Counted from the first letter of the whole stretch, positions 1 to 63,963 are shown. The stretch: DNA of 63,963 nt, filler included, from Thraustochytrium aureum (GCA_012862495.1; 9 parts of 6 records of this genome joined end to end with filler, not necessarily neighbours in it); one strand, 5' to 3'. Notes: generated by a model from the sequence alone, not told the origin. Program-made: numbers and translations.

Positions 1-134
1 ATACTATGTAAGTACAGAGAGAGAGGTACAAAATTGAGCGAAGCTATTTTGTTCGCTGGGCGTTGGGTTAGGGTGGGGTGGTGGGTTAGGGTATGTGGAA
101 GGGTGCTTTGTTCGGGCGGGAACCACGCTCTGAA

Positions 135-325
135 CTGATGTGGCAGGGCTTGCAGGGCTTTGATGTGGCAGGGCTGGCAGGGCTCTGATGGGGATGCAGG
201 GCTCTGATGGGTTGCAGGGCTCTGATGGGGATGCGGCTTGCAGGTCTCTCTCTGATGTGGCAGGGCTTGCAGGTCGCTGATGTGGCAGGGCTGGCAGGTC
301 TCCGATGAGGATGCGGCTGGCTCGC
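135..325. repeat. Degenerate minisatellite built from GATGTGGCAGGGCT(T/G)GCAGG and GCAGGGCTCTGATGGG units, just 3' of the minus-strand subtilisin gene
   Basis: Repeated GCAGGGCT / TGATG(T/G)GG units visible directly in the sequence. Confidence 0.8.
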
Positions 326-380
326 TGGCTGCTTGGCTTGCTGCAGGGTGCTCGCGGAATGCGGTTCGGGGTGGACTCGG

Positions 381-2950
381 TCAGGCAGCGACTGTGAGCG
401 GCGGCGACTTGGCCCGCGTCGAGCGCGGTCGCTGCTTCCACAGTCGGCAGACGTGAAGGGCAATGATCACAGCGGTCACGAACAAGGCGAGGATGCAGGC
501 CACGGTGAGGAGACCGAGTTGGACCCCTGTCAAGCGGAAACCAGTGGCCGCGGAGTCAAGGGCTTGGGGTTCCCTGTCGTCGACAATGATGGATCCGGAG
601 ATGACGAGCGCAAAGGGCTGCGGGCCCTGGTTGACTGCAAAACCCTCAACGGTGACGGTGTAGTTGCCGGGCTCGAGGTCACTTGGGAGCAAGACCACCT
701 TCTCGACAGTGTTGAGCGAATCGCGCTGGTCGAGGCCGTTGGGGTAAAACCGGTCTCCGTTGGGACCGAGCACGACCAGGTCAAGGTCGTTGACGAGGGT
801 AATCGCTGCAGACGACGACCCTGGTGGGTCGAACCAGACCAGTGTTGCTTGGAGAGCACGCGACGCAGCGCCGTGCGGCACAACCACCGAGTGCGAAACC
901 GTCTCGCCCGTTGCGTTGACCGTCGGCATCGCCTCCATAGATCCCTGCAAGAAGACCGAGTGCTGGACAGTGTTGCCGCCAAGAAGGAGCACGCGGTCGA
1001 GCTGGACGCGGCCGAATCCTTGGTGGGGCTCGACACTGCCCGTGAGTGGCCTCACGCGCCCCACCCAGCCGTCCATTGGCTGCGCCGCGTGCACGAGGAT
1101 CGCCTTGACGAGCGCCCCCATCGGGCGCAGCCCAGGAGAGCGCGACTGCGCCCCCCTTGGGTAAAAGCCCTCTTGCAGGAACTGGCGGACGATCGCTGCA
1201 CTGCCTGCCACCAGCGGCGTCGACATGCTTGTGCCAGACTTGTCCAGCGTCTTGCAGGCACCCGCAGTCGAAGTTGGCGCAGCAGCGAACGCAGAAGTGA
1301 CGCCGACCCCCGGGGCGACAAGGTCGGGCTTGATTCGACCGTCAAAGGCCGGGCCAGCGCTCGAAAAGTCGGCGAGGTTGTTCATGCAGGGCACGTCAGC
1401 GTTTGGGTACGGACATGCGAGGCCTGCGCGCGCGTGGCGCGACGAGGGCTCCGCGCTCGCTCCAACAGCGAGACAGTTTTTACTCAGACTCGGCGAGCCA
1501 ACGACCCAAGCTCTGGCCCGTCGTTCCCAGCAGCCACCACGACCAGCATCTCCTGGTTCGCGAACGTAAAGCGGTCGATGTCACGGCAGTCAGCCGTGTA
1601 AGAGTTGGTCGCGCTGCCCCACGAGTTGACATGCACCGTGGCGTTGACCCGCGCTGCGGTCTCGAACATGATGTCCAGCTCCAGCGGGGGATAGACACGG
1701 ACTTGCTCTTCCTCTGGCGCGATGTCGAAAAACGCGAGCCGCGCACCCCATGCGATCCCGAAACTGCCCTGTGAGGAGGCGGCGGGGTCTGATGCGTCGA
1801 CGACGCCCGCCACGGAGCCGGCCACGTGCGTGCCGTGACCGCCCTCGCGGTCCACTCCGTCCTGGTATGCAGCGTACTGGACAAGCTTGCGGTGGTTCGG
1901 CGTCTCGATCACCGATCCGCGAGTCCGAGCCGCGCGCGCGGCAGCTTCGTCGACGCTGCTATCCGCGAAGAAGCAGCTCAGGCTATCGAGCCCCGAGTCG
2001 GCCACGCCGACGACCTGGCCTTTGCCGGACAGCCCCGCCGCCCAGAATGTGCCTAGTGCGAGGACTGCCGGCGCGGTCTCGTCCCCTGGAAGCTTGTCAG
2101 TGCCATTTTGGATCACGAGAGACGAGTAGTAGTTGCTCGTGAACGACGCAAAGACTGGCTCGACGAAGAGGGCCTCTGGCTCGTTGGCGAGGATGTCCAG
2201 GTCTAGGAGCGCGTCGCTTACCGCTCCGCTGACCAGGATTGAGCGTCGATCCGTGCCCAGCGGCGACCCGTCGTCGGCGCGCAGGTGCCGCCCAACCGCA
2301 AAGCGCACCGACTTACGTGGCGCACTTGCATCTGCAAGGCGCCTCCGGCGATCGTGTTTGCGCTGCCAGCGCGCAGCTATCCGGCGAGCGCTCGAGACTG
2401 CGCTGGGCGCCAAAATCACGCGCCTCATCCCAAAGCTGCTGTCGCTTGGCAAGGGTGGCACCCTGAGGAGCGGCGAGAGCTTTAGGGCGGGCGGCAATGC
2501 GCAAGCAAAGTCTATCCCACGCACCTCGCTCGCGAGGCGCTCCCAGGTCGTGTCTAGCACGGCAAACGCGGCGCCGCTGCAGTAGAGTCGTTCTTGCGTC
2601 GTCATGCCCGAGGCGCTCGCCGACAAGGCCGCGCTGTCAGAAACGCGAACCAGAAACGCGGCTGGTCTTGCTGGCCCCAACGCGTCCTGGACGGCCAAGG
2701 CGGCCTCGCGGAAGGCTTGCGCTTCTGGAAAGGCTGCAATCCACACCTGCCCGGCTCCGGACTCACAGGCTTGCCGCTCGTAGATGGGCACAAGGTTGCG
2801 TCCCTTGACGCAGGCCGCCATGGTCAGCATGCAAGCCTTGGAGAGGACGTCGAACACGTGCCCAAACGTGGCCTCCTCCTGCAGCGCCCGCGCGCCGGCG
2901 CCACCACAGAACAAAGTCGCAAACGCGAGGGCAGCAGTCCTTGCGCGCAT
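381..2950 (-). CDS. Membrane-anchored subtilisin-like serine protease (peptidase S8, KP-43-like), copy 1; one apparent 1-nt frameshift near 1498
   Basis: Signal peptide MRARTAALAFATLF; triad motifs VGVADSG, GHGTHVAGS, SGTSMSTP; oxyanion AAGN; C-terminal LVWFDPP..LVNDLDL domain and TM helix. ORFs 1484-2950 and 381-1394 join into GSLGSPSLSKNCLAVGAS if one G is added at TTGG(G)CTCG. Confidence 0.93.
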
Positions 2951-3892
2951 CGGCCCGGCCAGCGCGACTTTGTCGCTCGGGAGTGCGTGTCCGAGTCGTC
3001 AGCCGGTCCGAGCCCCAGCTGGCTGGCTGGTTTGTTTGCACGGCGCGTGAAGCGATGATGCTGCATAGCACAGTTCACGAATGAATGGGTCGGAGTCGGC
3101 GCGTGCGCACACCATGTGCAAGGCTCGGCTTCGAACATTCAAGAAAGAGAAGGTCCTGCGAGGCCGTGGGGGATCCGACACGGAGCTGGGGGTCCTCGTT
3201 GATGTGGCCATGATCGCGATTCTTGCGGGTGCTCTCGCCGGAGCTGGAAGCAAGGAGGATTTGCTGGAAGGTTGGCCAGCCAAGCCTCCCGAAGAAGCCT
3301 CCTTGTTGGACGCGCTGCGGCGCGCGAGCGCCGAGCTCGCGGACAAGACTTCAATCAAGGAGGATCCTCCTTGCTTCAATCTCCAATGGACTGCAAATCG
3401 TCGTGCCCTTCTTCTTCCTCGACGAGCTGCGACGATCCGCACGTTGAAGGAAGGGTTGCGCAAAGCGAGACTTGCCTTCGTGTTACGGAAATTTGGCTGT
3501 GACAACCGCGAGCCATGGGGCGGTAAAAATCAACCGTAACATACGCCCCGCCAACCCACCTACCCCGCCCCAAATTTCGGTGCACACTGCCGCCCAGGAG
3601 GGGCTCCTCGGGATTAACTCGCCTCGCTCGGCGTCCCGCCGGCGCGCGTCGGCGCTCGCCGCGGTACGAACAGGTTGGGGTTAGCTCGTTGGTTTCCCCA
3701 GGCGTGCATGCTCGGCATCATGAATGGCAAGTACTCCTCAGATACGTACTTACTCTCTGCATGTACACAAACGCGGAACTTGGCAGTGGCGATGCCAGTG
3801 GCGAGATGCCAGGCAGAGCTGCAACTGGCCGCGGCGGAGCGCAGCAGAGCGCAGCAGAGCGCAGCAGAGCAGAGCCGAGGTCGGAGAGGCGG

Positions 3893-6664
3893 ATGAGATG
3901 GACGGGGTGGGCGCGGCGCTGCGGCGCGGCCGCGATGGCCGCGGCGGCAGTGTGGGTTCCAGGCGGGAACGCGCGACTTGGTGACGACGGGTCGGTCGAA
4001 GTGTGGACTCGGGTGCACGAAGCTCTGACTGGGTGCATGCTGACGCTCGCGTGGTGCACGAATGAGGACGGGGACAGGGTGCTGCCGCATGCGACGCCGG
4101 AGAAGTGCCGGGCTGGTGGGTTTCGGTGGAAGACGAGGTTTGCGAACGCCGAGCAGATCAAGGCCGCATCGAGAAGCGCGCTCGAGCGCATCGAGGGCGC
4201 CGAGGGGAGGCGCGGCGTCTTTATCGCGCGCGTGGCACCTGGCCAGGAACAGGTCGCGATGGATGCCGCCACCGAACTGGCCGCCTCGCCTCCACTCCGG
4301 TGCGAGAAGGGCGTGTTCCTGCTGCTGGACGGTACACCTGAGTCGACAAGCAGCATCGATGGTATCGACTTTGTCNNNNNNNNNNNNNNNNNNNNNNNNN
4401 NNNNNNNNNNNNNNNNNNNNNNNNNNNNNNNNNNCATCGATGGTATCGACTTTGTCGCGGCGCTGCCAGCGGCCCTCAAGATAGCGCCAGACCTGGAGGC
4501 GTACGAGCGCAAGGCGGAGCTGCGCGGCAAGACGTTAGAGCGGCGCATCGTCCTCTCGCACAAGACTGACGCGACGCGGGCAGCTCAGGTGCTGCGCAAG
4601 TGGCAGGGGGCTCACGCTAGGCGACTGTTGTCTGGCGAGTCTGCCAGCCATGTCTCCGTCACGCTCGGTCGCGCCCTCCAAGGCGTGGACGGGTCGCGCA
4701 TCGAGCCGAAGTCGCACTATCTGTTTTTGTCGAGCGCGGCGGGCACCGCGCACGAGCTCGATCTGTTCGCTCAAGAGACCGAAGCCCTGTTCGTGGAGCC
4801 CATGTATGAAATGAAGACGTCCAACCTGGACGCGGCGCTCGTGACGCACTCGGGCATAAACGCAGTGGCCGGGTCCTCGAGCGTAGATGACTCGTTGAGC
4901 ACGATGTGGTCACGCGGAATCGACGGCGCTGGCGAGGTTGTTGGCGTCGGCGATAGCGGTCTCGATGTGGCGCACTGCTACTTTCGGGACGACTCTAAGA
5001 ACGACATCCAGCTCCGCGACACAAGGGAACCCGGCAAGTACTACAATGACCTGACGCACCGGAAGGTTGTCCAGTACGCAGTTCAGCAGAGTACTGACGC
5101 GTACGACGCTCGTGCCGGACACGGAACACACGTTGCAGGAAGCGTAGCTGGGTTCCCAGCGGATGTGAACGACCCGAAGACGAACGCGGGTGGCGCAACG
5201 AAGGACAAAGGGATGGCCCCGAAGGCCAGGCTCGCGATCTTTGATATGGGCGTCGCGGCCGACCCAAACTCAATCTTTCCGCCATCTTCGCTGGACATTA
5301 TGTTTGACATTGCCTACAAGGACCCTGTCGGGGCGCGCATCCACACCAACTCGTGGGGGGCCGATTCCAACACTTACTCGTCAGATGCCCTCGACATCGA
5401 CGAGTACTTGTTCGAGCACCAAGACATGGTTGTTCTGGTCGCCGCGGGGAACGCGAATGAGGCGCCTGGCGGATCGCTCGGCACTCCGGCAACCGCCAAG
5501 AGTTGTATCAGCGTCGGGGCAACGCTTAACACTGAACGCTCATTCTGGCGCATTGGTTCGACCTGCGCCGAGTCGTCGCCCGGCCTGCCCTGCACGCAAA
5601 ACCTGGCCAGCTTCTCCAGTAACGGCCCTTCCTACGACGGACGCATTAAACCAGAGGTGGTCGCGCCGGGCTATTTCATTATCTCGGCCTCGGGCGGCGC
5701 GCCCGGTACTGGCACAAATGAGGAGCAAAAAACGTGCTCGGTGCGTCAGTCGGCAGGAACAAGCATGGCGACGCCCGTAGTCGCTGGCAATGTTGCGCTT
5801 CTTCGGCATGCTCTACGGACTGGCTTTCACCCCACAGGGTTTGCTCGCGCCCAAGACGGGTTTCTGCCAATGGGCGCTCTTCTCAAGGGCCTGATCATTC
5901 ATGCCGCAGAGCCACTCGTTGGCCGCTACGGCAGGCGCTCTCTTGATGGCAAGGTCAACAACTTTAGCGGGTTTGGGCTGCCACAGCTTGATCGCGTCTT
6001 ACCGGTGGCCGACCCTGCCTCAAAGCGTTCCGTGTTTCTCGATGGCGACATGGCAGCAATGCCCGTGGTCGCGTCGCTGAGGGACGAGAAGGTGTACACT
6101 TTTTCTGTGCCAGCTTCGTCTGCGGGCGCTGCCGACTTGCGCGTGACCCTGGTCTGGTACGATCCCGCCTCCTCGCGGGTCGCAAGCAGAGCGCTTGTGA
6201 ACAACCTCGACCTTGTTGTGTCGACCCCTGCTGGCGAGCAAGTGTTTCCGAATGGACTCTCGACCGAGGACAACGTCAATACCGTCGAGCAGGTCACCAT
6301 TCCTGCCGAGTCTGTAGTCACCGGGACATATACGGTCAAGGTTGTTGCTTCGGCCTTGGTTTCTGCGCAACCCTATTCGCTCGTCGTTTCAGGTCCATTC
6401 ACAAGCGAGCAGCCTGAAGGGGTAGACGAAAGCCAGGTCGCCAACGCGAGCAACGACGATCGTGAGGAGTCGGGCGTGTCTGTGGCTATCCTAGGCATAG
6501 TCGGTGGAGTCGTGGTGGGCATCGCCATCGCCAGCGCTGTGTTTGTTACAGCGCGCCGCCGCCGCCGGGAGCAGGACCTAGCGCGTGCCCCCCCGGTCGC
6601 CACGATTGTTGCAGGCATGGGCACGCCGTACTCGCCCTCCTCGCCGTACTATACCAGAGCGTAG
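3893..6664 (+). CDS. Membrane-anchored subtilisin-like serine protease (S8, KP-43-like), copy 2
   Basis: Motifs VGVGDSG, GHGTHVAGS, AAGN, AGTSMATP, LVWYDP..LVNNLDL; C-terminal TM helix (VAILGIVGGVVVGIAIASAVFV) followed by an Arg run; co-linear with copy 1. The internal N gap is flanked by an identical 22-mer. Confidence 0.94.
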   Translation: MRWTGWARRCGAAAMAAAAVWVPGGNARLGDDGSVEVWTRVHEALTGCMLTLAWCTNEDGDRVLPHATPEKCRAGGFRWKTRFANAEQIKAASRSALERIEGAEGRRGVFIARVAPGQEQVAMDAATELAASPPLRCEKGVFLLLDGTPESTSSIDGIDFVXXXXXXXXXXXXXXXXXXXXIDGIDFVAALPAALKIAPDLEAYERKAELRGKTLERRIVLSHKTDATRAAQVLRKWQGAHARRLLSGESASHVSVTLGRALQGVDGSRIEPKSHYLFLSSAAGTAHELDLFAQETEALFVEPMYEMKTSNLDAALVTHSGINAVAGSSSVDDSLSTMWSRGIDGAGEVVGVGDSGLDVAHCYFRDDSKNDIQLRDTREPGKYYNDLTHRKVVQYAVQQSTDAYDARAGHGTHVAGSVAGFPADVNDPKTNAGGATKDKGMAPKARLAIFDMGVAADPNSIFPPSSLDIMFDIAYKDPVGARIHTNSWGADSNTYSSDALDIDEYLFEHQDMVVLVAAGNANEAPGGSLGTPATAKSCISVGATLNTERSFWRIGSTCAESSPGLPCTQNLASFSSNGPSYDGRIKPEVVAPGYFIISASGGAPGTGTNEEQKTCSVRQSAGTSMATPVVAGNVALLRHALRTGFHPTGFARAQDGFLPMGALLKGLIIHAAEPLVGRYGRRSLDGKVNNFSGFGLPQLDRVLPVADPASKRSVFLDGDMAAMPVVASLRDEKVYTFSVPASSAGAADLRVTLVWYDPASSRVASRALVNNLDLVVSTPAGEQVFPNGLSTEDNVNTVEQVTIPAESVVTGTYTVKVVASALVSAQPYSLVVSGPFTSEQPEGVDESQVANASNDDREESGVSVAILGIVGGVVVGIAIASAVFVTARRRRREQDLARAPPVATIVAGMGTPYSPSSPYYTRA

Positions 6665-6748
6665 GTTGGAAAAATGCGAATGGGGTTTGAGTGAGTGATT
6701 GTGTAGGTGGGAAAAAATGCGAATGGGGTTTGTGTGATTGTGTGATTG
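6661..6748. repeat. Two-copy ~42-bp tandem duplication at the subtilisin-2 stop/3' UTR
   Basis: GTAGGT(T/G)GGAAAAATGCGAATGGGGTTTG occurs twice in tandem. Confidence 0.8.
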
Positions 6749-6831
6749 TATTCGAATGTGTTCCGGCAATGCCGCGCTCGGTACATCGAGAGATTCTCTC
6801 CCGCTGGGCGATTTATTTTGGTGTGGTATGT

Positions 6832-7470
6832 CTATGTCGAGCTGAGCGCCAGCATGACCATCACTGTGAACAACGAGGCAGCGGAAGCTTGGCGAAAAGC
6901 TGTTGACGCGGTCGGGGCCACCGAGTCCAACACTTCCACTGTAACAACCCAGTATCTCGGCTCTTTGGCATTGCTCATGGGAACAGTTGATGAAACGGTT
7001 GTCCCGGGATCCGGGAGTGTGCCCGACGCTCCATAGCCAGAGCTGTTGCCTGGGACGGAAAACGCTTGGACGAGCACCCCTTGGTGGTTGCCAATGACGT
7101 ATTCAAAGTCGAGGCTGTCACCAGGGAGTGGGCCGCACGATCCAGGCTCCAGAGCCAGCCGCGGCACATCTTGGACGAGCGGGCCGTCGACTTCGTCCTC
7201 TGTTACCTCAACGCTAACGACGATCGTCGAATTGATATTCTGCACATCTATACCCTGCGAACTTTGGAATGCGACCACGCAGAGTTCTTTCAAGCTCATC
7301 TCACTCGTATCGAGCAGCCGCACAGAGTGCTCCGAACCGTCGGTGGGGTCCCTCGTCGTGATCACCTGCACCGAGCGCTCGCCGACTTGCTGGATGTGCG
7401 TCCAGGCCTGCGCCTGCGCAATCGAGCTGGCGAGCGCCGCGACGGCAACTGCGAAGGCGAATCGGGCCAT
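6832..7470 (-). CDS. Secreted/surface protein of unknown function, possibly GPI-anchored (212 aa)
   Basis: Signal peptide MARFAFAVAVAALASSIAQA; hydrophobic C-terminal tail after a small-residue stretch (TASTAF..SLFTVMVMLALSST). Confidence 0.7.
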   Translation of the reverse strand: MARFAFAVAVAALASSIAQAQAWTHIQQVGERSVQVITTRDPTDGSEHSVRLLDTSEMSLKELCVVAFQSSQGIDVQNINSTIVVSVEVTEDEVDGPLVQDVPRLALEPGSCGPLPGDSLDFEYVIGNHQGVLVQAFSVPGNSSGYGASGTLPDPGTTVSSTVPMSNAKEPRYWVVTVEVLDSVAPTASTAFRQASAASLFTVMVMLALSST

Positions 7471-8331
7471 TCTGGCTGGTGCTCGGTCGGATTTGTTGTT
7501 GGCTCGGTTTGGCTTGTCTCGGTTTGCTGCTGTTGGTCTTTGGCTTGATAGGTTTGCGGTCTGCCTTGCGTCAGACCCAACTACCGGCTGTGGAGGCCGC
7601 CATCCGTCGATCCACCTGTCCTGGCGTTACACGCCCGTTACGTGGGCTCGTCGATGGTTCGGAGGAGCCAAGCTGAAATCCAAGCGCACCAAACGGATAT
7701 AGCGTACGCTATTTCCCCCTTGGTTGACGTTTTCTATGCANNNNNNNNNNNNNNNNNNNNNNNNNNNNNNNNNNNNNNNNNNNNNNNNNNNNNNNNNNNN
7801 NNNNNNNNNNNNNNNNNNNNNNNNNNNNNNNNNNNNNNNNNNNNNNNNGGTGCCCTTTCGTGCGCCTGAACATCACAAGTCGAGTTGGCTGGTTCGCCGG
7901 CCTGCGAGATTCATCAGCCGTCGGCGTTTTGTGTGCAGAGCAAGAGCCTTTCACACCTTTGTCCGTACCGGTAGTAGGCCTACTTAGCAGCCTGGCCTGG
8001 CCGTTCCCGCACAAGTGCAACACATTCCTCGAGATCCACCCCGCATTGCAGCAGCTGCAGCGAACCCGCACACAAGAGGCAGGCAGGCAGGCAAGCAGGC
8101 TAGCTCTAGCTAGAGTACCGTTGCCTCGGTCCGCCGTTCGTTTTTGCGCAATCCGCGCTGTGACCAATACCAAATGGGCCCATGAACAACCGCGAGGATG
8201 TACGAGCCAAGCCGTTCACCGGATTCCAAGCACCGCCGCAAGCATCCCCGCGACCGCGGCGCTGTACAATCGCACCAGGAGAGCGCCGAAGCGGCGTCTG
8301 ATTGACGCACATCACGCAAAATCGGCAGGCC

Positions 8332-9150
8332 ATGGCGACGAGTGCCAGCAAACCTGCTCACAAAGCCCGCAAGGCGACCAAGGCGGGCGGGCTTCACGCA
8401 GCAGAGGTGTTCGCGCGCGTCAGGCCACAAGCGTCCACGGGTGGCCACGCCCAGCATGGCCAGGGTACCGCGCGTGTCTCCAAGGCGCTGCATGGCCGGG
8501 ACGAGCGCGGCGTGGACGTCGGGTGGTCCTGCAGCGGTGATGATGACCTAGGCCGCAAGCTCGACAAGGTGGAGCACTTCGAATTCTGCAGCCGCGTGCT
8601 CGGCCCTGAGGTCAGCAACGAACAAGTCTATGCGGCCACGCTGAGCGGCGCTGCGAAGCGCCTCGTAGGCAGCAAAGAGGCCGGGCCCACGGACGTCCTC
8701 ATGTTTGCATATGGGCAGACCGGCACGGGCAAGACGTTTACAACGCTGGGCCCGGACTCGTCTCTGCGTGGCGCACCCAGCGGCGGCGCCCTAGACCCGC
8801 TTTGGGGCTGCTTTCCGCGCGTCGTGTTCGAGGCAATCAATCCAGCAGGGGCAGGCCGCCACATGGCGGCCATCGACGGCAACCGCAAGGCGCTCCGCCA
8901 GCCCTCGCACAACGCGATGATACGCCTCAAGCGCCAGGCCGCGATCGCGGAGAGCAAGGCGCAGCTCCGGCTGCTTCGAATCTTGCTAGAGCAGCACAAC
9001 GTCCCCGGCGTGGGCCTTTCCGCCGGCTCCTGCGTTGGACAAGGCCGAGCGCGGCGGAGACTGCTCAAGGCGGTCCCGCGTAGAGTGTTCGAAGCCGTGC
9101 TCGCGAGCGGTGCAACTGGGAGCCGCGGGCGGGCGAATCAATTGCGCTAG
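8332..9150 (+). pseudogene. Truncated kinesin motor-domain gene or fragment
   Basis: AEVFARVRP, FEFCSRVLGPEVSNEQVY, P-loop FAYGQTGTGKTFT and WGCFPR are present; similarity stops at ~8840 and the switch motifs (SSRSH, DLAGSE) are not seen. Confidence 0.65.
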
Positions 9151-9932
9151 CAGCGGCCAACTTGAGCTCGCTGGGGCGGCTGTGACTTGCGAGAGCTGCG
9201 CTCCCCGTCGGCCGCTCGCTTCTGCCGAGGGTTCGCGCATAGGAGCTGGTCCAGCTGCTGCGTAGTTGCCCAAAACGATGACGGAGCCCTTCCGCCCGTT
9301 ACGAGAACGGCGACCGAGCGCAGACAGGCAGCCACCGCATCCATGGGCGGGCGGCGCGTCGCCAACTGCGCAGAAGCAGACGCACGCGAGGCCTCCTTAC
9401 TCCTCTCGCAGGCCGACAGCGACAGCACAGGAGGTCAACAAATTGGCCGTGATGCAGAGACAAGAAGGTAAGTACTCAGTACACTCCTCGTCAGGCGTCA
9501 CAGCGACGAACTCGCCAAGATCAATCGCACCATCCTGGCCGCGCCAACGTGCATTGGGCGGAGTGGCAAGCCGAGCAGCCGGCCGTCCACCAGCGCGCGC
9601 CTGCAGCCATCTCCCACAGCCGCAGTTTCACGGCCCCAATGCGCGCGCCGCAAATGCACCCCAAACCCGCAAACCCCACCTCACCGTTACAATACACCAC
9701 CGCCATTTAAACCCCAACTCCCAATAGATTACCTGCAAGGTAAGTTTGCGGGAGGTATGCGTTAAAAGGTTACTCCGACGTTGGCCCCTCGTTCCCCTCC
9801 AAAAACAATTCCTTTGTTCGCCGTAACCTTGGCCCTACTAAAAGCTCGCTTTGTTCGCTGTAACCTTGGCTGCGCGTCACGCCTCTCTGAAAGGGGAAAT
9901 GGGATCGCAGGAGCAGCAGAACAGACCCCGAT

Positions 9933-10025
9933 CGCGGAGCAGCAGCAGGCAGCGCGGAGCAGCAGGCAGCGCGGAGCAGCAGGCAGCGCGGAGCAGCAGG
10001 CAGCGCGGAGCAGCAGGCAGCGCAG
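9933..10025. repeat. 17-bp tandem repeat (GCGGAGCAGCAGGCAGC) x~5, probably in the 5' intron/UTR of the PEPC gene
   Basis: Direct inspection. Confidence 0.85.
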
Positions 10026-10126
10026 GCCAGCAGGCGGGCTGGGAGGCAGCGCCTGGCGAGCCGGGCGGTGAAGCCGTTGCCCTGCTGGCCGCGGCGCGAG
10101 CTGACGGTTGTTGCTGGCCACGCAGG

Positions 10127-10869
10127 ATGACCGCTGCTTGGGGAGCTGGCACGCGGCGAGCGGTGCTGAGGGCTCGGGCCGCCCGGGGCGGGGCGGCGAG
10201 ACACAGCTCAGGAGATGCGCTGCCCGTCGGCGGGAGGCTGCCAAGGCACTCCAAGGAGCTGCGAGCGGACGTCAAGCACCTGGGCAGAGTGCTGGGCAAG
10301 ATCATCGCAGAGGAAAACCCGGTCGTGTACGAGCAGGTAGAGACGTTGAGAAACCTGGCCAAGGACTTTCGGCGAGGCGTGAGCGCAGACGCGTTCCCCA
10401 CGATGGCCAAGACAGCCAAGACGATGAAGGCCGACGAAAGCAAGGGCGTGGCCCGCGCCTTTTCACACTTTTTGGCCCTCTCCAACTGCGCGGAGACCCA
10501 CCACCGCGTGCGCGAAATCGAAGAGCTACGGCAGCACAACGCCGCGGACTCGTCCGCCTTTCCGCCAAAGGAGGACTCGTGCCGCGGCGCGATCACCGCA
10601 CTGCTCGACGAGGAAAACCTGTCGCCGCGCGAGGTCCGCAACACGCTGCTACAGCAGCGTGTCGAGCTCGTCTTGACGGCACATCCCACCGAAGTGAACC
10701 GGCGAACCGTGCTTGAAAAGCACAGGCGCATCGGCAAGAACCTCGCGGCAGTCGACAACCTGGACCGCATGGAGGTGGACCGCGAGGCGGTCGAGTCGTA
10801 CGAGCGCCGCGAGTTGCAAGACGGGCTGCGGCGCGAGGTGGCCAGCCTCTTCTTCAGCGACGAAATCCG
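10127..10869 (+). CDS. PEPC: Phosphoenolpyruvate carboxylase, N-terminal part (3'-truncated at scaffold end), with probable mitochondrial presequence
   Basis: LRADVKHLGRVLG, VARAFSHFLALSNCAETHHR and the catalytic His motif VLTAHPTEVNRRT; Arg/Ala-rich N-terminus; ATG follows a CTGAC...CAG acceptor. Confidence 0.93.
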
Positions 10870-10969
10870 NNNNNNNNNNNNNNNNNNNNNNNNNNNNNNN
10901 NNNNNNNNNNNNNTTAATTAATTAANNNNNNNNNNNNNNNNNNNNNNNNNNNNNNNNNNNNNNNNNNNN
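10870..10969. other. Artificial scaffold-concatenation linker N44-TTAATTAATTAA-N44 (also at 27146-27245, 40703-40802, 46197-46296, 56259-56358, 57458-57557, 58579-58678, 62839-62938)
   Basis: Identical 100-nt spacer with stop codons in all six frames, repeated eight times. Confidence 0.98.
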
Positions 10970-11088
10970 AGTTGCATTTTCCAGCATAGGTGATGGCTGA
11001 CCGCCCCGCTTTGGCGACCCTCACAGGGCTTCTGGCGCTTTGACCCCGATTGCGGTCAGCTGAAGCCTGCAGGACGAGCGGAATTCGC

Positions 11089-13177
11089 CTACCTCAAGCG
11101 GGATAACCACCACTGTCCCAGACACCAAGGCCCCTCTTTTTCTTTGGTCTTGAAGGCGCTGTGCGGTACGGCTAATGGCGGAGCGAGTGGAATCTGCACT
11201 GGAACAGTGAGCCTCCCATCCCACAGTCCGTCGAAGACGAACGAAGAGACACGGTCATCCAGCGGCGACATGGCAGCAAGCATTGTTGGCCCACGCCCGA
11301 CGCTAAGCCATGCGAAGAGAAGTGCGGTCCCAAACGTTTCGTACGAACGAACCATCGAGGCCTCGATGACGACTTGCTTGTCGGTGCCCTTTTTCACGCG
11401 AAAGCCAAAGTTGTAGACAAGGGCTTCAGTTCTGTTGTCTTGGCCGGGGCACTGGTCGAAAGCGAGCTCAGTTCGGCGACACCCTTGCGTGCACATGCAC
11501 CATCCAGAATCAGCCCGACTTTTTGTCCCTTTCCCCGGCAGGGGACAGGGGTCGCAAGGCATGGTGTGGTTCTCGACAGCTCGCTCAGTTAGGTTTCGAG
11601 CCAAGTTGACGCAAGTCTTGGATGCAGGCGACCCAACCTGCGCGTTTCGACAATTTTTCACGAGCTGCTTGATTTCACGGTTGCCCAAGATGGCTCTGGC
11701 ATAGGCTTTCGTATTCCATGACTCACTCTTCTCGAATGAGATGTACGGGGTCAGGGTCTTGCCGAGCCTCGGCCCATCCGGTGGGACAATTGTGGCGTAC
11801 TCCGGGTCGCGCTCGCGCATAAGCGCGGCAATCTGCGCCTCCCAAAGTATACTCTGTACAGCGAGCCGAACGAACATGGATCCAAGTGTACCCACGTGTG
11901 TCATGTCGTGTCTGATCATCAGATCTTCGGACCAAAGGGTCACAGGATCACTGAAGCGATTGCTCAGGAGCACTCCCGTACTAGGCAAAGGAAGGAGCAA
12001 ATTTGGCACTGAGAGAACGGAGATGCGGGGTGAGTGCGATCGAATCACTCGTTTTGCGGTTTCAAAAGCACTCCAGTAGTTCTTCGCAAAAGTGGAGCTT
12101 GACGAGGACGGTCTTGTCTGTTGTGTGTTGGCAAATGTGGGGAGCGTAACCATCGCCTTCGAAACCGGCAGAAGAAGCTGCAGAACTGCAGCGTCTGGAT
12201 TCGTGTGCAGCAACTTGAGCAGTATAGACTCTTCGCACGAAAGCTTCATGTCGTTGGAGTGAACAGCCTCCGCATCGTTTACCGTGTTCTCGAAGACAAT
12301 CAGGTCCGCTTTTAAAACTTGTTTTTCGTATTCCCTTTTGAAGTGAAGAGACGCATAGCAACTCGTTCGCCCGCTGTATGCTATCGCGGATACTTTCTGC
12401 ATCCCGGGGTAAATCGTCTCAAGTGCTCGCTTAATCTGATTTTTGAACGGGTGAGTCCCGCGCCCGTCCGTGTTCGAGCCCCCAATGAGCCTGCAAATGG
12501 TTCGGTCGAAGCGCGTAAGCGTGTCTGCAAGAGCGCCATACTAAGCGAGGAGGAACTTACAAAACAGAAAACCCACCCTTCGCGCGCAGTTTCTGCCCCA
12601 ACGAGACGAGCGGTTTCGGATGCCCAATCTCGAAGATGTGACTGCGCTCAGTGAGGCGCTGGAATTCGGCTCTCTGGGCCTCAAACGGGCCATCCAGGAC
12701 AGCGTTGAGCGCTCCAACCGCATGCTTGAACACGAGCTCTACGAGTTCGCCGAGCGGTAGCTTTGGCCCAGTTTTTAAGCTGGCTTGTTCTGCCACCGAG
12801 AGGAGCTCAGCGGCTTCTTGCTCCAGCTCGGCTCGCACCTGCTCATTTGGAGTCGGCACGTGGTTTACGACCTCTTGAACTGGCGACTTGATTAGCTCTG
12901 AATCACGTTGCTTTTTGTCACTGTCGGACGTTGAGTGCCCTTCAGTTCCGTGGAGCGCGGTGTGGTTCTGCACAGCCGCCTTGGGAGACGTTTGCGGCGC
13001 ATCAACCAGTTCTGGTGTGCCTAACCCAGCGTCCACCGCTCCCGTTGCGTTTTCAGGAAGCCTCAGGCTGTCATTGCGTGCGGCCACCGGCCACAGTAGG
13101 CTCGGCAAACTGTTGCAATACCAAAGCAGCAGTACAGCTGCGAGGACAAACACCACGCGTGAGCGAGACTCGCCCAT
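11089..13177 (-). CDS. Type II membrane SGNH/GDSL-like hydrolase, two exons (intron 12491-12560)
   Basis: N-terminal TM (VVFVLAAVLLLWY); removing GTAAGT...TTGCAG gives GFSVLLIGGSNTDG (block I Ser), then SGRTS (II), FENTVND (III) and DMTH (V). Confidence 0.8.
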
Positions 13178-14399
13178 CTCCTCGTTGAGCTTTCAAGCTC
13201 GCTCGATAGAATCCGTGCGCGGTAGCGTCCTGTTTCGGCGTCGGCGACCTGCTGGTCGCTGTATTTGCTGTAACTCGTGGTTGGGCGTCGGTTCCTGTTT
13301 TTAAACGGGAGGACTCTACGACCTTTATCCGGGGACCTAAGTGCGGCACAAACCATTCAATCTGTCTAAATGCCGTTTTCGCTACCAAGAAGGAAAAGAA
13401 CCATCACGAATTTTCAAGATAAGGACGGAGAAACACGCCAGGCCGTCTCCTTTCGGATTTGTTTACTTGTAAGTAAAAGCGGGTCGCGCAGCGGCGCTTC
13501 GCGAAGCTGACAACATACATGCAGCTAACGTGACGAGGCAGTGGGGNNNNNNNNNNNNNNNNNNNNNNNNNNNNNNNNNNNNNNNNNNNNNNNNNNNNNN
13601 NNNNNNNNNNNNNNNNNNNNNNNNNNNNNNNNNNNNNNNNNNNNNNNNNNNNNNNNNNNNNNNNNNNNNNNNNNNNNNNNNNNNNNNNNNNNNNNNNNNN
13701 NNNNNNNNNNNNNNNNNNNNNNNNNNNNNNNNNNNNNNNNNNNNNNNNNNNNNNNNNNNNNNNNNNNNNNNNNNNNNNNNNNNNNNNNNNNNNNNNNNNN
13801 NNNNNNNNNNNNNNNNNNNNNNNNNNNNNNNNNNNNNNNNNNNNNNNNNNNNNNNNNNNNNNNNNNNNNNNNNNNNNNNNNNNNNNNNNNNNNNNNNNNN
13901 NNNNNNNNNNNNNNNNNNNNNNNNNNNNNNNNNNNNNNNNNNNNNNNNNNNNNNNNNNNNNNNNNNNNNNNNNNNNNNNNNNNNNNNNNNNNNNNNNNNN
14001 NNNNNNNNNNNNNNNNNNNNNNNNNNNNNNNNNNNNNNNNNNNNNNNNNNNNNNNNNNNNNNNNNNNNNNNNNNNNNNNNNNNNNNNNNNNNNNNNNNNN
14101 NNNNNNNNNNNNNNNNNNNNNNNNNNNNNNNNNNNNNNNNNNNNNNNNNNNNNNNNNNNNNNNNNNNNNNNNNNNNNNNNNNNNNNNNNNNNNNNNNNNN
14201 NNNNNNNNNNNNNNNNNNNNNNNNNNNNNNNNNNNNNNNNNNNNNNNNNNNNNNNNNNNNNNNNNNNNNNNNNNNNNNNNNNNNNNNNNNNNNNNNNNNN
14301 NNNNNNNNNNNNNNNNNNNNNNNNNNNNNNNNNNNNNNNNNNNNNNNNNNNNNNNNNNNNNNNNNNNNNNNNNNNNNNNNNNNNNNNNNNNNNNNNNNN

Positions 14400-14845
14400 T
14401 TTCGTCGCAGAATGCGAGGTCGGCGTTGCTGTAGGTTTTGACAGCCGTGGCCATCTCCGTCGCCGCGTACGTAGCGATGTTCCTGTGATCCGACGTCTGC
14501 ACAAGTCCCTCCTGCTCGCCCCAGAGAAACCTGTAAGCCTTTTCCATGCCCAGAGCAATGCACTTTTCTTTCGTGGGGCCTCTACACGACGAGGATACCC
14601 GGTTGATGCACAACCTAAAGAAAGCCGTGTCCACTGTCCAGGGCAGGCAAAGGTTCTCCTCGAGTGAGTACCATCGTAACAAATGCATTCGCTTGCAACA
14701 AGCCGCTTTGTAACAAAGGCATTCGCTTGCAACAGGCTGATTTGTTCGCTCCGGGGCCTCGCGGATCAAATCCATCAACCCAGGGACTCTGTGCGTTTTT
14801 GCTGGGATGCGGGACGTTCACGCAGTCAGAAAACTTTAAACCTCA
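14400..14845 (-). mobile_element. Degenerate Fanzor1/TnpB-like ORF, N-terminal part; runs into N gap 13547-14399
   Basis: LIREAPERTN..LLQANAFVTMVLTRGEPLPALD..TAFFRLCINRVS..NIATYAATEMATAVKT resembles the Fanzor1 N-terminal pattern as recalled, not searched; disrupted by frameshifts and a 34-bp tandem duplication (14677-14744). Confidence 0.5.
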
Positions 14846-14870
14846 CGTTTCTCCGGGTGTGGCAACACAG

Positions 14871-14935
14871 TGCGTACGGGACAAGCAGGTCGACGACCTT
14901 GATGCCGGTCTGGAGGATCTCCTCGCCAGCTCCGA
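14871..14935 (-). pseudogene. Isolated ~21-codon fragment of F1 ATP synthase beta subunit
   Basis: Translates SGAGEEILQTGIKVVDLLVPYA, matching the conserved EIL.TGIKVVDLL.PYA motif; the following GGKIGLFGGAGVGKT is absent. Confidence 0.75.
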
Positions 14936-15989
14936 GCAACGAGTCAAGAACAAAGAGAATCCTGAAGTACGTTTTGTACCGCCTGTTCGTGAGCGAATCG
15001 AATCACGAGCAGAGAGCACGTCGCCCTCTCATCAAGTGTCACCTTCTCCTCAGGTGGTAGCTAGCTCTCTTGAGAGAGAGATTACTGAGTTACTGAGCTG
15101 GTAGGCCTACTCACAGTGTACCCAGTGTGAGGACCCGCTTCGCCGGCGCAGACGTGGCCCCACGCGTCCTCACCGCCCATCACTCATCAGCATCATCATC
15201 ATCGCTCACCCCTGGTCTTTCCTTGAAGTGGATTCGCACGTGGCAAGGAAGTATCGGAGAAACAACGTGATACTGGGTCTAGCTAGAGGCATGGCCGGCG
15301 AATAAGGACGGGCTTCTCGTTTGCACACCCCGTTTTGGATCGTTGTACTTGCGCCAATCGTGGCAGTCCTAGGCGATCTTCGGATATTTAAAAGTATCCC
15401 TGCAATCAAACATGCATTTCGGTGACTTGAAAGATAAGCCCGGCATCACAGCAACGCCTCCAACGAGATTTGCTCAAAAACTCTCCAACCTCAACAGGCC
15501 GGCCCGTGAAGGGGTCTCCAAGTGGCGCAACAGACGCGTTACAACAACTCGGCGCACAAATAAATCTACCGTTCCAAGCTTCCACTCAAATTGGAAATAT
15601 ACTCATTTTTTCCTGATCGTAGTCTTCGATCGCCCACCACCCCTATCGCCGCGCGAATCGTCACTCCCGAGCATTACCGTGCGGGCTGCTCCTGCGTGCG
15701 ATCAATCAAACAATCAATCTTGATCAATCATCACTAACAAACCACTCTGTGCTCTCAGGGCCTCCTTCTCCTTCCCTCCTGCTCCCTGCCCCCCAGCGGC
15801 GATGCGAGAAACAGCGCAGCGGCGCGTCACGGGCGCCAAGTACGAGGGCGTCCGCCTTAAACCCTAACGCACGCACCGCCAACCCACGCAGCGCCTCTAC
15901 GAACGCCCTGCCTGCGCGTAAGGCGGCTACGGGTCGGACGGCGACACGCCTCTCCTTGTCACTCCTTCATCACACAGTCATCACAGTAT

Positions 15990-16021
<32 letters not shown>

Positions 16022-16160
16022 CAAGCAGGCAGGCAGGCAAGCAGTCTCGGCGCGGGCGGAGCGAGCAGGTTGGTGGGCGTTAACTTGACTCGCGAGTACT
16101 CTCCGGTGGCCTGCTGCAGGCAGGCAGGCAGGCAGGCAGGCAGGCGAGCAGGCAGGGAGG
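15990..16160. repeat. (GGCA)n microsatellite blocks
   Basis: Two runs of CAGG/GGCA tetramers at ~15990-16040 and ~16116-16155. Confidence 0.85.
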
Positions 16161-16637
16161 CGGGCGGGCGTTCGTCGTTCTTGGTGGCTTGTCACGCGGC
16201 GACCAGACGGTAGGCAAGACGGTCTGGCGTCTGTCGGACTCTAACGAACGAACGACGCGACGGGGCTGGACCTGTGCGAGAGTACGTGCTGGCGTGTTTC
16301 GGCCTGCGAGCGCGCGCGGAGCGGCCAGCGTGCGCGGATCGACCGCTGCACGCCAGCGGACACACGCACGCCAGCGGACACCGTAGCGCGGGTGGCGTCG
16401 GGCAGGCGGAGAGCACCGCGTGCCGGCGGACCTCGCGTCCGTACCTCCTTCCTTCCGTGCTTGCGTGCGTGCGTCTGTGCGGGCGGCACGCAGGCGATCA
16501 GGCTTGCGTTTTGCGGCCTGCTTTGTTCAGTTGTTCGGCCGGTGCTGTCACAGGCTGGCTGGCTGGCTGGCTGGGCCGGCGGCGGCCGTGCCAGCGTGCG
16601 ACGACGGCAGCGCAGCGCACATTCGCGCTTGGCGGCG

Positions 16638-17379
16638 ATGGCGGCGGAGCGGCCCGCGCTGTGCTTTGCTGAGGAGGTGACGGTGGTGGAGTATCTGCTG
16701 AGCACGGAGGAGCGCGAAGAGAAGAAGCTGGCGTTCAGGAGGGCCAGCAGGAGGAAGCTGAGCAACAAACGCAGGCGAGCGGGGATTCCGACGATCGACC
16801 TGCCGACGCCAAACGCGCTGGGCAAGAACAGAGCGTCGCGCGTGGACCGGTGGCTTTTGGAAACGCCACCCACGCCCATGGTGAGGTACTTTGCCTCGTC
16901 GAGCTCGTCGAGACGCAGGACGGCCAAAGTAGCAGCGCCGCAACCGCCAACGCCCGCTGCGAGCTCTGCGCGATTCGGCTCGCCAGGGCCTGTCGCTGCG
17001 AAACCGTCGCGCTCGGTAGTCGTCGTGCCCCACTCGAGGCCACAGGCATGCGCAGACCTCGATCCGTTCCAGGTCCCCGAGTGGGCTGCCGAGTCGGACG
17101 ACGAAGACGCGCTTGAAGATTCCTCCACGACGCACCGCGCATCGCAGGCGAAGGAATCACGTACAAGGCCCGAGGAAGCAACACCAGGCCACGAGGCGCA
17201 CAGACAAGGCAGGGCGAAATCTGGCGCGGAGAAGCAGCCGGGCGACGACGAAGAGGAAGTGGACGAGGGGCACGAAGAGGAGCACAAAGCTGCCGAGGAC
17301 GGCTTGCGCGCTGAGAGGAGCGGATCCGTAGACTCGGTTGACGCAACAGCAATCGCGACACCACCCACCCGCCGCCGAC
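16638..17379 (+). CDS. Hypothetical low-complexity protein, 3' end in gap
   Basis: Open frame MAAERPALCFAEEVTVVEYLLSTEEREEKK..., with coding-like codon use and acidic/basic blocks. Confidence 0.55.
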
Positions 17380-18039
17380 NNNNNNNNNNNNNNNNNNNNN
17401 NNNNNNNNNNNNNNNNNNNNNNNNNNNNNNNNNNNNNNNNNNNNNNNNNNNNNNNNNNNNNNNNNNNNNNNNNNNNNNNNNNNNNNNNNNNNNNNNNNNN
17501 NNNNNNNNNNNNNNNNNNNNNNNNNNNNNNNNNNNNNNNNNNNNNNNNNNNNNNNNNNNNNNNNNNNNNNNNNNNNNNNNNNNNNNNNNNNNNNNNNNNN
17601 NNNNNNNNNNNNNNNNNNNNNNNNNNNNNNNNNNNNNNNNNNNNNNNNNNNNNNNNNNNNNNNNNNNNNNNNNNNNNNNNNNNNNNNNNNNNNNNNNNNN
17701 NNNNNNNNNNNNNNNNNNNNNNNNNNNNNNNNNNNNNNNNNNNNNNNNNNNNNNNNNNNNNNNNNNNNNNNNNNNNNNNNNNNNNNNNNNNNNNNNNNNN
17801 NNNNNNNNNNNNNNNNNNNNNNNNNNNNNNNNNNNNNNNNNNNNNNNNNNNNNNNNNNNNNNNNNNNNNNNNNNNNNNNNNNNNNNNNNNNNNNNNNNNN
17901 NNNNNNNNNNNNNNNNNNNNNNNNNNNNNNNNNNNNNNNNNNNNNNNNNNNNNNNNNNNNNNNNNNNNNNNNNNNNNNNNNNNNNNNNNNNNNNNNNNNN
18001 NNNNNNNNNNNNNNNNNNNNNNNNNNNNNNNNNNNNNNN

Positions 18040-19299
18040 GGCCTTCGCAGCGTCCTCCTCGTCGTCAGAGTCAGGCCGCCCCGAGGAGTCGGTGGCTCCC
18101 TTTCCATGAGATCCCTTGCTGTGCTTCCGGTTGGTAAAACCGGCCGTCGCCGCCGACCCACCGTCTGCGGCAGCGCTGTTTGCGCGCCGCTCCCTCTTCT
18201 TCCGCCTCTTGCGCCGCAGCGCGCTCGCGCGTGACGGACTGCCCTTTTGCACAGCTTCCTGCACCGCGAGCTCCTGCCGCCGCTTCTTCTTTTGCCGCTC
18301 ACGGAGGTTGGCGCGTTCCAGGTTGTTGACGATGACGGCGATGAACAAGTTGACGCAGATAAACGTCTCCAAAACGATAAACACCGACAAGAGCAGCATG
18401 AGCTGCGGCGCCAAGTCAGGGTTGTCCGCATATACGACATAATAGTACTCGCCCCAGTCGTCCAGGGTGATGATCTGGAACAAGCTAAACATGGCCAGCC
18501 AGAGGTTGCCAAAGCGCTGCGGGATAATCTGCTGGTACAGCGTCACGAAGATGATGGCGAAGGCGTACAGGATCAGCATCAGCAAGAGCATGATGGAGCC
18601 CATTGCTGGGATTGACTTGAGCAGCGTCACGATGATAACCTGCAAGTTACTCAAGAAGCTCACCGCTCGCATCGCGCGCATCGCGCGCAGTGCCTTAAAC
18701 ACGCGAAACAGACGAAAGATTGCTGGGGAGATGCTCGACACGTTGTTGAGCGCCGTGTACACCGCCGTCTCGATGATGCTGATCGACACAATAAAGGCGT
18801 CGAAAATGTTCCAACCGGACTCGAGGAACCGAGATTGGTGCGCAAACAGCTTGAGGCTAAGCTCCAGAATGTAGATTCCCATCAGCACTTTGTCGCAGAC
18901 GTCAAAGTAGTAGGCTGCCGCCAGGTTGGTCGAGTCGACCATCTGCAGCGTGATCAGCACGCTGTTGAAGATGATGATCCCGAGGATAAAGTTGTTGAAC
19001 GCGGTGCTCTTCACGAGCCGGTGCACAAAAATCCTCATCGGGCTCCATTTCACCTTGGCTCCTTCCTTCGACCTGGAGCGACAGCAGCAGCAGCAGCAGC
19101 AGCACAGCAGCCTTGCAACGGTCGAGCACCAAGAGCTCCGCTCCCCGCTCTCGCCCACGCTCCCGTCATCTGCCACCAGCAGGGTGGAAAACTGCTTGAC
19201 AAAGTCGAACCTCTTCCTCTCGCCACTGTCCGCTTCGGCTCCAGCGACCTCCGGGACGATCAGCCCCGGCCTCTTCGCCGAGACCCCAAACACGCCCAT
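18040..19299 (-). CDS. Single-domain voltage-gated Ca2+ channel, CatSper alpha (CatSper1-like); start uncertain, 3' end in gap
   Basis: Six TM helices; S4 FRLFRVFKALRAMRAMRAVSFL; pore FSLFQIITLDDW; S6 NLFIAVIVNNL; coiled-coil tail. Confidence 0.85.
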
Positions 19300-19499
19300 C
19301 CCTGCTTTCCAACCGGGCGGCAACCGACAAGCCAGCCGAGACCACGGCCAGGCCGCAAGCCGAAAACAAACGAGACACAACCACGGCACGACCACGACAC
19401 GACCACGACGAGCACGAGCTCGACGAGTGCCGCGGACACGACCGCGTTGGTGCTTTGCCCCGGCTTTTGCGCGCAACATCAATCTGACCGTTGAAAGAA

Positions 19500-19600
19500 C
19501 AAAAGAGCAACAGCAACAACAGCAAAAACAACAACGACAACAACGACAACAACAAGAGCAGCAACAACAACGACGACGACAGCAAAAGCAAAAACAGAAG
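19500..19600. repeat. (CAA/CGA/CAG)-rich microsatellite upstream of the channel gene; a (CAG)n run also lies at 19082-19110
   Basis: Direct inspection. Confidence 0.8.
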
Positions 19601-20845
19601 ACCTCGTGTGCGTCAAGGCGCCTTGCAAAGCGCCCTCACTGGTAGCCAAGTACCTGCCAGTGGATGGATTACGCGAGCTGCAAGCGAACTAGCTCGACGG
19701 CGACAGCTCGCTCGCGGCCTTGCACCGGCTTGGACTGCAGAGGTGGGGTCGGCGGAATCGAGGTTGGACGCCCTGTTTTGGGCTGGTTATGTTCGGGGTT
19801 GTAGGGTTTTTTGCTGAGCAGCCTGCCGCGCCACGTCGCGACTCGGCCCGGAGCTCTTCGCCCGCAAAACCGATCGGGCCGCAGCAGCTGCTCACTTCAT
19901 CATTCGTCAGGCCCTTCGCCGGCCCTGGAGTTTTGGTTGCGGTTCCGGATCCTACGGGACCGGCTTCCAGCACGCGGCGTCTGTCGCGTGTTTCAGGCTG
20001 CCTACGGAGGCACGCAGCTTCTTTACCCCAATAACACCATGTCATGGGTCATCCATCACTGGCCCCATCGGGTCGCTTTATCTTGAAAGTCCGCTCTGGT
20101 CTGGGAGCTCCCATCTCCAACCCTGGCCTGGACGGACGGGCTTGGTCACGGCGCGGCGCTTCGTTATGCTGCACCTGCTTCTCCAGCTCACGTTGCATCT
20201 GGTCGTGCTTGGCGTCCGGCAGCGCCACGCGAGGGTTTATGTAGTTGCGTTTGTTGAAGGTGTTTCACCTCAGCTTTGCTTGTGCGGGCATGGTTGGCTG
20301 CGCTGCGGCTGCCAAAGTGGCGGGCCGCTCTTTGGCCTTTCTGAGACAGCGCCAACGCTGATAGATCATGGTTTGCCGTTCCTCGAGCCGTTCCCCACTG
20401 CGCAGAGTTCCAGCTTTCACCGAACTCCTGGTCGTCGAAACGCCTCTCTGCGCGCCAATGGCAGCGAGGCAGAGAGGTTCACTGCCTACTCCCTCCGTTC
20501 GCACTGCGCGTCACGAAACGAGCCTCTCTATACCCTGCTGCCACCAATCTGACCCCAAGGCGACCCGGCGCAAACGTAGCAGGCCACAGGACCGCTCCCG
20601 CAAGCCTCGACGATGCCGTGCGCGACGTCGGCGAAGCAAAGAGCTGCATGCGCGCTACACTCGTCCGAAACAACAACCAACAACGCAGGCAAAACATCAA
20701 CGACATCAACAACGAACGACCTCGACGTCCTTGCTGCCTTTTCTACGGCGGGCGCGCAGACCAAAGCCAACGCGCACGACAACAGCGCGCACGACATCAA
20801 CAGTACGTTCTCGCTGCCATCGTAGAGCGAACGCGCCAGCTAGCC

Positions 20846-23800
20846 ATGCCAACGCAGACCAAATCCAACGCGCACGACACCAATATCAACGACAACAACG
20901 ACGACAGGCAGGCGCCCGGCCCGCATCAGCATCAGCACCCTTCACCAGCCGCGCCAATGGCGTCCCCGTCACGAGCTCAACTTGTAGCTCTAGTCTTCGA
21001 GCTTCTGGGCGACTCTGTCGTTGACGAAGCCAGGACCTGGACCTGGCCAGATCCTCGACGCCAAGGTCGCGGAGAGCGGCGCGGGAGCGGCGCGCTGGGC
21101 GGCGGCGGGCCCATGTACGAGTCGCACTGGCTGGACCTGGTCCGGCAGTGGCGCGAAAACCCTGCGCAATGGCGCCGCAAGGTGCTGGACGAGGTGCTGA
21201 ATGGCAAGGGCGTGCCGCCCACGGTGCGCGCCAGACTCTGGCTCGAGGCGAGCGGCGCGGCGGCGCGCAAGGAACGGTTTGGCGATGTGTATGCGGGCTA
21301 CGTGGAGCAGGCGGCGGGGCTCGTCGCTAGAGGGGAGCAGGCGTTTGCGCAGGTGGAGCTGCAGATCCGCAAAGACGTTCGACGGACGTACCCGTTGTTT
21401 ATCAAGCAGCGAGCGAGCGCGTCCGCCTCCGATGCTGCCACGCAGCTCCAGCACGAGCTGGTGCGCCAAGCGAGCGAGGCCTCCATCGACTCGGTGGCGT
21501 CTGCTGCAACAATTGGCTCAGAAGCTTACTCTAGTGCAACCGACGAGCCAGGACCCTCGGCGGCATGGAAGCCACACGAGAGGTCCCTGTACAACGTACT
21601 CTGCGCCACTGCGCTGTGCGGCGAGCAAGCCAGCTACCACCAAGGAATCAACTACGTGGCGGCCCTGCTGCTCATCTCGCTTCACGACTCGCAACAGGGC
21701 GGCGCCGCTGGCGCGGCATCTTGCGGCTGGGCGCAAGCCGAGGAAGACGCCTTTTGGGTGCTCTTCGCGGTTCTGCAAGACTACCACCTAGGTGGCATTT
21801 ACGAGTTCAAAAGCTCGTTCCTCCAGCAGTTTCTAGACCAGTTCGACCTCCTCGTGCGCCGTTTTCACCCGCGACTGCACCAGCATCTCGAGCTCGGACT
21901 CGAGCCCGGGTTTCCCGTCGTCCTCTTCGCCATGGAGTGGTTCACAACCGTCTTCTCCTACAGTCTGCGCCTCGACGCCGTCTTCCTGGTCTGGGACCTC
22001 TTCCTCGTGGCCCGCCTCGACGAAGCCCTATACGTGGCAGGCCTTGCCATCCTCGAGCGTCTCAAGCCCAAGCTCCTCGCCGTCCGCTCCTTTGAAGAGA
22101 TGGTTGGCTGTTTCAAAGCCCTCGTCGCTGGCATTCGCGCCAAGGAGCTTCGCGACGCCATACGCCAGGTTGTGCAACGCATCGTGCCGTCGGCGCTCAT
22201 CCCGCCAGGGCGCTCCACCCTCGCCGTCATCAACAGAGAAATGCACGACGAGACCAACGTTTTCAACACGCACGACTATGACGCCACCCAGTTTGTGGAC
22301 GCCGTGCAGGTCGGAGACGCGCGCACCACGCTGGTCGAGCTCAAGAAATACCGGCTCCCAGTCGCCCTCGTCGAGCAAGCATTGCTTCGGGCCTCGTTCC
22401 TTGGCTTCGCCAGAGTGGTGCAGGTTCTTCTCACCGCCTGCGACGCCTCGTGCCGCCACTCGCTGAGCCAGGTAGAAGGCCTCACGCCGTTGCACGTTGC
22501 GGCGCTGATGGGCCACCCAACCGTCGCGCGCGTGCTGCTGCACGCCAGAGTCGACCCAAGCCTCCGTTGCTACTCGGAAATTTTGCGGCCCCTTGTTCGC
22601 GCGGCGCGCATCGACCAGCGCGAGGACGGCTACACAGCGCTAGACCTCGCTCGCGCAGTCGCCGCCGCGCGGGGTGTGGAGACCTCTGCTCTGCTCAAGG
22701 TCTTGCAAGGCGACGTCTGCTTAAGCTGTGGTCGCCTGCTCGAAGAGCGACGCGGCAGCACCGCCTCGAGCCCGCTGCATGCGCTCTGGGACGCGGTCCG
22801 CCCGGACTGGGACCAAGCCGTAAAGCGTGGCATCCCCAAGGCGCAGCACTGGGACGGCGACTATTGTGCTGAGTGCGACGCCGCACGTCGCGCAACGAGC
22901 GCGCCACTGCGCGCGCTCCTAGACCTGCCTCTCGGGCCAGCGTCCTGGCACTGCCGCCACTGCCGGGGACTCCTCCTTGGCGAGCGGGCCGTCAAGTGCA
23001 TGCGTTGCATGGCTTGCTTTTGCGCCTCGTGCGCGTTCACNNNNNNNNNNNNNNNNNNNNNNNNNNNNNNNNNNNNNNNNNNNNNNNNNNNNNNNNNNNN
23101 NNNNNNNNNNNNNNNNNNNNNNNNNNNNNNNNNNNNNNNNNNNNNNNNNNNNNNNNNNNNNNNNNNNNNNNNNNNNNNNNNNNNNNNNNNNNNNNNNNNN
23201 NNNNNNNNNNNNNNNNNNNNNNNNNNNNNNNNNNNNNNNNNNNNNNNNNNNNNNNNNNNNNNNNNNNNNNNNNNNNNNNNNNNNNNNNNNNNNNNNNNNN
23301 NNNNNNNNNNNNNNNNNNNNNNNNNNNNNNNNNNNNNNNNNNNNNNNNNNNNNNNNNNNNNNNNNNNNNNNNNNNNNNNNNNNNNNNNNNNNNNNNNNNN
23401 NNNNNNNNNNNNNNNNNNNNNNNNNNNNNNNNNNNNNNNNNNNNNNNNNNNNNNNNNNNNNNNNNNNNNNNNNNNNNNNNNNNNNNNNNNNNNNNNNNNN
23501 NNNNNNNNNNNNNNNNNNNNNNNNNNNNNNNNNNNNNNNNNNNNNNNNNNNNNNNNNNNNNNNNNNNNNNNNNNNNNNNNNNNNNNNNNNNNNNNNNNNN
23601 NNNNNNNNNNNNNNNNNNNNNNNNNNNNNNNNNNNNNNNNNNNNNNNNNNNNNNNNNNNNNNNNNNNNNNNNNNNNNNNNNNNNNNNNNNNNNNNNNNNN
23701 NNNNNNNNNNNNNNNNNNNNNNNNNNNNNNNNNNNNNNNNNNNNNNNNCGAGTTTTACACAATCTGGAACCCGTCGCAGCTCGGCAAGGTCGACAAGCTG

Positions 23801-23869
23801 CTGAGCAAGTACGCGGGCAAGGAGGACCAGCTGCTCAACGACCTCCACCGCATGTACTCGACCAGTTGA
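20846..23869 (+). CDS. Rab-GAP TBC-domain protein with ankyrin repeats and a Cys-rich (FYVE-like) finger; the C-terminal piece beyond the gap may belong to it
   Basis: GVPPTVRARLW, QIRKDVRRTYP (Arg finger), YHQGINY (Gln finger), EEDAFW, EWFTTVF, VWDLF; ankyrin GLTPLHVAALMGH; CLSC/CAEC/HCRHC/CMRC..CASC. Confidence 0.88.
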   Translation: MPTQTKSNAHDTNINDNNDDRQAPGPHQHQHPSPAAPMASPSRAQLVALVFELLGDSVVDEARTWTWPDPRRQGRGERRGSGALGGGGPMYESHWLDLVRQWRENPAQWRRKVLDEVLNGKGVPPTVRARLWLEASGAAARKERFGDVYAGYVEQAAGLVARGEQAFAQVELQIRKDVRRTYPLFIKQRASASASDAATQLQHELVRQASEASIDSVASAATIGSEAYSSATDEPGPSAAWKPHERSLYNVLCATALCGEQASYHQGINYVAALLLISLHDSQQGGAAGAASCGWAQAEEDAFWVLFAVLQDYHLGGIYEFKSSFLQQFLDQFDLLVRRFHPRLHQHLELGLEPGFPVVLFAMEWFTTVFSYSLRLDAVFLVWDLFLVARLDEALYVAGLAILERLKPKLLAVRSFEEMVGCFKALVAGIRAKELRDAIRQVVQRIVPSALIPPGRSTLAVINREMHDETNVFNTHDYDATQFVDAVQVGDARTTLVELKKYRLPVALVEQALLRASFLGFARVVQVLLTACDASCRHSLSQVEGLTPLHVAALMGHPTVARVLLHARVDPSLRCYSEILRPLVRAARIDQREDGYTALDLARAVAAARGVETSALLKVLQGDVCLSCGRLLEERRGSTASSPLHALWDAVRPDWDQAVKRGIPKAQHWDGDYCAECDAARRATSAPLRALLDLPLGPASWHCRHCRGLLLGERAVKCMRCMACFCASCAFXXXXXXXXXXXXXXXXXXXXXXXXXXXXXXXXXXXXXXXXXXXXXXXXXXXXXXXXXXXXXXXXXXXXXXXXXXXXXXXXXXXXXXXXXXXXXXXXXXXXXXXXXXXXXXXXXXXXXXXXXXXXXXXXXXXXXXXXXXXXXXXXXXXXXXXXXXXXXXXXXXXXXXXXXXXXXXXXXXXXXXXXXXXXXXXXXXXXXXXXXXXXXXXXXXXXXXXXXXXXXXXXXXXXXXXXXXXXXEFYTIWNPSQLGKVDKLLSKYAGKEDQLLNDLHRMYSTS

Positions 23870-23951
23870 ACGGCGCCACAACCGCAAAGAATTGACTTTT
23901 CTCAGCAGGCCAGAGCGCGCTTCGCCGCAAGTGAATGAACAAGATAGGTTT

Positions 23952-26900
23952 TTATGCATTGCGCCCCTTTTCCTCCGATTCTACAATCACCGGGGACGCG
24001 CGGTCACCGGTCCCAGAACTCCTGTTCGCGCCCACAGCTGGCACGCCAGAGGCGGACCCCAGATTGATAACCTTTGTCGGGGCCGCTGCGGAGCTGCTCG
24101 CCGGCATCGAAATCTTCTTGCTGAATGTCGTCGGGGAGGCGCTCGAAGTACGTGACACAAGATGCCCGCTCGACTCCGACGAGGACGATGCGACCGCTGC
24201 GCTCGCAGGCGCAGAGGAAGACACCGGCGCGGCGGACGATGCGGCGGAAGACGATGAGGGCGCCGAGGTCTGGACGGTGGTGCGAACCACCGTCTTAGGC
24301 TTGGCTCCGCCCGGAAACGTCTTGCGCGGCAACGAGCTAAGGCTCGAAGCGCCAGGGCTGCTCGATCGCACAGAGGCGCTCGCCCCAGCGGGGGCGCCGC
24401 CGCTCCGAATGATGGTCTTGCGAACCATCCCGTTTGCGGTTCGCAACACCGTCGACCCAGGAGGAGCTGAACCTGGCGCGACCTTTCGAACGCCCGTTGA
24501 TATCGTGCGAGTGCCCGGCGTGCCCGGCGTACCCGTCCCGCTCACCGTGCGGCGGACTAGAGTGGTACGTCCAGGAGTCCCATTCGCGGACGAGGTTGTT
24601 GTCCTGACGATCGAGCGAGTCACCCCAGTGCCACTCGCACCCGGGGTCGTCGCCCCATTCGAAGCAGTGGCCGACGATGAGCTCGACGAGCTGCGCACGA
24701 TCCCGCCGCCGCTGACTGACGACACGGGGCCGAGAGAGCGCGTTGTCGTGGTACGAATGACGTTGCCTTGCCCATTTGCAGAACGAACGATAGTCCTCGT
24801 CACCGTGGTGCCAGGCTTTGCGCCTGTACTGCGGATGGTGCTACCGTTGGCCGACTTGACGACGGTGCGGACAACTGCGCCAGTCCCCTTGTTTACGACA
24901 GTTCGCACCACACCCCCAGAGCCGCCCGACTTTACGATTGTTCTGACCCCCGGCTTGCCACCAGGCGTACGCGTCACGACGCGGGTCGCGCGGCCCGACA
25001 GTGCGCGCTGCTGACAGGTTTTGCAGTTGGTGCTGCAGGGTTTGCGGACGATGGTGCTCGTTTTAGTCCGAACGACCCCTGCGCGCGGCGGGACAGATCG
25101 AACGACCGTGGTGCCCTGTCGGCCGCTGGTGGAGGTCGTGCGAACAACGGTGCCCGACTTTGTGACAATGCGCGTCCCCGCCGGGGCAGCAGAGGTGCTC
25201 CCAACGGGCCGCGTGTACGTTCGCGTCACTGTGCGCGGCCCCGCTGACGANNNNNNNNNNNNNNNNNNNNNNNNNNNNNNNNNNNNNNNNNNNNNNNNNN
25301 NNNNNNNNNNNNNNNNNNNNNNNNNNNNNNNNNNNNNNNNNNNNNNNNNNNNNNNNNNNNNNNNNNNNNNNNNNNNNNNNNNNNNNNNNNNNNNNNNNNN
25401 NNNNNNNNNNNNNNNNNNNNNNNNNNNNNNNNNNNNNNNNNNNNNNNNNNNNNNNNNNNNNNNNNNNNNNNNNNNNNNNNNNNNNNNNNNNNNNNNNNNN
25501 NNNNNNNNNNNNNNNNNNNNNNNNNNNNNNNNNNNNNNNNNNNNNNNNNNNNNNNNNNNNNNNNNNNNNNNNNNNNNNNNNNNNNNNNNNNNNNNNNNNN
25601 NNNNNNNNNNNNNNNNNNNNNNNNNNNNNNNNNNNNACGGCGCGTTGTACAACCGCGGATTGGGGCCGACGGCTGGCCTGCCCCCGCTTGACCCTGATGG
25701 CGTCCGCACGAGGCAGGCGGCCCCGGGTTGCTTGCGGTGCTCGTCGACGCAGCGCCGCTCGCTGCTGGCGGCGCAGAGCGCGGCACGGCCGACACGACGC
25801 GGCGCACATTGCTAAAGGGCGTGCTCGGCGTGTCGGGGCAGTCCACGTGATGGTGGTGCTCCCCGTCGCCCGCTGACCCAGAGCTCGTAGACGGGCGCCG
25901 CACCGTCTTGGCGGAAGCGGGTGTCCCCGTCGTTCGAATGTGGCGCACCGTGTTGTTTCCTGGCGTGCTCGACGCCGAGAGGCGCCGAACGTGAACAACT
26001 GCGCTTCTCGAATGCGCAGACTTGCTCCCTGGTGAGCTGGGGCGCGGAGTCACGGCAGCGGAGGAATGCGGTGTTGCTCCTGGCACAGCCGACGAGGTGC
26101 CGAGAAGCGGGGTGTCGGCTGCTGGACGCGGCGGCCGCGAGCCCACGGGCGTCGAAAATTTGTTCCGGGACGCTGGGGTCACAGCCGCTGGGCGGTGCGG
26201 GCCGTGCTGCGGCGTCGCTGGCGGTGCTGCTGTCGACGACGATGAGGCCGACGACGCGTGCGACGTGTTCGACGAAGTCGCGGACGACGACGATGTCGAC
26301 GATAAAGGCACGCTAGAAGATGTGGACGCCACGCCAGAGCTGGCTTGCCTGTACGTCTGTGCGGAAACCGACGATGCGGAGGATGGGCACGTCGAGTTCG
26401 ACGGGAAGCGTGCCGCAGACGCGCTGGGCTTGACGACGGGGGTGCTCGGTGCAGCACGGGCCACAGCTGCGCTGCCCGACGAGCCCGTTAGCGAAGACAG
26501 CGAGACAGAGCCACTCGAGGTGGAATTGGCGGCAGCAGCAGCGGCAGCGGCCGCGGCTGCAGCCGCCGCTGCCGGCGTGGGTCCAGCCCGCGTTGCGAGC
26601 GCTGGCTTGAACGACGTCTCCGCTGAGGACGACGACGAGGAGGAGGAGGAGGTGGTGGCGGACAATGAGGCGGACGAGGACGAAGGGCCCAAAGACCCAA
26701 AGCCCGAGGCTGACGAGGACGTGCTCGAGGACATCGACAAGCTGGTGCCGGAAAGCTGCCTATGCGTGGACTTCGCCGCTGCAGCCGCCGCCGCAACAGC
26801 AGCCGCCTTCGCTTCAGTCTCCTCCTTTGTGATGACGCGCGGCACAAATCGTCCCTTGACGCGGGGCCGGCTGTCCGCGAGCTTTTTGCGGCATCCGTAC

Positions 26901-27145
26901 TTGACCTTCTTCTTCCACACGCGGTTCTTGCGCTTTTCGAGGAAGCGGAGGATGCGCTGACGCCTCTGCTCGATCGTGTACCCGCCGACCATGCGGGACT
27001 TGGTGCTCTTGCCGCCAGCCGAGAGCATGGCCGAATAGACTGCAGTTGGCCGTGTGTACACAACGCTCGCCGACGACGAAGACTTGACCGGCCGGCTCGC
27101 CGAGGTAGTGGAAGCTCCTGATGGCCGCGCAGCCGTCTTGGGCTG
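23952..27145 (-). CDS. CCT-domain (CONSTANS/TOC1-type) protein with a very long S/T/V/R/G low-complexity tail; 5'-partial, gapped, with frameshifts
   Basis: GGYTIEQRRQRILRFLEKRKNRVWKKKVKYGCRKKLADSRPRVKGRFV at ~26850-26990; frame is open to the scaffold end. Confidence 0.85.
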
Positions 27146-27245
27146 NNNNNNNNNNNNNNNNNNNNNNNNNNNNNNNNNNNNNNNNNNNNTTAATTAATTA
27201 ANNNNNNNNNNNNNNNNNNNNNNNNNNNNNNNNNNNNNNNNNNNN

Positions 27246-29353
27246 ACCGCTTCAAGCCCTGCAGGAGGAGCAGGTCTTCCGCCTCGGTGAAGCGCTCGCG
27301 AAAGTTGCCGCCGAGGCCCCGGTTGTCCACCGAGACCCGCGACGGAGTGGTCAACTTGCTACCAACTCCTCGACGGTGGAAGCTGCGGTCGGCGGCTCGA
27401 GAAGCTCGCCGCGCTGCGAGCTCCAGGCGAGCTCCTCGCGCCGCCTCGCCGAGCTCGCAAGCCAGTCTCCGAGCTCGCGCACGCCACGAGCGCGAAACAG
27501 GGCTCGGTGGGTGGCCAGGGTCGGAGCAGCTGGCACGGCCAGCAACAAGCTGCAGCGCTGCCGCGGTCTCCGTGCGCGCGGCAGGGTCGAGCACCCGCGC
27601 TCCTTCTGGCACCAGGGCGTGCTGCCGCATGGTCAGCAAGACGAAGCGCTGCAGCAGGGCATAGGCGCGCTTGTAGAGAGGAGCAGAGAAGCAGGTGGGC
27701 CGACCGGCTGGCAGGTCCATCAAACCGAACTCGGCGCTCCCAGGGCTGCGTTGCTGGGGTTGCGAGTCGCTGCGGTCGTCGAAAGTCGGCTGCATGCTGT
27801 GCGCGCCGTCGCGCGGCTGCCGCGGCACGCCGGGGGGGGCGCGCTACTCTGGCGCACAAATCGCGTATCGCCTTCGTGGCGGAGGCTTCCCGGCGGTCCT
27901 TGCGGCGTGCCGTTGACGGGTTCAAGCGGAGCCAGGTCTAGATGCTCCGCGGGCAGCGTGCTCCCTCGCGCCGATGCGTCCGCACTGTGCGTGTGAAGTG
28001 TTTCCACGAGAAATTGCCGGTACAACTGCATGTCCTCGTCTTCCTCGTTGACGTCCTCTTGGTCTATGTCGTGCATAAGCGCGTCCAAAGTGCGGTCGTC
28101 TGCAGCCAGTTCTTCAAACTGCTTGTCAGTGTACGAGACGTGCGCTCGGGTTCGAAGCGCGATGCGTTCCCGCTCGTCAGCGGCGGCGATGCTCGCGTCG
28201 TCAGTGTTTCTTGGCCGGCGTGGGGTCGGGGGCGGCAGAATGCCGCCCTGGGCTGCAGCCTCTTGGCCAAACGCCCCCGCGCTGGGCGGGGCAGCCTTGG
28301 CCGACCGCGGCATGTATTCGTCGTCTTCTTCGTCATCGAGGTCGCTGAGGAGAAACCGTTGGTACAGATGCGCGTTTTCGTCGTAGTGCTCTCCAAAGTC
28401 GCCGTCGTTTGAGAGTAGGCGGTCCAGCATTTCATCGTTTGCGGCCAGCTCGTCCACGGTTTTGTCGTGCAACGAGTAGTTTGCCCGGGTACGGCGAGAG
28501 ATGTGCGGCGTTTCGTCCTCGCGATGTTGCGAGACCAGCTGCGAGTGCAGGGCGCGCCCCGTTCCATCAGAGGCCGTGCTAGGTGCACTCGCTGTTCGTC
28601 GCCGCTCGTCGGGTGCTGGCTGCCTTCCTGCACTCCGCGTGGACGCTTGCCGCGTCGCGGGCTCGCCCCGTCGCGCCCGCGCCGGCTTGGCGCACCCGTT
28701 CGATCGCGATTGCGTGGCGGGACTCGACAGAGTCACGAAGCTGTGCTTGCTCGACCGGTCACCGTTTCCGTCCCTGTCGTCGTCGTCATCCTCATCATCC
28801 TCGTCGTCCTCATCGTCCTCGTCCTCGTCCTCGTCGTCCTCGTCGTCCTCTTCNNNNNNNNNNNNNNNNNNNNNNNNNNNNNNNNNNNNNNNNNNNNNNN
28901 NNNNNNNNNNNNNNNNNNNNNNNNNNNNNNNNNNNNNNNNNNNNNNNNNNNNNNNNNNNNNNNNNNNNNNNNNNNNNNNNNNNNNNNNNNNNNNNNNNNN
29001 NNNNNNNNNNNNNNNNNNNNNNNNNNNNNNNNNNNNNNNNNNNNNNNNNNNNNNNNNNNNNNNNNNNNNNNNNNNNNNNNNNNNNNNNNNNNNNNNNNNN
29101 NNNNNNNNNNNNNNNNNNNNNNNNNNNNNNNNNNNNNNNNNNNNNNNNNNNNNNNNNNNNNNNNNNNNNNNNNNNNNNNNNNNNNNNNNNNNNNNNNNNN
29201 NNNGTCCTCGTCCTCGTCCTCGACGCGCCGCTGCCGCTTGCCAGCCCTATCCACGCCGCTGCCCGCGCTGCCCTGGCTGGCCTGCGAGCCGCCCCGCGAG
29301 CGCTTGGCCAGCACCCGCGCGGCATCCCGACGCGGTTCGCCGGGGTCTGCCAT
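27246..29353 (-). CDS. DUO3/GON4L(YY1AP1)-like nuclear protein, 3'-partial, gapped, with frameshifts
   Basis: Acidic tract, then two copies of I..RTRA..S..D....EL...D...Y..FL (ISRRTRANYSLHDKTVDEL; IALRTRAHVSYTDKQFEEL), then Myb/SANT-like FTEAEDLLLLQGLKR at the scaffold end. Confidence 0.7.
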
Positions 29354-30061
29354 CGCGCCGAGGGCCTGGGGCCGCTACTGCTGCGCCTGCTGCTGGTGGC
29401 GGTCGGCGCGAGGGGGCGCGACGGAGGGCGGGATGAAGGGGCGGGATGGAGTTGACGTGGTGGGCTTGCGGCGCGTTTTTTTTAACTCGCGCTCTCGCCA
29501 CACTGGATGGACTGCGGCGGCGCACGCGCGGCTGTGGAGCCGTGGGATGGTGCCGCTGGAGGTACTCTCAGTACGGTTGAGTATGTCGATAGGTAGAGGT
29601 TTCGGCTTTGGCCTTTCCAAGGGGGGCACGGCGAGCGCTCACGTGCCGCAGAGGTTTGAGTCGTGCCGCTGCTAACTTGAAGGTGCTGGTACTGCTGCTT
29701 GATTGACATGAATACAGGCCCTCCGAGGTTGCACGAGCATGTGGCAAAGCGTTGGTGACCGGCTGTAGGCGCTTTGGAATTAGCGGTCGGTGGCCTTGGA
29801 GCGAGAAGGTGTGCCGAGGCCCAGCGCCTGCTCCTGTTGTTGATACAGTTGTGGCTGCAGGCGACGTCGATGCTTCACGGTTGCAGAGTTGTTTGTAAAC
29901 ATCAACCAGTATTCATTAGTACAAATCATCGGCTAAACACAGCGGCCGGGTTGGTAGAGGCCGAGCTACACTTTATCGGGCATGGACCAATCGACGCCAA
30001 AAAGCCTCACTTCGCGGCGCCAAACCTCTCTAGAGAGCCCTCGCTTGCAGCCAACGTCCGG

Positions 30062-31129
30062 CTAGAGTGTCTCCGCCGAGACGAATGCCTCAAAGCGTTC
30101 CGCCAAGTCGTCGTTGTCACGCAGCATCTCCAGAACAGTGTTGATGCAGGCCTGGCGAGTAATGCGACCGTACTTGAACTCTGTGAGTGCGGCGACAAAG
30201 GCCTCAAAAACCTCGGGCTCGTTCTCGAGCCGCTCACGGACCTCGTCCAGATACTCTACGATCTCAGGAGCAGAAATTACCTTTGGTTGCGAGTTTGCCG
30301 CGGTGAATACCGTCGCGATCGCGTCGTTGCAGGTGCGGCGAGAATCGAGGAACTCTTCGAACGTTTCAATGAGGCCGTCGTGCCCTTTGAAGAGGCCGCG
30401 GATTCGCTCTTTCAGCTCGCCCCGCGTCCGATACTCTGCGAGCGTGCGCAAATACTCTTGGAAAACGAATGGGTTGTTGTGGTACTCCTCCTCGATCTGC
30501 TCATGGAAGTTTGCAAGATCCACCACAGAGACCATGCGAAAGAGGTCGAACGGTTTGGACGAAACGCGGCGTGGGCCTCGACTCAGCGACGAGTTGACGC
30601 TGTGCGCCTTGCTCTTCGCGCTCTTGGCGCTCTTGGCGCTTTTCTTCGTGGCGTCGCTTCCGCGACCGGGGCGAGCTTTATGTCTTCCAGCGGCTCGCTG
30701 GCCTGCGATTCGGGATACTCGATCGACTTGCTCGCGCTCGAAACGGGCGGCAGCTTTGGCGAGAGGTACGCTAGCGTCAAGTCTGTGGACGTCGGCCTCC
30801 AGCTGAACACGGCGCTCGGCCTGTTTAGAACGCCCAACGACGGTGACCTTCCGTGCCCTGGCTGCCCTGGGCTCATGCAAGCCCCCATCTCGGTTCAGGT
30901 GCGACGGTGCCCGAAACCACCTCCTGGGCGTCGCTGCCCTCCCGCCGCCTGCGCTTCCCTCGCTTGCTTGTGGGTTTGCTGGGAGGCCCTCGCGCGATCG
31001 AGTGGAGGTGATTTGGGTCTGCAGCTTCCTGACATGAATGCAACGTGTGCCCGCCCTTGCCTCTGGCAGCCGTCTCGCGCGTAAGAAGAGAGATAAAACG
31101 TTGGCCAGCTCAGCACGAACCAACTCCAC
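30062..31129 (-). CDS. Protein with two paired amphipathic helix (PAH, Sin3-type) domains; start uncertain
   Basis: FQEYLRTLAEY...IRGLFKGHDGLIETFEEFL and YLDEVRERLENEPEVFEAFVAALTEFK...MLRDNDDLAERFEAFV. Confidence 0.75.
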   Translation of the reverse strand: MELVRAELANVLSLFLRARRLPEARAGTRCIHVRKLQTQITSTRSREGLPANPQASEGSAGGGRAATPRRWFRAPSHLNRDGGLHEPRAARARKVTVVGRSKQAERRVQLEADVHRLDASVPLAKAAARFEREQVDRVSRIAGQRAAGRHKARPGRGSDATKKSAKSAKSAKSKAHSVNSSLSRGPRRVSSKPFDLFRMVSVVDLANFHEQIEEEYHNNPFVFQEYLRTLAEYRTRGELKERIRGLFKGHDGLIETFEEFLDSRRTCNDAIATVFTAANSQPKVISAPEIVEYLDEVRERLENEPEVFEAFVAALTEFKYGRITRQACINTVLEMLRDNDDLAERFEAFVSAETL

Positions 31130-32402
31130 ACGGCCACGATGCCTTGATTACAATGAGAGACTCGCGAGCCGCGACTCGGCGCACGCCGCAATGCTCTCTG
31201 GCAGAGCCATTCCAATCCAAGTGTGCGACAAGGAGAAGGCCACAACGCAACAACTGGCGGCGGCGGGCATCAACATCAAGCTCCCGTACCTACTCACGCC
31301 GAGAATGTGTCTGAGTTGGGCAGACTGGCAGGCAGTGAAGCGGTGAGTAGCACCCAGCAAACCCAGTGCCGAACGAAGGTACTGTGGCTATGGCGGCGCA
31401 CGACTGGCGCAGCAGCACACGGTGTCGCAGTGTCGACTTGGCGGCTAACTTAGCCAATGTTCCCCACAGCTCTGGAGGGGGCATTATGGCACTCTTCTAT
31501 CACATGTAATTTGAGGCTTTCGCAAACCACACCGGTAAAATAGTTGCATTTTGTGAATAAGATGTTACTGTACTCTTTAAGACAAATGTGTGCACCTAGT
31601 TGCGAATGTTGCGTGCGCCTGCTTGAGAGGTGCTTTGGGGGGTACCAGGCGATCGATCAGTCATAAGCAACTCTTTCTCGTCAAGAAGGTAATCGTGAAG
31701 CGCAGAGCAACCAACACCCAAACACTGGCACATGGAGAAATCCAACAATGGGGCCGGCCTGGGCCCTCTCCAGCAAGCCGCCTTCGTGGCGCAGCGAGAC
31801 GTCCCTGTTGGTTCTCGTTGCTTCTTTCGCTTTCCTTTCACTTNNNNNNNNNNNNNNNNNNNNNNNNNNNNNNNNNNNNNNNNNNNNNNNNNNNNNNNNN
31901 NNNNNNNNNNNNNNNNNNNNNNNNNNNNNNNNNNNNNNNNNNNNNNNNNNNNNNNNNNNNNNNNNNNNNNNNNNNNNNNNNNNNNNNNNNNNNNNNNNNN
32001 NNNNNNNNNNNNNNNNNNNNNNNNNNNNNNNNNNNNNNNNNNNNNNNNNNNNNNNNNNNNNNNNNNNNNNNNNNNNNNNNNNNNNNNNNNNNNNNNNNNN
32101 NNNNNNNNNNNNNNNNNNNNNNNNNNNNNNNNNNNNNNNNNNNNNNNNNNNNNNNNNNNNNNNNNNNNNNNNNNNNNNNNNNNNTTTGTGGTCAGGTCAG
32201 GGGGCGGTCACTGGGCAGACGGGTAGCGAACCTCGGATGGTACTTTGCGCGAAGCGCCCTCGCGGGCCCTACGCGCGGGTTCCGGGGCGGGTCGGGCGCG
32301 CGTAGCGCATCGGGGAGTGGGTGGGGTGGACGCTGTGCCGATGGACTCAACGTGGTACTTTGCGTACTCCTCTACTGTTCAACGAAAGTCGTAAGTGAGT
32401 CT

Positions 32403-32464
32403 TGATTCGTGGAGCAGAACAGTTGAGAAACGGTAAGATGTGATTCGTGGAGCAGAACAGTTGA
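32403..32464. repeat. Direct repeat TGATTCGTGGAGCAGAACAGTTGA x2 in the Helitron 5' region; a second ~49-bp two-copy repeat lies at ~32674-32771
   Basis: Exact 24-mer at 32403-32426 and 32441-32464. Confidence 0.85.
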
Positions 32465-32805
32465 CAAACCATGTGATCCGCGAAACATCTTCCAACTGTT
32501 TTGCACCATGTAGTAGGTAGATAGATGTGCCATTGCCGAAGACAGATGCCCAAAACAGATTGAACGACAGCAAACCACAAACTCATCGCAGCCTGACTTG
32601 GTACGACAGCGACGTGCGAACTCAACGCAGCCAACACGAATCCGAACCATTAAACGACGCTTAAACGCCGCCCCACTGCGCATCACTCACCAGCGTCTAG
32701 GAGCGCACAACTAACGCCTCAACACTACGCATCACTCAACACCGTCCAGGAACGCACAATTTACGTCTAACCAACAGCACAGCAGTCTATCAACTGCGCT
32801 CGAAA

Positions 32806-35800
32806 ATGGCGAACTGGACTCGGGTTCCACGACGCAACGACGCATTGGTGAATCTTGACACATTCATTGCAGCCGAACACATCTCTGGTCTCAAACAAGG
32901 AAACGTTGGAGGTAAGTTGACGCTCGACGGCATGCTAAAGGTTTGCCCACACTGCAATGCGCAGCTTTACGACTGCGAAACATTCCAATTGTGCTGCAAG
33001 AATGGTGCTGTCGAAATGCCGCAGCGCGAGACGCCGCCCGAGCCACTATTGAGCCTCTTCACCGGTCAAAACCAGACTGCACGGCATTTTAGAAAAAATA
33101 TTTTGGCATACAACAGCTGTCATGCCTTTACCAGTCTTGGAACCTACCATGACGGGCAAATCGACGGCATCAACTCACGCGGCATTTTTACCTTCCGAGT
33201 CCGGGGGCAGCTTTGTCATCGGATAGGAGACCTCACTCCACGCGAAGGCGATCCGCCTAAATTCTCCCAGATCTACATGCTCACACCTGAAGACCAAGTC
33301 GAACGGCGGACGACTATCATGGACGGCTTGGACAGGGACGTGGTGGAGGCACTTACGAACTGCCTCGAACAGGTCAATCCATTTGTGCACGTGTTTCGCA
33401 ATACTCGCGAGGTTTTGCAGGATGTTCTGCTCAATAACAATGTCGTCCGGTTCAACACAGATGGCCTCGATATCCGTCGCTACAATGCACCGATGAGGGA
33501 CGACGTCATTGGGGCTGTTGTTGTTGATGATGGCTCCTCTTCTTGGCGCGACATTATTTTGCGACCCCGGCACAACCCAGAACCCCTTCCTCAAGCCCAA
33601 CTCGGCGAAGACGTTGATCCGCTGGAATTTCAAGGACAACCAGTCCCGCAAGACCATGGTGGGCTGCGTCGCGTCAGCGAGCTCCACGCTGCTTATGGCC
33701 CTTTACAGTACCCTCTCCTCTTTCCACGTGGAGAACTTGGTTGGTCTCCAGATAATGCAGGACATGGATTGACCTGCCGCGCACACTCAGCGTATGAACT
33801 TCACCAGCGCATCGACGATAATGGACAGCGACTGTTCAACATCCTGCACAACGCTGGCCGTCTCTTTCAGGTCTACCTCACGGACCTCGGTGCGAAGTAT
33901 GAGACAACGAAACTTGCGTATATTCGGAGAAACCAGGAGCAGCTTCGCATAGAGCACTATGCCGGGGCGGTTGATGCAATTGGGGAAGGAAACGTCAACA
34001 AGATTGGTGTTCTCCTGCCTGCATCCTTTCACACCAACGAACGCGCATGTCTCGGACGCTACCTGGACAGCATGGAGTATGTTCGCGAGTTTCAAAAGCC
34101 CACGTTCTTTATCACGATGACGTGCAACCCGAAGTGGACTGAGATACAGCGCGAGCTCCTGCCCCATCAAACCGCGCAGGACCGACCCGACATCGTTGTT
34201 CGGGTTTTCAACTACAAGTTGCGGCAGCTCATCGCAGACCTGACAAATAAGGGAGTTCTCGGGCGCCACGTCGCCCACAACTACACGATCGAGTTCCAGA
34301 AACGAGGCCTACCGCACGCCCACATTCTCCTCTGGACAGACTTTGTTGTCAACGTACAAGTCGAACACTTGGATCTTGCCCCGAATGACCCCCAGGAAAT
34401 CCTGCTTTGGCTGGCGGCGCAAGACGCGGCGCTGGCGCATCAGAGCACACCAATCAACAGAGCNNNNNNNNNNNNNNNNNNNNNNNNNNNNNNNNNNNNN
34501 NNNNNNNNNNNNNNNNNNNNNNNNNNNNNNNNNNNNNNNNNNNNNNNNNNNNNNNNNNNNNNNNNNNNNNNNNNNNNNNNNNNNNNNNNNNNNNNNNNNN
34601 NNNNNNNNNNNNNNNNNNNNNNNNNNNNNNNGCGGAGATTCCTGACTCTGAAACACAGCCCGAGTTGTTCGCTGCTGTACAGGCGCACATGATCCACGGC
34701 CCGTGCGGCGTCGTCAATGAGGGCTCACCGTGCATGCGTGACGGTGTCTGCTCGAAGAACTTTCCTAAGGACTTTTGCCAGCATACCACAGCGGGCGCTG
34801 GCTATCCAACCTACAGGCGCTTGGAAAACGGCAGGACGTGCGAGATTGCCAGGGGCCACGGCGAGCCGTTCCTCGCTGACAACCGCTGGGTGGTGCCGTA
34901 CAATCCCTACCTTCTACTCAAGTACGATTGCCACATCAACGTCGAATACTGCTCCTCCGTCACAGCTATTGCCTACATTCACAAGTACATCCACAAAGGC
35001 GGGGACAGAGCCCGCATAACTGTCGAAAGTGGTGCCGACGACGGTGGAAACAATGAGGCACGCGACGAGATCAAGGAGTACCTTCAAGGTCGCTGGATAT
35101 GCCCCCAGTACGCTGCATGGCGGATCTTTGAATTCAACATCCACGGAAGATCACACTCTGTCACTCTCCTGCCTGTTCACCTCCCAAACTATCAGGCCAT
35201 CCTTTTACCTGACGACGCGGCGCCCCATGAACTGCAGCATCTTCTTCAGAACCCGCCCGCCTCGAAGCTCATGGCCTTCTTCGAGCTCTGTCAGCGCGAC
35301 GCAGACGGCGACGAGGAGCCCCAGCATGATCATGCAAACGACGTCCGGCCTTTGAACATAAAGTACCACCAACTCCCAAAGTACTTCAAGTGGGACGCGC
35401 AAGGAAAGTCCTGGGAGCGTCGAAAACGCAACATCAAGGTCTTGGCGCGGATGCCTATGGTATTGCCCAGCCAAGGCGAGCGCTTCTACTTGCGACTTCT
35501 CTTGACGAATGTTAACGGCCCGACGAGCTTCGAAGCACTTCGGACCGTGAATGAACATCTGTGCGAAACGTTCAAAGAGGCTTGCTTACGACGGGGCATT
35601 CTCGAGAACGACGCCCAGTGGACTGAGACGATGGAGCAAGCCGCCGTCTACGGCAACCCGCGCCGCCTCCGTCACCTTTTCGCATCCCTCCTCATTTTCT
35701 GCTCGCCAGCAGAGCCCGCAGTTCTCTTCCACGCGTTCGAAGAGCGCATGTCGCACGACATTGCAGCTCGGTTTCAGCCTGGCGATGCTCGGATTCGTGC

Positions 35801-37436
35801 CGAGCTGGCTCTGGACATACACGGGCGGCTAATGAAACACGGCATGACTTGGAATGCAATCCCGGGGTTCGACCAATTCGACTTTGACGAGATCGCTGAA
35901 GATCCCGACTTTGGCAGTCTCTTACACGCAGAGCTCAACCACGACCACGACCCTGCCCAAGTTGACAACTCTATCGCGCAACTCAACGATGGACAGCAAG
36001 CAGTATTTGACCAGGTCGTCGCGACAGTGAATGGTGACATACCGAACGGTCGCCGCCTCTTCTTTCTCGACGCCCCGGGGGGCTACGGGAAAACTTTCCT
36101 TTACGACGCAATCGCTGGCCGTCTGCGACTTCAGAACAAGGTCGTTCTGATGGTCGCGTCGTCCGGGATTGCAGCGTATCTTCTCAAAGGTGGGAGGACC
36201 GCTCACTCGCGTTTTCGTATCCCTATCCAGCTTGACGGGGAGTCCTTCTGCAACATTCCGGCCCAATCTGATGTCTGTGCCCTCTTGAAGGAGACCGTAC
36301 TAATCATTTGGGACGAGGCTCCAATGATGCATCGACACGCGCTTGAGGCCGTGGACCGCACTCTTCGTGACCTCTGTGATGACCAACGCCGGTTTGGTGG
36401 TCGCGTGGTTCTCGCAGGGGGAGACTTTCGCCAAATCCTGCCAGTTGTACCGGGAGGAAGTCCTGCTGATGTTATTTCCGCAACTTTTTGCAAGTCTCAA
36501 CTTTGGCGCCACTTCGAGATTAAGCGCCTCTACGTCAACATGCGAGCAGCGCAAGACCCGCAGTTCGCATCCTTTCTATTGCGTATTGGAGATGGTCTAT
36601 GTGGGGCGTTTCGGGTTGGTGACCAAGACCCGCAGCATCCCGATCATCCTTTTCTGCGAGCTGTCAACGACATCGACGCACTTATTGCGGATACTTTCCC
36701 AAATCTCGATGAGAACTTTGCCGACGCAAACTTTCTTATGGACCGGGTTATCCTCTCATCAAGAAACAAAGACGTTGACGAAATCAACGAGCGCATCTCT
36801 GCAAAGATAAGAACCGGGGGCGATGCGAGGCTTTTCCGCAGCATCGACTCTGTTGACAGTCGTGGACCTCTCGGTGCCAATCTCCTCGCCCTCCCTGCTG
36901 AGTACCTCAACACCCTCAGCATTAGCGGCCTGCCGCCGCACAAACTCCAGCTCAAGGTGGGCATGCCCATTATGCTCTTACGCAATATGGATCCCGCAAA
37001 CGGCCTCTGCAACGGTACGAGGCTAATTTTGCGCGGAATTCAGAATAGGGTTCTCGATGCCGAAATCGCTGTGGGAGCCAATGCAGGCCAGCGCGTGTAC
37101 ATTCCACGCATGTCTCTCACCAGCAATGACATCCGTCTTCCGTTTACGCTGGCACGCAACCAGTTCCCTGTGCGACCCTGTTTTGCAATGACTATCAACA
37201 AGTCACAAGGCCAGACCCTGTCCAAGGTCGGGCTCGATCTCCGCTCTCAAGTCTTTACACACGGTCAGCTGTACGTTGCGCTCTCTCGGGTAAGAAGCTC
37301 TGCGGATATAGCGGTTCTTGCGCCGAACAACATTGTTCGCAATGTCGTGTACCAAGAAGTCCTTCGCAACAACAACAACAACAACAACAACCAACAACCC
37401 GCCCACATTCCTGCCGCGGGTCAACTCCCTCCCTGA
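32806..37436 (+). CDS. Helitron RepHel (HUH endonuclease + PIF1-family helicase), interrupted by an N gap at 34464-34631
   Basis: Zn motif CPHC..CCKNG; FITMTCNPKW; EFQKRGLPHAHILLW (HUH); YIHKYIHKG (catalytic Tyr pair); DAPGGYGKT; IIWDEAPM; AMTINKSQGQT; HGQLYVALSRV. Confidence 0.96.
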
Positions 37437-37871
37437 ATCGACCCCTGGGTTCACTTCGGGTGCTCTCTCTCCTCATTGCCCGAAAATCCAACCAGTGCCG
37501 TAACGCGCGATTCTGGTTCGAGCTCGGCATGATGGTGTTGGAGATTATCGAATATTGGCCTGGTACCTGACCAGCAGGACCTTTCATGAGTTCTATGCAT
37601 GCCTTTGTCTGTCACCACTTTGCCTGTACAAGTTTAAGACACCGCGCGTTTGGGGTTCGCGCGCAGCTCGGTGAAAACCAATGCTGACGTCCCCCACCAG
37701 GGCAAGCTGGGGACTGACAGAGACAATACAAAGAACTCCGCTACTACAACAACGAACAACACATTTGCGACTCTCTGTCCGACCTTAATCCTGAACGCAC
37801 GCACAGTCAATTTTCAGCCGGTTCGCGAAACACCAGAGGGCCTTGCCAGCGCCACTAACACCAGAGAGCTT

Positions 37872-37910
37872 GGCAACGCGAGTACCGCGTTACCCACTGG
37901 CAACCCCTAG
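37872..37910 (+). terminator. Helitron 3' termination signal: GC-rich hairpin + CTAG
   Basis: GGCAACGCG-AGTAC-CGCGTTACC (9-bp stem, one mismatch), 12-nt spacer, CTAG|T. Confidence 0.85.
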
Positions 37911-39237
37911 TGTACTCTACTCATGCAGCGCAGCGCAACGCCCAACCACATGACGCACAACGACAAGACGCACAACCACAACCAGACGGAGTAGGTATTC
38001 AAATTTGGGTTGGGTTGCCCTGGACTTGATTCGGAAAGAGCGCCGTCACGTGAGCAGTATCCTGGCAAACGAAAACGAGGAGCCGCGAATAAACAGCGCC
38101 TCGCGCGGGATCCGCTGTGCTGCCCGTTCGGAGATTGTTTTGTCTTGCCTTGGCCACTTGCAATCGCGGCCAAGCGGCCAGGCTTTCGAACGCGTTGAGA
38201 CTCTACTTGAGCACCGGGAGCAACAGGCCTTGTTGTCACGCGCACCGACAGCGCCTGCCAGCTCTGTGGAGGTCTAGGCGCCTACGTCTTATCAGACCCC
38301 GGGCGTTGCTGCGCGTCGTGCAGCGACTTGGCTTTCGCAAGTACTCGACCCGTGCAATCGCAGTCGACTCCCTAAGGGAGTCGACAGTGTAGACCGCATG
38401 CATTCATCCCTAGTCCACCTGGCACGCGGCCATCCCAGGCAGCACAGCATCACGCCAAGAAGCACGCGATCATCCCAGGCGACCGCGTGCTGCGGCCAAC
38501 CAGCGCATGCACGCACTAGTTTGACCGCGTGGCGAACGGCTCTGTTCTGAGGACGGTTGGGATCGGGAGCCCACCAGGATTACGAAGCGCCAACGCGGAA
38601 TCACCTTCCGCCAAGTCATGCTGGTCCAGCCTTGCCATTGGAGCAGCAGACCCGCAACGATCCGCAACAAGCACAGTACCGAAAGCAATCACCGCAAAGT
38701 AGACCGCAAGTAAACCGCCCGGACCTCGCCCGATCCTCGTCACAAGGGGCGTTCCCGACTGGGAGCGTCGCTTTTGATTGAGCGCTCTTGTCGAAAATCT
38801 GGTGTAGGCTCAGTTGCAAGCGAAGGCTTGGCCGCGATCCTAAGCGGCAAAGCAAAGCCAAATCCCGGAACGAAGAGAAGGATCGGCAAGAGCGGGAAGA
38901 AAAGTGTCGAGCCCGCTGAGCAGTTGGAGCCAACTTGGAGGAGTACTACCCAGGTGTTCGTTCGCAGTGCCGAGAGAGTGCGCGAACAAGCAGGGAGAAA
39001 AGCACGGTGATCCAAATTGGATGGGCAAGCTGGAGGACTTACAAATTTACAATGCCATGCCAGACAATCAAGCAAAGTAGAGTAACCGTAGCCCTCTTTC
39101 TTTTTTTGTTTTTGGTAAGTTCCTGCCACAAGAGCAGGTGAACGCGGTAAAACATAGTCCAAGCGGCTAGCCGGAGAAGCTTCTGCCGATTAAGCATGGC
39201 CCCTGCAGACAGAGCAATCGCAAAAAGGAACAGGGGT

Positions 39238-40541
39238 TCACGGTTGGCTAATTTTGCCGAATGCCTGATCCAAATCGGCGATAAGGTCCTCAACGTTCTC
39301 AATGCCAATGGACAGCCGCACCATTGAATCGTCTATGCCCAGCTTTTTACGCTCGTCGGCCGGCACACTACCGTGCGTCATGAGCGACGGCGACTCGGCA
39401 AGGCTCTCTACAGCCCCGAGCGACTCGGCGCAAGTGAAAGTCTTGAGGCTCTGCAGGAAGGTCGCGCAAGAGTCGCGCTTGGTCTCCTCGGAGGCAGTGC
39501 GCAGCCAAAACGAGATGACCATGCCGCCCCCGCTTGACTGCTTCTTGGCGATCTCGTGCTGTGGGTGGGACTTCAGGAAAGGCCAGGACACCTTGGCAAC
39601 ACGCTCATGCTGCTCGAGCCAGTGGGCAATGCGGTCCGCGTTCTCAACCGAGCGCTGCATGCGCACGTGAAGCGTCTTGAGGCCTCGCTGGCACATGTAG
39701 CAGTCAAAGGGGCCGGGCACCGCTCCAGCTGACTTTTGGTGGAACCGAAGCGCCTCGTACAGCGCATCGTCGCTCACGCAGACCGCACCCATCAAAACGT
39801 CCGAGTGGCCTCCAATACTCTTGGTGCAGCTGTGCGACACGATGTCGGCGCCGAGACTGAGCGGCCGCTGCAGGTATGGGCCCAGAAATGTGTTGTCCAC
39901 GGCGAGCAGGGCTCCGTGCTTCTTCGCGATCGAAGCGACGGCCGCGATGTCGGTGACCTCGAGGTTCGGGTTGGTGGGCGTCTCGAGCCACATGAGCTTG
40001 GCGCCTTTGCAGGCTTCGTTGACGGCGTCCGGGTCTTTAAAGTTGACAAGGACTATCTCCATGCCGTACACGGGCGCAGCCTGCTGCCGCAAGTACCGCT
40101 GCGTGCCGCCGTACACGTCATCGATGCAGACAATCTTGTCGCCCGTTTTGCAGACCGCCTGCGCCACTCGCGGCCGCGCCGCTCTCGTCAGCGCTGCTCT
40201 GCTACCGCCCTCAGTCGCGCGCGAAGAACGAAAAGGGCAGCCACGACTCTAGGCGACCAGAAACTTACGTGAACGACGCCAGCAAGCGCGGCGCAACCGG
40301 ACCCAAACGCCACGCAGTACTTGGCTCCCTCCGCAGCGGCCAAAGACTGTTCAAAGGCCCATCTCGTCGGGTTGCCGGCACGGGAGTAGTCGAACAGCCC
40401 GCCGGTCAGCACTCCGGGGGAGGCCTGCGCAAACGTCGTCGCCAGCGAGATGGACGTGACCACGGCGCCGGTGAGCGGGTCGGGTTCAGACCCAGCGTGC
40501 ACGAACGCCGTCTCCTTGTTCTTGTACTCTTTCGAATTCAT
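39238..40541 (-). CDS. CTH: Cystathionine gamma-lyase (Cys/Met metabolism PLP enzyme), two exons (intron 40159-40268)
   Basis: YSRAGNPTR, DVYGGT, WLETPTNP, VDNTF, PLP-Lys motif SCTKSIGGHSD, AESLGAVESL, VRLSIGIE; the GTAAGT..CTGAC..CAG intron joins VVH|AVCKTGDK. Confidence 0.93.
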
Positions 40542-41117
40542 CTCGTCGACGCAATTGCCCAGCCGCCTCCCGCTTTCCCTCACTCTCACTGCGCAGCTCG
40601 CCGTCAGCCCACCGAACCAACCGCCCGACTCCGCTCGCCGCGCCGGCCACAGGCGGTGGTGGGAAGAAACGGTCTGCACCAAAACAAAAGCACAATGGAA
40701 CANNNNNNNNNNNNNNNNNNNNNNNNNNNNNNNNNNNNNNNNNNNNTTAATTAATTAANNNNNNNNNNNNNNNNNNNNNNNNNNNNNNNNNNNNNNNNNN
40801 NNCCCACGGCCCCGATCGGTAATGCTCTCCCCCTACATACCTACTGAACATCGTTTCGCTCCTTCTGTTCACCCCCAGTTGCCAAACGCGGCCCAAACGG
40901 CACGGCTCGCAGTTGCGAGTCGTGGGACCGCCCGGCAGGCGCGCCCGCCTGCTCGCTGCCGGCCTCAGCTTGCCCTGGCGGCCTCTCTCCAGAGCTCTAG
41001 CTCTCTAGAGTAGAGCCAGAGAGCTCTCTTGATACCCAGAGGCCTCTCGAGAGCGAAGTAGGCGCGCGAGCTGGCCGCCTCGTCTTCCGCGCGGTCAGCA
41101 GGCGCCCTCCAAGTCGC

Positions 41118-42900
41118 ATGGATGGCACCGGAGCGAGGCGCGCTGCGGCCGCAGAGCCTGATGGCTCGCACAGGGCCAAAGGAGCGCACAAGGCGAAGGC
41201 CGGGAGGTCGGCCAAGGCGGCGCGGTCGAGGTCGAGGTCGAGAGAAGAGCGCGACCGCCGAAGGCGTCGCCACGGCAAGCTCGACCGCGAGCGGCCAAAG
41301 TCCACCGCGAGCGGCAGGGGAGCCGCAGAGACGGAGGACGATCGGGGCTGGGCGGCTGCGCTGTTCGGCGACAGCACCCTTGCCGCGCTCAGGGCGACGA
41401 CTGGCGAGCCTGTCGACGCCGGGCCGCGCGCAAGCGAGCTCGAGGAGATCCAGCGCTCCGTGGAGCGGCTTCGCGCGCAGCGCGCCCTGGTTGAGAGGAT
41501 CCGCGAGGACGCCGAGATGAAGGACCACCGGATCCAGGAGCTCGAGGCCCTCGTGCAGCGGCTGAGGTCGCGCATGTCGCAGGAAGCCCTGGAGGCGCTC
41601 GAGCGCGAACGCGACCTGCGCACCAAGCTGCTAGCCGCCGAGCAGAGCACGAGCCAGAGCCGCGAGGCGGACGCCGCGCTGACCGCAGAGCTCAAGCGCC
41701 TGCTCGGCGAGGCGCAGCACGCCGAGAACGACCTGCGCTGCGACCTCGCTCGCGCGCAGGCCGAGTTCGAGGAGCACCGCTCTGCGGCGGAGGCGCGCAG
41801 CGAGGAGCTCGAAAAGCAAAACGCCGGCCTCCGCCGCCAGGTCGACCAGCTAGAGGACCAAATCGCCAGCCTGCGCCAAGTATTGAGCGAGAAGGCTCGC
41901 CAGGTCCACGCAATGGAGGCCGCCCAGATAGAAGCCAGCAAAGGCCACGCCAAGCGCTCGCACGACCTCGAGCGCGAGCTGAGCGCGCAGCGCAGCGCGG
42001 CCCTGGCCCTCCGCGACCGCGTAGACTCGCTCTCCGCCGTGCACAACAAGCAAAAGGAGATCATTCGCGCCCGAGAGGCCGCCATCGCGGAGGCCGAAAC
42101 GCGGGAGGGCCTCCTGCAGAGCACGATCGCCCAGCTCGAGGAGAATGCGCAGCTCCTCCGCACCCAGCTCTCGACATCGCAGCAGGGGGACCACGGCCTG
42201 CGCCGCCTCCTGGAGGCCAAATCCAAACAGCTCGAGGAGGCAGAGCGCGCGGCAGACCGCCTTCGCCAGGAACTGGTGCGCGCCCAGTTTGAGTCGCGCA
42301 CTTGCTCAAGCGACGTCTCCAAAACGCGGGAGGACCGCGCCGAGTACGAGCACAGCCTGCACAAGGCGAGCGTGCACCGCCAGCGGATGGAGGTCCAGCT
42401 CAAGACGCTCTCCGTCAAGGTCCAGGAGCTGCAGTCGCAGCTCGTGCAGGAAATGGCAACCAACGCCGCCCTGGGCCGCCAACTCAGCGAGGAGCGCTCG
42501 TCCCGCAACAAGACCAGCAAGCAACGACTCGACATCCTGTCCCAATTCTACGAAGAGGAAAACAAGCTCAAGGAGACCCTCGACCACCCGCTCTTTCAAG
42601 GGGCGCGCGCGCGCTCCGCGCTGGCGGGGACGGGGAGGGGGACGGGTCCGAGCTGGCTTGGGCAGCCCGCAGCATCGACGGGGGCGTCAACGGGGGCGGG
42701 TCGGCCCCTCCTGGCGCGCGAGCTGGGCCTCTCGACCCGGCTGCGCGGACGCGCCAGCGGGAGCAGTCGCACGAATATCTACTCGCCCAGCGCAGCGTCT
42801 GCCTCCTCCTCGTCGTCATCATCGTCGTCGTCATCGTCGGCCTCGGCCTCGGCCTCCACGGCTGGGTCCAGCTCTGCCTCGCCGAGCGTTCGCAGCGAAC
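41118..42900 (+). CDS. Long coiled-coil protein; true C-terminus uncertain (ORF runs to 43448, overlapping the pICln gene)
   Basis: ~400 aa of E/R/Q/L/A-rich heptad-like sequence. Confidence 0.7.
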
Positions 42901-43263
42901 GCGGGACAGAGCGAGCCGCGGCAGCGCGCAATTGCGAGCCGGTCGACGCGCTGGCCGCGTCGCTCGCGTCCATTGGCGCCTACCTCGGTTCCAGGACGAG
43001 GACGGCTGGGGCGGGCGAGGGCTGGGGGCTGGGATGCGAGCGCCTGCGGTGGCGCTCAAGACGACGGTGGCGAGCCGCGCGGGGCGGCACGGCGGCCGAA
43101 AGCTGGCCAAGGGAACCGGCCGGGCGGACGCCGGCCGGGCGCGCAAGAAGGGGAAGCGGCGCGTTCTCAAGTAGCCTCTGCTCTGTAGCGAGCTGTGGGA
43201 CGAAAGTGGACTCAAATAAGGCCTGTCATGTGAACCTCTCTCGCCGTCTCTCTCCGCGACCCT

Positions 43264-44195
43264 TTACTTGCAAGTGCTTTTCAAAGCGTCTGCCTCGATG
43301 TGCGGTGCCGGCGCCGGAGGGGGGCCGCTTGGCTCCTCCGGCGCAAACTTCATATACACTGGCTCGTCGGCATCGTGGACAAACTGGTCTGGCTCCTGCA
43401 AGAGCGAGTCCCAGTGCGCCAGCTTGGCGGAAACCTCATCCTCGCTGAGCGCAAGGCCCGCGAGCCCAGGCTGCAGGGCATCGACGCCGTCGCTTCCAAA
43501 GCCGCCAGCGCGTGCATATCCGAGCACCTCAAGCCCGTCGCCATCCAGAGATCCCTCAAGCCCGTCGCCATCCAGAGATCCCTCCGCCGGCGTGGCCCCG
43601 AACGAGAACGCGGCACCAAAGCTCGGAGGATAGCTCTCGTCGTCCTCGTCCTGCTCGGAGGGCGGGTGCAGCGCGGCCCCTTGCGAAAGTGCAGCGAAGA
43701 TCCCTTCGACAGCGTCGGCAGAGTCCGGGGTCAGCTTGATCTCGTCAAACTCCGCGTCCTCCTCCGCGTCCTCCTCGACGACTTGGCAGTACCGCAGGGC
43801 CTGTCCGCAAACGCCTCGTCCTTGCATATCGCGTGCATGTTGAGTGCAGAGTAAGCAAACCAGACGCCCACGGAGGCGCGGCCCGCGCCCGCCTTGGCCG
43901 CGACCCAGGCAACCCGTTCCGTTGTCACGACGAGCGTGCCTTCTTGGTCCCGAAAGCCCGCTCCTGCGCCCTCGTGGGCGCCATCCACGGCGAGCCGCGT
44001 CCGCTCGCCCACGAACAGCACGCGCTCCGCACCATCCGCACCATCCGCGATCTCCGCGACCTCCGCGACGTCCACGACCTCCACGACGTCCACGACGTCC
44101 ACGACCTCCACGACGTCCACGACCTGCTCGCTGTCCTCCGCCGCGGCGCGCAGGGCAGCGGCGAGCGGCGCGTCCAGCGCCTCGAGCGCCTGCAT
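43264..44195 (-). CDS. CLNS1A: pICln / methylosome subunit (CLNS1A-like), apparent 1-nt frameshift near 43792
   Basis: GTLVVTTERVAW...YSALNMHAICKD...RPC joined to YCQV..acidic..EIKLTPDSADAVEGIFAALSQGAALHPP. Confidence 0.8.
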
Positions 44196-45097
44196 CTCTG
44201 GAGGCCCCGGAGGTATCGATGGNNNNNNNNNNNNNNNNNNNNNNNNNNNNNNNNNNNNNNNNNNNNNNNNNNNNNNNNNNNNNNNNNNNNNNNNNNNNNN
44301 NNNNNNNNNNNNNNNNNNNNNNNNNNNNNNNNNNNNNNNNNNNNNNNNNNNNNNNNNNNNNNNNNNNNNNNNNNNNNNNNNNNNNNNNNNNNNNNNNNNN
44401 NNNNNNNNNNNNNNNNNNNNNNNNNNNNNNNNNNNNNNNNNNNNNNNNNNNNNNNNNNNNNNNNNNNNNNNNNNNNNNNNNNNNNNNNNNNNNNNNNNNN
44501 NNNNNNNNNNNNNNNNNNNNNNNNNNNNNNNNNNNNNNNNNNNNNNNNNNNNNNNNNNNNNNNNNNNNNNNNNNNNNNNNNNNNNNNNNNNNNNNNNNNN
44601 NNNNNNNNNNNNNNNNNNNNNNNNNNNNNNNNNNNNNNNNNNNNNNNNNNNNNNNNNNNNNNNNNNNNNNNNNNNNNNNNNNNNNNNNNNNNNNNNNNNN
44701 NNNNNNNNNNNNNNNNNNNNNNNNNNNATTTTGGCGCCCTACATGTCGATTGACTTTGACAACGTCTCGATCTTGGACAGCAGCTGAGCGCTGAGGTGAG
44801 CGCTGAGATTGAGCTGGCCTGTTTTGGGATTGAACAGGCCTGCCTTGGGGGGCTGGGGTCGAGCAAGTCTTACTCATCAGTACCACACCGATTGACGGGT
44901 GGTGGTGGAGGTGAGTTTATGAGTCTGGGCTCTGCGCTCTGCGCTGGCTCGGTCTTGCAATCAGAACAGAATAGATCGATAGAGTAGATAGAAGAATGCT
45001 TGTGTCAGAAGTAAGTACAGTATGGTTGATTGAGCAGGCAGGAAGGTACGTGGCGGGTCGCGGCGGAAGAAAAACAAGGCGCGCGGACAAGCGTGGC

Positions 45098-46012
45098 CTA
45101 TGCGTGCCTCTGCTGCCGAAGGGCAGCGGCCTCAACCAACGACGCCAGTGCCCCAGAATCTGCGCCGCCGACTGGTCGAAACTTTTTCGCTGCCACCTCG
45201 GTGGCGGCATAGTGGTCTGGCCCAGTGTTGGCGCGCTTATTCGCCCTACACGCCGGGCCGTTCTTGGGCGGGCCGCGTGGCGGGACAATCGTGCGGGTCG
45301 TGTTCTGGGCGTGGAGGTCAGCGCCCGAGGTATTCGACCGAATGGTGCTGCCAGAGGTGGAGCGGGAGAAGTTTTTGTCCGAGTCGACCTGGGCACGGAA
45401 AGACCGCAGGCGGCCCGCGCTCAGCCCGGGGCTAAGCGTCCCGGTGGCTTTGATGTGCTCGTACTCCAGCTCCATGATTTCGAGGCCGCGCTTTAGCGTG
45501 GTGTGGTGCGAAAAGGGCTGGTCGTCCACCATCTTCATCATGTACTTGTCGCGTGTCTTGTACCCAGTCAGCTTGTCGTGCTTCTTGAGGATCTTGGTGA
45601 ATCCAACGTAGTTCATGACAGCAAAGTTGCGCAGCAGGATCAGGCGGCCGTGGAGCTCGGCGAACTGCGTGAGCGTGTCGCCTGAGGCGGCCTCGCTCTT
45701 CCTGCTCCGCGGGCGTTCCAGTGCGCTCAGTAGGTTGACGAACTCTGCCATGGACCGACGCTCCAGCTCGGTGAACACGCGGGTGACCTTGCCGAGCTCG
45801 CGCTTGAGGAACATGAAAAACCTGCGCTCGTCGTCGCTTTTGCTGATCGATCGAGTCTTCTGCTCCTCGGTGTCTACCCTAGCGTTGGCGTCCTCGCTCA
45901 CCTCGAAAGTCTTGAGCAGCTTTTTCGACGCTTTGTAGTTCATCCAGCAGTCGGGGCTGCACAACGAGGTGGACACCGCGGCCGCATTCTGAATCTTCTT
46001 GCCAAACTTCAT
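45098..46012 (-). CDS. Stand-alone SPX-domain protein (phosphate/inositol-pyrophosphate sensor)
   Basis: MKFGKKI, WMNYKASKKLLK, FLKRELGKVTRVF, NFAVMNYVGFTKILKKHDK. Confidence 0.92.
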   Translation of the reverse strand: MKFGKKIQNAAAVSTSLCSPDCWMNYKASKKLLKTFEVSEDANARVDTEEQKTRSISKSDDERRFFMFLKRELGKVTRVFTELERRSMAEFVNLLSALERPRSRKSEAASGDTLTQFAELHGRLILLRNFAVMNYVGFTKILKKHDKLTGYKTRDKYMMKMVDDQPFSHHTTLKRGLEIMELEYEHIKATGTLSPGLSAGRLRSFRAQVDSDKNFSRSTSGSTIRSNTSGADLHAQNTTRTIVPPRGPPKNGPACRANKRANTGPDHYAATEVAAKKFRPVGGADSGALASLVEAAALRQQRHA

Positions 46013-47068
46013 CGCTCCCGCAGCCGCAGGCTCAGGGCGCCTCCCGCGCAACGCCACGCAGCACCTCGCGCCCTCGATCCAGTCGCCCAGCAGCCCAGCC
46101 GAGGGCCAGCAGCGTCTGCGCCGCTCGCAGTGCAGCTTCCCGACCAGGTCCAACAAGCGTCGTGCGGCGCCGCGGAGTGCGATGCAATGCGGTGCGNNNN
46201 NNNNNNNNNNNNNNNNNNNNNNNNNNNNNNNNNNNNNNNNTTAATTAATTAANNNNNNNNNNNNNNNNNNNNNNNNNNNNNNNNNNNNNNNNNNNNACGA
46301 AACCGTGACCAACTGCAAATTTGCGGTGGAGCCGGACTTGAAATGGTCTGTCCGTCTCTGTCCGTCTATGGCAGGCCTGACGTTCACGTTCACGACATCT
46401 GCTTTTTTTACCTGTGTGTGCGCGTGTGAAAACATGCGCGTGTGAAAACAGATCCTCACTGATGAAAGCTCGTGCTGAAAGCGCAAAGCCTCTCACGCAA
46501 TTTATCGTGTGTGATGTGAGCAAGCTTGAGGTGTGTATGCACACTCGCCTCACCGCCCCGGCTTGGCCTCTCTTCAGCGCACAGGCCACCCTCTCATCTT
46601 GAGGCGCAAGTCGCGCGGAGAGCACTCCACTCAGACGTCCCAGCGAAGGTTCTGAGTACCGTTTGGGTGGACAGCGTGAATGTTTCTTGGTTTTTTGATT
46701 GAAGAAAAGCACGCTCAGCTGCCGGCAAGGAGGATTGGTGCCGGGTTCTTCCCAACACTCGCATCGCGAGTACTTCCACGTGTTGAGAGGACGCTGGCTT
46801 CCAAGTTCACGCCACGCGGTACAAAAAGGTGTCACCAAATGTCACGCTTGAAAATGGGAAGCCTACCTACCTTCCCTCCTCATAAATGTGGCGGTGGTCA
46901 CGGTGCTGTGGCTGGCTTGTGCAGACAACAGAGGATGTGATGGCCCAAGCTGAAGCAGACCTGCAACAGCGCGACGGCTCGAGCAGGAGCAGGAGCAGGA
47001 GCAGTTGGTAGCAAACAACGACAGCGAAGGAGGATTGAAAAGGCGCACAAGATCGTGGGACGCTCAGC

Positions 47069-50000
47069 ATGATGGGTGCAGCCGGAATACACTGGGGTAT
47101 CTTGGTCCTGGTACTCGTCAACATGATCGTGGGCGGACTCGGACTGACGATGACGGTACCGAACGGTGTAGGGCGCCTGACGAGTTCGCCGGGGTGCGTG
47201 ATGCTCGGGAAATCGAATCACTATGGACGATTTATCACTCAAGCTACCGAATCAAGCGCCGCTGACTGCTTTGACAGGTGCATGACTCACTGGGTGACGC
47301 TCGCGACCGGGGCGTTGCTATCTCGACAGATCGTGACGGTGCCGGCAAAATGTTATCGTTTCGCCAAGGGGACTTTTTTGGCCCAGCGGAGTGGAGCAAT
47401 GCTAAAGTAAAGATCTCCAACTTCTGGGACAACCAGGCCTCTTGGACCCGCGTAGACCCCTGCTACGCGGCCGATTATTGCGACACCTCATTCGCTAACT
47501 GTTTCTGGCACATTCCATACCGGTCGACGACGTCCACAAATAATTTTGAGGGAGACAAGAACGACAGGCTTTCTACGCTGCACATCTACCTGGAGAACCT
47601 TGATGCAACTGGGGCCACGCCTCTCATGTGTGTTCGAGCGCGTGAGGACGGGCGAAAGCGCGAAGGTCGACCCTGCCGGTCTTGGGAGTATTCTGCAAGC
47701 AGCAAGGCGTGCCGCATGTGGGATGGATCTACCAAGAATGAAAACTTCGACGGAAAGTTGCCCTCATCATCCCTTGTAGTGACGGGAGACCTGTACTGCA
47801 AAGGAAGTGACTTCACGTCAGACTACACCACAATGCTGGAGAAACCAGGGTGCATGGAAGAAGCTCTCGACTTTCGGGGTGGGGATATCGTACCGGGTCG
47901 AAAAACCGATACTGTGCATGACTGCCGCCGAGCTTGCCAGGCCAACGCCGAGTGTAGGCTGTGGACTTGGAGGACCTGGGACCAACTCTGCTTCATAAAG
48001 CGCTCTGGAGCGCTCAACAACGCCATAGCCACTGGAGGAGTTACGTCGGGGGCTCGGGATTGCCACACTTGTGCTAACGGGTATTTCATTGACACGAGCA
48101 TTTCGAGTGCGGACCAGTGCAAATTGTGCCCCAAAGGGAGCTACTGCCGTGACGGAGTCGCGATTTCTTGCCCCCCCCGCACATCCTGCGAAACGGAAGG
48201 CATGGCTGCGCAATACAATTGCAAGAAGGACCAGTACTGCCCTGGCGGTGCGACTCCGCCTTCATCGTGTTTTCCGGATCGCTTCTCCGAGTACTGCGAG
48301 AAAATGGTCACGTGCGTTCTGTCGAACAGCGTTTGCGAAAATGGAACCTGCTATGGCCTGGACGGGCAAGGAGTATGCTCTCGCTGCACCGAATGGTACT
48401 CTGGCATCAACTGCGAGCACCAAGTCTGCTCCAACTCGGTCCTCGGAGCACAACTCTCCACGGAATTCAAAGAACCGACCGACTTTCATTTTGATCTGTA
48501 CCTTCCGGACAACATTCAAGTGGTACAGACTATCGCTGCTAGCAAGGAGGTCGCCATCCAAGCCCGCTTCCGCCCAGTTGTGTCGGAATCGCAGATCAAA
48601 GAGTACGAACTCACCGCCAGCGGCTCCACGCTTTGGGTTCGCAACATCCCGCAGTGCGGCAACAAGAACCATCTCGTAAACAGTCTCCCCCATCGTGCTC
48701 GGCAACACGAACAAAGCCCCGGTTGGGACTCCTTTCCAGGTCTGCATCAAGGGCATTTGGGAGACTCGCAACAAGGCGTCATATGTACCGCGGAAGTGGG
48801 GAAACGATGAGCCAGGCGGTAGCATACCCAAGCCACAGCCTAGTCTTTGCTTGACACATACGGTCCTGTTCAGCGCTGATGTAGTATTCGTGGTGACAGA
48901 CTTGTCTCAAGCCGCGGGCATCGAGGGAGTCGAAATCGAGTACACAATCGCTGCCGACCGTGAGGATCTTACCCGCATCGCAGCAACGGACTCGGTAGGC
49001 CGCTCTCCAACCAATATCGTGGTGACTGACACTGCGGACAAAATCCACCGCACCAGCATCAACATTAAGCGGGCCGAGAAGATGGCCAACGGAGTGCCGC
49101 GTGACATCAGGCTCTGTCCAAGCGAATCGACGCCCTGTACCAAAGATTCTGCACTGGAGCTTCCGCAAACGCTCGAACTCTCGCATCTCGATCTAGACAA
49201 GGAGTTCCGCTTCGTTGACATTTCCGCGAATCCTATCGAGGGTGTTGTAAACACTCCGTTCCAGGAAAAGGGCGCATCGTGTCCGCTCCAAGGCGTTTTG
49301 GTGGAAGCCGTGGATGCCAAGACCGGTACCGTCGTCAGCCACACCACCACAAGCGAACTGGGCCAGTTTGCTCTTGCTGTGCCCTTCAACACGGTGACGT
49401 CGCTCCGGTTTTCCTACCTGAACCATACATTCGAGCCAGCCGCATCGTCCTCTGAAGCTACCAAACTTCTGTTCAGCAGTGCTGGTTTTGAAGGTTGTTT
49501 GGGCCAATTACGAGCGTGTCTATCGCAGACGTTCAAGTGCAAGATCTCACGCTTTTCGCTGCCGCGACGGCATGCGAGTTCAACGTTGGCAACGTGCGAG
49601 CAACTTTTACCGTAACCAGTTGCCCGTCCATCGTTCTCGAGCGNNNNNNNNNNNNNNNNNNNNNNNNNNNNNNNNNNNNNNNNNNNNNNNNNNNNNNNNN
49701 NNNNNNNNNNNNNNNNNNNNNNNNNNNNNNNNNNNNNNNNNNNNNNNNNNNNNNNNNNNNNNNNNNNNNNNNNNNNNNNNNNNNNNNNNNNNNNNNNNNN
49801 NNNNNNNNNNNNNNNNNNNNNNNNNNNNNNNNNNNNNNNNNNNNNNNNNNNNNNNNNNNNNNNNNNNNNNNNNNNNNNNNNNNNNNNNNNNNNNNNNNNN
49901 NNNNNNNNNNNNNNNNNNNNNNNNNNNNNNNNNNNNNNNNNNNNNNNNNNNNNNNNNNNNNNNNNNNNNNNNNNNNNNNNNNNNNNNNNNNNNNNNNNNN

Positions 50001-53000
50001 NNNNNNNNNNNNNNNNNNNNNNNNNNNNNNNNNNNNNNNNNNNNNNNNNNNNNNNNNNNNNNNNNNNNNNNNNNNNNNNNNNNNNNNNNNNNNNNNNNNN
50101 NNNNNNNNNNNNNNNNNNNNNNNNNNNNNNNNNNNNNNNNNNNNNNNNNNNNNNNNNNNNNNNNNNNNNNNNNNNNNNNNNNGAACTCGCTCGTTGCTTT
50201 TTACCGACGACAGCGCTGTCCCGCTCATGTACCTTTACGCGCCGCCCGCATCCTCGGAAGGCTCGTTCGCGAGCGTGACCATGGAGGGGTCTTTTGCGAC
50301 AACGACAGAGTCTCGCTTGCAGGCGGAGGACGAGCGTGGATTCTACGCAAGCGCTGGGGTCAAGGCGGAGGTGGACTCTATGTTTGCTCGGGGGTCTTTG
50401 TCTGTGATGTTTGGCAACGGCATGGTCAAAACCGAGCTGGATTCGCTGGACGACTCGGTCATCATCAAAACCGAGTCGCGCTCCATTCAGCTCAAGACCC
50501 CCGCAGGCCTGTCCGGAGACGACGCCAACATGGTCTTCTACATGGGTAGCGTTGCCAACTTGACCGAGACCACGTTCGTGCGTTATGACGAAGCCAAGTG
50601 CGAAATCAAAACCGCCCCATCCATCACATGGGGCAACAGTGCGAGCTCCTTGGTCTTTTTTTCAAGGAGCGACTGCGAGGCATCGCTCGAGCTGGTGCGA
50701 CGGACCATTGAAGCGGCTGGTGACGACCCGAAGTCTGCACAACTCGTGAAGCGCGCCAAACTCGAGCTGGCCAAGTGGTCCAACCTCTTGGCTCACTGGG
50801 ATACCGACCGAGCCAACGCGCGCAGCAACCCCGTCGACCTCTCTGGTCTCGTGACGGGCGCGAGTCCGAGCGGAGTGAAGACCAACCGGATCACGTTCGG
50901 GGCCAGCGAAATCGCGATCATCGAGTCCAAGAGCGCGTCCATGTCCAAGACAGTGGACTTTTACTCGTTTGTCGGCGAGTCCGAGCTGTCAATGGACGTG
51001 GAGGCCGAGTTGATGCTTGGGTTCAGCTCGGTGTTTGCTGGCGTGTCGGCTTCGTCGCAGATGAGCTTGGTCCGGACAGTGACGGCGGAGCGCTTCGTGG
51101 AGGAAGAAAACCAAGACGGCCTCACGCTAGAGACCTACTTTAGCGATTCCGATGCTGGCGACACGTTGTGCGTGGAGATCTACGAGTCCCCTTACTCGGG
51201 GACATATGTGTTCGAGGTCTGCGGCGGCACAACTCGATGCCCGCACATTCCCGGCACAGACGCTCGCGAAGTCATTTCCCTGCTCTACGACGAGCGGCCG
51301 CGTCAGGTGCTCACCGAGGACGAGGGGAGCTTTTCGTTTTTCATCGACACGACGTCCATCCCAGTCGGAAGCGATACCCTCGACCTGCTCATTTCGACAG
51401 ACTCTCTCAGCGCCACTGGCCGTATCGCATACCGGATCGGCGCGTCGAGTCTGAACCAGCCAGTGGCCGTGAGTATCACTGGCCGTAGGCAGCACCAGGT
51501 AACCGTCTTTTACAGCCGACTGGATCCACGAGTTCGGTCGACGACGGTCACGATCCAGGTCGATTCAGCCTGCGACGGCAGCGTCTCCGCGACGTTGCCA
51601 TTTACTCTCACGTGGGGGTCCGACTGCCCGCCCGTGGCGTGGAGCGGCCTGCTCGAGCAGCCGGGCTCGACCTGGGTGGTGTCTAGCTCCTCCACGGACC
51701 TGCCGCTGAGATTCAGTCAAGATGCTCCTGCGGACCCGGCCGTTCAGTCCAGTGTGAGCGTGTGGTACAAACGTTACGTCGCGGAGATTGGCGTGGGTGA
51801 CTGGGCCGAGCTTGGCCAGTTTGCGCCAGGGGAGACGTCCATGACAATCAGCGCCGAGGACGCCAAGCTCAAAGAGGGCGGCGCTACCTGCTTGAGCTCC
51901 GCGCGTCCTGCACAAAAAGGGACGCTGGGGCCAACCGCCGGATCGGCGAGACCCGGTCTGCGCATCGGCTCGGCCTCAAAGACACGAAGGGACCGCGCGT
52001 TGCAGCCTGGACCCCCACCTTTGACGTTCGTTCGCCGATGAGCGGCCTGCCCGTCGCTCAGATCCGGTTCGACGAGCCAGTCGACTGCGCCCACGACGGC
52101 CTCAAAGCAACCGTGACGAGTGGCGACGGCAACATGGAGGCGGAGACCGGCATTTCCTGTTCTGGCCACCTTCAGCAGCTCGCGATCATTGTTATGTTTC
52201 CGAGCGCGAGCGCGGCGGCTGCCTGGAATAACTCGGCCGTCGTCTTGCGCCTTGATGGCGTTCGGGACCTGCACGNNNNNNNNNNNNNNNNNNNNNNNNN
52301 NNNNNNNNNNNNNNNNNNNNNNNNNNNNNNNNNNNNNNNNNNNNNNNNNNNNNNNNNNNNNNNNNNNNNNNNNNNNNNNNNNNNNNNNNNNNNNNNNNNN
52401 NNNNNNNNNNNNNNNNNNNNNNNNNNNNNNNNNNNNNNNNNNNNNNNNNNNNNNNNNNNNNNNNNNNNNNNNNNNNNNNNNNNNNNNNNNNNNNNNNNNN
52501 NNNNNNNNNNNNNNNNNNNNNNNNNNNNNNNNNNNNNNNNNNNNNNNNNNNNNNNNNNNNNNNNNNNNNNNNNNNNNNNNNNNNNNNNNNNNNNNNNNNN
52601 NNNNNNNNNNNNNNNNNNNNNNNNNNNNNNNNNNNNNNNNNNNNNNNNNNNNNNNNNNNNNNNNNNNNNNNNNNNNNNNNNNNNNNNNNNNNNNNNNNNN
52701 NNNNNNNNNNNNNNNNNNNNNNNNNNNNNNNNNNNNNNNNNNNNNNNNNNNNNNNNNNNNNNNNNNNNNNNNNNNNNNNNNNNNNNNNNNNNNNNNNNNN
52801 NNNNNNNNNNNNNNNNNNNNNNNNNNNNNNNNNNNNNNNNNNNNNNNNNNNNNNNNNNNNNNNNNNNNNNNNNNNNNNNNNNNNNNNNNNNNNNNNNNNN
52901 NNNNNNNNNNNNNNNNNNNNNNNNNNNNNNNNNNNNNNNNNNNNNNNNNNNNNNNNNNNNNNNNNNNNNNNNNNNNNNNNNNNNNNNNNNNNNNNNNNNN

Positions 53001-53407
53001 NNNNNNNNNNNNNNNNNNNNNNNNNNNNNNNNNNNNNNNNNNNNNNNNNNNNNNNNNNNNNNNNNNNNNNNNNNNNNNNNNNNNNNNNNNNNNNNNNNNN
53101 NNNNNNNNNNNNNNNNNNACGGCCAAGCACCGTGTGCTCGTCGCCCACTTGCTACCGCTCAGCGTTTTGCAGGTGGCGCTTCGCCTGCCCGCCCAATAAA
53201 AAGTTCTGCAAGCAGCACGAATGCACTCCTCGGTCGCAACAGCTTTGTAAAACCCTGAGCGCTGTGGTTGATGCAGGCTCGCTGTGGTGGTCAGTTTTCA
53301 CGGCCGGCGCCACAAACCTAGCTAGAGCCGGAGGCCGAGTCCAAAATGCAGTCCAGAAAAGGCCGAGCAAGCCTTCACATCCTTGCTTAGACCCGTTGGA
53401 AGCCTGA
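47069..53407 (+). CDS. Very large secreted modular protein (Apple/PAN, Cys-rich GCC2/TNFR-like, EGF and beta-rich domains); several frameshifts and two gaps, C-terminus uncertain
   Basis: Signal peptide; DFRGGDI..DCRRACQANAECRLWTW..CFIK (Apple); CKLCPKGSYC; CENGTC..CTEWYSGINCE (EGF); consecutive same-strand ORFs overlap at 47278, 48695, 49495 and 52038. Confidence 0.7.
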
Positions 53408-54028
53408 ATGAGACTAGCTAGTGCTTCGCGCGAATCGAGCATCACCATCCAGGGCGAGCGACCCTTGACCTGCCAACGACTCGCAACGTACTCTACCGCC
53501 ACGTCCCTTCTGCCCACCAGCTTGCCCCCCAGCCAACCAACCCTCCATCTCACGGCCGAGCACGAGCTGGCTGGCTGGCCGTCAACTCGGCGCTGTTGAC
53601 GAAACGGCCATGGACGGAGCTGGTTTTCACGGCGGTTTTAGGGGGTCAAGTTCTGCTTCTCAACGCTTTCGCCGAGAGCGAAACTCAGTGAAGAGGCGCC
53701 CCGAACTCTGTCCCGCCCTCCACGCCTGCCAGCTCTGGGCGGCGGCGAGTGCCATCATCATCCATGATGAGCGTCGCGTTTCAATGATGATGGCGGATCC
53801 GCATCCAAAAAGGTGCTTTCGAGTTTTCATCAGCTCACGATGAGTTATATTAGTTTCCAATCACTGGAGGCGCCGGCGATCTACGCACCAGCGCTGCTCG
53901 CTCGATCAGGCAGGCTGCCGCTGGCGACGGCGCGGGAATCTGGCGCTGGCACAGGGTTAGGGGAACGGCCTGAGAACGGAGAGGCTCTGCTTGAACCCCG
54001 AGGCAGTGAGATTTTTTTTCTGGCTGAG

Positions 54029-56258
54029 ATGCTCACCCAGAAGACGCCGCGTTTGCGCTTGGCCACAAACTGCAAATACCTCGGAGCTGGACTGCTTGTG
54101 GTTCTCGTGCTGCTGTGGTCTGCACAGCCCCGTCAACGCTTCATAAATGCCTTGCCAACAGTGGACGGTGTGGATGACACAGACTCCAGAATTGGCGACA
54201 AGCCGCCCGTTGCTGCACGAGTCAACAGGACTGGAGCCAACTTGGCATCAATAAGCTCGGCCAAAGCTACCCCACCTCGTGGCAGCCAAGTTAGTGGTTC
54301 CATCGCAGCTTCGCAAGAGCACGCCGGTGGGACCTCGCGGGGCCCTTCTCAGATTGAATCTCGAGCAAGCGAATCAACAGAAATCCAGCCGAACGGCACG
54401 CTTGGAGCCGGCGTTGGGCACGATCCAGCGGCCAGCAAAATGATCATGACGGACCAGCATGAGGGCGGCGGCGACGGAAGGGGAAATAGAACGTCTCTTC
54501 CCACCAGTACATTGGATTTTGCTCCCTTCACAGCGGTAGGCGAGCGCAACACGAGCTCTGCAGCTGCCTCACGGCTGAAAACACCACGAAAGCCTCTCTC
54601 CGCCAGGAGCCTCCTGCTCTCAATCCATCACCCGACCTTGCTCCGCTGGAGAACGCCGCCACGCAGTCAATCGCACGCTCTAGGATAGCGAACGACTCGC
54701 GCGTTTTGGTTCTCTCAACCCAGGCCGATTCCCGCAAGGGGGTCGCAGCCTGCGTCGACACGTACAGCGCAGTGAACGCGCAAAAGCTTGTTGTTGAGCT
54801 GATGAGGTTCGAACCAAGCCCGGAATACCTCGCATACCTCCCTGAAAGCATCCAAGACGCCAACATGAGCTACGTCAAGCTCAAAAAGGGCGTCCCCGAG
54901 GTTGTCACGGCCGCCAGCGTTGCGCAATATCAATACACCCGATTCGGCCAGCCGCCGCGATTCGTCGTTGTAAGCTGCGCCGCGAATTTGAGCGCAGAGA
55001 CGGTGCAAGCGTACTTTGAACACGTTGCAAGCGCCCCTGTGGATGCTTCGTGGTCGGTCTCGCGCGTAGCTTCACCGACGCGGAGGCTACTGTGGACCGG
55101 TACGGCGTCTCGCATATGAAGTTTGCGCGCGGCAAAGCACCGGTTCAATCCGCGTGGCTCGGAGGGTCGCAGCTTGCCCTCGCACGCACATCCGTCTTAC
55201 TTGGTCACGTGACACAGGACAGGACAACCTCCCCAGACGTTGTGATGTCGCGGCTCTGTCTGTCGATGGGCCACAACAACTGCTATGCGGTTGACGAGAA
55301 CGGACGGCGTGGGCCAAGGCTCACTGGTGGACAAAAGTATCCCATGCCGATGCACTACCTGCACATCCCCAAAGCGGGATCCACGGCGTCCAACATGTTC
55401 TTGATGCACGCATGCCCAGGCGTCGTAGCCGACCCCACGTTCAAGTACTTTCTTGAACCAGACGAGGCCTCGATGTCGGGCTGGTGGCAAAAGTGCAACC
55501 CGCGCTTTTACGCGTTTCGCAGCGGCCACTTTGCTGTAAGGAAGGCGCACTGGGCCAAGGCGCGTGGCCGGGTGGTCACCATGTTTCGCGAACCAATCAG
55601 TCGAATTGTATCAGGATACTTTTATGGCTACCACGATTGCAGTCTGGAGTGCAGGTCGCTGTTGAGAGAGACGGGCGACATTCCGGCGTTTTGCGAGACA
55701 AAAACCAGATCAAGGCGAGCCCCACTTTGGCCGACATTGAACTTTATGCCAACATGACTGGAGCGTGCATGTCCAGGATGCTAGTTGGCGGACGGTGCTG
55801 CTCCCTGTTCCCAACCGAGATGGAGACTGTGGCCCCAGACTCGCCGGACGGGCACCCTCTCCTGCAAGCAGCGATCAGTCGCCTTGACGATCTCGGCTTT
55901 ATCGGGCTCACCGAAGACTTTGAGAGTACAAAGCGTGCCTGGGTCCGCCTCTTTGGCTCGGAAGCGATGCCGTTTGACGCCACTGTCAACGTACGTCCAA
56001 CAAAAGCAACGCGTCAGCAAACGGCACGCGCCGCGGCTCTCCTGGTCAGCTCGGGCTACAGAACCGTCGACGATCTGCTTTATGAGGAAGCACGGCGAAA
56101 GTTTGCCCAGCAGCTCGTCCGCGACCCCGACGACTGGACGGAAGCGCAGCGCAAGGCGCTCGAGTACGGCAACGTAAAGGACAGCTCTTCCACGCCCGAC
56201 CTCGTCGAAATCCTAGCGACAGCGGCCTCGCCATATTCTACCTCTGGCGCTCAAGACT
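54029..56258 (+). CDS. Type II membrane (Golgi-type) sulfotransferase-family protein; frameshifts near 54570, 55050 and 55700; 3'-partial
   Basis: N-terminal TM (LGAGLLVVLVLLW), stem, 5'-PSB HYLHIPKAGST, 3'-PB TMFREPISRIVSGY, FIGLTEDF and DDLLYEEARRKF. Confidence 0.82.
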
Positions 56259-56358
56259 NNNNNNNNNNNNNNNNNNNNNNNNNNNNNNNNNNNNNNNNNN
56301 NNTTAATTAATTAANNNNNNNNNNNNNNNNNNNNNNNNNNNNNNNNNNNNNNNNNNNN

Positions 56359-57286
56359 GGGTCGCCTTGGCATCTGGCCCGCCAGATTCTTGCGCTAGAC
56401 GCGACGCGTCCCAGCCCTGCACGGCCCCGTTGTCGGCAGAAGTGACCACGACACAGCCCGACACCCCGTCAAAGGCAACGCAGCCGATGCGGGCCTGGCC
56501 CGTGACGCAGGCGATACGAGCCTCTTCGATGGGGATGCCCTTTTCGGTCTCCTTCATTTGGCGCGCCCAGAGCGCGGCGCTGAGCTGCACGAAGGAGACG
56601 GTTGAGCCGTGGCAGACCGCGAAGGCGCGCTCGTTGTGTGGGTGCCAGGTCACCGTGCTCGAGCCGTCGCAGCGCAGCCGAATTGCCTCGCGAAACTGGA
56701 CCTTCTCCAGGCCTTCGTCGTAGCGGAGCTCCCACACCGTTGCAAAGCCGTCGTCGCTGACCGTTGCGACGAGGGAGCCGAGCCGCGGGCAGAACTTGAC
56801 GTCTGTCACGCGCCCGCCGTGCGGGAGGAGCGCCGACTTAACCGACGGCGTGTGGATCGCGCGCACGTTGTCGTCCTTTGCTGCGTAGGCAATGAAGATG
56901 GCGCTTGATCCCACGCGCGTCCCGCCGAGCTCAACGCCGCCCTTGTTTTGGATAATTGAGATTTTGGTTGTCTCGAGGCTGTGCGGCGCAGCGTACGAGT
57001 CGTTCACCACCACGCGATCCGCTTCGAGCGACACGTATGGCGCGGCTTGCGCGACAATGGCGACGCCCTGCGCCGCGTTGGGCAGCTTTTGCTGCTCATT
57101 GAAACTCGTGGGCGACTTGCCGCCGAGCAGCCTTTGAAAATGCAGCTGCGCGGCCGAGGTGGCCGGATCGTCGTTCATAGCACTCGCTCCGGCCGATGGC
57201 AGCGGGGGCGGCGGCGTCCCGCTCAGCTGCGGCGGCCCGCTCGCCAGCCCCGGGAAGAGCTTGTTCAGCTTGTCCGACTTGGACAT
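56359..57286 (-). CDS. EDC4/Varicose(Ge-1)-like WD40 protein, N-terminal part (3'-partial)
   Basis: FIAYAAKDDNVRAI..HGGRVTDVKFCP..LVATVSDDGFATVWEL..VTWHP. Confidence 0.7.
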
Positions 57287-57557
57287 CTCGCAGCTCGGCA
57301 GTCCGCACTACCCGTCAAAGCCGAATCGCAGCCGCTTCTCTCGCCCTGCCCACCGCGCTCGTCCCGAGCAGCAGCGTCACGAGCCCCAGACCACCGCCTT
57401 GCGCCCGCCCTCGCACGCTCCCGTCCGGCTTGCAGCTCTGCGCCCGCCGCCCAAACTNNNNNNNNNNNNNNNNNNNNNNNNNNNNNNNNNNNNNNNNNNN
57501 NTTAATTAATTAANNNNNNNNNNNNNNNNNNNNNNNNNNNNNNNNNNNNNNNNNNNN

Positions 57558-58578
57558 ATGCTTCGTGCGAAGCGCAAGAGGCTCAACACCTTATGCGGTA
57601 CTGGTACGGCAACTACTCGTACCATATGGCCGAGCTGCGTGAACAGTGCGGCGCGTTGCGGCTGGCGCTTCGCAAGGCAACGACGTGGGCCAAGGGGGTG
57701 CACCGCACCTTGTTTGAGGTAGTGGATGACCTGCGCCGCGTGCGGATGCTTGAGAACCAACAGCGCCTGGACGCCGAGGACGCGGACTCGACGGTGCGCG
57801 ACATGTACGAGCTGGAGAGCCACGCCAGCGCGGTCGAGCTCGCAATGCAGAGCATGGAGCCGTTTAAGCGTCGAGGGATCTCCATCTCACGCGCCCACGC
57901 GTTCACAGAGATGGTGACCACGGGCGAGGCCATCAAGGCTGAGGAGGATGCGTTTTACGCGCTCTTCAACGCCCAGGAGCTCCTGCGCGACTACTGCGGC
58001 GCGGCGCAGTACGCGCTGCCAGGCAAGCGCGCCGAGCTCCTCGATATGTGCAAAGTCAGACTGGGCGTCACCAAGAACGCCCAGGACTCCTTCCAGTCTC
58101 TCGCTGCCCAGCTCGACCGCGTCCGGAAGCTGGTCGGCAATGACCTAAAGGCGTTGCTGTTCAAGGCGGTCAGGACCACGTACGAGGAGAACCTCGACGT
58201 GACATCGGTGATCAACATGGCCGAGTTCAGGGCGAGTGGTTACTCTAGGTTCGAGTTTGTGCTGGGCGGGCCTGCCGCGTCGCGCGAGCCGGCGCTACGG
58301 GAGACCAGCGCGCTTGTTCCGAACAACCCGTACTTTTGCCGCCAGGGCTTCAAGCCAGGTGACGTGGAGATGCGGAGCTTTGGGATCGTGTTCTACGACG
58401 CGGACGACAAGCTGATCGGTTTCGAGGCCTCTCCGACTTCGGCCCGCCGCGACATAAATGTCGCCATGAACATGTCTGGGCCATTTGTCAAAGCCAACCG
58501 TGGTCGCAGCGTGGCGTTTGATATTCGAAATCGCTTGAGCGAGCTCGAGGGCGGCGTGGAGCGCTCCATGTACGACGC
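57558..58578 (+). CDS. Hypothetical protein fragment; frame is open across the whole small scaffold
   Basis: Uninterrupted frame with host-like codon use; no motif recognised. Confidence 0.65.
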
Positions 58579-58683
58579 NNNNNNNNNNNNNNNNNNNNNN
58601 NNNNNNNNNNNNNNNNNNNNNNTTAATTAATTAANNNNNNNNNNNNNNNNNNNNNNNNNNNNNNNNNNNNNNNNNNNNATATC

Positions 58684-58771
58684 TAGATACCTACTAAACT
58701 CCCCTTAAGGGGAGTTTAGTTGTAACGGAAATATTGTGTCCGATGCATAAGCTCCCCTTAAGGGGAGTTTA
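58684..58771. repeat. Left end: terminal TAGATACC, perfect 28-bp palindrome (58693-58720), TGTCCGATGC box (58737-58746), second palindrome (58748-58771)
   Basis: ACTAAACTCCCCTTAAGGGGAGTTTAGT is its own reverse complement. Confidence 0.92.
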
Positions 58772-58960
58772 CATGGCCAGATCGCAGCACTTCCCCTCCA
58801 CGTATCACAGCCAGTGATTTGGGTAGACCTTGCAGATTTCCGCAAGTCGTGGAGGACAGCCCAGACAGCGATCCTGCAATTCGGTTTGGCCCAGTGCACA
58901 GCACGGGGCACGCGGTGCGCGATCGGGGGGGGGGTGCGGAGCCTAGTTACAAGGTGAAGG

Positions 58961-61900
58961 ATGAGCCAGTCGAGCTCCTCGAGCGCAGCGGCGCCAGGCG
59001 AGGAGCTGTGCAGCGCGTGTGGGGAGTCTGGGCATCGTGACGCACGTAGCTCAAAGTGCCGCTTGCGCGGCCAACGCGGGAAGAGGCGGGCCAGAACTCA
59101 TGGAGATGAGTCGCTCAAGGTGCCGGAACCCGCAGCTAGCCAAGCTTCGGAAGCGGGCGCTGCTCCGCCTCGTCCGAAGGAATTTCACGAGTCATGGACG
59201 AAGCTTCCACTTCTCGAGCCCGTTGTTGTCACACCAGACGAGGCTACGAAGCTCATCGGCCTCGATGAGCGGGCACATGAGCATGTGAAGGAGATGATCA
59301 ATCGCCTTGAAAGTTCATGGCAGCGCAAGGGCGTGCACAACCCAGAGGAATTGAAGATTGACCAGCTCTTTCTGTTCGTGCTTGGCGACGCTCAAGGCAA
59401 ACTTGTAGAGTGGATGAACGAGCGCATCAACATTCTCAAGCTACCCAGGCGAGCTGTTGAGCCCTGGGAATTCATGGCGTTTCTTGGCATGCTTTTCATG
59501 ACTTGTGCTCTTGATGTGGAGAAGAGCATCGCCTTCCGGATTTTTCGAACCTACATGTCAGACATCGGGACGCACGTCGAGAATGTGCATCTCAGCGAGA
59601 CGCGATTCAATGAAATCCAGCAGGTTCTGTGCGGATTTGAGCCTCAGGTGGTGGCTTCCGCAAGCGACCATGCGGACGTCACGAACGATGCTGCTCGTTT
59701 TGGAGAACTCGACCGATGTATGTCGCGCTACACGATGAAAACTGTCCTTGACAACTCCATCCGCATCACCATAGACGATCGCAACCTCGCCACCGTGTCG
59801 GCATCAAACCCGACAAACACGTACCGGCCGCGCAAGCGCCACAAGAACGGGGCAGGCTCCGACTGTGCTGCAGACGCCATGCTGCGCATCGTCCTTCTCA
59901 ACGTGCTTTTCACGAGCACGTACAACCAAGTCCAAGTGCTCGAGGACATACTAGACAGGATTGCCGACGTTCTGGGCGATGTTTCTGGCGTCGAGGTTTG
60001 CTTGGACCGTGGCTACCCAAGTGTTGGCCTGTACAGGCTTTGCGCGCGGAAGGGCTTCGATCTCATCACGATCAACGACAAAGAAAGGCAGCAGGGCAAC
60101 CCCTTCTTGTCCGAAACGGCGCTTCGAGATCGCGCGACCAAGTTGAAGGCGCGAGATTGCGAGATGAGCCCAGCCCAGTGTGACTTGGACAAGAAGTTTG
60201 TTGTTGCGGACGACGCGCAACTGGGAATGCGCATCTTTGCTGCGAAGAAGAGCCTATCAAAGGGCTCGAACAGGACCGTTTGGGCTTATGCTTTTGCTGT
60301 TCGAGAATTCGGTGACGCGAAGGCTACCTACGTCCACCGCTTCATCACGATGTTGGACCCTCACGTGATGGAAAAGTTTCGAACACACTACGTGATGGAG
60401 CTCCTACCTCGAGTGTCGGATGCGCTTGCGTCGACCTGGTTGTTTTATCCTGGCAGGACCACAGCTGCACAATGCGCTAATGACGCAAACCTTGGAAGCG
60501 ACGAGGACGGCGCGGGCAGCGACGTTGGCGAAGGACAATTTGGCACTCAGTATTCTGGAGCAAATTTGAGCGACGCAGAGGCCGAGTATGGGAGCCAGGA
60601 CAGCGGGGACGAGGAGGGCGAGAGAAGCACCAGCTGCTCAGACGCGGAGTATGAAGTTGAAGAGACTCTCCCTTCTCCGAACAATCAAGCTGACGAGAGT
60701 TTGGGTCAAGACAGGCACGCTGCCCGCGATGCCCCCGCCGCTGCCCATGTACGCCTTGAAGCGGCCTCAGACACCGATGATCCAGTCGACGAGGAAGCGA
60801 AGGAAACAGGTGCCTCTCGATGCGAAGTGTCCGTCAACAAACTCGCGCGACGCCAAGCCGACGGAGGAGGCGGCAATGTGTCCACTGAGCTGCAGGAAGA
60901 AACGGAGCCGGCTGGTGGAAGTTTGGATGGCGGGCGCTTCAGATGCTCTGCCCCAGAGGAGCTTGTCCGAGATTCTGTCGAAGCATTGCTACTCGAGAAT
61001 GTGGTTCCGTTAACCGCAGGTCAGCGCTGTGCGGATTGGTTCCAGTTCAGAACCTTCCTTGTCACTGGAACAACGGCGCAAGACATTGCTTCTCGAAACG
61101 AGCTCGTGCGCCCTGTTCTGGTGGAGAACCACTCACGCAGCCAACCTGGGCAGTTGACACGTCAAGAGGTCGCTACCAAGCTCTTCAACAGCTGGTTCCA
61201 CGTCAAGAAGTCCATGGGCAGCAAAGCAAACCGTGCCATGATCGCTGGGTCTCGGAATGAGAGCGCTGTCGTCGCCCAGCTCAAGAAGCAGGCCCACGTT
61301 GCGGCCGTTTTTGAGGTTGGCCTTGTGCAGAGCAAAGAGTACGAGCACCTCGGCGTGAGCGCAGACAATATCATCGCGATTCGGCCACCGAACGAAGAGA
61401 AGCAAGAGCTCCTCCTTGCCCCGCTCGAAATCAAAACGAAGGTCGCCATGCGGACACGAGATGGACCAAGACGCGTCCGCAAAAGGTACGGCTCCTACTT
61501 CTCGTGCACAGTGGGTTCCAAGCTCTGGTTCGAAGCTGTTCCGCCCGAGTATCGCGGCCAGCTTATCCAACAGGCTGTCGTCTTTGGTCGGTCTTGCGGG
61601 GTATTTTGCATGGCCACGGAGACAACGATTTTTTACACCGTGCTCATCAGGTACACTGCGTCGGTTCTGAAAAACTGGATCGCTGCCTTTGAGCCTGTTC
61701 GCGACCTTACGGCTTGGGCCTGGAGTGCTGTTGACTCTACTGAGCGTCCAGTTCTTCCCGCACAAGCTTTTACCGCGGAGCAGGCCGCTGTGGTAAGGTC
61801 CAAGTTTCCGATGTGGCGCGCCTTGCACAAGAAGCGCAAGAGCTTCGGGGGTGTTCTTCCACCCATCCGTCTCCTTCGCTCCCTGATCCAGCTGTACTAT

Positions 61901-62566
61901 AGCAAGGGGAAGCAAGGCGTAGATGGGGCAGACGACTTCGCGGAGTTTTTCAACACGCGTGCGCTGAAGGTTGGATGGGAGAAGAAGGTCACGATCGGTC
62001 GACTCGTCGATGCGGTGACCCAAACGTGCATCCTCTGGCGCCTCTACAAGACCTACACGGGAATGAAGAGGAGACACGCGCCGTGGACCGGCCTCAAACC
62101 GTTTCTGGCGCGGTGCAGCAGACTTGCACCTTTGAAGAGCTTGGCCATCACCCTCGCGATGGCGCTCATGGAGAGAGCTTACATGATGAGGAGCCCGCAG
62201 CCACAGGCTGCACCATGTGAAGACGGTGACACTCATAGGCACGCCAAGTCTAGCAGACTCACGAGCGAAGAACACGCGCAGCTCAGGATCCCAAACGGGA
62301 AGCGGAACGTTTTGGCGATGGCAAACCAGGACAACGTCAAGCGGCTTCGTCTCTCCTCGAACGCTCACTATGCCGAGCGTGATGGCTCTCGGACCTGCGT
62401 CGTGTGCTCCACTAACGCGAAAACCAGGTGCAAGTTTTGCAACGTCCAACTGCACACGAGGCTCAAGCATTCGACGAGCCAGAGACGGTCTTGTTGGGAC
62501 CAGTGGCACTTGAACGACACTGTCAAGAAGCGCGACCTCCACAAGAAAGAAAAGAAAACAACTTGA
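58961..62566 (+). CDS. 1201-aa piggyBac-like DDD transposase with N-terminal zinc knuckle, inserted YqaJ/lambda-exonuclease-like domain and C-terminal Cys-rich domain
   Basis: CSACGESGHRDARSSKC; ITID272D; CLD349RGY; YYSKGKQGVD988GAD991; insert QRCADWFQFR..VTGT..MIAGSRNE..EVGL..GVSAD..LEIKT..YRGQLIQQ; tail CVVC..RCKFCNVQLH..CWDQWH. Confidence 0.88.
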   Translation: MSQSSSSSAAAPGEELCSACGESGHRDARSSKCRLRGQRGKRRARTHGDESLKVPEPAASQASEAGAAPPRPKEFHESWTKLPLLEPVVVTPDEATKLIGLDERAHEHVKEMINRLESSWQRKGVHNPEELKIDQLFLFVLGDAQGKLVEWMNERINILKLPRRAVEPWEFMAFLGMLFMTCALDVEKSIAFRIFRTYMSDIGTHVENVHLSETRFNEIQQVLCGFEPQVVASASDHADVTNDAARFGELDRCMSRYTMKTVLDNSIRITIDDRNLATVSASNPTNTYRPRKRHKNGAGSDCAADAMLRIVLLNVLFTSTYNQVQVLEDILDRIADVLGDVSGVEVCLDRGYPSVGLYRLCARKGFDLITINDKERQQGNPFLSETALRDRATKLKARDCEMSPAQCDLDKKFVVADDAQLGMRIFAAKKSLSKGSNRTVWAYAFAVREFGDAKATYVHRFITMLDPHVMEKFRTHYVMELLPRVSDALASTWLFYPGRTTAAQCANDANLGSDEDGAGSDVGEGQFGTQYSGANLSDAEAEYGSQDSGDEEGERSTSCSDAEYEVEETLPSPNNQADESLGQDRHAARDAPAAAHVRLEAASDTDDPVDEEAKETGASRCEVSVNKLARRQADGGGGNVSTELQEETEPAGGSLDGGRFRCSAPEELVRDSVEALLLENVVPLTAGQRCADWFQFRTFLVTGTTAQDIASRNELVRPVLVENHSRSQPGQLTRQEVATKLFNSWFHVKKSMGSKANRAMIAGSRNESAVVAQLKKQAHVAAVFEVGLVQSKEYEHLGVSADNIIAIRPPNEEKQELLLAPLEIKTKVAMRTRDGPRRVRKRYGSYFSCTVGSKLWFEAVPPEYRGQLIQQAVVFGRSCGVFCMATETTIFYTVLIRYTASVLKNWIAAFEPVRDLTAWAWSAVDSTERPVLPAQAFTAEQAAVVRSKFPMWRALHKKRKSFGGVLPPIRLLRSLIQLYYSKGKQGVDGADDFAEFFNTRALKVGWEKKVTIGRLVDAVTQTCILWRLYKTYTGMKRRHAPWTGLKPFLARCSRLAPLKSLAITLAMALMERAYMMRSPQPQAAPCEDGDTHRHAKSSRLTSEEHAQLRIPNGKRNVLAMANQDNVKRLRLSSNAHYAERDGSRTCVVCSTNAKTRCKFCNVQLHTRLKHSTSQRRSCWDQWHLNDTVKKRDLHKKEKKTT

Positions 62567-62703
62567 TTGATTGAATTTGACGATCTCTACGATCGATGGT
62601 CGAGCTTGCTTGATCGCATGCACCGTCGTTTTGGCTCCAGACCAAGGCGGCCTCTTGGAATGGATCCCAGGACGAACGTCTTTCGGCAACCTTTTTCGCT
62701 AAT

Positions 62704-62838
62704 TAAAAGCTACCTTTAAGGGGAGTTTAGAAAAAAAGGCATCGGACAGAGATTTTCTCCGGCTCTGCGCCCAAGGTGATAGTTTCCCTATGAATCACCT
62801 AAACTCCCCTTAAAGGGAACTTAGGTTCTCGGCATCTA
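62704..62838. repeat. Right end: degenerate palindrome (~62704-62730), GCATCGGACA box (62739-62748), palindrome (62797-62826), terminal GGCATCTA
   Basis: Mirror image of the left-end motif order. Confidence 0.9.
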
Positions 62839-63476
62839 NNNNNNNNNNNNNNNNNNNNNNNNNNNNNNNNNNNNNNNNNNNNTTAATTAATTAANNNNNN
62901 NNNNNNNNNNNNNNNNNNNNNNNNNNNNNNNNNNNNNNAGGTCAGGCGTCTGCGCCAAGCCGCAAGGACGACGAGGAGCGGCGTCGAGGACGCGTTTGAA
63001 AACCACGCCTTGGACCGCGCCAGGGAGCCGACGCCGCTCCACGCACGCCAGCACTTGCCCGCGCTTTGTCAGTGCCTTGTCCTTGGCGATTTCGCTCGGC
63101 GCTGCTGCACCTGGCTGGCAGGGGTCTGGGCCGCCACATTGTTGACGTCGAAACGGTCTCAACGGTATTATTGACAAGTCCTTCCAGTATCAACTCCGAG
63201 TCGCTGGCGCATGGACGCGCGCGGGATTGCTGGCGCGGGCGACCCGCATTGCATTGCGGGTTGGGCTGCGGGAGCTTGCGTTCGGCTCGGCCCGAGCTTT
63301 CTAATGAGTGTTTGGACCTAACTTAAACTCTCTACCGCAGAGAGAGGTCGACTTGCGCGCGGCGCCTCGCTTGCACAGCGCGCGCGCGAGCTGTGGCTGG
63401 GGCTCCCGGCGACACGGAGGTTGCTGTGACCGGGACGGTCGGCCTCACCCCATCGCGGCCGCAGGCGTGCGGCGCG

Positions 63477-63963
63477 TCAGCCCNCGTTTGCCTGCGCCTC
63501 GGCGGCGCTCGATGGCTCGGCAGGCTCGGACCGCTGCGCCGCGGCATCGAGCCACTCGGCGTCACCTAGCAAGAGCGCCCTGACAATTCGGGACGGCCCC
63601 TCGGCGGCGGCAGGGATGGACTGCGCGCGAGAGCGCCGCGCGGCCGCAATCTGCGCGGCCACAGCGGAATCAGCTTGCGGGCCTCGCGCTCGTTCTCGGG
63701 GGAGATCTCGGCGATGGGAGCCGGCCCGGACTCGCTCTTAGCCACCAGCTGGCGCCGCAGCACCTCCCCGAGCTGGTCCTTGGAGGCAGCGGCAGCGCGC
63801 GCAAACTGGACCGTGCGAGGGTCGCCTGCATCCAGCGTGAGCCAGCCGACGGGGAAAAGCCCCGCCTTGTCCAAGACCATTTGCTTCACCTTGATGAGTG
63901 GGTCGCTGGGATCCAGCGCCCAGCGCGCCGAGACGCGGTGGTGCCTGTTCGCGCCCGGGGCCA
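63477..63963 (-). CDS. C-terminal part of a hypothetical protein (5' end outside window, probable frameshift near 63662)
   Basis: Coding-like frames 63566-63889 and 63477-63662 overlap; no motif recognised. Confidence 0.4.

What the first reader, a model, noticed from the sequence alone, without database searches (positions are those of the whole stretch)
58683..62838. piggyBac-like transposon whose transposase carries a complete YqaJ/lambda-exonuclease domain inside the DDD core
Seen: one intact intronless 1201-aa ORF. D272 (ITIDD) and D349 (LDRGY) are 77 aa apart, but the third motif YYSKGKQGVD988GAD991 lies 639 aa after D349. Established: T. ni piggyBac uses D268, D346 and D447 (YNQTKGGVDTLD) and ends in a Cys-rich domain, also present here (CVVC..CKFC..H..C...H). 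The extra ~540 aa comprise an acidic linker (~60480-60960) and a domain with ordered YqaJ/lambda-exonuclease motifs: Q688RCADWFQFR..VTGT, GSRNE767, EVGL..GVSAD802, E823IK825, YRGQ867. The PD-(D/E)XK catalytic residues look retained. Inference: a two-nuclease transposase in which a 5'-3' exonuclease may resect ends, steer donor-site repair or aid integration. Exonuclease domains are reported in some other DNA-transposon groups (e.g. some Kolobok lineages), but I do not know this nested architecture from characterised piggyBacs.
Basis: partly seen in the sequence, partly recalled or inferred. Interest (0 to 1): 0.92.

Follow-up and report, generated by a model that had tools for sequence, protein, structure and literature searches.

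The report
ATAT-targeting piggyBac with nested lambda exonuclease
This is a near-complete piggyBac-like jumping gene whose intact transposase gene has a phage-lambda-type DNA-chewing domain built into the predicted catalytic core, and whose family sits at ATAT rather than TTAA sites; the extra domain likely chews back the DNA ends left after excision, which would steer repair toward copying the element back.

Summary
Confirmed and extended. Contig 58679-62838 is almost exactly one transposon: ATAT, a short terminal repeat, two 24-bp palindromes per end and an intact 1201-aa ORF. A family profile matches T. ni piggyBac (E 3e-20). In the AlphaFold model (pLDDT 82) the two halves superpose on it as one fold (Z 27.6) and the insert on lambda exonuclease (Z 14.7), with catalytic and 5'-phosphate-pocket residues kept. 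It is no chimera: 397 related 50%-clusters were found; among the best 150, 45 of 46 proteins with both core halves carry the exonuclease at the same place. Trees of the two domains agree, and both active sites are mostly kept or lost together. Best model (inferred, about 0.4): the exonuclease resects donor ends, blocking seamless rejoining and favouring copy-back repair. Ten literature searches found no description, but nested or fused nucleases are known in Dada and KolobokE, and this may be Repbase's piggyBacX (recalled, untestable here). This scan noted the same architecture on other DNA. New variant of a known kind.

The parts
58679..58682 (.). ATAT target tetranucleotide at the left end (probable half of a 4-bp target-site duplication)
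   Evidence: Sequence. The same 4-mer lies 11-15 nt outside the outer palindrome at 11 of 13 readable ends. Run X1 joins a different flank here with TTAT, and X6 extends past it with 8 unlike letters.
58683..58691 (+). Left terminal inverted repeat CTAGATACC
   Evidence: 8 of 9 match to the reverse complement of the right contig end, whose last base is missing
58695..58718 (.). Left outer 24-bp perfect palindrome; likely binding site of a dimer of the Cys-rich domain
   Evidence: 3 window matches at up to 3 mismatches, 0 expected. Role inferred from the T. ni 19-bp palindrome (PMC7351741).
58737..58746 (+). 10-bp subterminal motif TGTCCGATGC before the inner palindrome; inverted copy at 62739-62748
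   Evidence: Read directly from sequence
58748..58771 (.). Left inner palindrome, 53 bp after the outer one
   Evidence: Paired palindromes 50-57 bp apart also in loci L001-L004, L011, L015, L023.
58961..62566 (+). Intact 1201-aa transposase-exonuclease ORF
59009..59059 (+). Zinc-knuckle-like motif (res 17-33)
   Evidence: Pattern in P0001, P0002, P0005, P0008, P0018; function untested
59348..59746 (+). N-terminal half of the helical dimerisation/DNA-binding domain (about res 130-262)
   Evidence: Profile alignment to 6x67 residues 134-307; structural alignment
59747..60445 (+). RNase H-like core strands 1-5 with D272 (59774) and D349 (60005), followed by a three-strand insertion domain (about res 263-495)
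   Evidence: D272 aligns with T. ni D268 and D349 with the piggyBat DNYY aspartate. D272 in 50 of 58 and D349 in 45 of 50 rows with a residue. Secondary structure.
60458..60940 (+). Acidic, predicted-disordered linker (24% D+E), lineage-specific
   Evidence: pLDDT below 50; composition; 2-41 aa in 39 of 45 relatives
60998..61825 (+). YqaJ/lambda-exonuclease domain (about res 680-955): W693, R697, T702-G-T704, E767, D802, E823, K825, Y864, Q867
   Evidence: Pfam YqaJ. Z 14.7, rmsd 3.4, 206 of 225 residues against lambda exonuclease 1avq. Residue mapping to lambda W24, R28, T33-S35, E85, D119, E129, K131, Y154, Q157 (weak alignment, probability 17.5). Conservation.
61838..62185 (+). Final catalytic helix with Y980 and D988 (61922), and C-terminal half of the dimerisation/DNA-binding domain
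   Evidence: Aligns with T. ni Y439 and D447. D988 in 77 of 91 and Y980 in 74 of 85.
62348..62530 (+). C-terminal cysteine-rich (cross-brace zinc finger-like) domain
   Evidence: Profile alignment to the piggyBat and T. ni C-termini; Cys/His conserved
62706..62729 (.). Right inner imperfect palindrome
   Evidence: Repeat family D2
62800..62823 (.). Right outer imperfect palindrome
62831..62838 (-). Right terminal inverted repeat (GGCATCTA), cut by the contig end; last base and target site not in the window

Best explanation
This is a piggyBac-related DNA transposon with an intact transposase gene and ATAT at its end, whose predicted catalytic core carries a lambda-type 5'-3' exonuclease domain that likely resects the broken donor DNA after excision, so that the gap would be repaired by copying the element back from the sister chromatid. 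Shown: architecture, conserved residues of both active sites, predicted folds, end anatomy, ATAT flanks, joint inheritance of the two domains. Inferred from T. ni piggyBac: a transposase dimer binds the ends (Cys-rich domains on the palindromes), nicks the 3' ends, forms hairpins containing the 4-nt target, and integrates at ATAT with a 4-bp duplication. That chemistry leaves self-complementary 4-nt overhangs on the donor flanks, which normally rejoin seamlessly (PMC7351741); that they are 5'-phosphorylated is recalled. Inferred: the exonuclease hangs off the insertion domain, which in piggyBac lines the target-DNA channel. It would load on those 5'-phosphates, remove the overhangs and expose 3' tails, turning seamless loss into homology-directed restoration and a net gain in copy number. 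Identity of the element about 0.95; nuclease active and needed in the transposition cycle about 0.8; this specific role about 0.4.
For: Profile A2 matches 6x67 at E 3.3e-20 and 9c0f at 6.3e-12. The model (pLDDT 81.8, pTM 0.75) aligns residues 15-972 onto 6x67 126-526 (Z 27.6, rmsd 3.7, 378 aligned). Integrase cores of about 120-135 residues align across model 151-915, so the RNase H core is built from both sides of the insert. The insert aligns to lambda exonuclease (Z 14.7). The end-loading pocket is conserved: W693 69 of 70, R/K697 68 of 71, T/S702 71 of 73. So are the catalytic residues: E767 84 of 89, D802 89 of 96, E823 94 of 103, K825 90 of 103. Of 37 near-full-length members, 27 keep both sites, 7 have lost both, 2 only DDD and 1 only the exonuclease site. 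All 10 well-supported core-tree splits recur in the exonuclease tree, and all 8 the other way. The insert lies after strand 5 and the beta insertion domain, which in piggyBac lines the target-DNA channel. Hairpin-contacting Y439 is kept as Y980. ATAT is palindromic, so seamless rejoining would be possible without resection.
Against: No activity was measured. Lambda exonuclease is a processive ring-shaped trimer that starts poorly on 5' overhangs (recalled), whereas a transposase dimer would present two domains. Residues near lambda R45 are not conserved in the alignment (window position 712: R in 17 of 70). No empty donor or pre-insertion site was seen, so neither the duplication nor any excision footprint is shown. 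Joint loss of both sites also fits general decay or domestication of a few related copies (P0006, P0012, P0018 form one clade). The window copy has A801 where the family often has P before D802.
Confidence: 0.45

Rival explanations
1. The PD-(D/E)XK domain does part of the cutting itself: the DDD core nicks and transfers the 3' ends, and the insert cuts or trims the non-transferred strand (as TnsA does for Tn7, recalled), replacing or finishing hairpin opening.
For: The insert is always at the same internal position in catalytically complete members (45 of 45) and is co-inherited with the core. It lies next to the flank/target channel. Kojima's group links nuclease versus helicase partners to TSD length in Academ (PMC10045372 passage).
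Against: The 5'-phosphate pocket typical of end-loading exonucleases is conserved. The hairpin-contacting Tyr and the fixed palindromic 4-bp target typical of hairpin chemistry are kept.
Confidence: 0.25
2. The exonuclease acts at the integration site: it trims the 4-nt 5' flaps on the transposon ends or mismatched overhangs at imperfect targets, or resects to recruit repair.
For: Two imperfect flanks were seen: TTAT in run X1 and ATAA at the right end of L015. The domain is placed beside target DNA.
Against: 11 of 13 readable ends have perfect ATAT, where canonical piggyBac needs only ligation.
Confidence: 0.15
3. The domain is a regulator or passenger: it destroys excised, unintegrated copies or competitor DNA, or mainly binds DNA, and is dispensable for transposition.
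For: Canonical piggyBacs transpose without it. Accessory nucleases of several kinds recur across superfamilies.
Against: No member with a complete DDD core lacked the domain among the 150 best hits (a set biased by the query). Catalytic residues are about 90% conserved across about 25% identity.
Confidence: 0.12
4. The ORF is an assembly chimera or a one-off insertion of a viral gene into a dead piggyBac.
For: The contig is short and has no flanks. No single piece from another run spans it.
Against: 45 independent proteins and 8 of 25 metagenome loci have the same order in one ORF. Pieces from other runs bridge the core-linker join (X2, 60368-60518) and the exonuclease-D988 join (X1, 61638-61986).
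Confidence: 0.01

Closest known systems
piggyBac of Trichoplusia ni (PDB 6x67/6x68) and piggyBat of Myotis (PDB 9c0f); Pfam PF13843
   Same: Helical dimerisation/DNA-binding domain split around an RNase H-like DDD core, three-strand insertion domain after strand 5, Y..K.G.D third motif, C-terminal Cys-rich domain, C/CCC termini, subterminal palindromes, palindromic 4-bp target
   Different: A ~280-aa lambda-exonuclease module between the insertion domain and the last catalytic helix (second-to-third aspartate 639 aa versus 101); ATAT instead of TTAA; only 13-14% structural-alignment identity
Repbase piggyBacX / RepeatMasker DNA/PiggyBac-X (recalled)
   Same: Recalled as a divergent piggyBac group from red algae and oomycetes with ATAT/ATGT duplications. 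The label occurs in a Plasmodiophora brassicae annotation, a species that has a member of this family (P0024). The nearest Atlas cluster is commonest in Oomycota (phylum known for only 2 members).
   Different: Cannot be compared: no Repbase sequence or description was available. Whether piggyBacX carries a YqaJ domain is unknown to me.
Lambda exonuclease / YqaJ family (PF09588; PDB 1avq, 3sm4; LHK-Exo 3syy; mimivirus R354 5yet)
   Same: Fold (Z 14.7, 13.5 and 11.5-12.3), catalytic E/D/E/K, Y/H-x-x-Q motif and 5'-phosphate pocket
   Different: Embedded inside a transposase; no partner annealase gene in the element; oligomeric state unknown
Dada transposons of Laccaria and Ectocarpus (PMC3706591)
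   Same: An exonuclease nested inside the catalytic core, after the second aspartate
   Different: DEDDy 3'-5' exonuclease; hAT/P/MuDR/Kolobok-type DxxH core; small-RNA gene targets
KolobokE (PMC9587614) and ISL2EU (PMC4122938)
   Same: DDE transposon paired with a lambda/YqaJ-type nuclease
   Different: Nuclease lies downstream of the transposase domain (KolobokE) or in a separate ORF (ISL2EU); unrelated transposase lineages; Kolobok has RR..YY termini and TTAA

Membership tests
piggyBac superfamily (canonical) | DDD triad in an RNase H-like fold with a beta-stranded insertion domain after strand 5 | tested here: met
   profile E 3.3e-20; Z 27.6, rmsd 3.7, 378 aligned to 6x67 (predicted model)
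piggyBac superfamily (canonical) | Split helical dimerisation/DNA-binding domain and C-terminal Cys-rich domain | tested here: met
piggyBac superfamily (canonical) | TTAA target-site duplication | tested here: not met
   ATAT at 11 of 13 readable ends, TTAA at none. Both ends of L002 and L004 abut ATAT. No empty site seen.
piggyBac superfamily (canonical) | Termini beginning with C (5'-CC..GG-3') | tested here: met
   C first in 10 of 11 ends, CCC in 8 of 11; the window has CTAG
piggyBac superfamily (canonical) | Palindromic subterminal repeats bound by the Cys-rich domain | tested here: inconclusive
   Palindromes are present; binding not tested
piggyBac superfamily (canonical) | Hairpin intermediate and seamless excision | not testable with these tools
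   Only indirect: Y980 corresponds to Y439
Repbase piggyBacX | Sequence affinity to the deposited families; ATAT/ATGT duplication (recalled) | not testable with these tools
   No sequences or description held. ATAT and hosts are consistent.
YqaJ / lambda exonuclease | PF09588 score above the curated cut-off | tested here: met
   25.4 bits versus 22 on the isolated insert; 19.9 on the whole protein; 15 of 37 members hit at E up to 0.05
YqaJ / lambda exonuclease | Fold, catalytic E-D-E-K and 5'-phosphate pocket | tested here: met
   (roles of the lambda residues are recalled)
YqaJ / lambda exonuclease | Ring-shaped trimer, processive 5'-3' activity | not testable with these tools
KolobokE | Nuclease downstream of the transposase; RR..YY termini; TTAA | tested here: not met
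   Nuclease is nested; termini begin with C or T; ATAT
Kolobok / Dada / hAT group | [quoted passage not shown] | not tested
   Not searched for explicitly; best profile and fold matches are piggyBac and Tn5
ISL2EU | YqaJ in a separate ORF; THAP-bearing Harbinger-like transposase | tested here: not met
   Single ORF with a piggyBac-type core; no THAP hit among 37 members

The most novel reading that the evidence does not exclude
An undescribed, ancient, protist-wide sister lineage of piggyBac, not in Repbase with this domain recognised, in which a viral lambda-type exonuclease was grafted once into the catalytic core and became an obligate part of the transpososome. It would target ATAT and control its own donor-site repair by resection: a cut-and-paste transposase that makes itself effectively replicative, and a natural integrase-plus-resection tool.
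Probability: 0.25. Interest if true: 0.85.

Novelty: new variant of a known kind. Interest (0 to 1): 0.63.

Why it matters
How cut-and-paste elements gain copies when excision is seamless, and why unrelated eukaryotic DNA transposons keep acquiring accessory nucleases (Dada, KolobokD/E, ISL2EU), are open questions; I found no functional test of such a nuclease in the passages I read. This element offers an intact, intronless single ORF with defined ends and two separable active sites, on a scaffold with solved relatives, so the question becomes directly testable by point mutants. A piggyBac relative with ATAT specificity also tests the structural account of TTAA recognition and could widen the transposon toolkit.

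Tried and rejected
Own genome: none held; the record behind L002 is not held either, so copy number and empty sites could not be checked. Viral contigs: no relative with the single protein or the motif QR[CT]ADWF (0 of 69 candidates). Prokaryote genomes: 0 of 5 candidates. These are weak, single-motif negatives. Word-limited homologue searches found only 1, 2 and 6 proteins. The last covered only 642-2000 aa, so it could not show exonuclease-less relatives of canonical length. Single-sequence search of PDB found nothing relevant. Sequencing runs: no RNA holder listed. The eight runs laid gave only short pieces at depth 2-4; X2/X3 and X4/X5 look like the same data filed twice; no listed piece covers 60637-60978. 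End analysis: the automated paired-palindrome scan found ends in 7 of 25 loci plus the window, and L008 was added. L013, L014, L016 and L020 have flanking DNA but showed no such ends; most others are cut short. Two readable ends lacked ATAT (L015 right has ATAA; L011 right may be an inner palindrome), and two were cut by contig ends. A shorter (TAT/ATA) target, suggested by an earlier scan note, was rejected for this family: the base outside ATAT varies (A, C, G, T) while all four ATAT positions are constant in the 11 ends. No tree with canonical piggyBacs was built because no such sequences were in hand. Literature: ten searches (piggyBac+YqaJ; piggyBacX; piggyBacA; piggyBac-X; Kolobok+exonuclease+transposase+piggyBac; piggyBac+ATAT+TSD+Repbase+transposase; piggyBac+lambda exonuclease+transposon+Repbase; piggyBac structure terms; transposase+YqaJ+Phytophthora; piggyBac+PD-D+transposase+oomycete+superfamil) listed no paper describing this architecture. 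Kojima's 2019 review is not held, Repbase Reports were not searched, and the supplement of PMC5381638, which tabulates TSDs, could not be read; these may bear on novelty.


Full report
1. Observation. The window is nine contigs joined by spacers; the finding fills contig 58679-62838. On its own the protein scores only marginally in Pfam. YqaJ gives 19.9 bits on the whole protein and 25.4 on the isolated insert (cut-off 22). DDE_Tnp_1_7 gives 22.2 on the N-terminal core (cut-off 22.4).

2. A family, not a chimera. A full scan of 50%-cluster representatives found 397 relatives at E up to 0.001 (155 at 1e-10) and listed the best 150. Using profiles of each part, 46 of the 150 contain both halves of the transposase. 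Of these, 45 have the exonuclease between the halves. The one exception, P0055, lacks essentially the whole catalytic domain and keeps only DNA-binding parts. The set is biased toward exonuclease-bearing proteins because the query contained the domain. The linker before the exonuclease is 2-41 aa in 39 of 45, so the window's long acidic tract is lineage-specific. I looked up 30 of these proteins; 7 carried an organism name: Hondaea fermentalgiana (4, including the closest named one at 44% identity), Durusdinium trenchii (2) and Plasmodiophora brassicae (1). One more cluster holds MMETSP entries. The nearest Atlas cluster is a 1206-aa eukaryotic hypothetical protein (score 0.94, 56 members, commonest Oomycota, phylum known for only 2). 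The host is probably a thraustochytrid-like stramenopile; this is inferred from that closeness and was not otherwise tested. Low-depth contigs from other runs bridge the core-linker join (X2) and the exonuclease-D988 join (X1).

3. Both folds and both active sites. A profile of 37 near-full-length members matches T. ni piggyBac at E 3.3e-20 and piggyBat at 6.3e-12. It places D272 on D268, D988 on D447, Y980 on Y439, and D349 on the piggyBat DNYY aspartate. Weaker hits are mimivirus R354 (0.002) and LHK-Exo (0.012). AlphaFold2 on a 111-row alignment of residues 114-1190 gave pLDDT 81.8 and pTM 0.75, with the linker (model 387-545) and two short stretches below 50. Model residues 15-972 superpose on 6x67 residues 126-526 (Z 27.6, rmsd 3.7, 378 aligned). 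Compact integrase cores align across model 151-915, and model 565-840 matches lambda exonuclease (Z 14.7, rmsd 3.4, 206 of 225 residues). So the RNase H core is predicted to close around the insert. The order is strands 1-5, beta insertion domain, linker, exonuclease, last catalytic helix, which puts the graft at the far end of the insertion domain (372-433 in T. ni; PMC7351741 passages). I could not measure aspartate distances. A weak global alignment (probability 17.5, E 3e-4) maps lambda W24, R28, T33-S35, E85, D119, E129, K131, Y154 and Q157 to W693, R697, T702-T704, E767, D802, E823, K825, Y864 and Q867. Their roles in 5'-phosphate binding and catalysis are recalled. Conservation among rows with a residue: D272 50/58, D349 45/50, D988 77/91, W693 69/70, E767 84/89, D802 89/96, E823 94/103, K825 90/103, Q867 89/99, but D991 only 10/86. 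Viral structure, Atlas and PHROG hits for the insert are viral YqaJ/RecE-like exonucleases; these do not identify a donor.

4. Joint history. Of the 37 near-full-length members, 27 keep DDD and E-D-E-K, 7 have both broken, 2 only DDD broken and 1 only the exonuclease site broken. Fisher p is 3e-5, but related copies are not independent. In separate unrooted FastTree trees of the core (452 columns) and the exonuclease (266 columns), all 10 core splits with support of 0.95 or more occur in the exonuclease tree, and all 8 such exonuclease splits occur in the core tree. This fits one old acquisition inherited as a unit. P0006, P0012 and P0018 form a long-branch clade that has lost both sites and may be domesticated.

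5. Ends and target. Each end of the window element has two 24-bp palindromes (58695, 58748; 62706, 62800), behind a 9-bp terminal repeat CTAGATRCC. The contig begins with ATAT directly before the repeat and stops one base short on the right. A motif search of metagenomes gave 25 loci; 8 carry all four parts in one ORF. Paired palindromes 50-57 bp apart, with family-specific sequences, were found automatically in 7 of 25 loci, and an end of L008 was added. ATAT lies 11-15 nt outside the outer palindrome at 11 of 13 readable ends, against a background of 0.3-7% per position. The next base inward is C in 10 of 11 (CCC in 8), and the base outside ATAT varies. L002 (4691-10077) and L004 (43-4025) have ATAT at both ends. 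The 88%-identical L002 and L003 stop aligning exactly after the right-hand ATAT. A copy in run X1 has another flank and TTAT, which fits ATAT being target rather than element. No empty site was seen. L013, L014, L016 and L020 showed no such ends. The canonical TTAA rule (PMC5381638 passages) is therefore not met.

6. Mechanism. In T. ni piggyBac, excision goes through hairpins on the transposon ends and leaves complementary 4-nt overhangs that rejoin seamlessly. The insertion domain lines the target-DNA channel, and a Cys-rich-domain dimer binds a 19-bp palindrome. The present family keeps the hairpin-contacting tyrosine and a palindromic 4-mer, so I infer the same chemistry with ATAT. The flank ends then bear 5'-phosphates (recalled), the substrate that a lambda-type pocket loads, beside the domain to which the exonuclease is attached. 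My preferred reading (about 0.4-0.45) is resection of the donor ends. That prevents seamless closure and routes the break to homologous repair from a sister copy that still holds the element, giving net copy gain. Rivals are second-strand cutting (0.25), trimming at integration (0.15) and a dispensable or regulatory role (0.12). None is tested, and lambda exonuclease's trimeric, overhang-averse behaviour (recalled) counts against a simple transfer of its mechanism.

7. Comparison with what is known. It works like piggyBac but fails the TTAA test and has an extra domain, so I file it as a piggyBac-related lineage, not a canonical member. [quoted passage not shown] Passages of PMC5718144, PMC10045372, PMC4455052 and PMC3212892 said nothing on this architecture. 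Ten searches listed no paper describing it. However, I recall a Repbase group piggyBacX from red algae and oomycetes with ATAT/ATGT duplications. The label DNA/PiggyBac-X appears in a P. brassicae preprint (one passage), and that species has a family member. I put the chance that piggyBacX is this family at about 0.55, and could not check it. Earlier notes of this scan report the same architecture in other genomes; they are not independent support.

8. Verdict. Real, apparently intact and widespread in protists; a new variant of a known kind, possibly deposited but, in what I could search, undescribed and untested. Interest 0.63.

Noticed in passing
window 32701-37436 (+): Helitron-type Rep/helicase ORF interrupted by an N gap: Helitron_like_N (E 2e-46) and PIF1 (E 6e-63).
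   Followed up: partly
P0055 (424 aa): Relative that keeps the DNA-binding halves and Cys-rich domain but lacks essentially the whole catalytic core and the exonuclease; could be a deletion derivative acting as a repressor or a domesticated DNA-binding protein.
   Followed up: partly
P0006, P0012, P0018, P0003: A clade close to the window protein (P0006, P0012, P0018) has lost both active sites; two of them are Hondaea fermentalgiana genes, possibly domesticated. The Hondaea protein P0003 has N at the second aspartate but keeps E-D-E-K.
   Followed up: partly
L002 4687-4800: The left end carries an inward-facing second GGG-ATAT about 17 bp after the inner palindrome, so about 110 bp look like a mini-element with ATAT on both sides.
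   Followed up: no
window 58737-58746 and 62739-62748: A GATRC motif resembling the terminal repeat precedes each of the four palindromes, at different spacings left and right, suggesting repeated transposase-binding units and asymmetric ends.
   Followed up: no
L013, L014, L016 (exonuclease domain): A marine subgroup has an ~80-90-aa extra insertion inside the exonuclease domain and no recognisable palindromic ends; P0010 and P0134 also have much longer exonuclease spans.
   Followed up: no
window 381-6664: Three neighbouring subtilisin-like protease ORFs, judged by eye from their motifs, one with a C-terminal membrane-like segment.
   Followed up: no
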